A stretch of DNA of 64,000 bases from an uncultured Chlamydiales bacterium (GTDB lineage: Bacteria > Chlamydiota > Chlamydiia > Chlamydiales > Rhabdochlamydiaceae): positions 960,001 through 1,024,000 of the forward strand of contig OY969554.1 in assembly GCA_963700985.1 (NCBI GenBank). The letters run 5' to 3'. The stretch's first letter is position 1. Each line of letters begins with the position of its first letter. Shown in pieces: positions 1 to 64,000 of the stretch. The translations under genes were made by a program, and so were the position numbers. The notes beneath the pieces are model-generated. The model ran no database searches, was not told the origin of the DNA, and was given only the letters and a program-made list of their open reading frames with translations.

Positions 1-110
1 TGTAGAGCATCCGCCCCTGCATCTTCTACCCGTTTAGCTTCGTCGGCCAAATGGCCAAAATCTGCAGATAAAAGCGAGGGTTCTACTTGGACTTGCCATT
101 TCTTCTTCAT
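1..110 (-). CDS. rpe: Ribulose-phosphate 3-epimerase, 5' part (runs off window)
   Basis: Manual translation from ATG at 110 gives MKKKWQVQVEPSLLSADFGHLADEAKRVEDAGADAL, matching the Rpe N-terminal PS(L/I)LSADF...GAD motif; AAGGGA SD upstream. Confidence 0.88.
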   Translation of the reverse strand, partial: MKKKWQVQVEPSLLSADFGHLADEAKRVEDAGADAL

Positions 111-302
111 ATTTCCCTTAAGTCTAATGGATTGGTTCCCAGGATTATACCGAACTCTATTGATTTGTAAACACTCCCGAATCCTTCGCCTTCTTTCTCG
201 GGCACGAAAATTCAGGACAATTGGGACCGCCGTGACTTGCATAGCTTGCATTCAAGCAAGAAACGTGTAATATTCTTTTCCTTCACCTAACGGAGATTTC
301 TT

Positions 303-1244
303 ATGGCCCATAAAATAGACGGTGTAAACAAGCGCGCCCCAGCATATATGGGCGAGCTTGCTCAAAAATTAAAACAGAAGGCTGGAGATGCGCCGGGTGT
401 TGCTTCTCCTAAAACTGAAGAGATGCATAGGGATACGATTGAAACAGGCTGCTGCAGCTCACTCGACGGCATTTTGCCAGCGTGTATTTTAGATATATTT
501 GCCAGTATTGGCCGCTGCTTTAATTCGTTCTTCCAATGGATTACAGGTGTATTTTCATCAACCAAGAATGGAGAACTTCCGCCAGGCCCCGATGAAATTC
601 TCGATGAACAGCCTGGAACGGGTGCTCCGGATGATGCCCCAGACATGGAAACTGGTCCTAGAACTCCATATGTCCAAGGCCCACGCACTCCAGCTAATCC
701 TACCCAGATGGATGCAACTTCTCCAACTTCAAAGCGTGTTGTGCTGATGCCGATCGCGCCTGCTAATCTTGGAAAGCTACAAAAACAGATCGACGCCGTC
801 GTAATGGGTAAAGACCAAATATTTGATAAATTTGAATTTCCATGCAACGTGCTCTTGCGCGTTAACTTTGCACCTCCTCGAGGTAGTGTTCAGCCAGCTA
901 TTCAACATCTCTTTACAAGTGCATATACTAGTGAAAGTCAATATGTGAGATATCAATCAGAAGTCCGAAAATTTATGACTAACTTTTCAGGACTGTTGGG
1001 AACTCAAAAAATTTTAGAAGATTCAAATGTGACGCTACTTTTCTTACGTGTCACTAAAAAGGGTGATGGCAAATATAACGTGGTCAGTCTCTTGCACCAA
1101 TCAACTAAAACTTCGAGCTTTGAAGATATTCGCAAAGATCGCTCTTCACAGAAAAATGTTTCTGCTGACGCAGTTAGAGATCTCTGCAACAGCTTGAACT
1201 TTGCTGATAATATCGAAATCCCCTACGACAAGCTTTTATCATAA
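303..1244 (+). CDS. Hypothetical protein, candidate secreted effector
   Basis: 313-aa ORF with GGAG SD; Pro/Thr/Gly-rich N-half and an amphipathic segment (ILDIFASIGRCFNSFFQWITGVFS); no recognisable family. Confidence 0.7.
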   Translation: MAHKIDGVNKRAPAYMGELAQKLKQKAGDAPGVASPKTEEMHRDTIETGCCSSLDGILPACILDIFASIGRCFNSFFQWITGVFSSTKNGELPPGPDEILDEQPGTGAPDDAPDMETGPRTPYVQGPRTPANPTQMDATSPTSKRVVLMPIAPANLGKLQKQIDAVVMGKDQIFDKFEFPCNVLLRVNFAPPRGSVQPAIQHLFTSAYTSESQYVRYQSEVRKFMTNFSGLLGTQKILEDSNVTLLFLRVTKKGDGKYNVVSLLHQSTKTSSFEDIRKDRSSQKNVSADAVRDLCNSLNFADNIEIPYDKLLS

Positions 1245-3146
1245 GGTAGCTAATTGAAACTCTGACAAGAGCGCATGCAAAAATTGTGCGCGCTCACTTT
1301 CTTCGCTACAAAAATAGATATAGCCTAGATAAAGAGTCTCGCCATTTTTAAGATGCAGAGAGACAAGTTTAGAGGCGTTGAGTTTTAAGGCAGCTACTGC
1401 AGCATAAATCTTTGATTCCAGTTCGGGCTCTTTGAGTGCAATCATCACAACAAACGCCGCGTCCGGCTCAGCATGTCTGAGATCAAATCCCCGCTCTTCA
1501 TGACTATTGTCTTTAACCTCAAGCAAAAGCTCAAAAAGAGCCCTTAGATATTCCGGATCGAGCACGCTGCGCCATTCAATGGGAAAAATTGCGTGAAAGA
1601 AATTCTCCAATAAAAACTCATGAGATTTTGCAAGCTCCCCGAGCAACCCTTTCAGATTCATCAGCGTTTCCATCTGCTTGACCAACATACCTCCATTGAA
1701 GTCGCGCACCTCACCGACGCGCTTTTCAATCTCTTTAATAATCTCCCGCCGCGCACGATAAAAATCTACCGAGCGATCTTTGCGCAAAAAATCACGGGCG
1801 GGCATTTTGACACGTATAACGCATGCCTCTTTAAAATATTTCCCGCGTATCTTTCCGATCTTCTTGATGCGGTCAAAAACGAATTTAAAAGGACCCTTCT
1901 CTTCTTTAAAGATCTCTTCAAAGGAAGGCAGATCAGGTTCTGTTACTCTCACGATGATCACGCTGAATGCAAGTGCATCATCTAGCTGTCCATCGAATGA
2001 GAGGATCACATGGGGAAGATCACGGGCATATTTGACCTGTTTGGAAAGAGTAATGATGTTACGCATCACCTCCTCTTCATTGCGCGGCATAAAAACTGAC
2101 CGAGTAAAACGCTCGACCTGAGCCTTTATCTCTTCGGGAAGGCGATAACGTAGTTTTTGAATCTCTTCTAGAGAAAACTCCTCCTCATCCTCTTTTTGCA
2201 CTTCGACATAAATCGTCTTGATCCTCTCCTCTTTATTCTCCTGAAAAAAGCAGGATTCTTCGAGAATCTTTAGATGAGGAATAACCACGCATAAAGCTTT
2301 TAGTAAATGGCGCTCTTCAAAAAGCTCATTTTCCTGCAGAAAGTTCAAGCCTAAAAAGAGTGCGAGCACGGGTTTTATTCCCAGAGGCTGATGCAGCTTT
2401 GTTCGCATCAGCTTTAGCAAGAGAGCATCATTCTTGCCGCGTTCTTTTAACCGTTTATGAAAGAGATAAAGCACGGAAATAATCCGGCTCATATGGTGTG
2501 AATCACGCGAGGCCTTGAACTCCTCATGACAGCTAACAAAGAAGTGCTGCATTTGGCTGAAAATATCATCGTCAAACTCGAGTGGCCGGCGTCTATGTAG
2601 TGCGCTAATCTTTTCTTGAATTAAGACAGTCTTTTCATCCACCGAAAGCCCTTTGATCTCCAATATACGGCTGGCATGGTAAACCGATGTCGCGCCCAGC
2701 TGAATTTCGGCTTCAAGAATAGGCAGAGCGTGACGCACTTCATCAAACTCCTGCTGATCATGCAAGTGGAGAACAAGTTCTGCAAATGTATAAACTTCAC
2801 ATCCAAACTCAGGAAGTTTGAACTCTGTGGTAAAAAAAAGACCGACATTGAGCGGTTTGCCAGGAAGCAACCAGCGCGTCATCATATCGTGAAAAAACTT
2901 TCCCGCATGTGGGCGAGCGCGGCAAAGTAGAAATACGGAGAGATTCAAAGACTCCTTCTCCCATTCAAGCCAGGTCACAAGCGGCAGCGTCTCTTGAAAC
3001 TGTTGGCAGCTCTCCTCTTCACCTGAGAAAATCTGAGTCGGCAGAATTTTTTGCAGGGCGCCGCGCAAAAGTGCGCAATAGAGAAGATGTTGGCTTGGAT
3101 CTGAAGAGAAATCAAAAAGCGGAACAATCTGCGGATGATTCAACAT
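1239..3146 (-). CDS. Hypothetical protein (635 aa)
   Basis: Long ORF whose ATG overlaps the lysC stop; globular composition; no catalytic motif recognised. Confidence 0.8.
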   Translation of the reverse strand: MLNHPQIVPLFDFSSDPSQHLLYCALLRGALQKILPTQIFSGEEESCQQFQETLPLVTWLEWEKESLNLSVFLLCRARPHAGKFFHDMMTRWLLPGKPLNVGLFFTTEFKLPEFGCEVYTFAELVLHLHDQQEFDEVRHALPILEAEIQLGATSVYHASRILEIKGLSVDEKTVLIQEKISALHRRRPLEFDDDIFSQMQHFFVSCHEEFKASRDSHHMSRIISVLYLFHKRLKERGKNDALLLKLMRTKLHQPLGIKPVLALFLGLNFLQENELFEERHLLKALCVVIPHLKILEESCFFQENKEERIKTIYVEVQKEDEEEFSLEEIQKLRYRLPEEIKAQVERFTRSVFMPRNEEEVMRNIITLSKQVKYARDLPHVILSFDGQLDDALAFSVIIVRVTEPDLPSFEEIFKEEKGPFKFVFDRIKKIGKIRGKYFKEACVIRVKMPARDFLRKDRSVDFYRARREIIKEIEKRVGEVRDFNGGMLVKQMETLMNLKGLLGELAKSHEFLLENFFHAIFPIEWRSVLDPEYLRALFELLLEVKDNSHEERGFDLRHAEPDAAFVVMIALKEPELESKIYAAVAALKLNASKLVSLHLKNGETLYLGYIYFCSEESERAQFLHALLSEFQLATL

Positions 3147-3922
3147 CCTTCCTCAAATTGTGCCTGCGCAGGACGAATTCCGAGCTCGTCGCTAATAATC
3201 GTACCTTCAGTCAGATTTTCCGGTGCATTGAATGAGAGTACGTGTAGAGGCATTAAGTTTTTCTCTGCGAGCAAGATGGCTCGCTCATGTAAAACTTTTG
3301 CTCCCTTCTTCACAATTTCTAAAGCTTGAGGATAGCTAAGCTTATCAAATAGAGTCGCATCTGGATTTTTCTTAGGGTCTTCGTCGCAGATGCCACGCAC
3401 ATCTTTATAGAATTCCACTTTCTCAGCATTTAAGGCGATGGCCAGTGCTACTGCCGAAGTATCTGATCCCCCTCTTCCGAGCGTGGTAATCTCACCTTCA
3501 CGGCTCACGCCTTGAAAGCCGGCTACAATTACGATCTTGCCTATAGATAGATGGGGAAGTAACCGGAAGGGACGGACTTCGATGATTTGAGCATCGTTAT
3601 GGCGAGAGCTGGTAATAATCCCCGACTGGCTGCCAGTAAAGCTGATCGCCTCTCGGCTTTTGGCGGCGAGCGCCATAGCGAGCAGAGAAATACTGATCCG
3701 CTCACCTACCGAGATCAACATATCTAATTCCCGTCTTGGAGGGTCTACGTTTACCTTTTTAGCAAGAGCGATAAGTTGGTCGGTTGTATCCCCCATAGCG
3801 CTTACTACTACCACGATCTGCTGGTAAATATGTGAGCGCTTGAGGATAATCTCAGCAATTTTTGAAAACTGTTCTGCCGTAGCAACAGCCGCACCACCGA
3901 ACTTCATCACCAACGCCTTCAT
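3140..3922 (-). CDS. lysC: Aspartate kinase, catalytic domain only
   Basis: VMKFGG, VVVSAMGDTTD, GFQG..TTLGRGGSDTSA motifs; likely start ATG 3922 after GAGG; no C-terminal ACT domains. Confidence 0.9.
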   Translation of the reverse strand: MKALVMKFGGAAVATAEQFSKIAEIILKRSHIYQQIVVVVSAMGDTTDQLIALAKKVNVDPPRRELDMLISVGERISISLLAMALAAKSREAISFTGSQSGIITSSRHNDAQIIEVRPFRLLPHLSIGKIVIVAGFQGVSREGEITTLGRGGSDTSAVALAIALNAEKVEFYKDVRGICDEDPKKNPDATLFDKLSYPQALEIVKKGAKVLHERAILLAEKNLMPLHVLSFNAPENLTEGTIISDELGIRPAQAQFEEGC

Positions 3923-4032
3923 ATCACTTAACCTCAAGCACTTATATCACAAATAAACAACAAAAAGAGTTCTTCACAAGTCAAGACACTCTATTAAAAA
4001 CTTCTCGAAGATGCAATGCATAATTTACACCA

Positions 4033-4062
4033 TTGCTTTTATAACTAATCTTTTGTTAGGAT
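4033..4062 (+). promoter_or_regulatory. Candidate sigma66-type promoter of the rpsA-nusA-infB operon
   Basis: TTGCTT-18nt-TAGGAT with TG extended -10. Confidence 0.4.
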
Positions 4063-4177
4063 TCCTCGACGAACGCATTCTGTCTTTATTCGACGAATCC
4101 TCTCCCCACCGACATTCGCGAAGGGCAAAAAGCTATTGATATGATTTTTTTATAAACCCTTAGGAGAAACCTTTAAC

Positions 4178-5953
4178 ATGTCCAAAAACTCAAAATACGA
4201 CTGGAATGACAGTCAAGTTATCGACGATGTCGATTTCAAAGAAGAAGATGCAAAGCAGTTTAAGAGCTTACTAACTAGAAAAGAAGAGACTGCCGGCGAA
4301 GGCTCTGTTTCTTCCATGAGTGCAGGACAAGTTTTAAAGGGACGTGTTGTTGAAGTTACGAAAGATTTCGTCGTTGTCGACGTAGGCCTAAAATCGGAAG
4401 GTCTGGTGCCTATCGATGAATTCACCGACATGGCTGAACTCTTCCTAGAAAATGAAGTTGAAGTTCTTCTGGATCAAGCAGAAGGATCAGACGGCCAGAT
4501 CGTGCTCTCTCGTGAAAAAGCACGCCGTCAAAGACAGTGGGAATACATCATCCACCACTGCAATGAGGGTTCAATTGTTCAAGGTAAAGTTATCCGTAAA
4601 GTCAAAGGCGGCCTGATGGTCGATATCGGGATGGAAGCTTTCCTACCCGGCTCGCAAATCGACAACAAGCGTATTAAAAACCTCGATGAATACATCGGTG
4701 GCACTTACGACTTTAAGATCCTTAAGATCAATACAGAACGCAAAAATATCGTCGTCTCACGCCGTGAGCTCTTAGAAGAAGAGCGTATTTCACGCAAAGC
4801 TGAGATGCTCGAAAACATCCATATTGGCGAAGTGCGCAAAGGGATTGTGAAAAACATCACTGACTTCGGGGTCTTCTTAGACCTAGATGGCATCGATGGT
4901 CTTCTGCACATCACTGATATGACATGGAAAAGAATTAAGCACCCATCTGAGATGGTTCATCTCGGAGAAGAGCTCGAAGTCATGATTCTACATATCGACA
5001 AAGATAAAGGTAGAGTGGCTCTGGGAATGAAACAGAAAGAAGAAAATCCATGGGAAGAGATCGAACAGCGCTACCCACAAGGTACTCGCGTCCGTGGAAA
5101 AATCGTTAACCTCGTACCTTACGGCGCCTTTATCGAAATTGAGCCAGGCATCGAAGGCCTAATCCACGTTTCAGAAATGTCATGGGTTAAGAACGTCTCC
5201 GATCCAACAGAAGTCGTCAAAAAAGGTGATGAAGTAGAAGCGATCGTTCTCTCTGTCCAAAAAGAAGAAGGCAAGATCTCTCTCGGCATCAAGCAAACAG
5301 AGAAAAACCCTTGGGAAGAAGTCGAGAAGAAATATCCGATCGGCAGCAACGTACAAGTTGAGATTCGCAATCTCACCAATTACGGTGCCTTTGTTGAGCT
5401 AGAACCAGGAATCGACGGCCTGATCCACATTTCAGACCTAAGCTGGATCAAAAAAGTTTCACACCCTTCTGAAGTCTTTAAGAAGGGCGATAAAGTCGAC
5501 GCGGTCATTCTCTCTGTTGACAAAGAGAGCAAGAAGATCACTTTGGGCGTGAAACAATTGAGCCAAAACCCTTGGGAAAGCATCGAAAAGACAATGCCTG
5601 TTGGCACACTTGTCAAAGGTGTTGTAACTAAGATCACAGCTTTTGGTGCCTTTGTTGAACTCGAAAACGGAATCGAAGCTCTTGTGCACGTAACTGAAAT
5701 CTCCGATCAGCCTTTTGGCAAAGTCGAAGAAGTGATCCAAAAAGGTGCAGAGATCACAGCAAAAGTGATCAAATTAGATCCTGAGCATAAGAAAATTGCG
5801 CTCTCGGTCAAAGAGTACCTCGTCGACACGAACAAGCATAATAGCGATGACATTGTTGTAGGCGCTGCTAAGCCTCGCAGTCAGAGCAAGAAGAAGAAAA
5901 AAACCGCGGCTGAGGAAGAAGTTACCTCAAGTCAAGAGGACAAGGGGAAATAA
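4178..5953 (+). CDS. rpsA: 30S ribosomal protein S1
   Basis: Repeated S1 domains ([22 protein letters not shown]). Confidence 0.98.
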
Positions 5954-7227
5954 TGAATAAAGACCTCGTTGCAATCTTTGAGTATCTCGAAAGAGAAAAA
6001 GGGATAAAGCGGGATGTAATCATCTCCGCAATTGAAGAGTCTCTTCGTGCGGCTGCGCGTAAGAGTATCAAAGGTCACATCAACGTTACCGTCCAGATCA
6101 ATTCAAAGACGGGCGTGATCGATGTGATCGCTCAAAAGGAAGTGGTAGACAAGGTCACCATTCCTGAAGAAGAGATCTCTTTAGAAGATGCTAAAGTCTT
6201 AAATCCTGATGCCGAAATGGGTCAGTGGGTCGATATCACGATCACACCTCAGGATTTTGGACGTGTAGCCGCTCAGACAGCGAGACAGATCATCTCCCAG
6301 AAGCTGCGTGGTGCAGAACGTGATGTGATCTATGAAGAGTATCGCCATCGCGTGCACGAAATCGTATCAGGCAGCGTGAAAAGAGTGATTCGCGGCGCAA
6401 CTTTGATTGTCGATTTAGGCAAAGTCGAAGCTGTAATGCCCGATCGCTTCTATCCTAAAACTGAGAAGTACAACATCGGTGATCGCGTACAAGCTCTATT
6501 ATGGGAAGTAAGAGATACAGAAAGCGGCGGCGCTGAAGTTATTCTTTCGCGCTCTCATGCAGAATTCGTGGTGCAGCTTTTCATGCAAGAAGTTCCAGAG
6601 ATCAATGATGGCACAATTGTCATTGAACGCATTGTAAGAGAAGCGGGCTACCGCACGAAACTTGCCGTGCGCTCTTTAGATACAAAAGTCGATCCTGTTG
6701 GCGCTTGCGTAGGTGTACGTGGAACGCGTGTGAAAAATATCATTCGCGAACTCAACAACGAAAAGATTGATATCTTCCCTTATGCAGATGACCCGGTTCA
6801 ATTGCTTCAAAACGCGCTGCAGCCGATTGAAATCAAAAAAATCAGCGTTAGTGAAGATGGGGAGACTATCTCTATCGTTGTGGATGACGAAAGCTATCCT
6901 AACGTACTTGGAAGACGTGGCATGAACGCTCGTCTCAACGGTCAATTAGTCGGGGTAGACCTAGAAGTTCAAAAGATGAGCGATTACCAGAAAGCGATGA
7001 CCATTGAACGAGCGGAGCTTGCCACAGTAGAAGATCCTACTTTAGATGAGCCTCTGAAAGTTGAAGGCTTAAGTTCAATGATTGTCCAGAGTTTGATCAG
7101 CGCCGGGTACGATACACGTCGCAAACTTCTAATGGCTACGCCAGAACAACTCGCAGCTATTCCTGAGATTAGCGCGGATATGGCAGACAAGATTTTGGAT
7201 CAAATTCGCAAAAAAGTAGGAAAGTAG
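5953..7227 (+). CDS. nusA: Transcription factor NusA
   Basis: FGRVAAQTARQ and REAGYRTKLAV..DPVGACVG motifs. Confidence 0.98.
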   Translation: MNKDLVAIFEYLEREKGIKRDVIISAIEESLRAAARKSIKGHINVTVQINSKTGVIDVIAQKEVVDKVTIPEEEISLEDAKVLNPDAEMGQWVDITITPQDFGRVAAQTARQIISQKLRGAERDVIYEEYRHRVHEIVSGSVKRVIRGATLIVDLGKVEAVMPDRFYPKTEKYNIGDRVQALLWEVRDTESGGAEVILSRSHAEFVVQLFMQEVPEINDGTIVIERIVREAGYRTKLAVRSLDTKVDPVGACVGVRGTRVKNIIRELNNEKIDIFPYADDPVQLLQNALQPIEIKKISVSEDGETISIVVDDESYPNVLGRRGMNARLNGQLVGVDLEVQKMSDYQKAMTIERAELATVEDPTLDEPLKVEGLSSMIVQSLISAGYDTRRKLLMATPEQLAAIPEISADMADKILDQIRKKVGK

Positions 7228-7270
7228 AGCGAAAGCTTTACCACTGTTTGAAAAAAATGAGGAGTGACCG

Positions 7271-10144
7271 TTGGCCAAGAATTTAAAGCTGAATATTAAA
7301 AACGCCCAACTTGCTGAAGCATTAAAGCTCGGCAAAGTGAAAAAGGCACCAGCGGCTGCTCCCAAAAAAAAGGAAGCTGAGCCTGCAGTCCCTCCTGCCC
7401 CTATTATAGAGGATGCTGCGCCGAAAAAAGCGCGTGCGAAAGAGGTTGTGGCAGAGGCTCCGGAAAAACAAGAAGCGCCAAAGCTTGAACCCAAGTCTGA
7501 ACCAAGATCTGAATTAAGGCATGAACCGAAGCAAGACAAGTTCGAGCCAGAAACTAAGCCTCAAGCTCCTGAAAAAGCGCATTTTGAAGCTGAGGCCGAA
7601 ACGCCTGCAGCCACGCCACGTTCTGAAAAACCCCAAGTTCCTGCTGACAAACGCGTACCTTTAGAAAGAGCCCAAGAATATAGAGACTCGCGCGATGAGC
7701 GACCTGCTTTTAGACGCTCTTCTCCTCCACAGCAACAAGGAAGCAGACCTCCATATTCCTCACCACAACAAGGTGGAAGGCCTCCCTATCGCCCTCCTTA
7801 TAGACCTGGTGCACCTGGCCAGTCTAATGCCCCGAGTTCTGGTGGTTATCAAGGTAATAATCCGCGTCCTAGCACAGGCGGCTATCAAGGCAACAATCCA
7901 AGACCTAGCACTGGTGGTTATCAGGGCAGCAATCCAAGACCTGGTTATCAAGGTGGTGGCGGCTATCAAGGCAACAATCCAAGACCTAGCACCGGTGGTT
8001 ATCAAGGCAGCAATCCACGCCCTGGCTATCAAGGCCCAAGACCTAGTACGGGCGGCTACCAAGGTGGCGCACCAAGAAGAGAATTCAGCCTACCCGGCCA
8101 AGTTAGAAGACCTCCTCCTGGCGCAGATGTGCCAGGTCAAGCTAAGCCTGGTGCAGCTCCCGCAAGATCTCGACCTGAAAGTGGCGAAGCTCCGCGTAAA
8201 CCTGGCTTCAAAGAATTCCGCGATGTTAAGCCGCAAAAGCGTGTAGAATCTCATCGTGCATTTGACTCTAGAGATAGACAAGGCCTACGCGTTTCTGACG
8301 ATGAAGCTTGGCGCAAGAAAAGACCTGCGCAAAAAATGCGTTCCAGCGCCATGGAAGAGATGGTCATCCGTCCTAAAGAGCTGAGCGTACGCATTCCTAT
8401 TAGCATCAAAGATCTAGCTATGGCGATGAAGCTGAAAGCTTCGCAGCTTCTAGCGAAACTGCTAATGCAAGGCGCTGTCTTAACTCTTAATGATTTTCTT
8501 GATGATGAGACTACGATTCAACTTCTCGGTCACGAATTTGACTGCGAAATTAAGATCGATCGTACCGAAGAAGACCGCATTCGCGTCACTGATAAGACGA
8601 TTAAACAAGAGATCCAGGAAACTTCTGCTGCCACTCTTATTTTACGTCCTCCAGTCGTTACGTTTATGGGCCACGTCGACCACGGTAAAACAAGTCTAAT
8701 TGATAAAATTCGCTCAACCAATATTGCCAGCGGTGAAGCTGGAGCTATTACCCAGCACATCGGCGCCTTCAAGTGCCACACGGCTGTGGGTGATATCGCT
8801 ATTTTAGATACGCCTGGTCACGAAGCCTTTTCTGCAATGCGTACACGCGGCGCTGATGTCACAGACATCATCGTTCTCGTCATCGCCGGCGACGAAGGTA
8901 TGCGCGCTCAGACACTCGAAGCGATCGAGCAAGCTCAAAAAGCCACAGTTCCAATCGTTGTAGCCCTCAATAAAAGCGATAAACCGAACTTCAATGCTGA
9001 AACGGTCTATCGCCAACTCGCTGATAATAACCTCCTGCCGGAAGCCTGGGGTGGTACGACCATTACAGTAAACTGCTCTGCGCACACTGGCGAAGGAATT
9101 AAAGAGCTGCTTGAAATGTTAGCTCTACAAGCTGAAATCTTAGAATTAAAAGCTAATCCGCATTCTAGAGCTCGCGGCACCGTAATCGAATCTGAGATGC
9201 ACAAAGGCATGGGCCCTGTAGCTACTCTGCTCGTTCAAAACGGCACACTCCGTTTAGGCGATGCATTAGTCTTTGGTCAAAATTGGGCACGCATTAAGAC
9301 AATGCATGATGAAAAAGGCAAGGAGCTAACCGAAGCTGGTCCTTCTACGCCTGTGAAAATCACTGGCCTATCTGGCCTTCCAGATGCCGGCAGCGAATTT
9401 ATCGTTGTAAAGAACGAAAAAGAAGCTCAGGAAGTCTCTTACGAACGCGCCTTAGGCAAGAAAAGTTTGCAACAAGCCAAACGCGCACCAATCGAAGCTC
9501 TTATGCAGCAGAATGGATCGAAACAAGAGAGAAAGACACTCAATCTTATCTTACGTGCCGACGTTCAAGGCTCGCTGGATGCGCTTAAAACTTCGATCCT
9601 TAAAATTGTTTCTGAGAAAGTAAGCATCAACATCATCTCTGCTGATGTTGGAGAAATTTCTGAATCAGATATTCAATTGGCATCTGCATCGAAAGCACCG
9701 ATTCTCGGTTTTCATACACAGATTGAAAGCCATGCAGATCGCCTGATTAAAGCGACAAAGGTTGTGGTTAAACTTCACGATGTTATCTACCACGCTGTGG
9801 ATGATATCAAAGCCCTCATGTTGGGAATGCTGGATAAAATCCCGCAAGAAAACGATACAGGCTCGGCTGAAGTTAGAACCACCTTTAAAGCTTCTCAGCT
9901 CGGCGTAATTGCGGGCTGCCATGTGATTGATGGAACCATTCGACGCAATAACCATGTGCGCGTCTTGCGCGATAAACAAGTTATTTGGAAGGGAGCAATT
10001 TCTTCACTGCGCCGTATTAAAGAAGACGTACGTGAAGTCAGCAAAGGTTTTGAGTGCGGTATCGTTCTGCAGAACTTCAATGAAGTCAAAGAAGGCGATA
10101 TTTTGCAGGCTTATGAGATTACCTACCTGCAGCAGGAGCTCTAA
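7271..10144 (+). CDS. infB: Translation initiation factor IF-2
   Basis: [20 protein letters not shown] GTPase motifs; TTG start. Confidence 0.98.
7841..8065 (+). repeat. Coding tandem repeat (GGYQG[N/S]NPRPST, ~36 bp unit) in the IF-2 N-terminus
   Basis: Eight GYQG cores in full and truncated units, with synonymous variation between units. Confidence 0.92.
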
Positions 10145-10146
10145 GC

Positions 10147-10542
10147 TTGGCCAAAAAACGTATTGAACGTCTTAATTCTCTTTTAAAAGAGGTGCTCTCC
10201 GAGGTTATCCGCAAAGATGTGCGCGATCCCCGGTTATCCCCTCTTTTTAGCATTACACGTGTGGATATCACCTCAGATTTGCAACACGCCAAGGTTTATA
10301 TCAGCGTGATTGGCACGCCTCATCAAAAAGAAGAAACGATCATAGCTCTTCAATCTGCCGCAGGTTTTATCGCAATCACCTCTTCAAAAAAAGTTGTGAT
10401 GCGTTATTTCCCCGCTTTGAACTTTAAACTCGATCAATCCTTGGAAGAGCAGCTGCGCATTGAAGAAGTGCTCGGGCAGATCAACCAGGAGAAAAGAGCT
10501 AGAAAAGTTCCTCCGACAGAAGAAGAGGCTCCTGATGCATGA
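10147..10542 (+). CDS. rbfA: Ribosome-binding factor A
   Basis: RDPRL..ITRVDITSDLQHAKVY..P.L.F..D; operon position. Confidence 0.95.
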   Translation: MAKKRIERLNSLLKEVLSEVIRKDVRDPRLSPLFSITRVDITSDLQHAKVYISVIGTPHQKEETIIALQSAAGFIAITSSKKVVMRYFPALNFKLDQSLEEQLRIEEVLGQINQEKRARKVPPTEEEAPDA

Positions 10543-11212
10543 CCTCAGCGGCATTCTGCTTGTCGATAAACCCAAAGGCAGAACTTCATTTAGCCTCATC
10601 CCCTTTTTAAGAAAGCTCTCTGGCCTTCAAACCATTGGCCACGCGGGCACGCTCGATCCTTTTGCAACAGGGGTAATGGTCATCCTATTGGGCAAGCCCT
10701 TTACCAAGTTATCAGATCAATTCCTCTCAAATGATAAAGAGTATATAGCTCAAGTTCGTCTTGGCATCGCCACCGATTCTTTCGACTGCGACGGAAAAGA
10801 GATATCTAATTCCGAGAAGATCCCCACAAGGGAAGAGATCGAAGAGAGCCTTAAAAAATTCCAAGGCACCATCCTGCAAACTCCTCCGATGTTTTCTGCT
10901 AAAAAGGTAAAAGGCAAAAAACTCTATGAGCTCGCGCGAAAAGGCATAGAGATCGAAAGACAGCCGGTCGAGGTCACTCTTTCTACGCGTCTTTTAGATT
11001 ACAACTACCCTCTTTTAGATCTCGCTATTACCTGCTCGAAGGGCACATATATCCGTTCGATTGCAGATGAGCTCGGTAAAGCTCTAGGCTGCTTTGGTCA
11101 TCTATCGGCCTTAATTCGCACCCGCAGCGGCACTTTTCACCTCCGTGACTGCCTCTCTTGGGACAAGATTTCAGCGCCAGGCTTTGATCTGCAAAGCAGC
11201 TTGAGAAGGTAG
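10535..11212 (+). CDS. truB: tRNA pseudouridine(55) synthase
   Basis: DKPKG.TS, GHAGTLDPFATG, CSKGTYIRS; likely start ATG 10535. Confidence 0.96.
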   Translation: MHDLSGILLVDKPKGRTSFSLIPFLRKLSGLQTIGHAGTLDPFATGVMVILLGKPFTKLSDQFLSNDKEYIAQVRLGIATDSFDCDGKEISNSEKIPTREEIEESLKKFQGTILQTPPMFSAKKVKGKKLYELARKGIEIERQPVEVTLSTRLLDYNYPLLDLAITCSKGTYIRSIADELGKALGCFGHLSALIRTRSGTFHLRDCLSWDKISAPGFDLQSSLRR

Positions 11213-11215
11213 CTT

Positions 11216-11800
11216 ATGCTAGTAATTGAAGATCTACAGAAAGTCCCAGAGCTCTCCCGTCCTATTGCACTTTCGATCGGCAACTTCGCCGGCGTGCATC
11301 GCGGACATCAACAACTACTTAATCGACTAAGAGAAAGAGCTACAGATAAAGGCACAACGGTCGTGCTCACTTTCAGCAACCATCCGCTAGAGGTGCTTAC
11401 GGGTAGAACACCAGCAGCCGAGATCTGTTCATCTGAGCAAAAACTAAAACTTTTAGAAAAAGCCAAAGTCGATCTGGTGCTCCATCTTAAATTCACACCA
11501 GAGCTCGCCAAAGAGCCCTTTGATCTCTTTCTTAGGCAGATAAAAGAAAAGGTTCCGTTTTCGTTTCTCATCCTTGGCCAGGGAGCAACTTTTGGAAAAG
11601 GAAAAAAAGGCGATGAAACCCATGTTAAAGCTTTAGAAAAAGAACTGGATTTTCAAGCTGAGTATCTCCCTAAAACAGAGATGGATGGCCGCGCAATTTC
11701 CTCTGGGTGGATCCGCGAAGAGATAGAAAAAGGCAACTTAAGCCAAGTAGAAAAGCTGCTCGGCCGATCATATGATATGCAAATTTATAAAAAGGTATAA
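11216..11800 (+). CDS. ribF: RibF N-terminal FMN adenylyltransferase domain only
   Basis: GNFAGVHRGHQ, ISSGWIR..I..G, LLGR.Y; ends before the riboflavin kinase domain. Confidence 0.85.
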   Translation: MLVIEDLQKVPELSRPIALSIGNFAGVHRGHQQLLNRLRERATDKGTTVVLTFSNHPLEVLTGRTPAAEICSSEQKLKLLEKAKVDLVLHLKFTPELAKEPFDLFLRQIKEKVPFSFLILGQGATFGKGKKGDETHVKALEKELDFQAEYLPKTEMDGRAISSGWIREEIEKGNLSQVEKLLGRSYDMQIYKKV

Positions 11801-11802
11801 CC

Positions 11803-12897
11803 ATGGCAGAACTCTCTTGTGGCATCGTAGGTCTTCCGAATGTTGGTAAGTCCACACTTTTTAATGCGCTTACGCGAAAAGGCGCACCTGCGGCTAACTA
11901 CCCTTTTTGTACAATCGATCCCAACGTGGGTATTGTGGATGTAGACGATCCGCGCCTGGCGATTTTATCCGCCATCTCCGGCAGCAAAAAGCTCGTCTAC
12001 GCTACCATGACTTTCGTCGATATTGCAGGTCTAGTAGAAGGCGCTTCACAAGGAGCTGGATTGGGCAATAAGTTTTTAGCCAATATCCGTGAAGCAGACG
12101 CCGTGCTTCATGTCGTGCGCTGCTTTGAAGATGAGGATGTGATCCACGTAGAAGGATGCATCGATCCCCTCGATGATATCGCTGTGATCAATCTGGAACT
12201 GATCCTTTCTGATATGCAGATGGTCAATAACGTACTGCAAAAATTAGAAAAACAGTTAAAAGCTAAAAAAGATCTCCAGCCAATTTATGAAACACTTCAA
12301 AAAGCCCAACGCCATCTCAACGAAAGTTTGCCGCTTAGAAGTCTAGATCTGAACGAAGAAGAAAAAGAGCATTTACGTGCCTATCCCTTTTTAACAGACA
12401 AAAAAGTGTTGTATGCCACCAACGTAGCTGAAGATTCTCTCCCCTCAATGGAGAATGCCTATGTTGAAAAGGTGCGTGACTATGCACATAAAGAAGGCAA
12501 TCGCATAATTCCCGTCTGTGCAAAACTCGAAGAAGAGGTCACACAGCTATCCAATGCCGAAGCGGTAGAGTTCTTACAAACATTAGGCTTAAAAGAGACC
12601 GGCCTTAATCGCCTGATCAAAGCCTCATTTGAGACGCTCGATCTCATCACTTTCCTTACCACCGGAGAGATGGAGACGCGTGCGTGGACGATTAAAAAAG
12701 GCATGTCAGCCCAAGAAGCCGCTGGCAAGATCCACACCGACATTCAAAAAGGCTTTATCCGCGCGGAAGTCGTCTCTTACGAAGATTTTGTGAAATACAA
12801 TGGTAGAGTTGGCGCACGTGATGCTGGAAAAGCCCGCTCGGAAGGCAGAGAGTATATCGTGCAAGATGGCGATGTAATCCTCTTCTTCCACAACTAA
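11803..12897 (+). CDS. ychF: Ribosome-binding ATPase YchF
   Basis: [30 protein letters not shown]-terminal TGS domain. Confidence 0.98.
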
Positions 12898-12921
12898 TTA
12901 AAAAAAGCGGAGAATAGATTC

Positions 12922-14049
12922 TTGCAAAACCTGCTGTTTGTCACCACCACTCGCTTTCTTCAACCTATGCTCATAAAAGAGTTGCAAGAGATGGGTGTGC
13001 CCAGTATTCGCCAGGGCCTAGCGGGCGTCTTCATTCCTAGAGAAATGCACTGGGTCTATAAGATCAACTACTGCTCGCGCTTTGCCACACGCGTGCTTTG
13101 GCCCTTTGCACACTTTCGTTGCGAAAATCGCGACGATCTTTACCACAACACATATAATATAAGTTGGCCTGATATCTTCGCTTTGAACGAAACTTTTGCC
13201 ATCGATTCTAATGTGACCAGCGATACGCTACGCCATAGTCTTTTTGCCGCCCAGGTGATGAAAGATGCGATCTGCGATCGTTTCCGTAAAGAGTGCAACG
13301 GCCGCCCTTTCGTGCAAGTTGACAACCCAGATGTGCAGTTCAATCTTTTTATTCACGAAGGCATCGCTACTTTGAGCCTCGACACTTCAGGTGCACCTTT
13401 ATTTAAACGCGGATGGCGCAAACAAACCGGCGACGCTCCTTTGCAAGAATCGGTAGCCGCAGGGTTGCTCGATCTAGCGAATTTCTCGGCAGATGAGATC
13501 CTTTGTGATCCCTTCTGTGGAAGCGGCACCATCCTCATCGAAGCCGCTTTTAAACTCACGCGTACACCGCCAGGCTTCTGTCGTAATACCTGGGGATTTT
13601 TCAAACATCCCGAGTTTGAAGAAGATGAGTGGAAGGCTGTAAAAGAAGAAGCCGATAAAGCGATCTTGCCTATGCCGAAAGAAATTCTGTTTGGATCAGA
13701 TAAAGATCCGATGGCCATCGAAATGTGTCAGAACAATTTGCGTAATGCTGGCTTTGAAGATGCAATTACTTTGGATTGCAAAGACATTCGCTCCTATTTC
13801 CCTGAAAAGGCTCCAACCTTAATTCTTTCCAACCCTCCTTTTGGTAAACGCCTCAAAAGTTCAAACGAACTCTATCAAGCTCTTGGCCACTTCATAAAGA
13901 CAAGATGTACAAAGAGCTGCCGAGCGAGTATCCTATGTCCTGATGAAGCTCTTATCCAGAGCGCTGAGCTCCCTATTTCCGGTAAAGTACCACTCACTGC
14001 TGGCGGCCTCGATCTCTTTCTGTTCAATTTGACCGCAGAAAAAAAATAA
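12922..14049 (+). CDS. THUMP-domain SAM-dependent RNA methyltransferase (RlmL-like)
   Basis: LDTSGAPLFKRGWR, DPFCGSGTILIEAA, SNPPFG. Confidence 0.9.
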   Translation: MQNLLFVTTTRFLQPMLIKELQEMGVPSIRQGLAGVFIPREMHWVYKINYCSRFATRVLWPFAHFRCENRDDLYHNTYNISWPDIFALNETFAIDSNVTSDTLRHSLFAAQVMKDAICDRFRKECNGRPFVQVDNPDVQFNLFIHEGIATLSLDTSGAPLFKRGWRKQTGDAPLQESVAAGLLDLANFSADEILCDPFCGSGTILIEAAFKLTRTPPGFCRNTWGFFKHPEFEEDEWKAVKEEADKAILPMPKEILFGSDKDPMAIEMCQNNLRNAGFEDAITLDCKDIRSYFPEKAPTLILSNPPFGKRLKSSNELYQALGHFIKTRCTKSCRASILCPDEALIQSAELPISGKVPLTAGGLDLFLFNLTAEKK

Positions 14050-14182
14050 TAGGATAGACAGGATTCCATTAATTTTCTTTCTCCCTCGGTGTTCTCTGTG
14101 ATCTCTGTGGTTTGATTCTTCATCTTTCTTCAGCTATACTGAGCACACGAACCGATTAGTTGAAATTTTATAGGCTTCTCGA

Positions 14183-15259
14183 ATGGCAGAAAAAAGTGAA
14201 AAGGCGACCCCGAAGAAGCTGCGCGATGCGCGCAAAAAGGGTCAGGTTGCAAAAGCCCAAGATTTTCCTTCTGCCCTCACCTTCATCGTTTCAATTGCTG
14301 CTACAATCTTATCTGGCAGTTATCTCTATGAGCAACTTTCGACCTATCTCATTAGCACCTTTAAGCGTTCTGCCACAGAAATCGATCTAGCTAATCGCGC
14401 AGGCAGCTACCTTTCTGAAGCCATCACCGTGATTATGAACTGCACCTGGCCTGTGCTTGTAATCACTGTTTGCGTGGGCGTAATGACCAATTTTCTATTA
14501 GTAGGACCGATGTTTTCGGCTGAAGCACTCAAGCCCGATCTCGATCGTCTCAATCCGGTCACAAACCTCAAGAACCTTTTTAAATTTAAAACTTTATTCG
14601 AATTAATCAAATCGATCCTGAAGATCACAGGCGCAATTATCCTCATCTATAGTGTTGTTTCGAACAGCTTAGGTGACATCATCTCTACGGCCGGCATGCC
14701 ACTTTCAGGCATTTTGGCCGTATTTAATAACTTTCTCTTTAAGGTGATTATCCGTGTGGGGATTTTCTTTTTAGCCGTGGCGGTAGCCGACCTCGTTTTC
14801 CAGAGACGCAACTTCGCTAAAGAGATGCGCATGGAAAAATTTGAGGTTAAGCAGGAATTTAAAGATACGGAGGGCGATCCTCATATTAAGAGCAAACGCA
14901 AACAGCAAGCGCAAGAGCTCGCCTATCAAGAAGGACCTGGAGCCGCACGCAGAGCCCGTGCAATTATTACAAATCCGATTCACATTGCTGTCGCAATAGA
15001 ATATGATGAAGAAAAAGAACCGGCACCTAAGATCATAACAATGGGTCAAGGCCCCATTGCAGATCGCATCGTCAAAGTAGGCCAAGAGAACAATATCCCG
15101 ATCATGCGGAACGTTCCACTTGCACATACTCTTTTCGAAAAAGGCAAAATCGGCGAGTATGTACCTGAGGAAACCTATCAAGCGATAGCAGAGATCCTCA
15201 GATGGTTGAAAGGCATCGAAGCCCCCGAAGCGTTGGAACGAGAACTATTTAATAAATAA
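14183..15259 (+). CDS. cdsU: T3SS export apparatus switch protein SctU/CdsU
   Basis: EKATPKKLRDARKKGQV, KDTEGDP, NPIH autocleavage-type motif. Confidence 0.95.
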   Translation: MAEKSEKATPKKLRDARKKGQVAKAQDFPSALTFIVSIAATILSGSYLYEQLSTYLISTFKRSATEIDLANRAGSYLSEAITVIMNCTWPVLVITVCVGVMTNFLLVGPMFSAEALKPDLDRLNPVTNLKNLFKFKTLFELIKSILKITGAIILIYSVVSNSLGDIISTAGMPLSGILAVFNNFLFKVIIRVGIFFLAVAVADLVFQRRNFAKEMRMEKFEVKQEFKDTEGDPHIKSKRKQQAQELAYQEGPGAARRARAIITNPIHIAVAIEYDEEKEPAPKIITMGQGPIADRIVKVGQENNIPIMRNVPLAHTLFEKGKIGEYVPEETYQAIAEILRWLKGIEAPEALERELFNK

Positions 15260-15263
15260 CTAA

Positions 15264-17396
15264 ATGAAAAATTTCATCGCGAACCTCTCTAAAACACTTG
15301 GTGGGACAAAACTCCTCGCCATCATTGGGCGCTCAAGCGATATCATCTTAGCCTTCTTCATCATCATCATTATCATGGTGATCATTATCCCAGTATCGCC
15401 CAACGTACTGGATAACCTAATTGCTCTTAACCTCACCGTCTCGATCGCACTGTTGATGGTGGCACTTTACATCCCGAAAGCCGTTAACCTTTCGATGTTT
15501 CCCTCTCTTCTTCTAATCACTACCCTCTTTCGATTGGGAATTGAGATCGCAGCAACTAAACAGATTCTTTTGCACGCTTACGCCGGTCATATCATCTTGG
15601 CCTTTGGTAATTTCGTCGTTGGGGGAAATTTCGTTGTCGGCGGTATCGTCTTCTTAATTATCACGATCGTTCAGTTTATCGTTGTAACCAAGGGTGCCGA
15701 GCGCGTCGCTGAAGTTGCCGCGCGTTTTACCCTCGATGCGATGCCAGGAAAACAGATGAGTATCGATGCGGATATGCGCAGCGGTGTCATCGATGCCACC
15801 CAAGCCCGAGAACTACGCCTATCTCTAACTAAAGAGAGCCAACTCTACGGAGCCATGGACGGCGCGATGAAGTTCGTTAAAGGGGACGTCATTGCAGGTA
15901 TCGTGATCGCTGTGATCAACATCGTTGGAGGCTTGATCATCGGGGTTGCTATGCACGGCATGACCGCGATGAAGGCAGCACAAGTTTATACACTGCTTTC
16001 TATCGGCGGTGGCCTAGTCACCCAGATTCCTTCCCTGCTCATCTCGCTCACTGCCGGTATCGTTACCACGCGCGTCTCTTCGGATAAAAAAGATTCAAAC
16101 CTCGGTAAAGAGATCTCTGATCAGCTCCTCGGGCAGCCGAAAGCGATCATGATCGCAGCTGGCGTGCTTTTTTCCATGGCATGGATCCCTGGCTTTCCCC
16201 GCACCATCTTCGTACTTCTTGGGCTCGCATTAGGCGTTGCAGGAACGTATACCTGGTATAAAACTAAAACCAAGGCCGCCAAGAGCGCAGCCGGTATCGG
16301 TGGCACACGTGTGGAGACAGACGTCGAAGGTCACGCCGTAGTAAGAGGCCCGGCCGACGAGTATGCCTTAACATTACCAGTTATTTTAGAAGTTGGAAAA
16401 AACTTATCCCTTCTGATCAAAAAAGACCGTCAAGGCTTGACCTTTGTCGAAGAGATGATCCCTAAAATGCGCCATGCACTTTATCAAGATTTAGGCGTGC
16501 GCTTCCCCGGAGTACACGTACGCACCGACTCTCCTACACTTGAAGCCGATGAATATGCCATTTCATTGAACGAAGTTCCGATCGTCCGCGGCAAAATTCT
16601 CGAAGGCTACCTACTTACCAACGAATCGCCTGAAAACCTGCGCCGTTATAATTTACCATTTACAACAACCAAAAGCACCACCGGTCAACCTTCGCTTTGG
16701 GTCGATAGCAAATATCAAGAGATCTTGCAAAAAGCTGGCATCAAATTCTGGCGCCCACTCGATGTCATGATTTTGCACCTCTCTTTCTTCTATAAGCAGT
16801 ATGCTGCCGAATTTATTGGTATCCAAGAGGTACGCGGAATCTTAGAATTCGTCGAAAAATCCTATCCAGATCTCGTAAAAGAGGTCACGCGTCTTGTGCC
16901 ACTTCAGAAGTTAACAGAAATTTTCAGACGCCTTGTACAAGAGCAAGTTTCGATTAAAGATCTCCGAACCATTATGGAAGCGTTAAGCGAATGGGCCCAG
17001 ACAGAAAAAGACACCGTGCTTCTAACTGAATACGTGCGCTCTTCTCTTAAAAGATATATCAGCTACAAGTACTCCCAAGGCCAGTCAATTCTCTCTGTTT
17101 ATCTTATGGATCCTGAAATCGAAGACATGGTGCGCGGAGCGATTAAACAGACCTCAGCCGGTTCCTACTTGGCGCTAGATCCCGATTCAGTGCAGCTGAT
17201 TTTGCATTCAATGCGCTCAACGATTGTCCCCACACCTGCCGGTGGTCAGCCTCCTGTGCTCCTTACTGCAATTGACGTACGCCGATTTGTGCGCAAGCTC
17301 ATCGAAGGCGAATTCCCCGAGCTCGCTGTCGTCTCCTATCAAGAGATCGTCCCCGAAATCCGCATTCAGCCTCTTGGCCGCATTCAGCTCACATAA
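15264..17396 (+). CDS. cdsV: T3SS export gate SctV/CdsV (LcrD)
   Basis: RVAEVAARFTLDAMPGKQMSIDAD, GAMDGAMKFVKGD (FHIPEP family). Confidence 0.97.
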   Translation: MKNFIANLSKTLGGTKLLAIIGRSSDIILAFFIIIIIMVIIIPVSPNVLDNLIALNLTVSIALLMVALYIPKAVNLSMFPSLLLITTLFRLGIEIAATKQILLHAYAGHIILAFGNFVVGGNFVVGGIVFLIITIVQFIVVTKGAERVAEVAARFTLDAMPGKQMSIDADMRSGVIDATQARELRLSLTKESQLYGAMDGAMKFVKGDVIAGIVIAVINIVGGLIIGVAMHGMTAMKAAQVYTLLSIGGGLVTQIPSLLISLTAGIVTTRVSSDKKDSNLGKEISDQLLGQPKAIMIAAGVLFSMAWIPGFPRTIFVLLGLALGVAGTYTWYKTKTKAAKSAAGIGGTRVETDVEGHAVVRGPADEYALTLPVILEVGKNLSLLIKKDRQGLTFVEEMIPKMRHALYQDLGVRFPGVHVRTDSPTLEADEYAISLNEVPIVRGKILEGYLLTNESPENLRRYNLPFTTTKSTTGQPSLWVDSKYQEILQKAGIKFWRPLDVMILHLSFFYKQYAAEFIGIQEVRGILEFVEKSYPDLVKEVTRLVPLQKLTEIFRRLVQEQVSIKDLRTIMEALSEWAQTEKDTVLLTEYVRSSLKRYISYKYSQGQSILSVYLMDPEIEDMVRGAIKQTSAGSYLALDPDSVQLILHSMRSTIVPTPAGGQPPVLLTAIDVRRFVRKLIEGEFPELAVVSYQEIVPEIRIQPLGRIQLT

Positions 17397-17467
17397 TTTA
17401 AGTCTTCGATCTTTGGCGTTTTCAAAATAATTGAAAGCTCTCTATAAGAAAGAAAAGACGAGGGATT

Positions 17468-18328
17468 ATGTCGCGCCATCTCGGTTGGATCGGTTTGTTT
17501 ATTCTTTCAATGCTGTTTTTTGCAGTAACCTATGCACTCTATAAAGCTTGCGAACCGTTTCTGCCCAATACGTTAATTCTATTTTTCCAGAATCTTTGCA
17601 GCTTGATCATCATTAGCCCCTTCGCCTTAAAAGGTGGAAAAAAAGCTCTTGTCACCTCCAAACTGCCTCTGATCGCGCTCAGATCCCTATTCGGCCTAAT
17701 CGGAGTCTATTTATTAACACTTGCACTGAAAACTGTTAACCTTTCTGAGGTCGTTCTTCTAAATAATAGCGCCCCTCTTTATATCCCCCTGATCGTCTGG
17801 CTCTGGCATAAGGAAAAGATTTCATACAAACTCTGGATTGGCCTAATCATCGGCTTCTTGGGAATATTCATCATCTTAAGACCAGGTTTTGATTCGCTCC
17901 AAGCAGGTCTAATTTTTGGGTTTTTCTCAGGGATTGCAACCGCATTTATGTTTGTAGTTGTCCGCCAAATTGCACAAGAGCCTTTCTTAAGAATCCTATT
18001 CTATTACTTCTTATTCTTCTGTCTGGTGTTAAGCCCCTTCCTTTGGTTTCACTGGGCTTTGCCCCCTCCCATTGTCTGGCTCTACATTATTCTAGCTGCC
18101 ATCACGATGATCGGGGCCCAGACGTGCATGACAATTGCGTTGCGCCATGCCACTGCTCACGAAACCTCACCTTTCATTTATACAAGCGTAATTTTTGCCG
18201 GTTTAATCGATTGGATCTTCTGGAATATTAAACCTGATTACATTTCTGGAATCGGCATGGTTGTCGTGATCATCGGATGCGTTGTCACCCTTCTTATCAC
18301 CCACAAGGGCAACACAAAGAAAATATGA
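17468..18328 (+). CDS. EamA/DMT family transporter
   Basis: About 10 hydrophobic segments in two repeats; HKEK motif. Confidence 0.85.
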   Translation: MSRHLGWIGLFILSMLFFAVTYALYKACEPFLPNTLILFFQNLCSLIIISPFALKGGKKALVTSKLPLIALRSLFGLIGVYLLTLALKTVNLSEVVLLNNSAPLYIPLIVWLWHKEKISYKLWIGLIIGFLGIFIILRPGFDSLQAGLIFGFFSGIATAFMFVVVRQIAQEPFLRILFYYFLFFCLVLSPFLWFHWALPPPIVWLYIILAAITMIGAQTCMTIALRHATAHETSPFIYTSVIFAGLIDWIFWNIKPDYISGIGMVVVIIGCVVTLLITHKGNTKKI

Positions 18329-18399
18329 GAGTTGCTCTTCTTAAAGTTATTGCCTTTACTATTTAATCGAGCAGCGATAAATCAAGGATTGATAAGAGG

Positions 18400-19590
18400 G
18401 TGTCCAAAGAGCTAGCTATGCACGACGAACCGATCAGAACCTCTCGCGTCAATCCGATCGAATCTCAGCGCGCCCAACAGGCGAGAAAAGCTGAAGAGGC
18501 GGGCCGCTATGCCATGCAAGCGGAAAGCATCGAAAATGAGTTTACCCAATGGACTGAGACTGCAGCTTTTAACCCTCTTGCCATGGCAAGACGTTTTGAA
18601 ACCCTAGAGACACGCACGCGTAGAAAAGAAAAAGAGAGCGAAACAGAAAAAGCCGAAAAAGAAGGCATTCAAGAAGTCCAAGCTGCTGAAGAGATCTCCG
18701 AACAGTTTGAGCGTAAAAATCCCGAGCTGAGTTCACGCACGCTGCTGCAGCTGCGCGCACGCGCAAGCGGCAAAGATACTAAAGACGGGCTGCTCAAAAA
18801 GGTCCTTGATACCTATCCCGACTTCTCTCTTGCAGATGAAGCATTGGATTACCTAATCCAATCAGGCGATGCTGAGCTCATTAAAGTTGCACGAGAAGTA
18901 AAAAAAGAGATCAATACGATCTATGCGCGTGAAATTAAAGCGGGTAGAAATATCGCGCTTGAAGCTAGGCAGTTCTCGTCTCAAGGCTTAGGAAGCCCCA
19001 CCGCGCTTCGCGATCTCTATCGCGACATCACAGGCAATCCACGTGACGCCCTGACACTTTTCGATCAGCTCTGCGGCTCTTATGAATATGATAAGATGAA
19101 GACCATCATCGACTTTGTGCTTCACTCCCTTGGTGCAGATCTTAAATCTAAAGGCCCATCAATTTCACCTGGAGAGCTGCATCGCCTTTTTTCTGAAGCA
19201 CGCGATATGCAAGCTATCTTAGGTGTCTTTCGCTTCTTTCGCACACGTATGAATCTTATCACTTCTTCATTTCAAAGAAGCGGCATTGCTCTTCCTGGTC
19301 GTATCACCTTCGAACTTCTATCCAGGCTCTTCATGAAATATCTGCAAGAGCGCTACCCTACAAGCGACAAGGTGATGCAAATGGCTATTCAACTAGCTTT
19401 ATCGGAAGAGGAAGAAGCCCAAATCATCATCTTTACGCAGATGCGTGATGCCATAAGACAGGTTGCGCCCAAACTCTATCGATCGAATCAACATCGCCAA
19501 GACGCCCTTATGTCTTTTATCGAAGCGTTGGAAGAGCTTGAAGAAGATGAAGATGATGAGCAAGAGCACCCCAAAAAGCAGAAAAAATAA
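18400..19590 (+). CDS. copN: T3SS gatekeeper SctW/CopN
   Basis: GRNI..EARQFS..SPTALRDLY, LGADLKSKGPSI; position after cdsV; alternative ATG at 18418. Confidence 0.9.
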   Translation: MSKELAMHDEPIRTSRVNPIESQRAQQARKAEEAGRYAMQAESIENEFTQWTETAAFNPLAMARRFETLETRTRRKEKESETEKAEKEGIQEVQAAEEISEQFERKNPELSSRTLLQLRARASGKDTKDGLLKKVLDTYPDFSLADEALDYLIQSGDAELIKVAREVKKEINTIYAREIKAGRNIALEARQFSSQGLGSPTALRDLYRDITGNPRDALTLFDQLCGSYEYDKMKTIIDFVLHSLGADLKSKGPSISPGELHRLFSEARDMQAILGVFRFFRTRMNLITSSFQRSGIALPGRITFELLSRLFMKYLQERYPTSDKVMQMAIQLALSEEEEAQIIIFTQMRDAIRQVAPKLYRSNQHRQDALMSFIEALEELEEDEDDEQEHPKKQKK

Positions 19591-19600
19591 GATTTAAGTT

Positions 19601-20050
19601 ATGGATCGCTTTCAAGCCCTACTCAATCAGATCAGTCCGCTTATTCATGTGCCACTTTATTCTGATCGCAAGCGCGCCGTACGCCTCACTGTAAATGAGA
19701 CCTTGCATATTCAAATCGAAGATGATGAACCTAAAGATAGACTCCTGATCGCAACTTTTATCAGCGAAATTCCTGCTGGAAAATATCGTGAAAATCTACT
19801 TAAAGAAGGGCTTAAAGCCAACGTACCCTATCCGAGAATCGGCACCTTTGCGTATTCGGAACGCAATAACCAGCTCTGTCTTTTCGAATATCTAGCTTAT
19901 CCGAATCTTACAGGTGAAAAAGTTGCCGACAGGCTGGCCAGTTTTATTGAAAAATCCCTGCTCTGGCGCAAAGCTATCGAAGGAGGGATCCTTCCCACAA
20001 GTAATGATAACGAAATAAAAGTTAACAGGTCTGTTTTCGAACATTTATGA
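19601..20050 (+). CDS. scc1: CesT/SycE-family T3SS chaperone Scc1
   Basis: 149 aa; G.YRENLLKE.LKAN..YPRIGTFAYS; follows copN. Confidence 0.88.
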   Translation: MDRFQALLNQISPLIHVPLYSDRKRAVRLTVNETLHIQIEDDEPKDRLLIATFISEIPAGKYRENLLKEGLKANVPYPRIGTFAYSERNNQLCLFEYLAYPNLTGEKVADRLASFIEKSLLWRKAIEGGILPTSNDNEIKVNRSVFEHL

Positions 20051-21672
20051 CAGCCGATCTAAAAAAAACACTCTTAGACTCGCTCGCCGGCCCGCATTGG
20101 GATAAAATCGGCATCTCCCATCATCATGGCTTCGATCTACCGCTCTCTGCGCTACACAGCAAAAATAGTTGCGGCATCGGTGAATTTTTCGATCTTATTC
20201 CTATGATCGACTGGTGCAAACAGCTTAAAATGGATGTGATTCAACTGCTGCCACTGAATGATTCTGGGAATGATCCTAGCCCTTACAACGCGCAGTCAGC
20301 ATGCGCCTTAAACCCCATCTATCTATCTCTTTATAAACTGCCTTATCTCGACGAAATACCCGAGCTCAAAAAGGATCTAGAAGAGCTACAACTTCTGACA
20401 AAAACGCAGAAAATCGCTTACCACCAAGTCAAAATTCAAAAGCTCTATTGGCTGCGTCTCTATTTTTATAACGTGGGCGCAAAGCTGATAAAGCTGGATG
20501 ATTTCCAACAGTTCATTAAAGATAATGACTGGGCAATTTCTTATGGACTCTTCAAAGTTCTCAAAGACATCTTAGAGCAAGGTCGCTGGCAATATTGGCC
20601 TGATGAACTTAAAAATCTCTCTGCAAAGCGCTATAAGGAACTCGTCGATCTCTACTGGCCTCAAATCGGCTTCTATCTCTGCCTCCAATATCTCTGTTAT
20701 TCCCAGCTGAAAAGCGTCAAAGAATATGCTGCAAAGATGAATGTACTATTGAAAGGAGATATACCCATCCTTATCAGCCCCGATAGTGTGGACGTCTGGC
20801 ATCACACAGATCTTTTTAACTTAGATTACGCGGCTGGCGCACCTCCAGATCCTTATAGCCCCGAACAACAATATTGGGGATTTCCGCTCTACCGTTGGGA
20901 TGTCAAAAAGAAAACTGGATATAGCTGGTGGAAAAAACGCCTGCAAGTAGCCAGCAATTTTTTCGATCTATACCGCTTAGATCATGTAGTTGGACTCTTC
21001 CGCATCTGGGCAATTCCTGTGGGCGAGCCACAAACTCTCGGCCACTTTATACCGACAGATGAGTCTCTTTGGATTCCTCAAGGTAAAGAGCTGCTTACTA
21101 TGATGCTCACATCTTTCATGATGCTGCCGATTGCCGAAGACCTTGGTACAGTCTCGCCAGATATCCGCCTCTGCCTTACACAGCTGGGTATACCTGGTAC
21201 AAAAGTCATGCGTTGGGAGCGTTATTGGCAGGAAGATAAGCGATTTATTCCAGAAAATGACTATCCGCCTATTAGCATGACTTGCGTATCTACACACGAC
21301 TCAGAAACACTTACGCTCTGGTGGAAAGATTCAACAAAAGAAGCCATAGATTATGCAACCTTCAAAGGATGGGATTACAAACCAGATCTCTCAAAAGACC
21401 AACGCAAAGAGATCTTATGGGATAGCCATCATACCGCCAGCCTCTTCCATATCAATCTTCTTCAAGAGTATCTCGCTCTCTTTCCAGAACTGATCTGGTC
21501 GAATCCCTATGACGAACGCATCAACGTTCCGGGCAAAGTTCTCTCCTCAAATTGGACCTATCGCTTTCGCCCCAGTGTTGAAGAGCTTATCGCTCACACA
21601 GGACTAAAACAAGAAATCCAAGAAATCATCTCCTCTCCCACCGTTAAATCCTTAGTTAGTAAGAGTGCTTGA
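20047..21672 (+). CDS. malQ: 4-alpha-glucanotransferase
   Basis: QLLPLNDSG..SPY, KGDIPILIS, YRLDHVVG, AEDLG, STHD. Confidence 0.96.
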   Translation: MTADLKKTLLDSLAGPHWDKIGISHHHGFDLPLSALHSKNSCGIGEFFDLIPMIDWCKQLKMDVIQLLPLNDSGNDPSPYNAQSACALNPIYLSLYKLPYLDEIPELKKDLEELQLLTKTQKIAYHQVKIQKLYWLRLYFYNVGAKLIKLDDFQQFIKDNDWAISYGLFKVLKDILEQGRWQYWPDELKNLSAKRYKELVDLYWPQIGFYLCLQYLCYSQLKSVKEYAAKMNVLLKGDIPILISPDSVDVWHHTDLFNLDYAAGAPPDPYSPEQQYWGFPLYRWDVKKKTGYSWWKKRLQVASNFFDLYRLDHVVGLFRIWAIPVGEPQTLGHFIPTDESLWIPQGKELLTMMLTSFMMLPIAEDLGTVSPDIRLCLTQLGIPGTKVMRWERYWQEDKRFIPENDYPPISMTCVSTHDSETLTLWWKDSTKEAIDYATFKGWDYKPDLSKDQRKEILWDSHHTASLFHINLLQEYLALFPELIWSNPYDERINVPGKVLSSNWTYRFRPSVEELIAHTGLKQEIQEIISSPTVKSLVSKSA

Positions 21673-21737
21673 GCAAAAGAGGTAATTCCGCTAGATTCAG
21701 GCTAATAAATAGAACACTATAACACCTATGCACATCA

Positions 21738-23348
21738 ATGTACCTATGGTCCCTACGTAGCTCCTCCATAATAACGGCGTTGTTTCTTTTGCTTTTTTCT
21801 CCGCTTGCGCTCTCGGCCAGAGAACGTCCAGATGCAAAAGAAGCAAAGAAGGCCTCTCTTTCTATAGAGGAACTCAAATTAAAATCTCTCTTTAACAGCT
21901 TAGACCCTCTCTCAATTACTCAACATTTAGCCTTCTACGAACTCTATCCTAACTCCAGCTACGGACAAGAAGCGCTTTCTAAAGCTTGGCAGCTTTTAAA
22001 CGGCGGAAAAGAGATCAATGGCGCCACAAACCTTCCCTTTCCCAAGTTCGACATCCAAGCCATCATCTCGCTGATTACACGCCAATCCTACGACACTCCC
22101 CCTCTGCTGAATGCGGAGCAACTCGCACTCATTGAAAAATTCAGCGAAAGCCTAGCTAACTATAAGCTTAAAGGCCACCAGACATGGAAAAATGAAGAGC
22201 TCTCCCAGCTTCCTTCCGAAGAAATAGATCTGGCTCGTGCACTGCTTCTCTATCAATTCGATCAGCATCAAGATCCTCTATTTGCCGCCAGACAATATGA
22301 AGCCAGCATCGATCTCATGGCCTTGCAAATCCGCGCACGCTTAACACCTAATGCCTCCGACGAAGAGAAGATCCGTGAAATCAATCGCTTCATCTTCCAA
22401 GAAATGCTCTTTCGCTTCCCGCCCCATTCGCTGCATGCTAAAGACATCGATTTATATACTTTTCTTCCCTCAGTACTCGACAATCGCCAGGGCGTCTGCC
22501 TAGGCGTTTCCATCCTCTACCTCTGCTTGGCTCAACGCTTAGATCTGCATCTTGAAATCATCACACCACCAGGTCACATTTTCTTGCGTTACGAAGGCAG
22601 TGACGGCAAAGTGATCAACATCGAAACAACTGCGCGTGGCATCCATCTGCCCGATGAAGTCTATTTAGGCATCAATACACGCAAACTCGAAAAGCGCACC
22701 ATGAAAGAAGTTGTCGGGCTGGCTTTTATGAACCAAGCTTCCGTCTTCTGGGGAAAAGAAGATTACAAAACCACAGTTGAGCTGTATGAAAAAGCACAAC
22801 GCTTTCTTGGCGACGATCGCTTATTGAAAATGTTTCTAGGTATGAACTACTTATTCATAGGCAAAAAGAAAGAAGGCAAAATGCTCCTTCAAGAACTCAG
22901 CAACTACACCTTCGATTCCGCCGTTTCAGCGGAAACATTACCCGATGATTATCTCAAAGGCAGAATTGATGCTGACGGACTTAAAGTGATCTTCTTGCCC
23001 GTAGATGAAACGCGTGCTTCTGTAGTTGAAAAACAGAAACAGCTAAAACAACTACTGCAGCGCTACCCCCTTTTTCGCGCCGGTGTATTCCAACTCGCCA
23101 CCACCTGGCTACAACTCGGTAGAGGCAGCGAAGCTTTAGAAGTTCTCGAACAATATCATAAGATCGACCCTAACTCATCCACAGTCGAATATTATCTCTC
23201 TTCAATTTCCTTGCAGCGCATGGACTATCTAAATGCTTGGAAATTTCTCAAAAACGCCGAAGCGCTTACACAAGCGCGCGATCATAATCCCAAAGCCTTA
23301 AAAGGCATGCGCAGCCAACTTCGCCACATGTGCCCCGACCCGAATTAA
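21738..23348 (+). CDS. Transglutaminase-like (SirB1-type) protein with TPR-like helices
   Basis: Signal-like N-terminus; GVCLGVSILYL..AQRL...PPGHIFLRY. Confidence 0.78.
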   Translation: MYLWSLRSSSIITALFLLLFSPLALSARERPDAKEAKKASLSIEELKLKSLFNSLDPLSITQHLAFYELYPNSSYGQEALSKAWQLLNGGKEINGATNLPFPKFDIQAIISLITRQSYDTPPLLNAEQLALIEKFSESLANYKLKGHQTWKNEELSQLPSEEIDLARALLLYQFDQHQDPLFAARQYEASIDLMALQIRARLTPNASDEEKIREINRFIFQEMLFRFPPHSLHAKDIDLYTFLPSVLDNRQGVCLGVSILYLCLAQRLDLHLEIITPPGHIFLRYEGSDGKVINIETTARGIHLPDEVYLGINTRKLEKRTMKEVVGLAFMNQASVFWGKEDYKTTVELYEKAQRFLGDDRLLKMFLGMNYLFIGKKKEGKMLLQELSNYTFDSAVSAETLPDDYLKGRIDADGLKVIFLPVDETRASVVEKQKQLKQLLQRYPLFRAGVFQLATTWLQLGRGSEALEVLEQYHKIDPNSSTVEYYLSSISLQRMDYLNAWKFLKNAEALTQARDHNPKALKGMRSQLRHMCPDPN

Positions 23349-23466
23349 ACCATTCCCTCCTCTCTTTTTTTCGTGCCCGTGCCCGCGTGAGTGCCCGATC
23401 TTTTTTTTCTTTTAATAGTTGCGGATTTGATCCTCTTCTCTTAAAAAGAAGAAAAAGAGGCCCATC

Positions 23467-23931
23467 ATGTTTTTAAGAATTTCTATTTTCTGTCTTGCTA
23501 ACTTTTTTGCTGCGGGCGAGCTCATAGCAGTTAGCCTAGATCAAATGATGACGCCTGCTGATAAAGAACAAACCGGCTATTCCAGTCTAAATGCAGCCCA
23601 AAGACAAGCCCTTGACACTTGGGTTGGACAAAATTTTTCTCCCAAAAGCTCAACCTCTCAAGCTCAGGGTGTAAAAAAAGGGAATTCCAAAATCGAATAT
23701 TCCACCCTTTCTCTCTCGCTTAATATCGACAGCGGCCAAAAGCTCATCTTAAGCGATAACTCTCAGTGGGAAGTTGCACCAAGTGACGTAGATACAGCTT
23801 CTACATGGCTCTCGCCAGTCCAAATCAGCATCCGCCCTAGCGACGATCCCAACTATCCTCAAAAGCTCGTCAACCTGGAGACTAATACCTGGGTTAAAGT
23901 AAGACGGGTAGCCCCTATCCCTTCTGAATAG
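23467..23931 (+). CDS. Hypothetical exported protein
   Basis: GAGG SD; signal-peptide-like N-terminus; 154 aa. Confidence 0.7.
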   Translation: MFLRISIFCLANFFAAGELIAVSLDQMMTPADKEQTGYSSLNAAQRQALDTWVGQNFSPKSSTSQAQGVKKGNSKIEYSTLSLSLNIDSGQKLILSDNSQWEVAPSDVDTASTWLSPVQISIRPSDDPNYPQKLVNLETNTWVKVRRVAPIPSE

Positions 23932-23962
23932 AAGTATGATTTTCGGCATTTGTCGCAAAAGA

Positions 23963-25009
23963 TTAATCTAAGCGATTTATCTTATATCGGGATGCTTTTT
24001 TGATCCCTTCTTGAGAGATAAGTCCTTTTTCTATCAAGTCAGCTAGATCTCTTTGCAAAGATCGTCTATTAACTCCAGGACAGAGAGATTCATAATCCTG
24101 GATCGTAAAATCTTCTTCTCTTACTAGCAGACTTTCCAAAGCTTGTTTTTGTCTTTCAGAAAGCTTGTATTGATGCACCAAAACATCCAATTTCATCGCA
24201 TGAGATCCTTTTTGCTGGATTTCACGCATTTGGGTCTCTAGCGCCTTGGTGAAATATTCGAGCCAGCTTGTCAGATCCATGTTGTTGTTTCTGACTGATT
24301 GGAGTGCTTGATAGTAATCTTGTCGATTCCGATCGTAATACTCACTAATTGTAAAAAGTCTTTTAAAGTCATAGCCTGAGCGATAGAGACATAAAGTAGA
24401 CAATAGTCGAGATGTTCTGCCATTACCATCGATAAAAGGATGGATATGGACGAGCTGAAACTGCGCGATCCCAGCTACAAGCACGGCAGGAATTGTTCGT
24501 TCATTCTGCAGCCAATCCACCAATTCATCCATATGGATAGGAACATCGTAGGGTGCTGGCGGAGTATAAATAATCTCTCGGGTTTTTGAATTAGCCACGT
24601 AATTTTGAATAGCCCTGTATTGCCCTGGCTGAGCACTATTTCCTCGCACGCCTTCGACAAGACGCCTATGAATTTCCCTAATTAGAGCTTCGGTGATTGC
24701 TCCTTGAGAAAACACATAATCCGCAACAAAATCAAAAGCCTTTCTATAATTCAGCAGCTCCTTTACATCTTCTGAATCGACACCAGACATTTTTTCTCCA
24801 GCAATGAGCCTCTCAGACTGGTCCAGGCTTAAATGCGTACCTTCTATATGCGTTGTATGGTGAGCTTCCAAAATCAAGGCACGGGCCTGCATTTTAGACA
24901 CCCAATCTTTCGAAAGCTTGGCAGCTTCAAGAAATCCTCGAGTACGTTCAATTGCAGTAAGCGCAGATGCAATGGCGATAGAAATTGTGAATTTTGGTTG
25001 AAAAGGCAT
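23963..25009 (-). CDS. Fic family protein with C-terminal winged HTH
   Basis: [12 protein letters not shown] catalytic motif; N-terminal TTHIEG inhibitory motif; [20 protein letters not shown]. Confidence 0.93.
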
Positions 25010-25010
25010 G

Positions 25011-25132
25011 TTTTTACGACACTTTTTTCTTTATTATGTCACAAAAAAGCACCTTTGACAACTCTCTTTTGATATTTACGACACTTTTACGACGCTTTTT
25101 ACGACATAATCTTCCAAAAAATGTCGTAAAAA
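25011..25132. promoter_or_regulatory. Operator-like repeat array upstream of the fic gene
   Basis: Two inverted repeats TTTTTACGACA-N15-TGTC(AC/GT)AAAAA plus two extra TTTACGAC half-sites. Confidence 0.7.
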
Positions 25133-25272
25133 TGGGGTTAAAAATAAGCAGAATTTGTGACTTAAGCACCTAGTTCTCCACCTCTACCAAGAAGCTCAGG
25201 CAGCGGCCTTGCACTCCAGCGGCGCATTCAGCAATCTCTAATTTAAGTCAGAAGAGTCGAAAGAACGCAAAG

Positions 25273-26691
25273 CTATTTACGGTGCTTAATCTTATTTAAG
25301 CCATTGAGGGCTGCAATGCGGTAACCTTCGGCATAGGTGGGATAATTAAAGACCTGATCGATGAAATAATCCAGCCGCGCACTAAAGCTCATGGCTACCT
25401 GGCCAATGTGAATCAGTTCGGTCGCAGCACGACCAATAATATGAATGCCTAGAATTTCTAGTGTATCTGCGTGGAAAAGAATCTTAAACAGCCCAGGGTC
25501 ATTGCCAGAGATCTGATTACGGGCGATCTCATAATAATACGCACGCCCCACTTCATAACGAAAACCTAGCTCTTTAAGCTGAGTTTCGGTGTAGCCGCAT
25601 GAAGAGATCTCAGGGATGGTATAAATGCCGATAGGATAGAGAGTCGGGAAGTGATGCGTAGTGACCCCAAATGCATGACGGCTAGCGAGGCGCCCTTGCT
25701 CCATGCTCGTCGAAGCAAGTGCAGGCAAGCCAATCACATCACCGGCCGCGTAAATATGTGGTACCACGGTTTGAAAGAGCGCATTCACCGGAATGTAGCC
25801 CTGCTTATCCACCGCAATGCCCGCTTTTTCTATCTGCAGCCGTTCGACATTCGCCTCACGGCCTAATGCATAGAGCAGCACCTCTGCACGCAAGATCTGT
25901 CCATCGTTGAATAGAGCTTCAACGTGATCATCTTTGCGGGAGACTTTTTCAAGCTGGACATTACCCACCACTTTCAATCCTAAACTACTTAGAGCCTTCT
26001 GCAGATGGATCCCGATTTCATCATCGAGGAGTGGAAGAAGATGCGGACGTTTATCTGCCACAGTGACTTCAGTGCCTAGCGCAGCAAAAAAGCTCGCATA
26101 CTCTGAACCAACAATGCCGCCACCCAGCACAAGCATCGTTTTGGGCACATGGTCGATACTTAAAAGACGCGTGGAATCGAGAATTTTTTCATTGTCGAAG
26201 GGAATATTCATGGGGTTGCGCGGCTGCGATCCACTAGAAATAAGGAAATACTCGCCTTTGATACGCTGCAAGACCTTTCCCTGCTCATCTTCGATAAAAA
26301 TGAGGTGGGGATCTTCAAAACGCGCTCGGCCTGCAATCAGGCGGATCTTATTTCTTTCAAATTGCCGTAATAATACCTTGCGCTGTTCGTCTAGAATTTT
26401 ATTGAGACGGTAGTTGAGATCATTAATCGAGACCTCTTTTTTCAAGCTCTCTTGACCGTAAAAACTTCTCTTATAAAAATCTGTTAAATCGAGAATTGCC
26501 TCTCTTAGTGATTTAGACGGGATTGTGCCTGAATTGAGGGAAGCACCCCCAATCACATCTTTTTCGATCACAATGACCGATTTTCCCAGCTTAGCAGCTT
26601 GGACAGCGGCTTTCTGACCTGCCGGCCCCGACCCGATGATCACAAAATCTGCGTAGAGTTCTTCCGGCACCTCTTCGAACCTCCAGTCCAT
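25273..26691 (-). CDS. sthA: Soluble pyridine nucleotide transhydrogenase
   Basis: [42 protein letters not shown]. Confidence 0.92.
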
Positions 26692-26816
26692 TAAAAAATA
26701 AACTTAACAATCTAAGCACGCATTGTCAAATTAAACAAGAATCGTCGAAAATGTTGTTCTATAACAAACGAGTTGTTATGATCGCCCTCATTCAACATTT
26801 GTTCACGAGTAAGAAG

Positions 26817-27092
26817 ATGCCAAGAAAATGTCAAGTAACAGGCAAAACCCCAGCTAGGGGCAACAGCTACGCAATCCGCGGGATTGCCAAAAAGAAAAAA
26901 GGGATCGGCCTTAAAGTTACAGGTGTAACTAAGCGCCGCTTTAACCCTAATTTGATCAAAAAACGCTTCTGGTTTGGCGAAGAGAACCGCTTCGTGACAC
27001 TGACACTTTCAGCTCACGGAATGCGCATTCTCGATAAGCGCGGCCTAGCCCCTGTAGTTCGCGAAATGCGCGCTGCCGGTGAAAAAATCTAA
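26817..27092 (+). CDS. rpmB: 50S ribosomal protein L28
   Basis: [10 protein letters not shown]...TKRRFNPNL; likely start ATG 26817. Confidence 0.96.
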
Positions 27093-28056
27093 GCAGAAGC
27101 TTTTTGCACTTTTTCTAAGCATAGCCGCAATTTTTTGCGGCTATATTTGGATTGCCCTTGCGGCTCCTACAGAACTCGTTCCAAGCCCTTCGAATCCCCT
27201 TCTACTCTACTCGAATCAATCTCGCAACGATCTACAAACGCTCTTTGCTCAGGCTATTAAAGAAGCAAAAAACTCCCTGCATATCTCCATGTATGCTCTG
27301 ACCGACCCCTACCTCCTTTCATTGCTGAACAAGCAGGCTAAAAAAGGTGTAAAAACAACCATTTTTTATGATCCTACCGCCACGACAGAACTTCCCCTCA
27401 ATGACCACTGTTTTGCCTATCCGATCCATTTAAGCGGCGCGCTTATGCATCGAAAAATCTTGATCGCAGATAACGAGAAGGTATTTATCGGTTCGGCCAA
27501 CTTCACCACCACTTCTTTAAAAATTCACGATAACCTCGTAGCTGGGATCTTTCACCCCGAACTTGCGCATTTTTTAACCCATTGTGAAAGTTCATTTTTT
27601 AATTTTACAAATGGCGAGCTCTGGCTCTTGCCATCCATGGAAGCCTTAGAGCGCCTAATAAAACTCTTACAAACGGCCAAAAACCAGATCTATGTGGCCA
27701 TGTTCACCTTGACCCATCCGCGATTAACTCAGGCCTTAATTGACGCCCATGAACGCAAGGTCGATGTCCGAATAGCGGTAGACCACTACACCGCCGAAGG
27801 AGCCAGCCTATCTACGTTAAATGCCCTGCGGCAGGCGGGCATCCCTATTCATCTTTCAAGCGGCCAGCAGCTATTCCATCATAAGTGGGCCCTGATTGAC
27901 CAATCCACCCTCGTTCTAGGCTCGGCGAATTGGACAAAGGCCGCCTTTACGCATAACCAGGACTGCTTTATTATCTTGCCTGATCTTGCTTCAAAACAAA
28001 AAAATCAAATTAAGAAGATCTGGGAAATTATTGAATTAGAATCTATTGAACAATAA
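27079..28056 (+). CDS. Phospholipase D-family protein
   Basis: Two HKD motifs ([16 protein letters not shown]), each followed by GSAN. Confidence 0.92.
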
Positions 28057-28084
28057 TACGAAGCACTTTAATAATTAAGATTAT

Positions 28085-28687
28085 ATGCACACAATGTGGA
28101 TCATCTTCTCAGTAGCCTTTCCTCTCTTTCTATTGATGGATCCCATCGGTAACGTTCCGCTATTTATCTCCCTCTTGAAGCGATACAACCCGGCAAAACA
28201 ACGCAAAATTATCCTGCGCGAACTCTTTATCGCACTGCTTGTCATCATCAGTTTCAACTTCGTGGGCGATGGGATTCTCGCACTGCTAGCTGTCGAGCAA
28301 TATACGACGATGATCGCCGGCGGGATTATCCTCTTCTTAATCGCGTTGAAAATGATCTTTCCAAATAGCCATGATCATGATGGTGACCTGGCGTATCAGA
28401 AAGAACCTTATATCGTACCTTTAGCGATTCCATTGGTGGCAGGCCCTGCAGTTTTAGCCGCGGTCATGCTCTTTGCACACGATCACCCTATCTCTATCAC
28501 TGTTCCTGCAATTATTATTGCGTGGCTAGCTTCGGTGATTATTCTTCTGGCAAGCTCCTTCTTAAAACATCTGCTCGGCTGGCGCGGGATCTCAGCTTGC
28601 GAACGGCTGATGGGTCTTATCTTAACTCTAATCGCTGTAGAGATGTTCCTCAAAGGACTCACTCTCTATCGGGCAACAGTTACCTAA
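28085..28687 (+). CDS. MarC family membrane protein
   Basis: MDPIGNVP, VPLAIPLVAGP, ERLMGLIL. Confidence 0.92.
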   Translation: MHTMWIIFSVAFPLFLLMDPIGNVPLFISLLKRYNPAKQRKIILRELFIALLVIISFNFVGDGILALLAVEQYTTMIAGGIILFLIALKMIFPNSHDHDGDLAYQKEPYIVPLAIPLVAGPAVLAAVMLFAHDHPISITVPAIIIAWLASVIILLASSFLKHLLGWRGISACERLMGLILTLIAVEMFLKGLTLYRATVT

Positions 28688-28694
28688 ACGCTTT

Positions 28695-29453
28695 ATGCAG
28701 AACATCAAAATGACCATTGCCTATGAAGGCACAGCCTATTTGGGCTGGCAGAAAACCCGTACGGGGAAAAGCATTGAAGCGGAATTAGAAATTGCGCTCA
28801 AGCGCATCTTGCAAGAAGAAGTTACGCTGCAAGCTGCAAGCCGCACAGATCGGGGCGTGCATGCCCATGGACAAGTGGTTAACTTCTTTAGACAGCGCAC
28901 CGAAATGGATTTAAACCTCGTACAGAAAGGCTTAAATGCTGTGCTGCCGAAAGATATTTCAGTAAAGTCATTAGAGGAAGTTGAGAGCACATTTCACCCA
29001 ACGCTTAATTGCACCGCTAAAGAATACAATTACATCATTTGCAATACACCCGTGCAACTACCCTTCTTTCGCCATAGTTCTTGGCACGTGAGTGCTCCTC
29101 TTTTGCTAGATGCGATGCGCCAAGCTGCCCAGACACTTTTAGGCGAGCACGACTTCTCTGCTTTCTGCAACGAGCGCGCGCTCTGGTCTAAAAGCAGTAT
29201 CTGCCGGCTTTTAGAAATCACCCTCACCCCTTTTGAAGATGATCGCCTCAAAATCTCCATCATCGGCGACCACTTTCTCTACAAAATGGTGCGCAACATC
29301 GTAGGCACACTGGTTTATGTGGGGATGGGCAAGCTCACCTGGGAAGCAGTGCCTCTGATCCTAGCTCAAAAAGACCGCACGCAAGGGGGCATTACTGCAC
29401 CTGCACACGGCCTTGTGCTTAAGCAGGTTTTTTACACTTCAACTGGTTCTTGA
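28695..29453 (+). CDS. truA: tRNA pseudouridine(38-40) synthase
   Basis: YEGTAYLGWQ, SRTDRGVHA, FLYKMVRNIVG, TAPAHGL. Confidence 0.96.
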   Translation: MQNIKMTIAYEGTAYLGWQKTRTGKSIEAELEIALKRILQEEVTLQAASRTDRGVHAHGQVVNFFRQRTEMDLNLVQKGLNAVLPKDISVKSLEEVESTFHPTLNCTAKEYNYIICNTPVQLPFFRHSSWHVSAPLLLDAMRQAAQTLLGEHDFSAFCNERALWSKSSICRLLEITLTPFEDDRLKISIIGDHFLYKMVRNIVGTLVYVGMGKLTWEAVPLILAQKDRTQGGITAPAHGLVLKQVFYTSTGS

Positions 29454-29485
29454 ACAAAACAGCTTTATTTACCTAAACTGCTGCC

Positions 29486-30361
29486 ATGATTTCTCGAAAC
29501 GATCCCTGCTGGTGCGGAAGTAATGCCAAGTGGAAAAAATGCCACTTTCCTACTCCCCCGCCCTCAGGTCCCATCTATCTCGCCGAGCAGTATCTAAAAA
29601 AATTCGGCATCCTCATCAAGAATGCAGATCAGATCGCCGGCATCAAACACGCATGCACGCTGGCAGCAAGCATTCTAGATAAACTATGCAAAATGGCTGT
29701 GGCAGGCGTGACCACCAACGCATTGAATGAGTACGCCAACAAACTGCACAATGAAGCCGGCGCGATTCCCGCCCCGTTGGGTTATGGCTCTCCCCCTTTC
29801 CCTAAAAGCATCTGCACCTCTTTAAACGAAGTGATTTGTCACGGTATTCCCAATGATATCCCCCTAAAAGAAGGTGATATCGTCAATATCGATGTCACCT
29901 CGTTAATCAATGGCTATTATGGCGACTGCAGCGCGATGGTCTGTATTGGAAAAGTAGATGCGGACAAGCAGAAAGTCGTGGATGTTTCTTACGAATGCCT
30001 CATGCGCTCAATCGCCATTTTAAAGCCCGGCGTGCTGCTGCATGAAATTGGCGATGTGATTGAAGATTATGCTCGCAAACAGAACTGCTCAGTCGTGAAT
30101 CAATTTGCAGGACACGGCATCGGCATTGGCTTCCATGAGCCACCCCAGATCGCGCATCATTATAATCACATGAAAATCCCTCTTGTCGAGGGCATGACTT
30201 TTACGATCGAACCCATGATCAACGCCGGCGTACGCACAGCCGTTATCGATCCCAACGATCGCTGGACCGCCCGCACCGAAGATGGCCGCCCCAGCGCTCA
30301 ATGGGAACACACCATACTTATCACCGCTTCTGGCTACGAAATCCTCACCAAGCTCCCTTGA
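29486..30361 (+). CDS. map: Methionine aminopeptidase with N-terminal SEC-C motif
   Basis: RNDPCWCGS..KWKKCH; CHGIP, GHGIG.FHE, TIEPMIN, QWEHT. Confidence 0.96.
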   Translation: MISRNDPCWCGSNAKWKKCHFPTPPPSGPIYLAEQYLKKFGILIKNADQIAGIKHACTLAASILDKLCKMAVAGVTTNALNEYANKLHNEAGAIPAPLGYGSPPFPKSICTSLNEVICHGIPNDIPLKEGDIVNIDVTSLINGYYGDCSAMVCIGKVDADKQKVVDVSYECLMRSIAILKPGVLLHEIGDVIEDYARKQNCSVVNQFAGHGIGIGFHEPPQIAHHYNHMKIPLVEGMTFTIEPMINAGVRTAVIDPNDRWTARTEDGRPSAQWEHTILITASGYEILTKLP

Positions 30362-30367
30362 TTCTTG

Positions 30368-30403
30368 TTTGGAGTGCGTGCGACAAAGTCGCCGCACTCT
30401 AAA
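30368..30403. terminator. Hairpin between convergent genes (terminator or REP-like)
   Basis: TTTGGAGTGCG-T-GCGAC-AAA-GTCGC-CGCACTCTAAA followed by an A-tract. Confidence 0.7.
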
Positions 30404-30410
30404 AAAAACA

Positions 30411-31862
30411 TCACTTGTCTGCTAGTCTTCTAAGAACATCGTCATTCTCTTTGACAGTCTGATTTAGCAGCTTTTTGAAATGTGAGTCACTCTGATGGCA
30501 AAGCGAGAGGATACGCGCAACGGTTAGAAATCCCTGCTCGAAACGATCCAGGCTAAAATGCTCATTGGGAGCGTGGATGTTGTCATCATCGAGGCCCATG
30601 CCAAAGAGCACGGCATCAGCGCCAGATGCTTCTACAAGCGCAGGAACGATGGGAACGGACGCCCCACACAATTGATAACGACATGGCTGTCCGAAGACAT
30701 CTTCGAGGGCTTGCGCAGTAACTTTAGCAGCGGATGAATTCATAGAAGCTTGAAAGGCTTTTGCACCTTCAAAGAGTTTCGTTTCGACATGCATGCCTTT
30801 TGGGGCGTGCTGCGTTAAAAAATTCAAAACGCTCTGCCCAACTTTTTGCGGATCTTGTTCGCCCACTAATCTGCAGGAGAGCTTCGCTTCAGCTTTGGCA
30901 GGAATCACAGTTTTAACTCCAGCGCCTGCATAGCCGCCTGTCATGCCATTAATCTCGAGCGCCGGACGCAGCCAATTTGATTCCAACGGCGAATAACTAT
31001 TCTCGATTGCCAAAGCTTTTACGCCAAATTTATGCGTATATTCCTCAAAATCAAAGCGCATATCCAACTTTGCCAGATCATGTCTGGGAAAGGCTTTTAC
31101 GCCTTCATAGAACCCAGGAACCGCAACTCTTCCATCTTCATCCCACAAACGCGCCAAGGCTGAAGCTAAAGCTCGATTGGGATTCAACGCAATGCCACCA
31201 TGAATGCCAGAATGGAGATCCGTATGAGCATTGCTATATGTAACAGTGCCAGTTACAAGACCGCGCATTCCCAGCGTAATGCCTGGCACATTAGCTTTAG
31301 GCATATCGAAATCAATCACAAATAGATGGTCGGCTTTAAGGTCGATCTTCTTTTGCGCAAGAAAAGCTGTTGTGCCTTTGCTGCCACACTCTTCTTCACC
31401 TTCGATAAAAATTTTAAGATTAAAATTGGCCTGTTTAGATAAATCTAGAAAAGCCTTAATTGCGCTGACTGAATAGAAACACTGTCCTTTATTGTCGACG
31501 GCTCCGCGTGCATAGACCACATTGTCTTTTAACACGGGCTTAAATGGATCAGAATGCCAAAGTTCAAGCGGATCGACGGGCTGCACATCATAGTGCTGAT
31601 AAATTAATACCGTAGGGCGACTTGGTCCTGCTTTCAAATGCGTGGCAAATACCACGGGCTTCCCACTGGTTTCTAAAACAGAACTATCAAGGCCAATCTG
31701 TTTCAAATAGCTTGAAAGCCATTCAGCGGTTTTTTGAGTTTCGTTTGAAAATTGCGGATCTGTGCTGATGCTGGGAAAGCTTAAAAAAGTGAAAAAATCG
31801 CGCAGAATCTCTTCGCGATGCGCGTCAAACCAGCGTTTGAAGTCTGCGACTGTTAGAGACAT
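30411..31862 (-). CDS. M20 family dipeptidase
   Basis: HYDVQP, ARGAVDNKGQ, EGEEE, DLHSG, HAPNE. Confidence 0.93.
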   Translation of the reverse strand: MSLTVADFKRWFDAHREEILRDFFTFLSFPSISTDPQFSNETQKTAEWLSSYLKQIGLDSSVLETSGKPVVFATHLKAGPSRPTVLIYQHYDVQPVDPLELWHSDPFKPVLKDNVVYARGAVDNKGQCFYSVSAIKAFLDLSKQANFNLKIFIEGEEECGSKGTTAFLAQKKIDLKADHLFVIDFDMPKANVPGITLGMRGLVTGTVTYSNAHTDLHSGIHGGIALNPNRALASALARLWDEDGRVAVPGFYEGVKAFPRHDLAKLDMRFDFEEYTHKFGVKALAIENSYSPLESNWLRPALEINGMTGGYAGAGVKTVIPAKAEAKLSCRLVGEQDPQKVGQSVLNFLTQHAPKGMHVETKLFEGAKAFQASMNSSAAKVTAQALEDVFGQPCRYQLCGASVPIVPALVEASGADAVLFGMGLDDDNIHAPNEHFSLDRFEQGFLTVARILSLCHQSDSHFKKLLNQTVKENDDVLRRLADK

Positions 31863-31874
31863 ATCAACCTCTGA

Positions 31875-32111
31875 TTAGAGTTGGATGTCGTCGTCGATAA
31901 CGCCCTGGGCGCTTTCAATAAGATAGGCTGCAAGACAGGCATCACCCTCATAACTCATCTCCACTTGCATATTGCCATCGGCGGATGGCTTACCGCATGT
32001 GATGAGGATGTAACAAGAATGATTTTTTGCTAAGACTTTTTTAACATCTTGAGGAACTTTTCTTTTTGTTAGCTGAGTGCGTTGTAAAATATTATTGATG
32101 AGTTTGCGCAT
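31875..32111 (-). CDS. Small hypothetical protein
   Basis: 78-aa ORF with ATG start and a distant upstream AGGAG; co-oriented with the M20 gene. Confidence 0.65.
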   Translation of the reverse strand: MRKLINNILQRTQLTKRKVPQDVKKVLAKNHSCYILITCGKPSADGNMQVEMSYEGDACLAAYLIESAQGVIDDDIQL

Positions 32112-32240
32112 AGACTTTTAAGAAAAGCTCCTAATCCAAATAGCTATTTAAAAAGTTCTGATGACATAAACAAGAATTTATGTGCAAACAAAAACATTTT
32201 TCTATGTAGCAAATCATATTTATAAAGGCACTCTATCGAG

Positions 32241-32269
32241 TTGACAAATGAGCCTAAAAGCTATTTAAT
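32241..32269 (+). promoter_or_regulatory. sigma66-type promoter of htpX
   Basis: TTGACA-17nt-TTTAAT. Confidence 0.6.
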
Positions 32270-32293
32270 TAATGGGAAAAGCGGAGCATTAAA

Positions 32294-33202
32294 ATGTCTG
32301 TTGTAAAGCGTATTTTTTTATTTCTGGTGATCAACGCGCTTGTACTGGTCACACTCTCATTAGTTCTAAATCTCTTAAATGTTCGCCCCTATCTCACGGC
32401 TTACGGCATCGACTACAAATCTCTCATGATTTTCTGTCTAGTTTGGGGAATGGGAGGCGCATTTATCTCCTTTGCACTCTCGCGCATCATGGCCAAATGG
32501 CTCATGGGTGTGAAAATCATCGATCCTAATACGCATGACACGCAGCTGCGCTCTCTTGTCACACTGGTGCATCGCCTTGCAAGACAAGCGAACCTATCTG
32601 CTTTGCCAGAAGTAGGCATCTATGACGCCAAAGAAGTAAATGCCTTTGCCACGGGCCCTTCACAACGCCGAGCGCTGGTAGCTGTCTCGCGCGGACTACT
32701 TGAAAGAATGTCTGAATCGGAAATTGAAGGCGTGCTGGCGCATGAAATCACGCATATCGCCAATGGCGATATGGTCACCATGACACTTCTACAAGGCATT
32801 GTTAACGCCTTTGTTATGTTCTTGGCACGCATCCTTGCCTCCATCTTCTCAGGCATGGGACGCGGCCGAGACCAATCAAGCGGAGCCTCTTATGGCTCTT
32901 ACATGATCATGGTGTTTGTCTTTGAAGTGCTGTTTATGGTGCTCGGCTCGCTTGTGATTGCAGCCTATTCGCGTTTTAGAGAGTTTCGGGCTGATGCAGG
33001 CGGAGCGCGCCTTGCCGGCAAAGAGAAGATGATTGCAGCTTTAGTATCGCTGCAGGGAACTCAAAAAATCATGAGCCCACAAGCCGAGAAAGCCGCCTTC
33101 CAGGCATTTAAAATCTCGACACGCAACAAGTCAGGCTTCCTAGCGCTTTTTGCCACACACCCTCCGCTTGAAACCAGAATTGAAAGATTAAAGCAGCTTT
33201 AG
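32294..33202 (+). CDS. htpX: Membrane zinc protease HtpX
   Basis: NAFATG, HEITHIANGDMVT, SRFREFRAD, THPPL. Confidence 0.96.
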   Translation: MSVVKRIFLFLVINALVLVTLSLVLNLLNVRPYLTAYGIDYKSLMIFCLVWGMGGAFISFALSRIMAKWLMGVKIIDPNTHDTQLRSLVTLVHRLARQANLSALPEVGIYDAKEVNAFATGPSQRRALVAVSRGLLERMSESEIEGVLAHEITHIANGDMVTMTLLQGIVNAFVMFLARILASIFSGMGRGRDQSSGASYGSYMIMVFVFEVLFMVLGSLVIAAYSRFREFRADAGGARLAGKEKMIAALVSLQGTQKIMSPQAEKAAFQAFKISTRNKSGFLALFATHPPLETRIERLKQL

Positions 33203-33254
33203 CTAGTTTCATGAGCCGTCCTTAATGTCCTTTGTCCATTAAGCTCAAAAAGAA

Positions 33255-34601
33255 TTAAGCAAGCGTGCTTTTTTCTGCAGGAAGAAGAGCAAAGTGATGG
33301 TCTAATGGGGTGAGCAGGCCTTTTTCAATGCTGTAGACAGCGTCTGGCTGCATGATCTCGCAGAGGTTTCTTAAGCTTTCGCATTTGAGGACAATAAAGT
33401 CGACCTCAGCCAATGACGAGAGAAGAGAGACGAATTCTTCATCTGGCTCATTATCGCGCACATAGACGATGAGCTTTTTCTCATCTTCTTTGCCAGAAAG
33501 TTTGCGGATACTTCGGAAAAGGACAGTTGACATGCCGTAGTTACTTTCAAGACCGAGAACGATAAAGCGTTTGCCTTTGAGCGCTTGCTGCAATGCAAAG
33601 AGATGTTCTTCATCAAAGATCTTATTCTCGACATCGTATTCGAGCAGGCGTTTGGCCATATCAGCTAGGTGGATGCAAGCACAGCCGAGGCGCTCGATTG
33701 CCATACCAGCTGCAATATTGGCCAGTTGCGCCGCATGCTTAATATCGAGACCATTAGCGAGTGCAATGCTAATCATCGCCAGCACCGTGTCACCTGCACC
33801 CGTTACATCTTTGACTTCTTTGGAGCGCACGGGAAAGTCGAATCTCTCGCCTTGGCGATCGAACAGAGACATGCCCTGCTCTGAACGCGTAATGAGAAGC
33901 ATGTCGACATTGCAAGAGTGCAAAATCTTAGCTGAAACCTGATCTAAGTGAACATCATTTGTCATTTTAGCAGCGGCATAGGCTTCAGTCTGATTAGGCT
34001 TAAGCACCGTGGCGCCTTGATATTTGGAAAAATCATCGCCCTTTGGATCTACAATGACTGGAATGTTGCGCGCTTTGGCCATCTCAAAAAGAGCCATGAG
34101 CAGTGAGCGAGAGAGAAAGCCTTTGCCATAATCTGACACAGCGATGATCTGGATATTTTCTAAAAGTGTAGGCAGCTGATCGACAACTGTTTGTTCTAAG
34201 TCTTCAGCGATGGTTGAATAGGTTTCAAAGTCGACGCGGAGCACTTGCTGTGCATCGGCGATCAGGCGGTTTTTAACCGGAGTTTTAAAGCCTTTTTCAA
34301 TAAAAAGTCCGCTGACATCTACGCCCATCTTCTCTAATTCAGAACGAATCGTTCCACCCGCATCATCACGGCCGATACGGCCAATGGCTTTAACCTTCGC
34401 TCCCAAAGAAATTAAGTTAAGCACGACGTTACCGGCGCCACCTGGGAGACTCTCTTCACGCTGCACAAGCAGAACTGGTACGGGAGCTTCGGGAGAGATG
34501 CGTTTGACTTTGCCCGTGATATAGGTATCTAGCATAAAGTCCCCGATCACGAGGATATTGGCTGGACAGAAGCGGCTGAGCATTCCGACTAATTTTACCA
34601 T
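33255..34601 (-). CDS. hldE: Heptose-7-phosphate kinase (HldE/RfaE-like) with degenerate C-terminal domain
   Basis: GDFMLDTY..RISPEAPVPV, SDYGKG, DVTGAGDTV; the C-terminal region lacks HxGH. Confidence 0.85.
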   Translation of the reverse strand: MVKLVGMLSRFCPANILVIGDFMLDTYITGKVKRISPEAPVPVLLVQREESLPGGAGNVVLNLISLGAKVKAIGRIGRDDAGGTIRSELEKMGVDVSGLFIEKGFKTPVKNRLIADAQQVLRVDFETYSTIAEDLEQTVVDQLPTLLENIQIIAVSDYGKGFLSRSLLMALFEMAKARNIPVIVDPKGDDFSKYQGATVLKPNQTEAYAAAKMTNDVHLDQVSAKILHSCNVDMLLITRSEQGMSLFDRQGERFDFPVRSKEVKDVTGAGDTVLAMISIALANGLDIKHAAQLANIAAGMAIERLGCACIHLADMAKRLLEYDVENKIFDEEHLFALQQALKGKRFIVLGLESNYGMSTVLFRSIRKLSGKEDEKKLIVYVRDNEPDEEFVSLLSSLAEVDFIVLKCESLRNLCEIMQPDAVYSIEKGLLTPLDHHFALLPAEKSTLA

Positions 34602-34605
34602 CGCT

Positions 34606-35610
34606 TTACCATCGATTGTCCACTAAAAGATAATTGCGCACGTAATCGCCTACGGCTTCTTTAACATTAAACTGAAAGGGCTTTTTTGTAGAGTTATAGC
34701 CATGCTTAGTGAAGTATTTGGTCATGTCAGCACAGGTGTAATTCTGATACTGCTTCACAAGATCTGTCGGCATATCGACATATTCGATTACTGGAGGGCG
34801 GCTAGCTGCATGAAAAAGCGCATTCGAAAGATGATTCCATGTTGTCGCCTCACCCATGCCAATATTGAAGATCCCACCCAGTGAATTATCCAAGAAATCA
34901 CAGGTCATTTTGACCGCGTCTTTGACATAGATGAAATCGCGCATCTGATCGCCATGCCCAAATTTTTGTGGCTCTGAGGATTTAAACAGGCGAATTTTGC
35001 CATCGCTAAGCACAGCCGGAAGCATTTTGTAAACCATCGAGGCCATGCGTCCTTTGTGGTTTTCGTTCGGGCCATAAACATTAAAATATTTCAAGCCAAC
35101 CAGGCGATCGAGCACACCTTGGCGTTTAGCCCACTGATCGAAAAGATGTTTCGAAAAGCCATATAAGTTGAGAGGCTTTAATTCGTCGATTAAGTCATGA
35201 TCATCAGAAAAGCCGAGTTGGCCGTCGCCATAAGTAGCTGCAGAGGAAGCGTAGATAAAACGCTGGCCATGTTTAAGCGCATATTCTGCCAGGAGCACCG
35301 TAAAACGGTAGTTATTCTCCATGAGATAGTCGCCATCAGCTTCGAGGGTATCAGAGCAGGCGCCTAGATGGATAAATGCCCTAACTTCCTTTTCTCTTCC
35401 TTTCAGCCACTCAAAAAGCACATGACGTGAAATGAAGTCCGTGAATTTTTTCCCCAGAAGGTTCTTCCACTTCTCAGTTTTTTTGATGTCATCAACCAGA
35501 ACGAGGTTTTCAAACCCTAGGTCATTAAGATGGCGCACAAGACACGAGCCAATAAAACCAGCCGCGCCAGTGACTACAATCAGGGGGTTTTCTTCTTTAG
35601 CAAATTCCAT
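34606..35610 (-). CDS. hldD: ADP-L-glycero-D-manno-heptose 6-epimerase
   Basis: TGAAGFIGS, HLGACSDT, YASSAATYG, YGFSK, YFNVYGP.E.HKGRMAS. Confidence 0.94.
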   Translation of the reverse strand: MEFAKEENPLIVVTGAAGFIGSCLVRHLNDLGFENLVLVDDIKKTEKWKNLLGKKFTDFISRHVLFEWLKGREKEVRAFIHLGACSDTLEADGDYLMENNYRFTVLLAEYALKHGQRFIYASSAATYGDGQLGFSDDHDLIDELKPLNLYGFSKHLFDQWAKRQGVLDRLVGLKYFNVYGPNENHKGRMASMVYKMLPAVLSDGKIRLFKSSEPQKFGHGDQMRDFIYVKDAVKMTCDFLDNSLGGIFNIGMGEATTWNHLSNALFHAASRPPVIEYVDMPTDLVKQYQNYTCADMTKYFTKHGYNSTKKPFQFNVKEAVGDYVRNYLLVDNRW

Positions 35611-35621
35611 ATGCACGCAGT

Positions 35622-36488
35622 TTAGCAAAAGGTGGGAAATTCATACCACTTTTCCTCGCTTCTTCGCACAAAATCCACCGGATAAAAATCTACTTTGGCA
35701 ATATTTGGCGCAACTTCTTTGCCTAAACAGAAAAAAGCTGTGCCACTACCAGTCATAACGACATCTTCAAAATTCTGATTCAACTCATGTTTGAGCGTAA
35801 GCAACTCAGGGGCGAGTTTAAAAGAAGCAGGCTCGAGATCATTGAAAAAGTGAGGCTTTCCATCAAAGAAACTGGCAAGCGCTTGTTTTGGATCACGAGC
35901 CTCAAGTGTTGCCACTTGGGTATTCTGATAAACCAGAGGGGTACTGAGTCCGCTTTTCGGCTTAGCAATCCATCCTTTCTGAATAGATAAAGGCGCGAGG
36001 TTAGAGAGTATCTCCCCGCGTCCTTCACAATAAGCAGTTCCATTAGAAAAAAAGAAGCTCACATCACTGCCGATTTCTGCAGACCAGAGTTTCAACTCAG
36101 AAAGAGAAGCCGGGCTGCCCGCAAGTGTATTCAAAGCCCATAAGGTTGTGGCCGCATTGCTGCTACCGCCGCCGAGGCCCGCTTGAATAGGAATACGTTT
36201 TAAGAGATGAAAGTGCGCATGAATAGCAAGACCGGTTTTTTTGCGAAAAAGGTCTGCGGCACGCAGAACTAAATTTGAACGATCGCAAGCCAGAGTGGGA
36301 TCATCACAAGTTAAACGATCTTCATCTGCGCATTTAACTTCTAACTGATCGCCTAAGCTTAGGCTTTGATACAAAGAGGCTATCTCGTGATAGCCATCTA
36401 AGCGTTTTTTTATGACACGAAAAAAAAGATTAACTTTCGCAGGTGAGAAGAGGACAAGATGACCTCCAAAATGATTTGGAGGTATCAC
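35622..36488 (-). CDS. ispE: CDP-ME kinase
   Basis: PAKVNL..DGYHEI, IPIQAGLGGGSSNAA, MTGSG. Confidence 0.96.
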   Translation of the reverse strand: MIPPNHFGGHLVLFSPAKVNLFFRVIKKRLDGYHEIASLYQSLSLGDQLEVKCADEDRLTCDDPTLACDRSNLVLRAADLFRKKTGLAIHAHFHLLKRIPIQAGLGGGSSNAATTLWALNTLAGSPASLSELKLWSAEIGSDVSFFFSNGTAYCEGRGEILSNLAPLSIQKGWIAKPKSGLSTPLVYQNTQVATLEARDPKQALASFFDGKPHFFNDLEPASFKLAPELLTLKHELNQNFEDVVMTGSGTAFFCLGKEVAPNIAKVDFYPVDFVRRSEEKWYEFPTFC

Positions 36489-36977
36489 TTAAGCCTGCTG
36501 AACAGGTTTCTCAGGCAGCGCTGTTTCACTTTCAATTTTGAGTGTGAAAGCTGCAGGAACGCCTTCTTTTAAACGTAGGTTGAAAGGATGCACACCCAGC
36601 ACCTTAATCGGATGCACGAGCAGCAAATTGCGTCTTTCTAGCGTTACGCCTTCGTTTTCAAAAAGTTGTAGGATGTCGGTTGCGCCAACAGAACCATACA
36701 TATGGCCTTCTGGATCAACTTTCACTTTAATTATGAGCTCCATGCCGTTGATACGCGCAGAGAGTGCATCCGCTTCTTTTTTGTCCACTTCAGCACGTAG
36801 TGCACGTTCTTCTTTCAAACGAGCTTGCATGCGCAAAGCGTTTTTATCAGCAACAACTCCTCTCTTCTTAGGAAGGAGAAAATTGCGTGCATATCCTGGC
36901 TTCACTTTCACGATCTCGCCGCTGCGTCCAAGATCATCCACGTCGTCGATGAGTAGTAATTGGTATTGTCTTACCAT
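36489..36977 (-). CDS. rplI: 50S ribosomal protein L9
   Basis: LGRSGEIVKVKPGYARNFLLP. Confidence 0.98.
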   Translation of the reverse strand: MVRQYQLLLIDDVDDLGRSGEIVKVKPGYARNFLLPKKRGVVADKNALRMQARLKEERALRAEVDKKEADALSARINGMELIIKVKVDPEGHMYGSVGATDILQLFENEGVTLERRNLLLVHPIKVLGVHPFNLRLKEGVPAAFTLKIESETALPEKPVQQA

Positions 36978-36990
36978 TGTCGTTCTCCTA

Positions 36991-37269
36991 TTAATCTTGG
37001 GCTACAAAAGGCAGTAAGGCCATGTGCCTTGCTCTTTTGATCGCCTGTGCGAGTTGTCTTTGGTGATAAGAAGAAACCCCAGTGATACGGCGAGGAATAA
37101 TTTTTCCACGCTCTGTAACAAACTGTACGAGGGTATCAATATCTTTATAATCAATATGTCGAACTCCAGCTGCCGTAAAAGGACACTGTTTGCGCCTTCT
37201 GACAAATGGTCCTTCGGGTATGTTGCTCTTTTTTGGAGGGACGCCCTTTTTAAAATTGCTAGTCGTCAT
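36991..37269 (-). CDS. rpsR: 30S ribosomal protein S18
   Basis: [23 protein letters not shown]. Confidence 0.98.
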
Positions 37270-37279
37270 TTCCCTGTCC

Positions 37280-37621
37280 TCACTCTTGAACTATCTGTTT
37301 AAATTCCAATGTTTCCATCACTTTTTCTGTTCTCAGTGTGAGGAAACGAATGAGATCCTCATTGAGGTGATATTCTTTCCACATCTCTTTGATCGACGGA
37401 GTTGGCACAGAAAAATAAATTAAATAATAGTACCCTTCACGCCGTCCATTAATCTCATAAGCTAACTTGTGTCGGCCTTGATCGTGGATTTTATGGATCT
37501 CCCCTTCTTTTCCTAAGATCGAAGAGGTGATCTTATCGAGAGCTTTTTGACGCGCTTCCTCGCTTAGAGTAGCACTGAGGATATACATCCCTTCATAAAG
37601 CTGCTTCGTCTGCTTTGCCAT
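37280..37621 (-). CDS. rpsF: 30S ribosomal protein S6
   Basis: YEGMYIL, G.HKLAYEI..EGYY. Confidence 0.97.
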
Positions 37622-37684
37622 ATCGTTTCATTCTCCAATTTTGCGTAAGCGATCTTTTGGTCTATTATCGATCGCTTACATTCA

Positions 37685-38269
37685 TCAATCTTTTCCGTTG
37701 AAAGCGCGCATTGCGCCTTCAATTCCCAAAGAGAGCCAACTCTCTACTGCCTCGGTTGCATTTTCGATGACCTGAGGTAAGTTCTGCTTCTCTTCAGAAG
37801 TAAATTTCCCAAGCACATGCTCGGTGAGCGCTTCACCGATCTGTTCTCCGATCCCGACTCGCAGGCGCGGATACTCAGATGTTCCAAGGTGCTGCTCTAT
37901 GCTTTTAAGACCATTATGGCCTCCACTACTTCCTTTGGCTCTAAAGCGCAGCCTGCCAAAAGGAAGAGCGATGTCGTCACAAACTACCAGCAAATTTTCG
38001 TGCGCAATTTCAAAATATTGCTGGCACACACGCACTGCTTCACCACTGCTGTTCATGTAAGTCAAGGGCAGCAGCAGCACTATCTTTTTCCCTTCAAAAT
38101 TCCCCTGAGCTAGCTCTGCCGCAAAACCAGAGGTTTGGCGAAAAGCCAACCCTTTTTTCTGCGCGTATGCTCTTAGCACACGAAAGCCGATATTATGCCG
38201 CGTTTCGTCATAAGCCTTGCCAGGGTTGCCAAGTCCTACAATCAGATACTTTTGCACCCCTTCGGCCAT
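37685..38269 (-). CDS. pth: Peptidyl-tRNA hydrolase
   Basis: GLGNPG..TRHNIGF, YMNSSG, GGHNGLKSI. Confidence 0.98.
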   Translation of the reverse strand: MAEGVQKYLIVGLGNPGKAYDETRHNIGFRVLRAYAQKKGLAFRQTSGFAAELAQGNFEGKKIVLLLPLTYMNSSGEAVRVCQQYFEIAHENLLVVCDDIALPFGRLRFRAKGSSGGHNGLKSIEQHLGTSEYPRLRVGIGEQIGEALTEHVLGKFTSEEKQNLPQVIENATEAVESWLSLGIEGAMRAFNGKD

Positions 38270-38279
38270 AGCTCAATCA

Positions 38280-38849
38280 TTAACGTTTAGCAATCACTAC
38301 CACTACTTCATCCAAGCCCGCTAATGGACGAACGCCTTTTGGAAGCACGATGTCCGAAAGACGCTTAGATTGGGCAATGCCCAACTCACGCACATCGATC
38401 ATAAATTCAGTGGGGATATGTTTTGGCAGACATTCTACTTTTACAAAGCGAATGACTTGTCTTAAAAACCCACCCAATTTAACACCTGCGCAATCAACGC
38501 CGCCTGTGATATTAATTGGCACTTTCACTTGAACAAGCACATCATCATTTAGCTCTTCAAAATCGAGGTGCGAAACTTGATAGTTCGTAATTTCATATTG
38601 CACTTCTTTCAGAATCGCTTTGCGTTGCTTGTTGCCCAAAACCAGTGTAAACACTGTTGTAGGAAGCTGTCCGCTTTTAATACTTCTCATTGCGGTAGCA
38701 TATTCTGTGCCATTCACAACGATCATTTCCGGTTCTTTCCCTGGAGCATAAATAATGCCTGGGATATTGCCTTCGCGCCTTAGCTGCTTCGTATCGCTCT
38801 TTTTCTGGCTGGCACGGGCCGTCACTGTAAATTTCATGGTCTTCTCCAT
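38280..38849 (-). CDS. rplY: 50S ribosomal protein L25/Ctc
   Basis: LRREGNIPGIIY, HLDF, GVKLGG. Confidence 0.95.
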   Translation of the reverse strand: MEKTMKFTVTARASQKKSDTKQLRREGNIPGIIYAPGKEPEMIVVNGTEYATAMRSIKSGQLPTTVFTLVLGNKQRKAILKEVQYEITNYQVSHLDFEELNDDVLVQVKVPINITGGVDCAGVKLGGFLRQVIRFVKVECLPKHIPTEFMIDVRELGIAQSKRLSDIVLPKGVRPLAGLDEVVVVIAKR

Positions 38850-38921
38850 TCGTCTTCTTCTAAATAAATTGTATACGCATGTCCGTGAAGCTAGAAAAAA
38901 TCGGCTTCTTCAGACCACAAG

Positions 38922-39869
38922 TCAAGGCGATGATGTACTAAACAGGGAAGAGATTGACTTCGCACCGACGATAGAATCTATCGCCTTAGCAAAAAGAGGG
39001 GCTACGGACACGATCTCGAGTCTCTCTTGATTGATCTCGGGAGTCAATGGCACCGTATTACTAACCAGCATCTTCTCAATCGCACTTTCTTCGAACGCCT
39101 TTCCAACAAAGAGGCCATGTGTAACTGCACCGCAAACTCGCTCTGCGCCTGCATCTTTACATACCATAGCCGCCGTCTTCAGCGTCTCTCCTGTCGAGCA
39201 GATGTCATCGACGATCAGGACATCTTTGCCCTTCACGTCCCCTATAAGGGCATTCATCTCTACTCGCTTTGCACTAACTCGACGCTTGTCCACAATTGCA
39301 TATTCGCATTTAAGCGCTTCTGCAAAGGAACGCGCTAACTTAACACTCCCAACGTCTGGAGCCACCACCACACACTTGTTCAACTTTAAACGCTGCACGC
39401 CTTCTAAGAGCACGGGCCGAGCGTAAAGGTTGTCCACTGGGATGTTGAAAAACCCCTGAATCTGCTCTGTATGCAGATCCATTGAGAGCACTCTAGTTAC
39501 TCCAGCTCGCTCAAGAAGATCAGCGACGAGTTTAGCCGTAATCGGCTCTCTTGCTGTTCCCTTGCGATCTTGGCGCGCATACCCAAAATAGGGCAGCATA
39601 GCCACGATCGATCGAGCGGAGGCGCGCTTCATAGCGTCGACCAAAATCAACAATTCCATGAGATAGAGATTGGGATGTCGTGCGACAGACTGCAAAAGGA
39701 AGACATCCCTACCACGGACGTTGTCTAAAACATGAACGCCTATCTCACCATCTGGAAAAGTCTCAATTGTCACCTTACCAAGTTGCACTCCGACACAGTT
39801 TGCAATTTGCTCGGCCAGCTCCGGGTGGGAGGTGCCTGCAAAGAGCATATATCCATTATCATTGTGCAT
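38922..39869 (-). CDS. prs: Ribose-phosphate pyrophosphokinase
   Basis: FPDGE, PYFGYARQDRK, DLH, VDDICSTGET; likely start ATG 39869, downstream of the tRNA. Confidence 0.96.
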   Translation of the reverse strand: MHNDNGYMLFAGTSHPELAEQIANCVGVQLGKVTIETFPDGEIGVHVLDNVRGRDVFLLQSVARHPNLYLMELLILVDAMKRASARSIVAMLPYFGYARQDRKGTAREPITAKLVADLLERAGVTRVLSMDLHTEQIQGFFNIPVDNLYARPVLLEGVQRLKLNKCVVVAPDVGSVKLARSFAEALKCEYAIVDKRRVSAKRVEMNALIGDVKGKDVLIVDDICSTGETLKTAAMVCKDAGAERVCGAVTHGLFVGKAFEESAIEKMLVSNTVPLTPEINQERLEIVSVAPLFAKAIDSIVGAKSISSLFSTSSP

Positions 39870-39882
39870 CTTGTTTACTACT

Positions 39883-39954
<72 letters not shown>

Positions 39955-40091
39955 TCAAATGGCAAATATTAAAAATTCAAAGAACCATGCTACTAAAGCA
40001 GCAGATTTTAAAGCAATATATGAAGACAACCTTCCCTCTTGCGCGATATTTCCAGTATTTTTGAAATTTTTTTTAATGATACCGACTATAG

Positions 40092-40315
40092 ACATGTCGG
40101 ATGGTGCGTCCGTTGGCGCCCCTCCTGCGACCACCTTGCGCCTCACCTCGACTTGCCAAATCGCGTGCTCGGAAGCGGTCCGTGCACAGCACTGTCCCGC
40201 CCGCCTTTTGGCTTTCCTGCGCTGCAATTTTGCTTCGCGATCTGAGTCGTTGGGCTGCTCAACGCGTTCCCTCCCCATTAGCTTCGCTTGGGGCCCCTTC
40301 CACGTCATCTCGCAG
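40092..40315 (-). repeat. Structured GC-rich element, copy 1 (ncRNA or palindromic mobile element)
   Basis: Reverse complement aligns end to end with 40356-40596 (CTGCGAGA...CCGACATGT), with compensatory stem changes. Confidence 0.8.
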
Positions 40316-40355
40316 AACCTGCATAAAATGAAAAAGCAACCTTCTTAGAATAGCA

Positions 40356-40596
40356 CTGCGAGACGACGCGAGAAGGACCCGCACCGCAAGGTGTGGGAAG
40401 CGAGCGCTCGAGCAGCCCGCGGCCTCGGATCGCAAAGCAAAATCGCACCCGCAGGAGAGCCGTAAGGCGTACGGGGTTGTACTGCGTACACCCCGTCTAC
40501 GAGGATGCGATTTGGCAAAGCGAGGCGAGGCTCAAGGGGGCCAGCGGGGTGGTTCCGAGAGGGACACGTAAGTGCCCTCCAGAACCCCCGACATGT
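40356..40596 (+). repeat. Structured GC-rich element, copy 2
   Basis: Nested stems; three c-GNRA-g loops (GCAA, GTAA, GTAA); homologous to copy 1. Confidence 0.8.
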
Positions 40597-40647
40597 GAGA
40601 AAGAGGCTAAGAAAAAACCAAACATTCCCAAAAAAATAAATTACTTA

Positions 40648-41277
40648 TTATTGGGGGTGGGTGTTGATGATGTGTTTGAAGCGGCGGGAGGCTTGGTAGT
40701 GCTCGATGATGGGGTCGTCTATGGCTTTTTCATCGCCTGGGTGTCCGGCAACTTTGTACCAAGCGAGCGGCAGATTGCGCAGATCGATGCCCATCGCCTT
40801 GAACTCTTTGCTTAAAAGCACATCTCTAAGACCAGCCTGATCCCAGAACTCTTCCGTACGGTTCTCGCGCATCATCTCTTTAACACACGTTTGCGCCCAT
40901 TTGCGCAAAAGCTCCTGCGACTTTTCCGTGTAATTAGCAAAAACAGTCCCAGACATCACTTTGGAGAGATTTGTATCTGGCAGCTCAGGATTGATCCGCA
41001 CAGCAAAGTCTGCAGAGAAAACATCCAGTAAAGGAGGCTGCTTTACAAACACCGCATCCGCATCCACCCATAACACCTTTTTTTTGAGCTCTTGCAGCTT
41101 CTGATAGAGAAAAAAAGGTTTAAAGGCGCAATTGAGCTCCCAGCTTCCAAATGAGTCGATCCCATCAATTGAGGTTTCCAAACCAAATTTCTTGCAAGAA
41201 GCAATTAAGTTTTTGACTTCATCTTGATAAGGGGTGTTCTTTGTAAAAAAAGAAACGATGACAGGAAAATTTGCCAT
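40648..41277 (-). CDS. Putative nucleotide-diphospho-sugar transferase
   Basis: KPFFL..VLWVDADAVF (DxD), SGTVF, WDQAGL, IEHYQASR. Confidence 0.75.
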   Translation of the reverse strand: MANFPVIVSFFTKNTPYQDEVKNLIASCKKFGLETSIDGIDSFGSWELNCAFKPFFLYQKLQELKKKVLWVDADAVFVKQPPLLDVFSADFAVRINPELPDTNLSKVMSGTVFANYTEKSQELLRKWAQTCVKEMMRENRTEEFWDQAGLRDVLLSKEFKAMGIDLRNLPLAWYKVAGHPGDEKAIDDPIIEHYQASRRFKHIINTHPQ

Positions 41278-41334
41278 ATAACTCTCCGTGAGTTAAAAAA
41301 TAATTATAAGAAATCTTGTAACCCGGGCCTTTCC

Positions 41335-42840
41335 ATGCACATTATTCATGTTGCCACAGAACTTGCCCCGATTGCCAAAGTCGGCGGATTGGGCGACGTG
41401 CTCTATGGGCTTTCAAAGGCACTCGTCAAGAAACAAAAAAATGTTGAGATCATTATTCCAAAGTATGACTGTATCGATTACAGCCAATTAAAACATCTAA
41501 AAGTTGAGCTGCCGGAACTGCTTTGCACCGAAGGATCTACGCAGATCAACAACACCATCTGGTCGTGTGAGTTAGAAAATTTAAAGGTGCTATTTCTCGA
41601 AGCACATCACCCGTTAGATTACTTCAATCGAGAAAAGATCTATGGCTGCCCTGATGACATCGAACGCTTCACCTATTTTTGCAGAGCCACCCTCGAGTTT
41701 CTGCTGCAATCTAAACGCGGGCCGGAAATCATCCACCTCCACGACTGGCCCACAGCGCTCATCGCACCGCTATATAAAGAGGTCTATCAGCCACTCGGCT
41801 TAAAAACACAGGGCATCGTACTCACCCTGCATAATTTAGAATATCAAGGAAAGTGCCTTCCCAGACAGGTTACACGCGTAGGACTTAATCTAGAAAAGCC
41901 AGAGGTCCGCGAAAAGATGCAAGACCCAGCTATTCCAGCCAGCATTAACCTGCTCAAAGGCGGAATCGAATATGCCGATCAGATCACAGCAGTCTCCCCT
42001 ACCTATCTGAAAGAGATCCTTACGCACAAAGATGGATTTGGCTTACATAGCGTGCTCGTCAAGCATGAGAAAAAGCTTACCGGCATCTTAAATGGCATCG
42101 ATGAAGAGTATTGGGATCCAGCTAAAGATCCGCTTCTGCTTAAACGCTATAATACCAAAGAAATTACCCGTCCTGAAAGCTTCCAAGCTGTGCTCGAAGC
42201 AAAAGCTGAGAATCGCCGTCATCTACGCCGCCATTTCAATTTGCGAGAAGGTGATTACGCGCTAGTGGGTTCGATCACGCGTCTTGTGCCGCAAAAAGGC
42301 CCCGAGCTTCTTCTTTACGCCTTAAAGCGCACGCTACTAAAAGGCGCAGAGTTTGTGCTTCTGGGCTCCGATCACGGTTCTGCAATTGAAAAGGCCTTTC
42401 TTCCTTGGAATGGAAGAGAACAGAAAGTGGGGATCTCCATCGATTATAATGAGGCGCTCTCTCATCTGATCTTTGCCGGAGCAGACATGCTGCTTATCCC
42501 CTCGCGCTTTGAGCCCTGCGGGCTTACCCAACTCATCTCACTACGCTATGGCACCGTACCCATCGTACGTCGCACCGGTGGCCTGGCAGACACGGTTTTC
42601 GATATCGATACTTCAGATCGCCCAGAAAACGAGCGGAATGGTTTTACTTTTGATTATTTCGATGCAGGCGGCATCGACTGGGCGCTAGATCGCGCACTAA
42701 ATTGTTGGGCAAACGATCGCCCAAAGTGGGAAAAGATCATGCAGAATGGCATGCGAAAAGATTTCAGCTGGGCAAAATCCGCCGACACTTATCTCGCACT
42801 TTACCAAGCCCTACTCACCAAAAAGGAAAAAGCTGCTTAG
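41335..42840 (+). CDS. glgA: Glycogen synthase
   Basis: KVGGLGDV, HLHDW, ILNGID, PSRFEPCGLTQL; likely start ATG 41335. Confidence 0.97.
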   Translation: MHIIHVATELAPIAKVGGLGDVLYGLSKALVKKQKNVEIIIPKYDCIDYSQLKHLKVELPELLCTEGSTQINNTIWSCELENLKVLFLEAHHPLDYFNREKIYGCPDDIERFTYFCRATLEFLLQSKRGPEIIHLHDWPTALIAPLYKEVYQPLGLKTQGIVLTLHNLEYQGKCLPRQVTRVGLNLEKPEVREKMQDPAIPASINLLKGGIEYADQITAVSPTYLKEILTHKDGFGLHSVLVKHEKKLTGILNGIDEEYWDPAKDPLLLKRYNTKEITRPESFQAVLEAKAENRRHLRRHFNLREGDYALVGSITRLVPQKGPELLLYALKRTLLKGAEFVLLGSDHGSAIEKAFLPWNGREQKVGISIDYNEALSHLIFAGADMLLIPSRFEPCGLTQLISLRYGTVPIVRRTGGLADTVFDIDTSDRPENERNGFTFDYFDAGGIDWALDRALNCWANDRPKWEKIMQNGMRKDFSWAKSADTYLALYQALLTKKEKAA

Positions 42841-42845
42841 TTTTC

Positions 42846-44060
42846 TTAGACCCAGAGTCTGTGCAAGAAGCGGCCCAAGCCTTGCCAGATCCAAGAAAGA
42901 GCAAACCCAATCCCTGCCAGCATCTGCTCCCAGCAGGAAAGCGGAAGGGGGTTCCCGTCAAGTTTAAGATCGTTTATGCCAGGCGGCAAGCGCTCATGAA
43001 TTTCTTCCTGTGTCAGATCAATCAGGTTGTGCGAGATGTAAAGTAATCTAAGTGCCGCACACTGCCTAAGATCTGGGTGAATGGCGGTGATCTCGTTTGA
43101 TGAAATATCAAAAACTTCTAGCGCAGTACATTGCCCAATCCCTGCAGGAAAGGCCGTAAGCCGGTTTCCATTCAGGAAAAGAGCCTTTAGCCTATTAAGC
43201 TGCCCAATGTTAGGGAAATCTGTAAGCTGATTTTCAGCGAGATCGAGTCGTGTAAGTTGCTCACACTGCATTAGCTCAGCTGGAAGGCTAGTTAGCTGGT
43301 TTCCTGCAAGAGTAAGATGTTCTAACGCTGTAAGACGTCCAATTCCGCGCGGCATGCTTGTAAGCCTGTTGCCTCCGAGATCGAGAATCTTTAACTTTGT
43401 ACATTTTTCAATTTCAGCAGAAAGTGTAACAAGATACTGATCTGGAAGAAATTCACGTGATTCTGCCGGAAGAAAAAGTTGTGTCAGACCTGTAAATAAC
43501 CCGATTTGCGGAGGAAGATACTTTAGACCACAGCTGTAAAAATTAAGGGCGGTGATTGCACTAAGCTCAACTCTATGCTGCTCCATCCAAGTTTCAATAG
43601 CAGCGATCTTTTGCACCAGTCTTCCCTCTAGCCCGTCATATAGCTCGTCATAAAACTGCTGAGCTTGTGGAAGTGCAGCTCCTATTCGCGTAGCAAAAAT
43701 ACAAAAAAAATCACAGAGAATTTCAGCTGATTGTTTTGAAAGTGCGGCTAATCGGTCGGGATCGAGAATGGAGGCAGTAGCCACAGGAACCGTCATATCC
43801 GCCGCATGAGCTATTATTCGTTCATAAACAGCTTTAACGCGCGCAGCATAGGTGGGAAACTGAAGCTGCGTGACTTTGTGCACATCTCGCGCAAGCTGAG
43901 GCTTTTGCAGATATGCGTTCCAAAGCTGTGTATAAGTATGCTCAGAAACCTCTTGTCGAAACCGTTTTGCAACAGGTTCCAAAACAGCAGGATTTCCGAC
44001 AAACTCCGCGATGCAATTTAACGGATCTCGGTTCAGAGTTCCTAATCTAGAAACCACCAT
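42846..44060 (-). CDS. Leucine-rich repeat protein, candidate effector
   Basis: Multiple LxxLxLxxNxLxxLP repeats; hydrophobic C-terminal helix. Confidence 0.9.
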   Translation of the reverse strand: MVVSRLGTLNRDPLNCIAEFVGNPAVLEPVAKRFRQEVSEHTYTQLWNAYLQKPQLARDVHKVTQLQFPTYAARVKAVYERIIAHAADMTVPVATASILDPDRLAALSKQSAEILCDFFCIFATRIGAALPQAQQFYDELYDGLEGRLVQKIAAIETWMEQHRVELSAITALNFYSCGLKYLPPQIGLFTGLTQLFLPAESREFLPDQYLVTLSAEIEKCTKLKILDLGGNRLTSMPRGIGRLTALEHLTLAGNQLTSLPAELMQCEQLTRLDLAENQLTDFPNIGQLNRLKALFLNGNRLTAFPAGIGQCTALEVFDISSNEITAIHPDLRQCAALRLLYISHNLIDLTQEEIHERLPPGINDLKLDGNPLPLSCWEQMLAGIGFALSWIWQGLGRFLHRLWV

Positions 44061-44089
44061 ATTTTTTTCTTGCCTATCAACAGGGAGTT

Positions 44090-44542
44090 TTAAGCTTCTT
44101 CAATAGTCGCTTGGCTACTATTAGCTTGGTCACTAACAGACGAAGATACAGACGAAGATTCCGGCGCTGGAATGGGCGGAACAGGCACAGGCGGATTGGT
44201 CGCTTCAAATATTTTACTAAAAGAATTTACCAGATCGTTAAACCCAAGGATTCCACGAACCAAGGCTTCAATGACCGCAACAATGATCAATGCCGAGCAG
44301 CATAGCTCGCCAATTGCCTTTCGAACAAGTCTTTCACCCTCTCCCATTATACGATCACTAGGCCCTTTCTGAAATTCTCTGATTGAGGGAATCAAACTAA
44401 GACATACAGAAGAAAATTGACAGTTAGTTTGTTGCCCTATTGGATTATTCGGTCTTACTTCATTATCTCTGAGTGGAGGAATTAAATTAAAGCTTACAGA
44501 AGGAAATTGATAGCTATTTTGCCGTACTATTGGACCACTCAT
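44090..44542 (-). CDS. Hypothetical protein with hydrophobic segment
   Basis: AGAGG SD; duplicated N-terminal motif; LCCSALIIVAVIEALVRGILGF; Ser/Pro-rich tail. Confidence 0.65.
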   Translation of the reverse strand: MSGPIVRQNSYQFPSVSFNLIPPLRDNEVRPNNPIGQQTNCQFSSVCLSLIPSIREFQKGPSDRIMGEGERLVRKAIGELCCSALIIVAVIEALVRGILGFNDLVNSFSKIFEATNPPVPVPPIPAPESSSVSSSVSDQANSSQATIEEA

Positions 44543-44640
44543 AATTACCTCTTTATTTTATTTAGTAATCAATACATAAACATTACATTGATGCACAGAT
44601 TATACAACTAAATTAATTAAGTAGGAATACGAATGATTCT

Positions 44641-45231
44641 TTAATTTCTTATTAAAGCTTTTCTTATATAAATTCTATTTGCATAAATGTATTCTACACC
44701 AGAATAAAGCGTGTAAATACATGCAATTAAAACACTAATTAAACTAATTTTTTGTAACGAGTGAAGTTCAAGATGGCCTAAAGAATAAGGTATCATTAAA
44801 ATTATAATTAAAAATGCCACTACCGCTTGGATGACAGCTTTAATTTTACCGCTTAAACGCGCTCCTAAAGCCACGCCTCGCAGCGCACAGAGAGTGCGTA
44901 GAGTGCTGATGATCGTATCGCGATAGAAGAAGAATAGGACGAGCAGAAGTGGAAGTTGAATAAATCCTTGAGTGAACGTCAAAAAAACAGTTAAACGAAA
45001 GATGCTATCTGCCATCGGGTCGAGTAGCTTACCCAGTTCTGTCACCTGATTCTTCTTACGCGCAAAAAAGCCATCAAAAAGGTCGGATAGCTCAGAAATG
45101 CCAAGTAAAATAATCAGTATATAAGGAAGCAGCGTTAGGCTGATCCCGATTTGCAAATGATAGAGATAGATAATGAGGAAGAGAGGGCTTAAGAGAATAC
45201 GAACCAGCGTAAAGGAGAGAGCGATGCTCAC
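44641..45231 (-). CDS. pgsA: CDP-alcohol phosphatidyltransferase (PgsA-like)
   Basis: SDLFDGFFAR..TELGKLLDPMAD. Confidence 0.92.
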   Translation of the reverse strand: MSIALSFTLVRILLSPLFLIIYLYHLQIGISLTLLPYILIILLGISELSDLFDGFFARKKNQVTELGKLLDPMADSIFRLTVFLTFTQGFIQLPLLLVLFFFYRDTIISTLRTLCALRGVALGARLSGKIKAVIQAVVAFLIIILMIPYSLGHLELHSLQKISLISVLIACIYTLYSGVEYIYANRIYIRKALIRN

Positions 45232-45295
45232 AGCTAAGACCTCGTTTTAAGAGGAATAGTAGCCGTTTAGTAAAAATTCTTGCATCAGCTTTCTT

Positions 45296-46327
45296 TCAAC
45301 TTTCTCTTAAAGCGAGCTGTCCGCACGCGGCAGCGATGTCTTTTCCCTTGGTAAAACGCCATGTGACGTTCAATCCGCGGTCGGTTAAAACACCTTTAAA
45401 AGCTTCGATTCCTTCTTTACTTGGACGGCTAAGATGCAGGCCTTCAACCGGATTATAAGGAATTAAATTGACGGTACACTGCTCGCCTTGCAGCAAATGT
45501 GCGAGTTCTTTTGCTTCCTCAAGACCATCATTAATCCCTGCCATGAGCGTATATTCGTAGGTGATATCGCGACGGGTCTTTTCAGCATAAAAACGCATGG
45601 CCTTAAGAATATCTTCCAATGCATACTTACGTGCGTAGGGGATAATTTTTTGGCGAATACGCTGATTGGGTGCATGCAGAGAAAGCACGAGATTAACTTT
45701 GAGTTCTTCATAGGCAAACTGCGTAATTCTATCAATCACACCCACGGTTGAAACCGTAATGCGGCGCTGTGAAAGCCCAAGCCTTGTAGTGTCGCAGAGC
45801 AGCGCAATGGATTTTACCACCTCGTCATAATTTTCCAAGGGTTCGCCCATGCCCATGTAAACCACGTGCGAAACGCGCTCGCCGATTTTGGTGAGCTGGC
45901 GATGGATTTCAAACACCTGTTCGAAGATCTCAGCAGCAGTTAAGTTGCGAATAAGCCCTTTTTTGCCTGAAGCGCAGAAAGCACAACGCGCAGGACAACC
46001 AACTTGAGAAGAGACGCAAACCGTCCGCCTATCAAAAGAACGAATCAAAACAGATTCGACGAGCTTGCCATCGGCTAATTCCCACAAATACTTAGTGGTC
46101 TCATTATCAGAAGATTCAACTGTTTCACGGAGTTTAAGTGTGTTTAGCTGAAAGCCGCCGGATAGTTTTTGGCGCGCAACTGCGTTCAGATTGGTCATCT
46201 GAGCCCAGTCTGTCACTCCTTTTTGGTAGATCCAATCTAGGATTTGACCTGCGCGAAATGGTTTTTCGTCGTTGGCAAGCAGCCACTCTTTGAGTTCTGC
46301 TTCTGTCGTGCTGTGAAGTGATTTCAT
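45296..46327 (-). CDS. rlmN: Radical SAM RNA methyltransferase RlmN
   Basis: CVSSQVGCPARCAFC, YMGMGEP, AACGQL. Confidence 0.96.
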   Translation of the reverse strand: MKSLHSTTEAELKEWLLANDEKPFRAGQILDWIYQKGVTDWAQMTNLNAVARQKLSGGFQLNTLKLRETVESSDNETTKYLWELADGKLVESVLIRSFDRRTVCVSSQVGCPARCAFCASGKKGLIRNLTAAEIFEQVFEIHRQLTKIGERVSHVVYMGMGEPLENYDEVVKSIALLCDTTRLGLSQRRITVSTVGVIDRITQFAYEELKVNLVLSLHAPNQRIRQKIIPYARKYALEDILKAMRFYAEKTRRDITYEYTLMAGINDGLEEAKELAHLLQGEQCTVNLIPYNPVEGLHLSRPSKEGIEAFKGVLTDRGLNVTWRFTKGKDIAAACGQLALRES

Positions 46328-46578
46328 TAAATAGTTTTCTGGTGGCGAGCGTGCAGGATCTGGTAATTATTTGTACGTCTTTCTCTTTGAGCAAGCATGC
46401 GATTAGCTTCTTTTGCTTCTTCGAGCAGTTTGCGCACATTTGCAATGCTGCGATTGATAACGCTCGACGCGCTGCGGTAGATCAATTGCTGCAAATCGCA
46501 TGGCGTAATCTTTGCATTCAAAGAAAGCAGATTAACTGATCCTTTTCTAGCTGAGCTCAAAGCCGATAATGCTGCCAT
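46327..46578 (-). CDS. Small basic hypothetical protein
   Basis: ATG 46578 after GGGAG; stop overlaps the rlmN start (TAATG). Confidence 0.6.
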   Translation of the reverse strand: MAALSALSSARKGSVNLLSLNAKITPCDLQQLIYRSASSVINRSIANVRKLLEEAKEANRMLAQRERRTNNYQILHARHQKTI

Positions 46579-46660
46579 AAAGATTCTCCCTAATGTGAAT
46601 GGAATAATTCTACTCCATACAATAGAAAAGTTCAAGGGAAGCGGACGTGAAGTAAAAATT

Positions 46661-47467
46661 TTAATTAGCCGGACTTCTTTTCCAGAAGGCGCCCTTTACA
46701 TTCTTCCATCCCCAGCTGAGCAGGCGCAGGTTGCTGCGCGCCATCCAAGCGACTAAAGCAGGGCTAAGACCAAAATAGATGATGATAATGGCTAACGTCT
46801 CCAGAAAATTACGTATAATTTTTTTAAGTGGAGAAAAACGATATTCGTAATCTGTGAGCACACGTCGGAAAAACATTTTTTCAAAATTAGGCGCAAGATA
46901 GAGACGACAGATCAGATCAAAGCCACTTTGTAGAGCAAAGAAAGTGCGGAAGCCGCCAACGCTTTCAATGGCAGTTTTGCGGAACCAGTAAGCTTGCAAC
47001 GAAGGTGAGATTTTCCCGCCTTTCAGCGCCAGGCGGCTCAGTGGCTCCATGAGCACCTGTGAAGGCGACATGCTATGCCGCTGCATACAGCCGCATGCGA
47101 TTAAATCTGAGGATGGATTGGTTTCGATAAATTTCGCTTGGAAAGTAAGCGCATGTCTTGAGAGATAGTATTCTCCAGGCAACAGAAAGTGCACATACTC
47201 GCCTTTTACTAGCGTCAAAGCTTGATTCATCATTGCAAAGACATTCGAGCTCTTGGCGAAAATCACCTGATGGATTTTAGATTGATATGAGGCGATGGTG
47301 GTATTTTCGCTCGTCTGGCCATCGACCAAGATGATCTCAAACCGCGCAAAATCCTGAGAAAGAATGCTATCTAACGTGAACGGGAGCAGATGTGCGCTGC
47401 CCTCAGGTACGGCCACCACAATCGAAAATAGTGGGTGTTCAGACATGCCCCTACTATAACCCATCAC
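46661..47467 (-). CDS. GT2-like glycosyltransferase (divergent)
   Basis: PLFSIVV..TLDSILSQDF..EIILVDG..AMMNQAL..KGEYVHFL. Confidence 0.8.
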   Translation of the reverse strand: MMGYSRGMSEHPLFSIVVAVPEGSAHLLPFTLDSILSQDFARFEIILVDGQTSENTTIASYQSKIHQVIFAKSSNVFAMMNQALTLVKGEYVHFLLPGEYYLSRHALTFQAKFIETNPSSDLIACGCMQRHSMSPSQVLMEPLSRLALKGGKISPSLQAYWFRKTAIESVGGFRTFFALQSGFDLICRLYLAPNFEKMFFRRVLTDYEYRFSPLKKIIRNFLETLAIIIIYFGLSPALVAWMARSNLRLLSWGWKNVKGAFWKRSPAN

Positions 47468-47476
47468 CCATTCAAA

Positions 47477-48493
47477 TTACAAGGCGCTCTTCTCCTTTTC
47501 ATCCCGTAAAATTTTAAAAGACTTAGTGATCCGAAAATTATGCACAGCCGAATCTAATTTGCAGGTCAATCCACGAATATCGATAATCCGTGTAAAAGGA
47601 GCTGGATCCATAATGTAAGCCTTCAGTTTCTTCAAACTCTTGATATTTCGCACATCAACTACATGCAACCTAGGTCCACACTGAACAGATAGACATTCTA
47701 ATTGTGGCAATTTTAAGGCTGAAAATTCAAAAGCTGGTTTAGTGAGTTCTCTATCAATGAACTGACGCTCATCTTCCGGAAGATGTTCCCGATATTCCTT
47801 TGAAGCACTGTTTTGCAAATGATCAAGATCTAAAAAAAGCACAGTTAAATTAACTAAGCGATTAATCGCTTGAGCAGTAAATATTTGCTTACAATAGTTG
47901 AGCGTGAGACAGGTAACTTCTCTGCTTTGGTCGAATAGATCTTTTAATCCTTCTTCATTAAGCGCTGAATGATAAAACTCAAGCATCTGCCGATTTTTCC
48001 ATTGAGAGACCGCCATTGCCGTTGGAACAGTTATTCCTGTTTCGTTCGCACTAAATAGCTGAAAAGAAGATCGATGCGGACCATCTCTCATTCCTATTTT
48101 CAGTGTTGGATTTTGTGCTTGACGTAGACAGGATATACTTATTAAGTGCCTTGTCCATGCCATACCTGTTTTACGACAAAGCATCTCAGCATCAAAAGAA
48201 TCTTCTGGATGAGCCCACATGTCACGTTCGAAAGGCAAAAAGGATAAGACAATATCTTGTAGATCTCCAATAAGAAGAATATCTAAAGGCAGTGGATAGC
48301 GCGGCTCGCCGCGTCTTTCATTTCTGTCGCCTCGAAGACGCTCAGCTGCCAGCTGAGTAATGAGTTTTCGGCATGTCGTTTGTTCAGCAGCGCTTGGTTT
48401 TTTATGAAGAAATCCAGCTATGCGATCACCGATCCCATTATTAATCCTCGGAAAACGTTCTAATACTGGATTTGCTCTAACTAACAAAGACAT
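47477..48493 (-). CDS. F-box-like plus degenerate LRR protein, paralog A
   Basis: LPLDILLIGDLQDIVLSFL motif; LxxLxL repeats; paralog of 48534..49397. Confidence 0.7.
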   Translation of the reverse strand: MSLLVRANPVLERFPRINNGIGDRIAGFLHKKPSAAEQTTCRKLITQLAAERLRGDRNERRGEPRYPLPLDILLIGDLQDIVLSFLPFERDMWAHPEDSFDAEMLCRKTGMAWTRHLISISCLRQAQNPTLKIGMRDGPHRSSFQLFSANETGITVPTAMAVSQWKNRQMLEFYHSALNEEGLKDLFDQSREVTCLTLNYCKQIFTAQAINRLVNLTVLFLDLDHLQNSASKEYREHLPEDERQFIDRELTKPAFEFSALKLPQLECLSVQCGPRLHVVDVRNIKSLKKLKAYIMDPAPFTRIIDIRGLTCKLDSAVHNFRITKSFKILRDEKEKSAL

Positions 48494-48533
48494 AGAAACC
48501 TCAATTTATTAAATAATTAACACGGAATAGCAT

Positions 48534-49397
48534 CTATATGCTTACTTCACGCAAAACTTTAAAACGCGGATCATTTACATAGTCACTCACTTTGCAGGCC
48601 GTTCCACGTACATCGATAACCCTTGTAAAGCGAGCAGAACCAAAAATCGTAATATCCAAGGTCTTCAAACTTTTGAGGTTTCTGACATCGACCACATGCA
48701 AATCAGGTCCCCAGTTCAGGGTTAGTCTGATTAAATTTGGTAATTTTAATGCTGAAAAATCAAACGCTGGTTTGTCGAGCTTTCTATCAATGAGCTGACG
48801 CTCATTTTCTGGAAGATGTGGACTGTACTCTTTAGAGGCAGCATTTTGAAATTGACTACTCTGCAATACAAGAACGTTCAGATTAACTAAGTGATTGATT
48901 GATTGCGCAGCAAATATTTGCCTGCAACCTGCAATTTTGAAGTATGAAACCCCGATGCACTTTTGCAGTAGTTCGTCTAAATTATCGTCGTTAATATCTG
49001 AGTCCGTAATCTCAAGATATTTCTGGTTTTTCCAATGAGTGCTTGCTTTTTCATACGGAGAGACTGCTCTCTCATCATCTGCACCGTTTAACTGATATGA
49101 AGCCGGTTGTCCATATATTTTCAGCCTGGGATATTCGGCTTGGCGCACCCAGGCTATATTCCTTAGGTGCTCTGAGCACGCTTTACCGGTTTTAAGACAA
49201 AGCATCTCAATGTCAAAAAAATCGGCTGTATGTTCAAGAAATCCGTTTCTTTCGTATTTAAACGGCAGAAAAGACAGGACAATATCTTGTAGGTCTTTAA
49301 TAAGAGGAATATCTAAAGGCAAAGGTTCGCCAGGCATCTCATCTCTCTCACTCGGAAAACGTTCTAATGCTGGACTTGCCCTAATTACCAAAGACAT
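48534..49397 (-). CDS. F-box-like plus degenerate LRR protein, paralog B
   Basis: LPLDIPLIKDLQDIVLSFL; shares blocks such as HLPE.ERQ.IDR.L.KPAF.FSALKLP with paralog A. Confidence 0.7.
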   Translation of the reverse strand: MSLVIRASPALERFPSERDEMPGEPLPLDIPLIKDLQDIVLSFLPFKYERNGFLEHTADFFDIEMLCLKTGKACSEHLRNIAWVRQAEYPRLKIYGQPASYQLNGADDERAVSPYEKASTHWKNQKYLEITDSDINDDNLDELLQKCIGVSYFKIAGCRQIFAAQSINHLVNLNVLVLQSSQFQNAASKEYSPHLPENERQLIDRKLDKPAFDFSALKLPNLIRLTLNWGPDLHVVDVRNLKSLKTLDITIFGSARFTRVIDVRGTACKVSDYVNDPRFKVLREVSI

Positions 49398-49684
49398 AAA
49401 AACCTCAATTTATTAAATAATTAATAAAGTATTATAATATAAATATTATTAAAAATCAAATAAAATCACTAAGAGTAACAACAGATTAGTTTAACCTAAA
49501 CAACTTAAAATAAGTGTTTTACGGCATTTTAGAGCTAAAATATTTTATATCCTGCAAATCCTGTAAATGATTTATCAAAAAGAGCTTGGCTGGCTATGAA
49601 ACTTACTTTTCATACCCTAGTGCTCCCACAAAGATGTAAAGCTGCGGCTTGAAAAATTCGCAAGCAGCTTCTAAGATGGTCTTC

Positions 49685-52600
49685 ATGCTTACATTTCAAC
49701 AACTTATCGCACGGCTGAACGAGTTTTGGGAAAAGAAGGGCTGCGCCATCCACCAAGGTCATGACCTTGAAGTGGGTGCCGGAACCTTCAACCCCGTGAC
49801 ATTTTTACGTTGCCTCGGCCCAGAACCTTATAGCACAGCTTATGTTGAGCCTTCGCGCCGTCCGCAAGATGCGCGCTATGGAGAAAACCCAAACCGCGTG
49901 CAGCTCTTTCACCAGTATCAAGTGGTGTTAAAACCATCGCCTCCAGAGGTGCAGCGCTGGTATCTCGAATCTCTGGAAGCAATTGGTCTGGATCTCAAAA
50001 AGCATGATATTCGCTTTGTGCATAGCGATTGGGAATCGCCTACTTTGGGCGCTTGGGGTCTCGGTTGGGAAGTCTGGTGTGACGGGATGGAAATCTCGCA
50101 ATTCACCTATTTTCAAGCTATCGCGAGCCTGCCACTCAACCCTGTTTCAGCCGAGATCACTTACGGACTGGAAAGGCTAGCGATGTATGTGCAAAATGTC
50201 AGCAGCATCTTCGACTTGAAATGGAACGACACATTGACTTTCCGCGATATTTCGCACCAAAACGAGATCGAGTGGAGCACGTATAATTTCACTGAAGCTA
50301 CCACTGAGATGTGGCTGACCCATTTCAACGATTACGAGCGCGAAGCCAAAATGCTCATCGCGCGCAACCTTCCGATCCCTGCTTACGACTTTGTTATCAA
50401 AGCATCCCATGCCTTTAACATCCTCGATGCGCGCGGTGTGATCTCCTCCACCGAACGCAACGGCTATATCGGCCGCATCCGCGATCTTTCTCGTCTTGTG
50501 GGCTTAGAATATATCGCATCGCGTGAAAAGCTAGGATTTCCTCTGCTTAAAAAAGCAAAAGCGGCTCGTCCAAAAACTGCTATCCTACCCAAAGCTCCGA
50601 AAGCCTTTAATCCGCAAAAGCGCCAAGATTTTCTGCTTGAAATCGGCTCTGAAGAGCTTCCCGACAGCTTTGTGCCAATCGGTTGCAAAAACCTTGAAAA
50701 AGGAATCGAACGCCTACTCACCGATCATGCGCTCTCATTCGAAACACTTAAAGTGTTTGGCACACCTAGACGCTTAGCAATTCTAGTTAAAGGTCTGGTG
50801 GAGGGCACTGAAGATAAGAAGATCGAAAAACGCGGCCCACCTATTTCAACTGCATTTGATGCACAGGGTAAACTCACAGCTCAAGGCGAAGGTTTTTTTA
50901 AAGCAGCGCAGCTACCTGCTTGCACGCTTGCCGATATCCAAAAAGGCAAAATTAAGAATCTTGAATTGCGCCAGATCAAAGAACATGATTATCTTTTCGC
51001 ATCTATCGCTGAAAAGGGTCAATCTACCATGCAAATTTTAGCAGATGAACTACCCAAGTTAATCAGCGCGCTCGATTTTCCGAAAAAGATGCGCTGGGGA
51101 AGTTTGGATTTTAGCTATGCACGCCCATTGCTCTGGATAGTAGCGCTTTTTGGCAAGCACGTTATCCCCTTCCAAGTGGCAAAGATCCTCACAAACCGCT
51201 TCAGCTTTGGCCATGCGCAGCTAAAACCGCAAAAGCTAACCTTGAAAGAACCTAAAGCATACGTCTCTACTCTGAAAAAAGCCTATGTAATGGCAGATAT
51301 TGATGAGCGCAGAGAGAGTATCCTCAAACAGCTAAAAGCCATTGAGAAAAAGGTCAAAGGTGAAGCGCTGATGCAAAGCCGCGTGCTCTCCGAAGTGCTA
51401 CATCTCACCGAGTGGCCACGCCTGACTTCAGCAACTTTCTCCCCTAATTTCTTGCGCGCCCCGCAAGAGGTGCTAATTTTAGAGATGGTGCACCATCAGA
51501 AATACTTCCCACTCGCTGATCTCAAAGGAAAGCTAAAGAATCAGTTTGTGATCACAGCCGACACTACACCTACGGAGCTCATCCGCAAAGGGAATCAGAA
51601 AGTTTTATCCGCACGTCTTACTGATGGGGTTTTCCTCTACGAGCAAGATCTCCAGCAACCGCTTGAAAAATTCAATGAGAAGCTCAAATTAATGACCTTC
51701 CAAAAAGAGTTAGGCTCAATGCTGGATAAGGTCATGCGTCTTACAAAGCACGTCGTAACACTTAACCGCGCACTTTCGATTGCTGACGAAAAAAAGGTGC
51801 TGCGCGCAGCTTTTTTGAGCAAAGCTGATCTCTCCTCTGCTCTCGTTGGAGAATTCCCAGAACTGCAAGGCACTGCCGGACGCTATTATGCACTCGCGCA
51901 GAAAGAAGAGCGCGAGGTAGCTGAAGCCATCGCCGAACAGTGGATGCCACGCTCTGAAGATACTCCTCTTCCAAGCTCACCTAGCGGAATCATTTTAAGT
52001 TTGGCAGACAAGTTTGACAATCTTCTCGGTTATTTTAGTGTCGGCTTAAAGCCCACCTCTTCAAGCGATCCTTTTGCACTCAGACGCCAGACGTTTGCAC
52101 TAATCAAGATCATGATCGAAGAAGAGAAGAGCGTAAACTTGGAAAAACTTTTAGAAGCATGCGCACTTGAATTTGCACCGCTGAAAAATGATCCCAAGAT
52201 GCGTTTAAAAGTGATCGAAGAGATTTTACATTTCATCACTAGTCGCGCTAAAACCGTGTTTGAAGATTATGATTTTAATAAAGATGAGATTGAAGCTGCT
52301 CTGCGCGGTATTTGCCTCGATCCATTCGATCAATTCCGAAAAATCAAAGCACTCCATGCTTTCCGCAAAAATGCCGTTTTCCCCAAGCTTTTAGAAGTAT
52401 ATAAGCGCGCTAAGGGTCAATTAGAAAAGCCTGCGGAAGCTGTGTTTGAACCAGAGCTACTGCGCGAACCCGCTGAGAAAGCACTCTGGAGTCATGTGCA
52501 GAATATTCACCACAATTTAGAATATTCGATAAAAGAGAGAAATTACATCGGCGCCTTCGAGCATCTGGCTACATTGCAGCCCTACATTGCACGCTTGTTT

Positions 52601-52726
52601 GACACCGTAAAGATTATGGCGGACAACTTAGAGCTGCGCAATAATCGTGTTGCTCTGCTGCAAAAAGTCTTTGCTTATTTTGAAAACTTGCTCGACTTCA
52701 GCAAGATTCAAGAGATGAAAACTTGA
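49685..52726 (+). CDS. glyQS: Glycine--tRNA ligase, fused alpha/beta
   Basis: Alpha motifs ([16 protein letters not shown]) fused to beta motifs ([24 protein letters not shown]). Confidence 0.97.
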
Positions 52727-52747
52727 AAGGCTTGAAAAGGTAAATTC

Positions 52748-53749
52748 ATGGGTCACATTCCCGTAATCGATCTCCACTGCGATCTTCTCAGCTTTTTACA
52801 AATGAAAGGCGAAAGAACGCCCTTCGATCCCCTCTCGCGCGCTTCTTTCTCACAGATGAAAGAAGGTGGTGTGCGCCTGCAGACACTAGCTATTTTTACT
52901 TACACCGAAGTTGGTTCAACCAAATCTGGGCAAGAGCAGGTAGAGATCTTCTCGCAACTTCCGCACCGCTATGATGAACACTACGCTTTTTTCACCGGGC
53001 CAGAATGTTTTGCGCAGCCAAACGATAAAGTTTATGTGACGCCGGCTTTTGAAAATGCCTCCGGCTTCTGCGAAGAAGATGAACCTTTGGAAAGAGGGCT
53101 TTCACGTCTGCAGCATCTTTATAAAAAGCTGAAACGCATTCTTTACATCAGCATGACCTGGAATAGCGAAAACCGTTTCGGTGGCGGCAACGCCTCTAAT
53201 GTGGGCTTAAAAGAAGATGGCAAGCAGCTACTGCGTTGGATGGATGGCAAAAAAATCGCCATCGATTTCAGCCACACCTCGGATGCGCTTGCTTTCGATA
53301 TTTTAACATTCATCGACCAGAATAAACTTAAGATACCAGTAATCGCTAGCCACTCTAACTTCCGTGCGATCACTGACGTGACGCGTAATTTACCAGACGA
53401 GCTCGCCCAAGAGATCATCCGCCGCCGCGGCATCATCGGCTTTAATCTCTTCAGCCCCTTTATTGGCACACAGGATCCGCACAATCTGCTCAAACATATC
53501 GAACATGGCTTGAAACTAAACGGCGAAAACGCCCTCTGCTTCGGCGCAGACTTCTTTAATGATGAGGATTTCCCTGATCTCAAAACTAAATATAAGGGCA
53601 AACTTTCCTTCTTTGAAGAGTATGGCAACGCTTCCTCTTATCCACGCATGCTTCAGCTCTTCGAGCACAAGCTCGGCCTCTCCACCCCCCTCGTGCACGC
53701 CCTCGCCTCACAAAACTCACTCAACTTCCTCAAAAACACCTGGAGTTGA
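52748..53749 (+). CDS. Membrane dipeptidase (M19) family protein
   Basis: IDLHCD, DFSH, ASHSN, FGADF. Confidence 0.9.
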   Translation: MGHIPVIDLHCDLLSFLQMKGERTPFDPLSRASFSQMKEGGVRLQTLAIFTYTEVGSTKSGQEQVEIFSQLPHRYDEHYAFFTGPECFAQPNDKVYVTPAFENASGFCEEDEPLERGLSRLQHLYKKLKRILYISMTWNSENRFGGGNASNVGLKEDGKQLLRWMDGKKIAIDFSHTSDALAFDILTFIDQNKLKIPVIASHSNFRAITDVTRNLPDELAQEIIRRRGIIGFNLFSPFIGTQDPHNLLKHIEHGLKLNGENALCFGADFFNDEDFPDLKTKYKGKLSFFEEYGNASSYPRMLQLFEHKLGLSTPLVHALASQNSLNFLKNTWS

Positions 53750-53873
53750 ACTGAGTAAAGCGAGTTTCGAAAAGTCTATTTTTGACTCCGCATATGATAG
53801 AAATGTCTGCACTTTCTTGTTTCTGCATGCATTATTATCGTTAAAACCTGTCGCCTAAAAACCGATATGAGAA

Positions 53874-55076
53874 TCACTTTTGCCAGAGCTGTTGAAATTG
53901 GTAGAGCCTTTCATAGACAAATCCTAAGTTAGCGGTGTTAGGATTAAATGGAGCTCCTTTTTGGATCAAAAGCTTTGCATTTTCATACTGCCCATGATTG
54001 ATAGCAGCTTGTAAGGGCGTCTGCCCACTACGATCGCGGTAATTCACATCAGCGCCATGTTCGATCAGCAATTTAGCAACTTCTTTATGCCCTTTAGTTA
54101 AGGCCAGTTGTAACGGGCGATGACCATTGCGAGCGTCATCATTAACCAAGGCTCCAGCTTCCAATGCTTTTTTGACCTGTTCAATGAGCTGTTTTCCTTT
54201 GCCGTCTGCAATCAAAGCGGCAAGAGAAACTGGCACGGGCTTTAGATACTCTAAGCCATCCACATAACCTAGAAAGAGAGTCTCATTCCATAAATCGAGC
54301 GCTGCTTGATCTTCAAAAGAAATAAAACGGCGCACATCATCTCTTAAAGCCTTCCAATCTCTTGATTCAACGACCTTAGCCAACTCTTGCTGTAGCCACG
54401 AAAGTGTTACTTCTTGTGGTGATTTCTTAAGACAGCTAGCTAATAGAGGTAGATTGATTGGCCACTGTTGAAAAATATACCAGGTAAAATCGTACCAATG
54501 TCGTCCCTTCTCTTTTTTCAGATCGAATAGAGCCGCAACTTTGCTTGCAAATAAACTGGATCGATCTAGCGCAGTGATAGGAAATGAATAGGGAAAGTCC
54601 ATATTTTTTGATTCAAAATGCGATCCGGAAGGAGGATGGGTATCGATCTCAAACTTAATCGACAACTTCTTATTGGGTTCAAACGAGCGTGCGTGAGTTA
54701 AGATTAACACTTTTCCAATTGAGTCATTTTTTAGAAAAGCTCGTTTCCTTTTGGCATCAGCCTTTGTTCGATCCTCAATAATCATATCGAAAGCATAAGC
54801 CTTGAATTCTTCTTGGACGACCCGAAGATATGACTCCCATGCAAAATCAGGATGGGGCTGAAGCGTCCAAAAATCCAGATCTTCTGAAAAGCGCGTGAGA
54901 CCGTAGGCCATTCGCAGACAAGAACCACCAATAAATGAAGCGTGCTTGAAAAAATCTGTTCGAGCTAAACCACAAAGAGCTATTGCCTGAGCGATTTCGC
55001 GGAGCGCATTTTCCTCTTCTTGTTTCGTCCGAGGTTTATATTGCTTTAACTTATCTTCAATGATTTTTATATCCAT
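53874..55076 (-). CDS. abiEii: AbiEii-family nucleotidyltransferase toxin fused to ankyrin repeats
   Basis: FIGGSCLR.AYGLTRFSEDLDF, IKFEIDT, K..A...KGRHWYD; C-terminal ankyrin repeats (GHRPLQLA..., GQTPLQAA...). Confidence 0.88.
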   Translation of the reverse strand: MDIKIIEDKLKQYKPRTKQEEENALREIAQAIALCGLARTDFFKHASFIGGSCLRMAYGLTRFSEDLDFWTLQPHPDFAWESYLRVVQEEFKAYAFDMIIEDRTKADAKRKRAFLKNDSIGKVLILTHARSFEPNKKLSIKFEIDTHPPSGSHFESKNMDFPYSFPITALDRSSLFASKVAALFDLKKEKGRHWYDFTWYIFQQWPINLPLLASCLKKSPQEVTLSWLQQELAKVVESRDWKALRDDVRRFISFEDQAALDLWNETLFLGYVDGLEYLKPVPVSLAALIADGKGKQLIEQVKKALEAGALVNDDARNGHRPLQLALTKGHKEVAKLLIEHGADVNYRDRSGQTPLQAAINHGQYENAKLLIQKGAPFNPNTANLGFVYERLYQFQQLWQK

Positions 55077-55681
55077 TTGTTTTCCTTAAGAATCATTCGA
55101 GCAAAGCGACGTACTCGAGGGCTGTGATAATAGCGAGCAATTTCCTCAAGCATTTCTTTATTGGCTGCTTCAACTAAGGACTCATCCAATCGCAAATCTC
55201 TTATAACTTCAGCAAAAGTCTTCCATTTTTTGCGACGAGCATACATGTAGTCTGCCAAAGCTTTCCAGGGATGCGCGATAAGACAAACACCATCTTTGGT
55301 TTCTTTGCGCTCGACAGCCATATAAAATTGATCTCCAGGAGTGTGTTCATAACTGAACATGCCGATTGAAGTTCGAACAGAAAGACTCTTTTTAGCGCTG
55401 GCACTCGTTGTCGTGTATACAGCTTCAGGAATCCATCCGTGATAAGATAGAGCAGACTCAAAGCTGATATAAGAAGGACCGTAAAGGTGTTGAGCAATTT
55501 CAAAGGTGTCGATTAGAGAAGAATTGTTTTTTTCGATTAGATATAGACCTCTTCTCAAACGAGTAAGGCGCCCATCCCCCAAGGCACGTTTTACCCAGGA
55601 ATAGCGACGGTCTTCACTACCCCCAAGCATAATTGCCAGGGCTGTATCGTGAATGTAAGGCTTGGCACATTCTAAGATCAT
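55067..55681 (-). CDS. abiEi: AbiEi-family antitoxin / transcriptional regulator
   Basis: RLRRGLY, PSYISFESALSYHGWIPE, A.P.KALADY; overlaps the toxin start. Confidence 0.88.
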   Translation of the reverse strand: MILECAKPYIHDTALAIMLGGSEDRRYSWVKRALGDGRLTRLRRGLYLIEKNNSSLIDTFEIAQHLYGPSYISFESALSYHGWIPEAVYTTTSASAKKSLSVRTSIGMFSYEHTPGDQFYMAVERKETKDGVCLIAHPWKALADYMYARRKKWKTFAEVIRDLRLDESLVEAANKEMLEEIARYYHSPRVRRFARMILKENKWI

Positions 55682-55692
55682 AATTTCTCACC

Positions 55693-55791
55693 AGAAACTG
55701 GCGTTTTGTGACAGTTTCTATCTTAAAAATAACATTTATGCCAATTTCATGCAAGAAACTGTCACAAAATGACAGTTTCTTGCATGAAATT
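55693..55791. promoter_or_regulatory. Two related inverted repeats, likely AbiEi operators
   Basis: Perfect 22-bp-arm IR at 55743-55791; related 27-bp IR at 55693-55719 (2 mismatches to the reverse-complemented core). Confidence 0.78.
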
Positions 55792-55843
55792 TAAACCAAA
55801 ACATCGCAAATTATTAATTATTAGCTGCTTAGGACTTTCAGCT

Positions 55844-56233
55844 TTAAGGTAGAAAGCGTAAGCCTTCGAAAGGGGTGATTTTTGCAGAAGAAAGATGGTG
55901 ACGGTGATGCGCAATGATGCGATAGAAGAGATCAGGCCCGATGGGCAGATAGCAGAGCACACCTAAAAACTTCCACTTGCCCCCGAGTAGCCAAAATAGG
56001 CGCATAGCGCCTCTGCCATAAACCCATACTCGCTGCTTTTCAGTTTGGTAGTTCTCGAAGAGAATCAATGTGTTTTTCTTACGTAATTCTGCATAGCGTC
56101 CAGTGAGCTGCTGCTCAGCGGTTTTGCCCGAGAGAGGTGCGAAGAGAAAAATCTCATTACGATCGATCTGCAAAAGCATTCTGACAGCTTTTTGACAGAG
56201 AGGACAAGTCTCATCAAAGAAGAGCAGGTGCAT
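55844..56233 (-). CDS. DCC1-like thiol-disulfide oxidoreductase
   Basis: FFDETCPLC (DxxCxxC); Y..IA.HR. Confidence 0.85.
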   Translation of the reverse strand: MHLLFFDETCPLCQKAVRMLLQIDRNEIFLFAPLSGKTAEQQLTGRYAELRKKNTLILFENYQTEKQRVWVYGRGAMRLFWLLGGKWKFLGVLCYLPIGPDLFYRIIAHHRHHLSSAKITPFEGLRFLP

Positions 56234-58022
56234 CTTTCACATCTTGGATTTGCGGAGGATTTTTTCTAATCTCATCGAACTGCTTGGCTAATTCCAGCAC
56301 TTCCGATTCATCGCATTTGCCGCTGTGAATCTTAACGCGGATCTCTTCGCGCTTTTGCAGCCATCTACGCGTGAGGATTTGACGGATAGTTTCGACAATC
56401 CCTTCCTTAGCGCGTTGCAGATTGATCTTCTTCTGCATGATCTCGGATAAGAAGAGCTGATCTTGGGCATTTTCTAAGCTAGCACCCAGTGCTAGAAGAT
56501 CGCGCGGTTTATTCTCAGCAAAGCATTGCATGTAGAGTGCAAAGAGCTGCTTGCAAATAGGCACACGAAAATGCGTCTCTTCGAGATTGTTACGGATGAG
56601 CTCGACTAGTGTTGGTTGACTTTCGCCGATGAAAAAGAGCCAGCGCATTAGATCTGTCTCTAAAATACGATCGGGGTCAACTTTTTGTGGAGCTGAAACA
56701 ATTTTATCAACTTCGGCCCTTGGCGTAGGCAAAAGTTCTCTTGGAGCTTGAACCATCTCTTCAGGCACGCGCGCCATTTCAGCTAAGCGGCGCAGGCTTT
56801 CATGCACCATAATCGGATGTTCCCACTGCCGGATTTGTGCAGCAATGGTGCGCACAATCTCATTTTTCTGCGCCGGTGAATCGAGATTATGTCCACGGCC
56901 GAGATATGCAAAAAGAAACTGTAAATAGTGCACGCACTTATCGAGAAGCTTCGAAAAGGATTCTTTGCCTCTCTCTCTTAAAAAAGCATCGGGATCTGTG
57001 CCCACAGGCAGAGGCACAATCGAAACCTCTATGCCTTTTTTCTGGAAGAGATTACCGATTTTAGCAGTGGCCTTGAGACCCGCCTCATCGCCATCCATGG
57101 CCAAAAGCACATGGCTTACACCTAAATGCACGAGTTCTTTGACATGATCTTCCCCGAAGGCTGTGCCCTGGCCGGCCACTGTAAAATCAAAGCCTTCATC
57201 GATGAGGCGCAGAGCATCGATCTGTCCTTCTACGATTAGCGCTTTGCGCTCTTTGGCGATGCGCTGGCGACTATAACTTAACCCAAAAAGCACTGAAGAT
57301 TTTTTAAAAAGCGGTGTTTCGGGTGTGTTAATATATTTACCACCGAAAGTCTCCTCTTTGAACTTACGTGCCGAAAACCCAATCACCATGCCGCTGGCAT
57401 CGCAAATCGGGAAGGTGATGCGATCGCCGAAAAAATCTCTTCGACGGCCCGATTCTGCTACATGCATTAAACCAGCTTGTTCGAGCAGCAGGGCATCATT
57501 ATTGTCTTCGATCAGAACCTTTTGAATGAATTCGGCATGCGGCGGCGCAAAGCCGATGCGAAATTTCTGCACAAAGTCGAGGTCGATGCCTCTCTCGTAT
57601 AAATAACGCAATGCATGATGGCCAATGGGCGTATGTAGCAGCATGAAGTGGTAGAGTTGGCAGGCGCGCTCGAGCATATTTTTAAGCGCAGGCTTATTTG
57701 GGCCTTTACCTTCTTGAGCTTCATCGCTCTTTTCTAGAACAACTTGAAAACGCTCAGCTAAGTGCTCAATGGCTTCCACAAAGCTCATTTTGAGGTAGCC
57801 CATCAGAAAGGCGATGGCATCTCCATGCGCGCCACATCCATAACAGTGATAGTGGGTATCTCCGCGCTGAATTGTAAAAGAAGGAGTCTTCTCGTCGTGA
57901 AACGGACAGCAAGCTTTATGCGCAGAGCCGCTTCGCTGCAAACGCAGATGCGACGAAACGACCTCGACAAGATCGATCCGTGCACGCAACCCATCTAAAC
58001 TCTCTTTCTTATACAGACCCAT
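56214..58022 (-). CDS. dnaG: DNA primase
   Basis: CPFHDEKTPSF..C.GC zinc finger; KYINTPET, EGQID, DGDEAG. Confidence 0.97.
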   Translation of the reverse strand: MGLYKKESLDGLRARIDLVEVVSSHLRLQRSGSAHKACCPFHDEKTPSFTIQRGDTHYHCYGCGAHGDAIAFLMGYLKMSFVEAIEHLAERFQVVLEKSDEAQEGKGPNKPALKNMLERACQLYHFMLLHTPIGHHALRYLYERGIDLDFVQKFRIGFAPPHAEFIQKVLIEDNNDALLLEQAGLMHVAESGRRRDFFGDRITFPICDASGMVIGFSARKFKEETFGGKYINTPETPLFKKSSVLFGLSYSRQRIAKERKALIVEGQIDALRLIDEGFDFTVAGQGTAFGEDHVKELVHLGVSHVLLAMDGDEAGLKATAKIGNLFQKKGIEVSIVPLPVGTDPDAFLRERGKESFSKLLDKCVHYLQFLFAYLGRGHNLDSPAQKNEIVRTIAAQIRQWEHPIMVHESLRRLAEMARVPEEMVQAPRELLPTPRAEVDKIVSAPQKVDPDRILETDLMRWLFFIGESQPTLVELIRNNLEETHFRVPICKQLFALYMQCFAENKPRDLLALGASLENAQDQLFLSEIMQKKINLQRAKEGIVETIRQILTRRWLQKREEIRVKIHSGKCDESEVLELAKQFDEIRKNPPQIQDVKDAPALL

Positions 58023-58154
58023 ACTTCCCTATAATAAGGCAAGGTTGGGTATATACCAAGATCACTCTACTTTCAACCACTTCAAAGATAATTTGACCAA
58101 AGTTTTGCAAGAAGCTCTTAATTAAAAATCGGAAAAAGTTTAAGTTGTTGGGTT

Positions 58155-58676
58155 ATGCACAATAATGTTGAACCCGCTTCATCCTCAACCAGCCCTCGTC
58201 CGGTTGCTCAATTTAGAGCCACCCAAGAGAATGCTCCTGCACCTCATTACACAGCGCATCTCGCATCTTCTGTCACGGAAAGCCAGATTCCTCCTCCGCC
58301 CGCACCAGAAGTTACAGATTCTCCTCTAACTAGTGTGCAAGAGCAGATCAAAAATGCCATGATCCCGCTTCTACTTGATATTTTTGCGCTTAAAGACGCA
58401 GCAATTCAAGCCTGCAATCCATCTACCCGCCTGCAAAAGCAGCCTGAACTTTCTGCGGAAGCAGTTAAAGAAAAACTCGTGGAACTCAAAAAAAATCTCC
58501 AAGCATCTATGTTATGGAATGAGACCTGTTTAAAACAGGTTTGCAAAGCGCTTGAAGAGGTCGATGAGTTTTCTAAAAGCTCTACAAAATCTTTTTCCGC
58601 AAGCGAAACACCCGTGGATCACAAAAACTGGCGTTCTTTTTCCGCCGACCTGGCTAAAAAACTCTTTAGATCATGA
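58155..58676 (+). CDS. Hypothetical protein
   Basis: Pro/Ser-rich N-terminus, helical C-terminus; ATGA overlap with mutS. Confidence 0.65.
   Translation: MHNNVEPASSSTSPRPVAQFRATQENAPAPHYTAHLASSVTESQIPPPPAPEVTDSPLTSVQEQIKNAMIPLLLDIFALKDAAIQACNPSTRLQKQPELSAEAVKEKLVELKKNLQASMLWNETCLKQVCKALEEVDEFSKSSTKSFSASETPVDHKNWRSFSADLAKKLFRS

Positions 58677-64000: not shown

Follow-up and report, generated by a model that had tools for sequence, protein, structure and literature searches.

A GC-rich island beside a tRNA-Gln gene, at 40092 to 40596 of the window (the whole 64,000-nucleotide stretch of a Rhabdochlamydiaceae genome that was analysed), was originally predicted to hold two diverged structured elements pointing away from each other. 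Are these a pair of new non-coding RNA genes, or the halves of one palindromic mobile element? The question concerns a group, the environmental chlamydiae, whose members are uncultured or hard to grow and whose non-coding repertoire is almost unknown. The sequence was found at the place given, and its GC content in 200-nt windows is 0.63 to 0.645, compared with 0.448 for the genome, which bears out the island.

A polar foldback beside tRNA-Gln

Two stretches of the window, 40086-40315 on the minus strand and 40356-40604 on the plus strand, align end to end as inverted copies (73% identity across 185 nt by BLAST, 75-77% by global alignment), and an inverted-repeat search of the element returned arms 91 nt long with 74% complementarity and 38 nt long with 82%. 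Both stretches start with CTGCGAGA and carry CCGACATGT near their 3' ends. With the spacer between them they form the core of a palindromic element, whose parts are listed here; bit scores are those of a covariance model of the arm, R1, and G065 is a relative discussed below.

40086-40604, no strand: element core, made up of both arms and the 40-nt spacer; collinear, when reverse-complemented, with C1:1193912-1194425 and C1:320125-320598 of the same genome
40086-40315, minus: left arm, "beta" type, read 5' to 3' from 40315 to 40086; R1 170.5 bits
40315-40253 (approximate), minus: D1 of the left arm, a hairpin closed by CTGC...GCAG
40252-40126 (approximate), minus: D2 of the left arm, a long branched hairpin
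40125-40099 (approximate), minus: D3 of the left arm, the terminal hairpin
40100-40086 (approximate), minus: tail of the left arm, ending in CTATAG
40316-40355, no strand: central AT-rich spacer of 40 nt, with a TTCTTAGAAT motif 6-15 nt upstream of the plus arm
40356-40604, plus: right arm, "alpha" type; R1 150.9 bits
40356-40417 (approximate), plus: D1 of the right arm
40418-40544 (approximate), plus: D2 of the right arm
40546-40589 (approximate), plus: D3 hairpin of the right arm
40590-40604 (approximate), plus: tail of the right arm, of the kind found in G065 elements (91-95% identical over 20-22 nt)
40018-40085, no strand: possible decayed left outer end (uncertain); similarity to orthologues ends at about 40011-40017, and the G065 outer end measures 67 nt
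40605-40661, no strand: possible decayed right outer end (uncertain); from about 40658-40663 the sequence is again similar to orthologues

The predicted outward-facing, diverged pair is present, with 73-77% identity between its members. The idea of two independent copies was not sustained, because the reverse complement of the window element is collinear with two other elements of the same genome and the pair is therefore one unit. The arms had been placed correctly, but the coordinates stopped 6 nt short on the outer side of the minus arm and left out any outer tails; a TAGAC noticed just outside the first copy is the minus arm itself, which runs on through CTATAG to 40086. Identity of the left (beta) arm is 90% with the right arm at 1194 kb and 87% with the right arm at 320 kb, and the right (alpha) arm shows 87% identity with the 1194-kb element's left arm. 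This typing into alpha and beta fails across species, the arms of the same-genus genome G001 being mosaics. In other copies the position of the spacer is occupied by 4-259 nt or by cargo genes. The only open reading frames in the window element are short and without conservation, and 1-nt indels between copies disrupt every frame. The two arms are one polar, palindromic, non-coding repeat, not two genes.

Two further points fared less well. A tRNA was present in the fetched stretch at 3 of 30 element loci examined, and the tRNA-Gln neighbourhood, which had been pointed out, is incidental. The element had also been likened to the Rickettsia palindromic elements, which are noted for inserting in frame within genes. 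Being palindromic and selfish, and living in obligate intracellular bacteria, the two are alike by analogy only; the chlamydial element is intergenic (at 9 of 9 loci examined in its own genome) and its copies carry the 1-nt indels described above, which argues against in-frame use.

The possible left outer end was drawn by comparison with the intergenic DNA of four same-genus genomes. The possible right outer end would include the stop codon (40648-40650, minus strand) of the neighbouring glycosyltransferase-like reading frame. A search of the window copy and its genus gave no clear terminal repeat or target duplication, and the tail of the plus arm matches the G065 outer end in its first 20-22 nt only. 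Within the genus, arm conservation ends at ...CCGACATGTCTAT, and a flanking TA on each side fits a TA duplication without proving one; IS630 (DDE_3), considered as the source of such a duplication, was ruled out, since it occurs in 0 of 5 element-rich genomes. When flanks were compared at 40 ends in G004 and 17 in the window's own genome (G000), no common terminus beyond CTAT was found. A recurrent 30-nt flank in G004 was rejected as an empty site, as it is a subfamily-specific extension that always adjoins an element.

Among the five same-genus genomes with enough aligned flank, its own included, the tRNA-Gln site is filled in two (G000 and G001) and empty in three (G003, G004 and G005). At 1194 kb, G000 and G001 carry the element, and G003 shows an empty site, with 61 nt replacing the element. 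Where G000 and G001 have arms at a common locus, these resemble each other no more than other arm pairs do, so that shared ancestry and repeated insertion at these loci are indistinguishable. Contigs from four DNA runs yielded no empty-site allele and nothing decisive. Two minis of the own genome (68 and 80 bp) were dropped as proof of transposition by terminal repeats, because in-place deletion from D3 to D3 could make them; that proof comes from the G065 minis described below, which have duplications of their own.

A mobile repeat family in Chlamydiales

Using nhmmer and R1 we found 13 arms at no fewer than eight loci in the genome itself. Of 129 genomes in the same family, 55 were positive with R1, representing 21 of 40 genera, and the 129 together gave more than 450 matches. 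In a phylum sample it was positive in 10/21 (f1), 5/18 (f23), 2/17 (f22), 2/19 (f5) and 1/14 (f19) genomes, and the arm was absent from 27 small genomes of f20; the element is present in four families besides its own. Judged from these sequences, at least five chlamydial families have retained the arm module. Six genomes (G004, G001, G015, G065, G072 and G076) hold at least 21 arms each by R1. Outward-facing pairs, minus then plus, were seen at 12 of 16 distinct loci in relatives and at all 20 loci in G004, and 23 such pairs were counted among 76 arms at MAG loci. Contig ends often fall within copies, and the repeat family thus breaks assemblies; it also flags insertion hot spots close to gene 3' ends, and R1 can be used to annotate hundreds of loci.

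Clustering of neighbouring reading frames at about 110 loci found no recurrent neighbour protein, and blastn against a plasmid collection found no match to the element. The centres of longer copies contain unrelated cargo (DUF2442, an HNH_2-like reading frame, a DDE fragment and an SDR). A DDE_5 insertion sequence in the centre of one G065 element was set aside as an unrelated insertion, its seven other intact copies being without flanking arms.

Mobility is evident in relatives. The G065 copies are 98-99.8% identical and end in CAGGG...CCCTG, a pattern that occurred 40 times as compared to 0 in the control; their outer ends are 67-nt AT-rich segments ending in CAGGG. Perfect 10-bp target duplications flank three full elements and two minis, and one more shows a 9/10 match. 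The minis (166-215 bp) are without D1 and D2 and carry perfect duplications of their own, and these two domains therefore seem dispensable for transposition. The same genome has 13 near-identical 1301-bp insertion sequences of the ISAs1 family with CAGGG ends and 10-bp duplications, matching the family features (CAGGG ends, 8-10-bp direct repeats) set out in the relevant part of PMC11946415. With CAGGG ends, 10-bp repeats and a co-resident ISAs1 transposase, the G065 copies have all three features of an ISAs1 MITE, and it is likely from their sequences that the co-resident insertion sequence mobilised them, although MITE ends and insertion-sequence ends have only CAGGGC and a loose A-rich block in common. 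Across the family the ISAs1 transposase does not track the element (15 of 55 element-positive versus 23 of 74 element-negative genomes). Whereas the G065 element resembles the ISAs1 family and its MITEs in its CAGGG...CCCTG ends and 10-bp duplications, the window copy has no CAGGG ends and no detected duplication, and the ISAs1 transposase is absent from its genome.

In a second relative, G193, the arm sits between different, 16-nt terminal repeats (79 matches to the repeat unit versus 0/1 in the control), with 8-bp duplications at two copies. The same arm module is thus found inside at least two end types, one with 10-bp and one with 8-bp duplications. The left-end 16-mer of a TnpB element in G193 matches this terminal repeat at 14 of 16 positions.

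The element is mobile, dispersed and multi-copy, and the palindromic mobile element that had been predicted is recognisable in its presence or absence at orthologous sites and in the terminal repeats and target duplications of relatives. Of the further signs of mobility that had been named, empty orthologous sites exist and duplications are found in relatives; the ISAs1 transposase, the likely cognate enzyme in G065, is missing from the own genome.

Correia/NEMIS of Neisseria, ERIC/IRU of enterobacteria and RUP/BOX of pneumococci are bacterial MITEs with folded transcripts that are moved in trans by insertion-sequence transposases and are often co-transcribed with their neighbours (reviewed in PMC3184786 and PMC10969869). 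The chlamydial element is like them in being non-coding, multi-copy and intergenic with inverted repeats. It differs in the length of its arms, about 235 nt, and in their three covarying domains with conserved linkers; in being polar, with two arm types about 75% identical; in a fold that is strand-specific on both sides; and in placing one arm module in at least two end types, with arm-less minis that still move. Rfam at the gathering threshold matched only the tRNA in the window; in E-value mode on 39950-40700 its best match was a 22-bit miRNA hairpin on the foldback (cut-off 70 bits), and an insert-bearing copy gave no match. The novelty expected with respect to Rfam was upheld, and full-text literature searches on chlamydial MITEs and repeats, together with a check of a genome paper, gave no description of the arm repeat. 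The element is a new MITE family that carries a conserved structured module.

Each arm folds on its outward-reading strand

It had been proposed that pairing is kept despite sequence change. RNAalifold on the two window arms alone gave 57 pairs, 12 of them changed on both sides, in agreement with this. When the window arms were laid on the 33-pair family consensus, 25 pairs were identical, 5 compensatory, 2 changed on one side but kept and 1 broken. Among 104 arms from 64 sources, 97.4% of cells pair in an alignment that was fitted to the model and leans towards structure; its shuffled control gave 84.8% (0 of 500 shuffles as high), and sliding the partners by 1-3 columns gave 29-52%. Double changes affect 24 of 33 pairs in this model-fitted alignment, in 389 cells, a count that is inflated by kinship among the copies. 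In a MAFFT alignment of 28 arms they affect 28 of 42 predicted pairs. For D1, RNAalifold on the MAFFT alignment returned no structure owing to gaps, and the stem was read by eye, where it covaries as CGC/GCG, CAC/GUG and CGU/ACG. Folding energy is significant for one arm only, the plus arm, where z = -5.2 and none of 200 shuffles does as well; for the minus arm z = -1.3, and 19 of 200 do as well.

In the 104 arms G-U and U-G appositions number 177, compared to 13 for A-C and C-A. This asymmetry indicates that each arm folds on the strand that reads outward, and hence that the two arms fold on opposite DNA strands. The linkers GAGCAGCC and CGAG(G/C)AC are invariant across five families. The covariation across arms strongly supports the selection on a three-domain fold that had been suggested from the two window copies.

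Candidate roles of the arm module

The likely explanation is that the window element is an old, probably immobile copy of a MITE widespread in Rhabdochlamydiaceae and related Chlamydiales, with arms that are a conserved module selected to fold. Such an element would be a polar foldback: its two GC-rich arms of about 235 nt point away from a short AT-rich middle, and each is predicted to form three hairpin domains with conserved single-stranded linkers between them. Transposases supplied in trans would act on the short outer ends, which in the G065 type would be the 67-nt AT-rich segments with CAGGG and 10-bp duplications, with the ISAs1-family insertion sequence as likely mobiliser, and in the G193 type the different 16-nt repeat with 8-bp duplications. 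D1 and D2 would not be needed by the transposase, and the module may have been selected to fold single-stranded, outward on each side. Here conservation is stronger in an internal module of a transposon than in the ends on which its movement depends, and two kinds of vehicle share that module, which raises the question of what benefit a structured RNA brings to a miniature transposon or its host.

The conserved structure is probably formed at the RNA level. Synthesis of the arms as two divergent RNAs that start in the centre is the reading we favour, at about even odds, over a role as single-stranded DNA, which we rate about half as probable. A simple consensus scan of 39500-41300 for sigma-70 promoters found 0 sites where 1.4 were expected, and the only conserved feature upstream of arm starts is a weak T.TTA box at -13 to -9 (69 sequences, about 8 false positives). 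Some spacers are just 4-20 nt long, so two ordinary promoters do not fit those copies. More tentatively, and with somewhat less than even confidence, we propose that the arms may be a candidate new class of three-domain RNA of about 235 nt, carried as divergent pairs in transposons of at least two unrelated transposition systems and kept for an activity at the RNA level and not for the sake of transposition. The arms might work as ribozymes, might offer a scaffold for protein binding, or might have a regulatory effect through which obligate intracellular chlamydiae could tolerate insertions or profit from them. Should the arms turn out to be active as RNA, they would form a large new class that is easy to align.

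Another possibility is that the fold acts as single-stranded DNA during transposition or replication, where it would aid synapsis, target choice or repair. The folding strand reads outward to the transposon tip and is the strand that a DDE transposase would transfer, and the favoured strand of each arm accordingly has its 3' end at the tip. The G-U (G-T) asymmetry suits either nucleic acid, and the empty promoter scan and very short spacers also agree with a DNA role. However, DDE transposases of this kind work on double-stranded ends, G065 minis without D1 and D2 transposed with fresh 10-bp duplications, and the same arms within two end types are hard to fit to the chemistry of one transposase. 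We regard this explanation as unlikely.

It could also be speculated that the fold is unselected and that its compensatory changes arose by hairpin-templated repair, gene conversion or descent among repeats. Quasi-palindrome correction is a known mutational process, the copies are related, so that cell counts exceed independent events, and near-identical arms within single elements (94% in the 802-kb element of the own genome, 93% in L159) suggest conversion. This is nevertheless improbable, since templated repair would not produce the 177:13 excess on one strand, nor would it hold both linkers invariant in five families, and G004 copies with 75-80% mutual identity still have full-length arms.

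Very improbable, and largely refuted, is the proposal that the arms are relic omega RNA scaffolds (of TnpB/IscB or IS200/IS605 PATEs) or giant REPIN-like doublets moved by Y1/RAYT. The size of about 235 nt fits, omega RNAs and PATEs being structured scaffolds some 200 nt in length whose ends lie just within the element boundary, and so does the arm end, where about 11-13 conserved nucleotides come after a terminal hairpin and give way to variable flank; TnpB is common in the family (66 of 129 genomes), and the 14/16 match in G193 noted above could be read the same way. On the other hand, TnpB and Y1 are absent from the own genome, G004 and G001 have more than 20 arms each without TnpB, and Y1/RAYT (PF01797) is absent from G000, G004, G015, G065 and G072. 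By hand count TnpB occurs in 32 of 55 element-positive versus 34 of 74 element-negative genomes. By coordinates no arm adjoins tnpB in G065, G072, G076, G071, G022 or G015, and R1 found none beside the G193 tnpB, so the arms are neither adjacent to nuclease genes nor co-occurring with them. Target duplications exist, and IS200/IS605 elements do not make duplications of 8 or 10 bp. REPINs and BIMEs (PMC3116915 and PMC2817692) are doublets of REP units (single hairpins of 20-40 nt) moved by RAYT; they share with the chlamydial element two inverted hairpin-forming units with a short spacer and two sequence types, and an intergenic position that is often between convergent genes, but the chlamydial arms are six-fold larger and branched, and RAYT/Y1 is lacking as described.

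The least credible reading, that the arms are ordinary fixed cellular sRNA genes, merely duplicated, would account for the conserved fold and for the lack of a transposase within the element, but it is contradicted by dozens of dispersed copies at non-syntenic sites and by orthologous sites that are filled or empty, and the G065 and G193 target duplications rule it out.

The window element and its copies in the same genome

The original prediction described the sequence accurately: two structured arms read outward from an AT-rich spacer within a GC-rich island beside tRNA-Gln, and the pairing of the arms is kept. On the far side of the tRNA gene from the element lies a ribose-phosphate pyrophosphokinase gene (prs).

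Window element and its neighbors (window coordinates)
39883-39954, minus strand: tRNA-Gln, neighbor on the left side of the island
40086-40604: GC-rich island, GC 0.61 overall and 0.63-0.645 per 200-nt window (genome 0.448)
40315 down to 40086, minus strand: left arm
40316-40355: AT-rich spacer, 40 nt, between the arms
40356-40604, plus strand: right arm
40648-41277, minus strand: Nucleotid_trans-like ORF, 209 aa, convergent right neighbor, 44 nt from the element

The two arms align over their full length with 73-77% identity, and RNAalifold predicts 57 pairs for them, 12 with both sides changed. Compared to shuffled sequences, stability was clear for the plus arm (z = -5.2) but not for the minus arm (z = -1.3).

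To find further copies in this genome (2.07 Mb, one contig), we used nhmmer with a four-arm profile and a terminal-motif scan. Elements were found at about 10 places, with sizes of 474, 514, 519 (the window copy), 1044, 304, 80, and 68 bp plus partial copies; three are arm pairs of the window layout, (-)(+). When reverse-complemented, the window element is collinear with the elements at 1194 kb and 320 kb, relative to which the window copy is inverted. The window plus arm shares 87% identity with the 1194-kb element's left arm, and the window minus arm shares 90% with that element's right arm, whereas arms within any single element are only ~75-80% alike. This collinearity, together with the higher identity across elements, indicates one polar unit, "alpha arm - spacer - beta arm", copied whole, rather than the two copies of one element first proposed.

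A conserved, strand-specific, three-domain fold

Each arm folds into three hairpin domains (D1 to D3), and this fold is conserved and strand-specific. In a MAFFT alignment of 28 arms, the RNAalifold consensus has 42 pairs, and double changes occur at 28 of these. We also built a covariance model, R1, from 25 arms; it spans 174 positions (GAGCAGCC to CTAT), leaves D1 outside, and finds 13 arms in the window's own genome. When 104 arms (101 distinct) were aligned to the model, 97.4% of the 3237 cells in 33 model pairs are paired, compared to 84.8% after shuffling (0 of 500 as high) and 29-52% when partners were slid by 1-3 columns. Double changes occur at 24 of the 33 pairs (389 cells), which are not independent events since this alignment is biased to the model and holds related copies. 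The alignment, fold, and model called for in the original prediction therefore bear out its claim that pairing is kept while sequence changes.

D1 is a hairpin closed by CUGC/GCAG. By eye, its inner stem covaries (CGC/GCG, CAC/GUG, CGU/ACG) and a GAG/GAG opposition alternates with GAC/GUC. At least four versions of the terminal hairpin exist that are unrelated in sequence, all of them paired. Near-invariant linkers include GAGCAGCC, CGAG(G/C)AC, CAAG, and CCGACATGT.

The model pairs contain 177 G-U/U-G cells and 13 A-C/C-A cells. Folding of the opposite strand would reverse this ratio, and we therefore assign the fold to the outward-reading strand; as all arms were aligned reading outward, the right arm folds on the top strand and the left arm on the bottom strand. 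The simplest reading is that two putative RNAs are made outward from the center. Alternatively, the fold may form in each transferred DNA strand. A consensus promoter scan of the window-element region found no ordinary promoter, and the very short spacers of some elements also count against ordinary promoters. Conservation upstream of the arm start is confined to a T.TTA box at -13 to -9 and GG(T/C)(A/T) directly before the arm.

No Rfam family matches the element, in agreement with the earlier reading that it bears no RNase P, SRP, tmRNA, or hammerhead signature. A coding role was rejected as copies differ by several 1-nt indels; the "stop-poor frames" once remarked upon simply reflect GC-rich repeats.

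Beyond CTAT, many arm tails carry a small hairpin (TATGG, 3-4 nt, CCTAAA) followed by an A-run, for example in the flank at C1:1580593-1580607 of the window's genome and at loci L028, L030, and L040. We take it to resemble a GAAA-tetraloop receptor; it is missing from some copies and shows no covariation among copies. Three arms of the window's genome (C1:320125-320330, L003; C1:803433-803759, L008:1443-1769; C1:1580593-1580896, L005) have an extra ~75-nt module at the D2 tip, which starts GGCTGTTGAAGACATG, has its own hairpin, and has no match in Rfam. Possible explanations for this module are a nested mini-repeat and an optional expansion domain.

Transposition and candidate mobilizers

In at least two lineages, the repeat family transposes and generates target duplications. 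In G065, a genome of the same family, copies are 98-99.8% identical to one another. A full element (~745 bp) consists of a 67-nt AT-rich outer end, arm, spacer, arm, and a second 67-nt outer end, with termini CAGGG...CCCTG and perfect 10-bp target duplications at three full copies. Minis of 166-215 bp contain just the outer ends and one terminal hairpin, with perfect 10-bp duplications at two and a 9/10 match at one. The end pattern occurs 40 times, compared to 0 for a reversed control. We infer that the arms are unnecessary for transposition and kept for a putative RNA-level role.

In G193, of chlamydial family f23, at least 17 near-identical ~450-bp units carry one full arm and, of the other arm, a remnant of the first domain. 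Their boundaries are formed by a 16-nt terminal repeat that differs from the G065 ends (79 matches vs 0/1 in the control) and by 8-bp duplications. Since the end types differ, the same arm module is carried by two different vehicles.

G065 also contains 13 near-identical insertion sequences of 1301 bp, with ends CAGGGCC... and a 10-bp duplication, each encoding a 424-aa protein with an ISAs1-type N-terminal domain (PF13808, 55 bits). Exactly these end and duplication features are given as ISAs1 family hallmarks in an excerpt of the published literature (PMC11946415). As the repeat and the co-resident insertion sequences share CAGGG ends, duplication length, and recent activity, an ISAs1 transposase probably mobilizes the G065 element. 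The search for a cognate transposase thus yielded a candidate there. ISAs1 transposases do not explain the family as a whole, occurring in 15 of 55 genomes with the element and 23 of 74 without it. No recurrent protein partner lies beside the element. Five element-rich genomes have no IS630-type transposase, and no Y1/RAYT protein occurs in the window's genome, G004, G015, G065, or G072. TnpB, present in 66 of 129 family genomes, is absent from the window's genome and from element-rich G004, G001, and G002; by coordinates no arm adjoins tnpB in six genomes, and R1 finds none beside the G193 tnpB.

Two arrangements were seen in these relatives. At G065:C1:1847649-1848204 (L165:537-1135), four tandem copies of the left end, at 178-nt spacing, adjoin a full element with a DDE_5 insertion sequence in its center. 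G193 loci L138, L139, L142, and L147 carry an IS605-type element with a TnpB gene (L147:1549-2487; PF07282, E = 1.8e-19). This element also has a hairpin at its left end and a stretch resembling a promoter, in which a 16-mer matches the G193 terminal repeat at 14 of 16 positions.

Within the window's genus, the locus prs - tRNA-Gln - glycosyltransferase holds the element in the window's genome and G001 and is empty in G003, G004, and G005; in G005 the conserved flanks are just 69 nt apart. At the 1194-kb locus, the same two genomes carry it ~40 nt past the stop codon of the same gene, and G003 has 61 nt in its place. With dispersed copies, filled and empty orthologous sites, and target duplications in two relatives, the proposal of a palindromic mobile element holds. 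Elements in G004 are 75-80% identical pairwise (maximum 91%), and copies in this genus are old; no termini or target duplications could be defined in it, as conservation stops at ...CCGACATGTCTAT and flanks differ.

Similarity to same-genus orthologues around the window copy ends at ~40017 and starts again at ~40658. These limits are compatible with 67-nt outer ends of the G065 type. The window copy is probably an old, immobile member with decayed outer ends. Similarity of the glycosyltransferase-like ORF begins only at ~40658-40663, so its last codons and stop (40648-40650) may derive from the outer tail of the element; the stop codon may lie within element-derived sequence if G065-type ends apply.

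In the intergenic region downstream of tRNA-Gln, at the position of the element in the window's genome, G003 (L042) has a different ~170-nt palindromic repeat with GTGGAC-containing units. In one G004 subfamily (L067, L069, L072, L073, L076, L082, L085, L086), 30 additional conserved nt, ending TTTCTAAAA, lie beyond one arm, and the other arm is bordered on its outer side by a different extension that is T-rich. Outer ends therefore vary among subfamilies inside one genome.

Distribution, neighbors, and cargo

The repeat family is new, widespread, non-coding, and palindromic. BLAST detected arms in 11 of 24 other same-family genomes and in 0 of 16 from other families of the order. With R1, arms were present in 55 of the 129 family genomes, representing 21 of 40 genera, with highest counts of at least 21 per genome. 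Five families were positive in a 151-genome phylum sample (f1, 10/21; f23, 5/18; f22, 2/17; f5, 2/19; f19, 1/14); the small f20 genomes (1.0-1.2 Mb) gave 0/27. Scanning public genomes for an exact pattern yielded 50 stretches labeled as Rhabdochlamydiaceae, Parachlamydiales, Chlamydiia, or Chlamydiota MAGs, and some as Verrucomicrobiae.

Outward-facing pairs are the rule, at 12 of 16 distinct loci in relatives and 20 of 20 in G004 (spacers 4-259 nt). The MAG stretches hold 23 pairs among 76 arms; 30 arms are unpaired, some of them at stretch edges.

At nine loci of the window's genome, 11 flanking ORFs point into the element and 6 away (the window's right neighbor was assigned by hand). Convergent genes surround three of the elements, with stop codons 27-92 nt away, and bidirectional terminator-like hairpins flank two elements. 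Elements seem to settle beside gene terminators. Such hairpins (A-run, GC stem, T-run) stand 30-45 nt outside element ends at C1:802716, C1:803759, and C1:812571.

In longer copies, the center is occupied by unrelated cargo. One case in the window's genome is a DUF2442 gene (97-aa ORF, E = 8e-24) in the 1044-bp element (C1:802716-803759; L008:726-1769), the center of which also repeats the first ~40 nt of the arm plus the upstream AT-rich box. Other cargo items are an HNH_2-like ORF (a weak match, 4.5e-4), a short-chain dehydrogenase (E = 2.6e-50), a DDE fragment, and, in G065, a whole DDE_5 insertion sequence.
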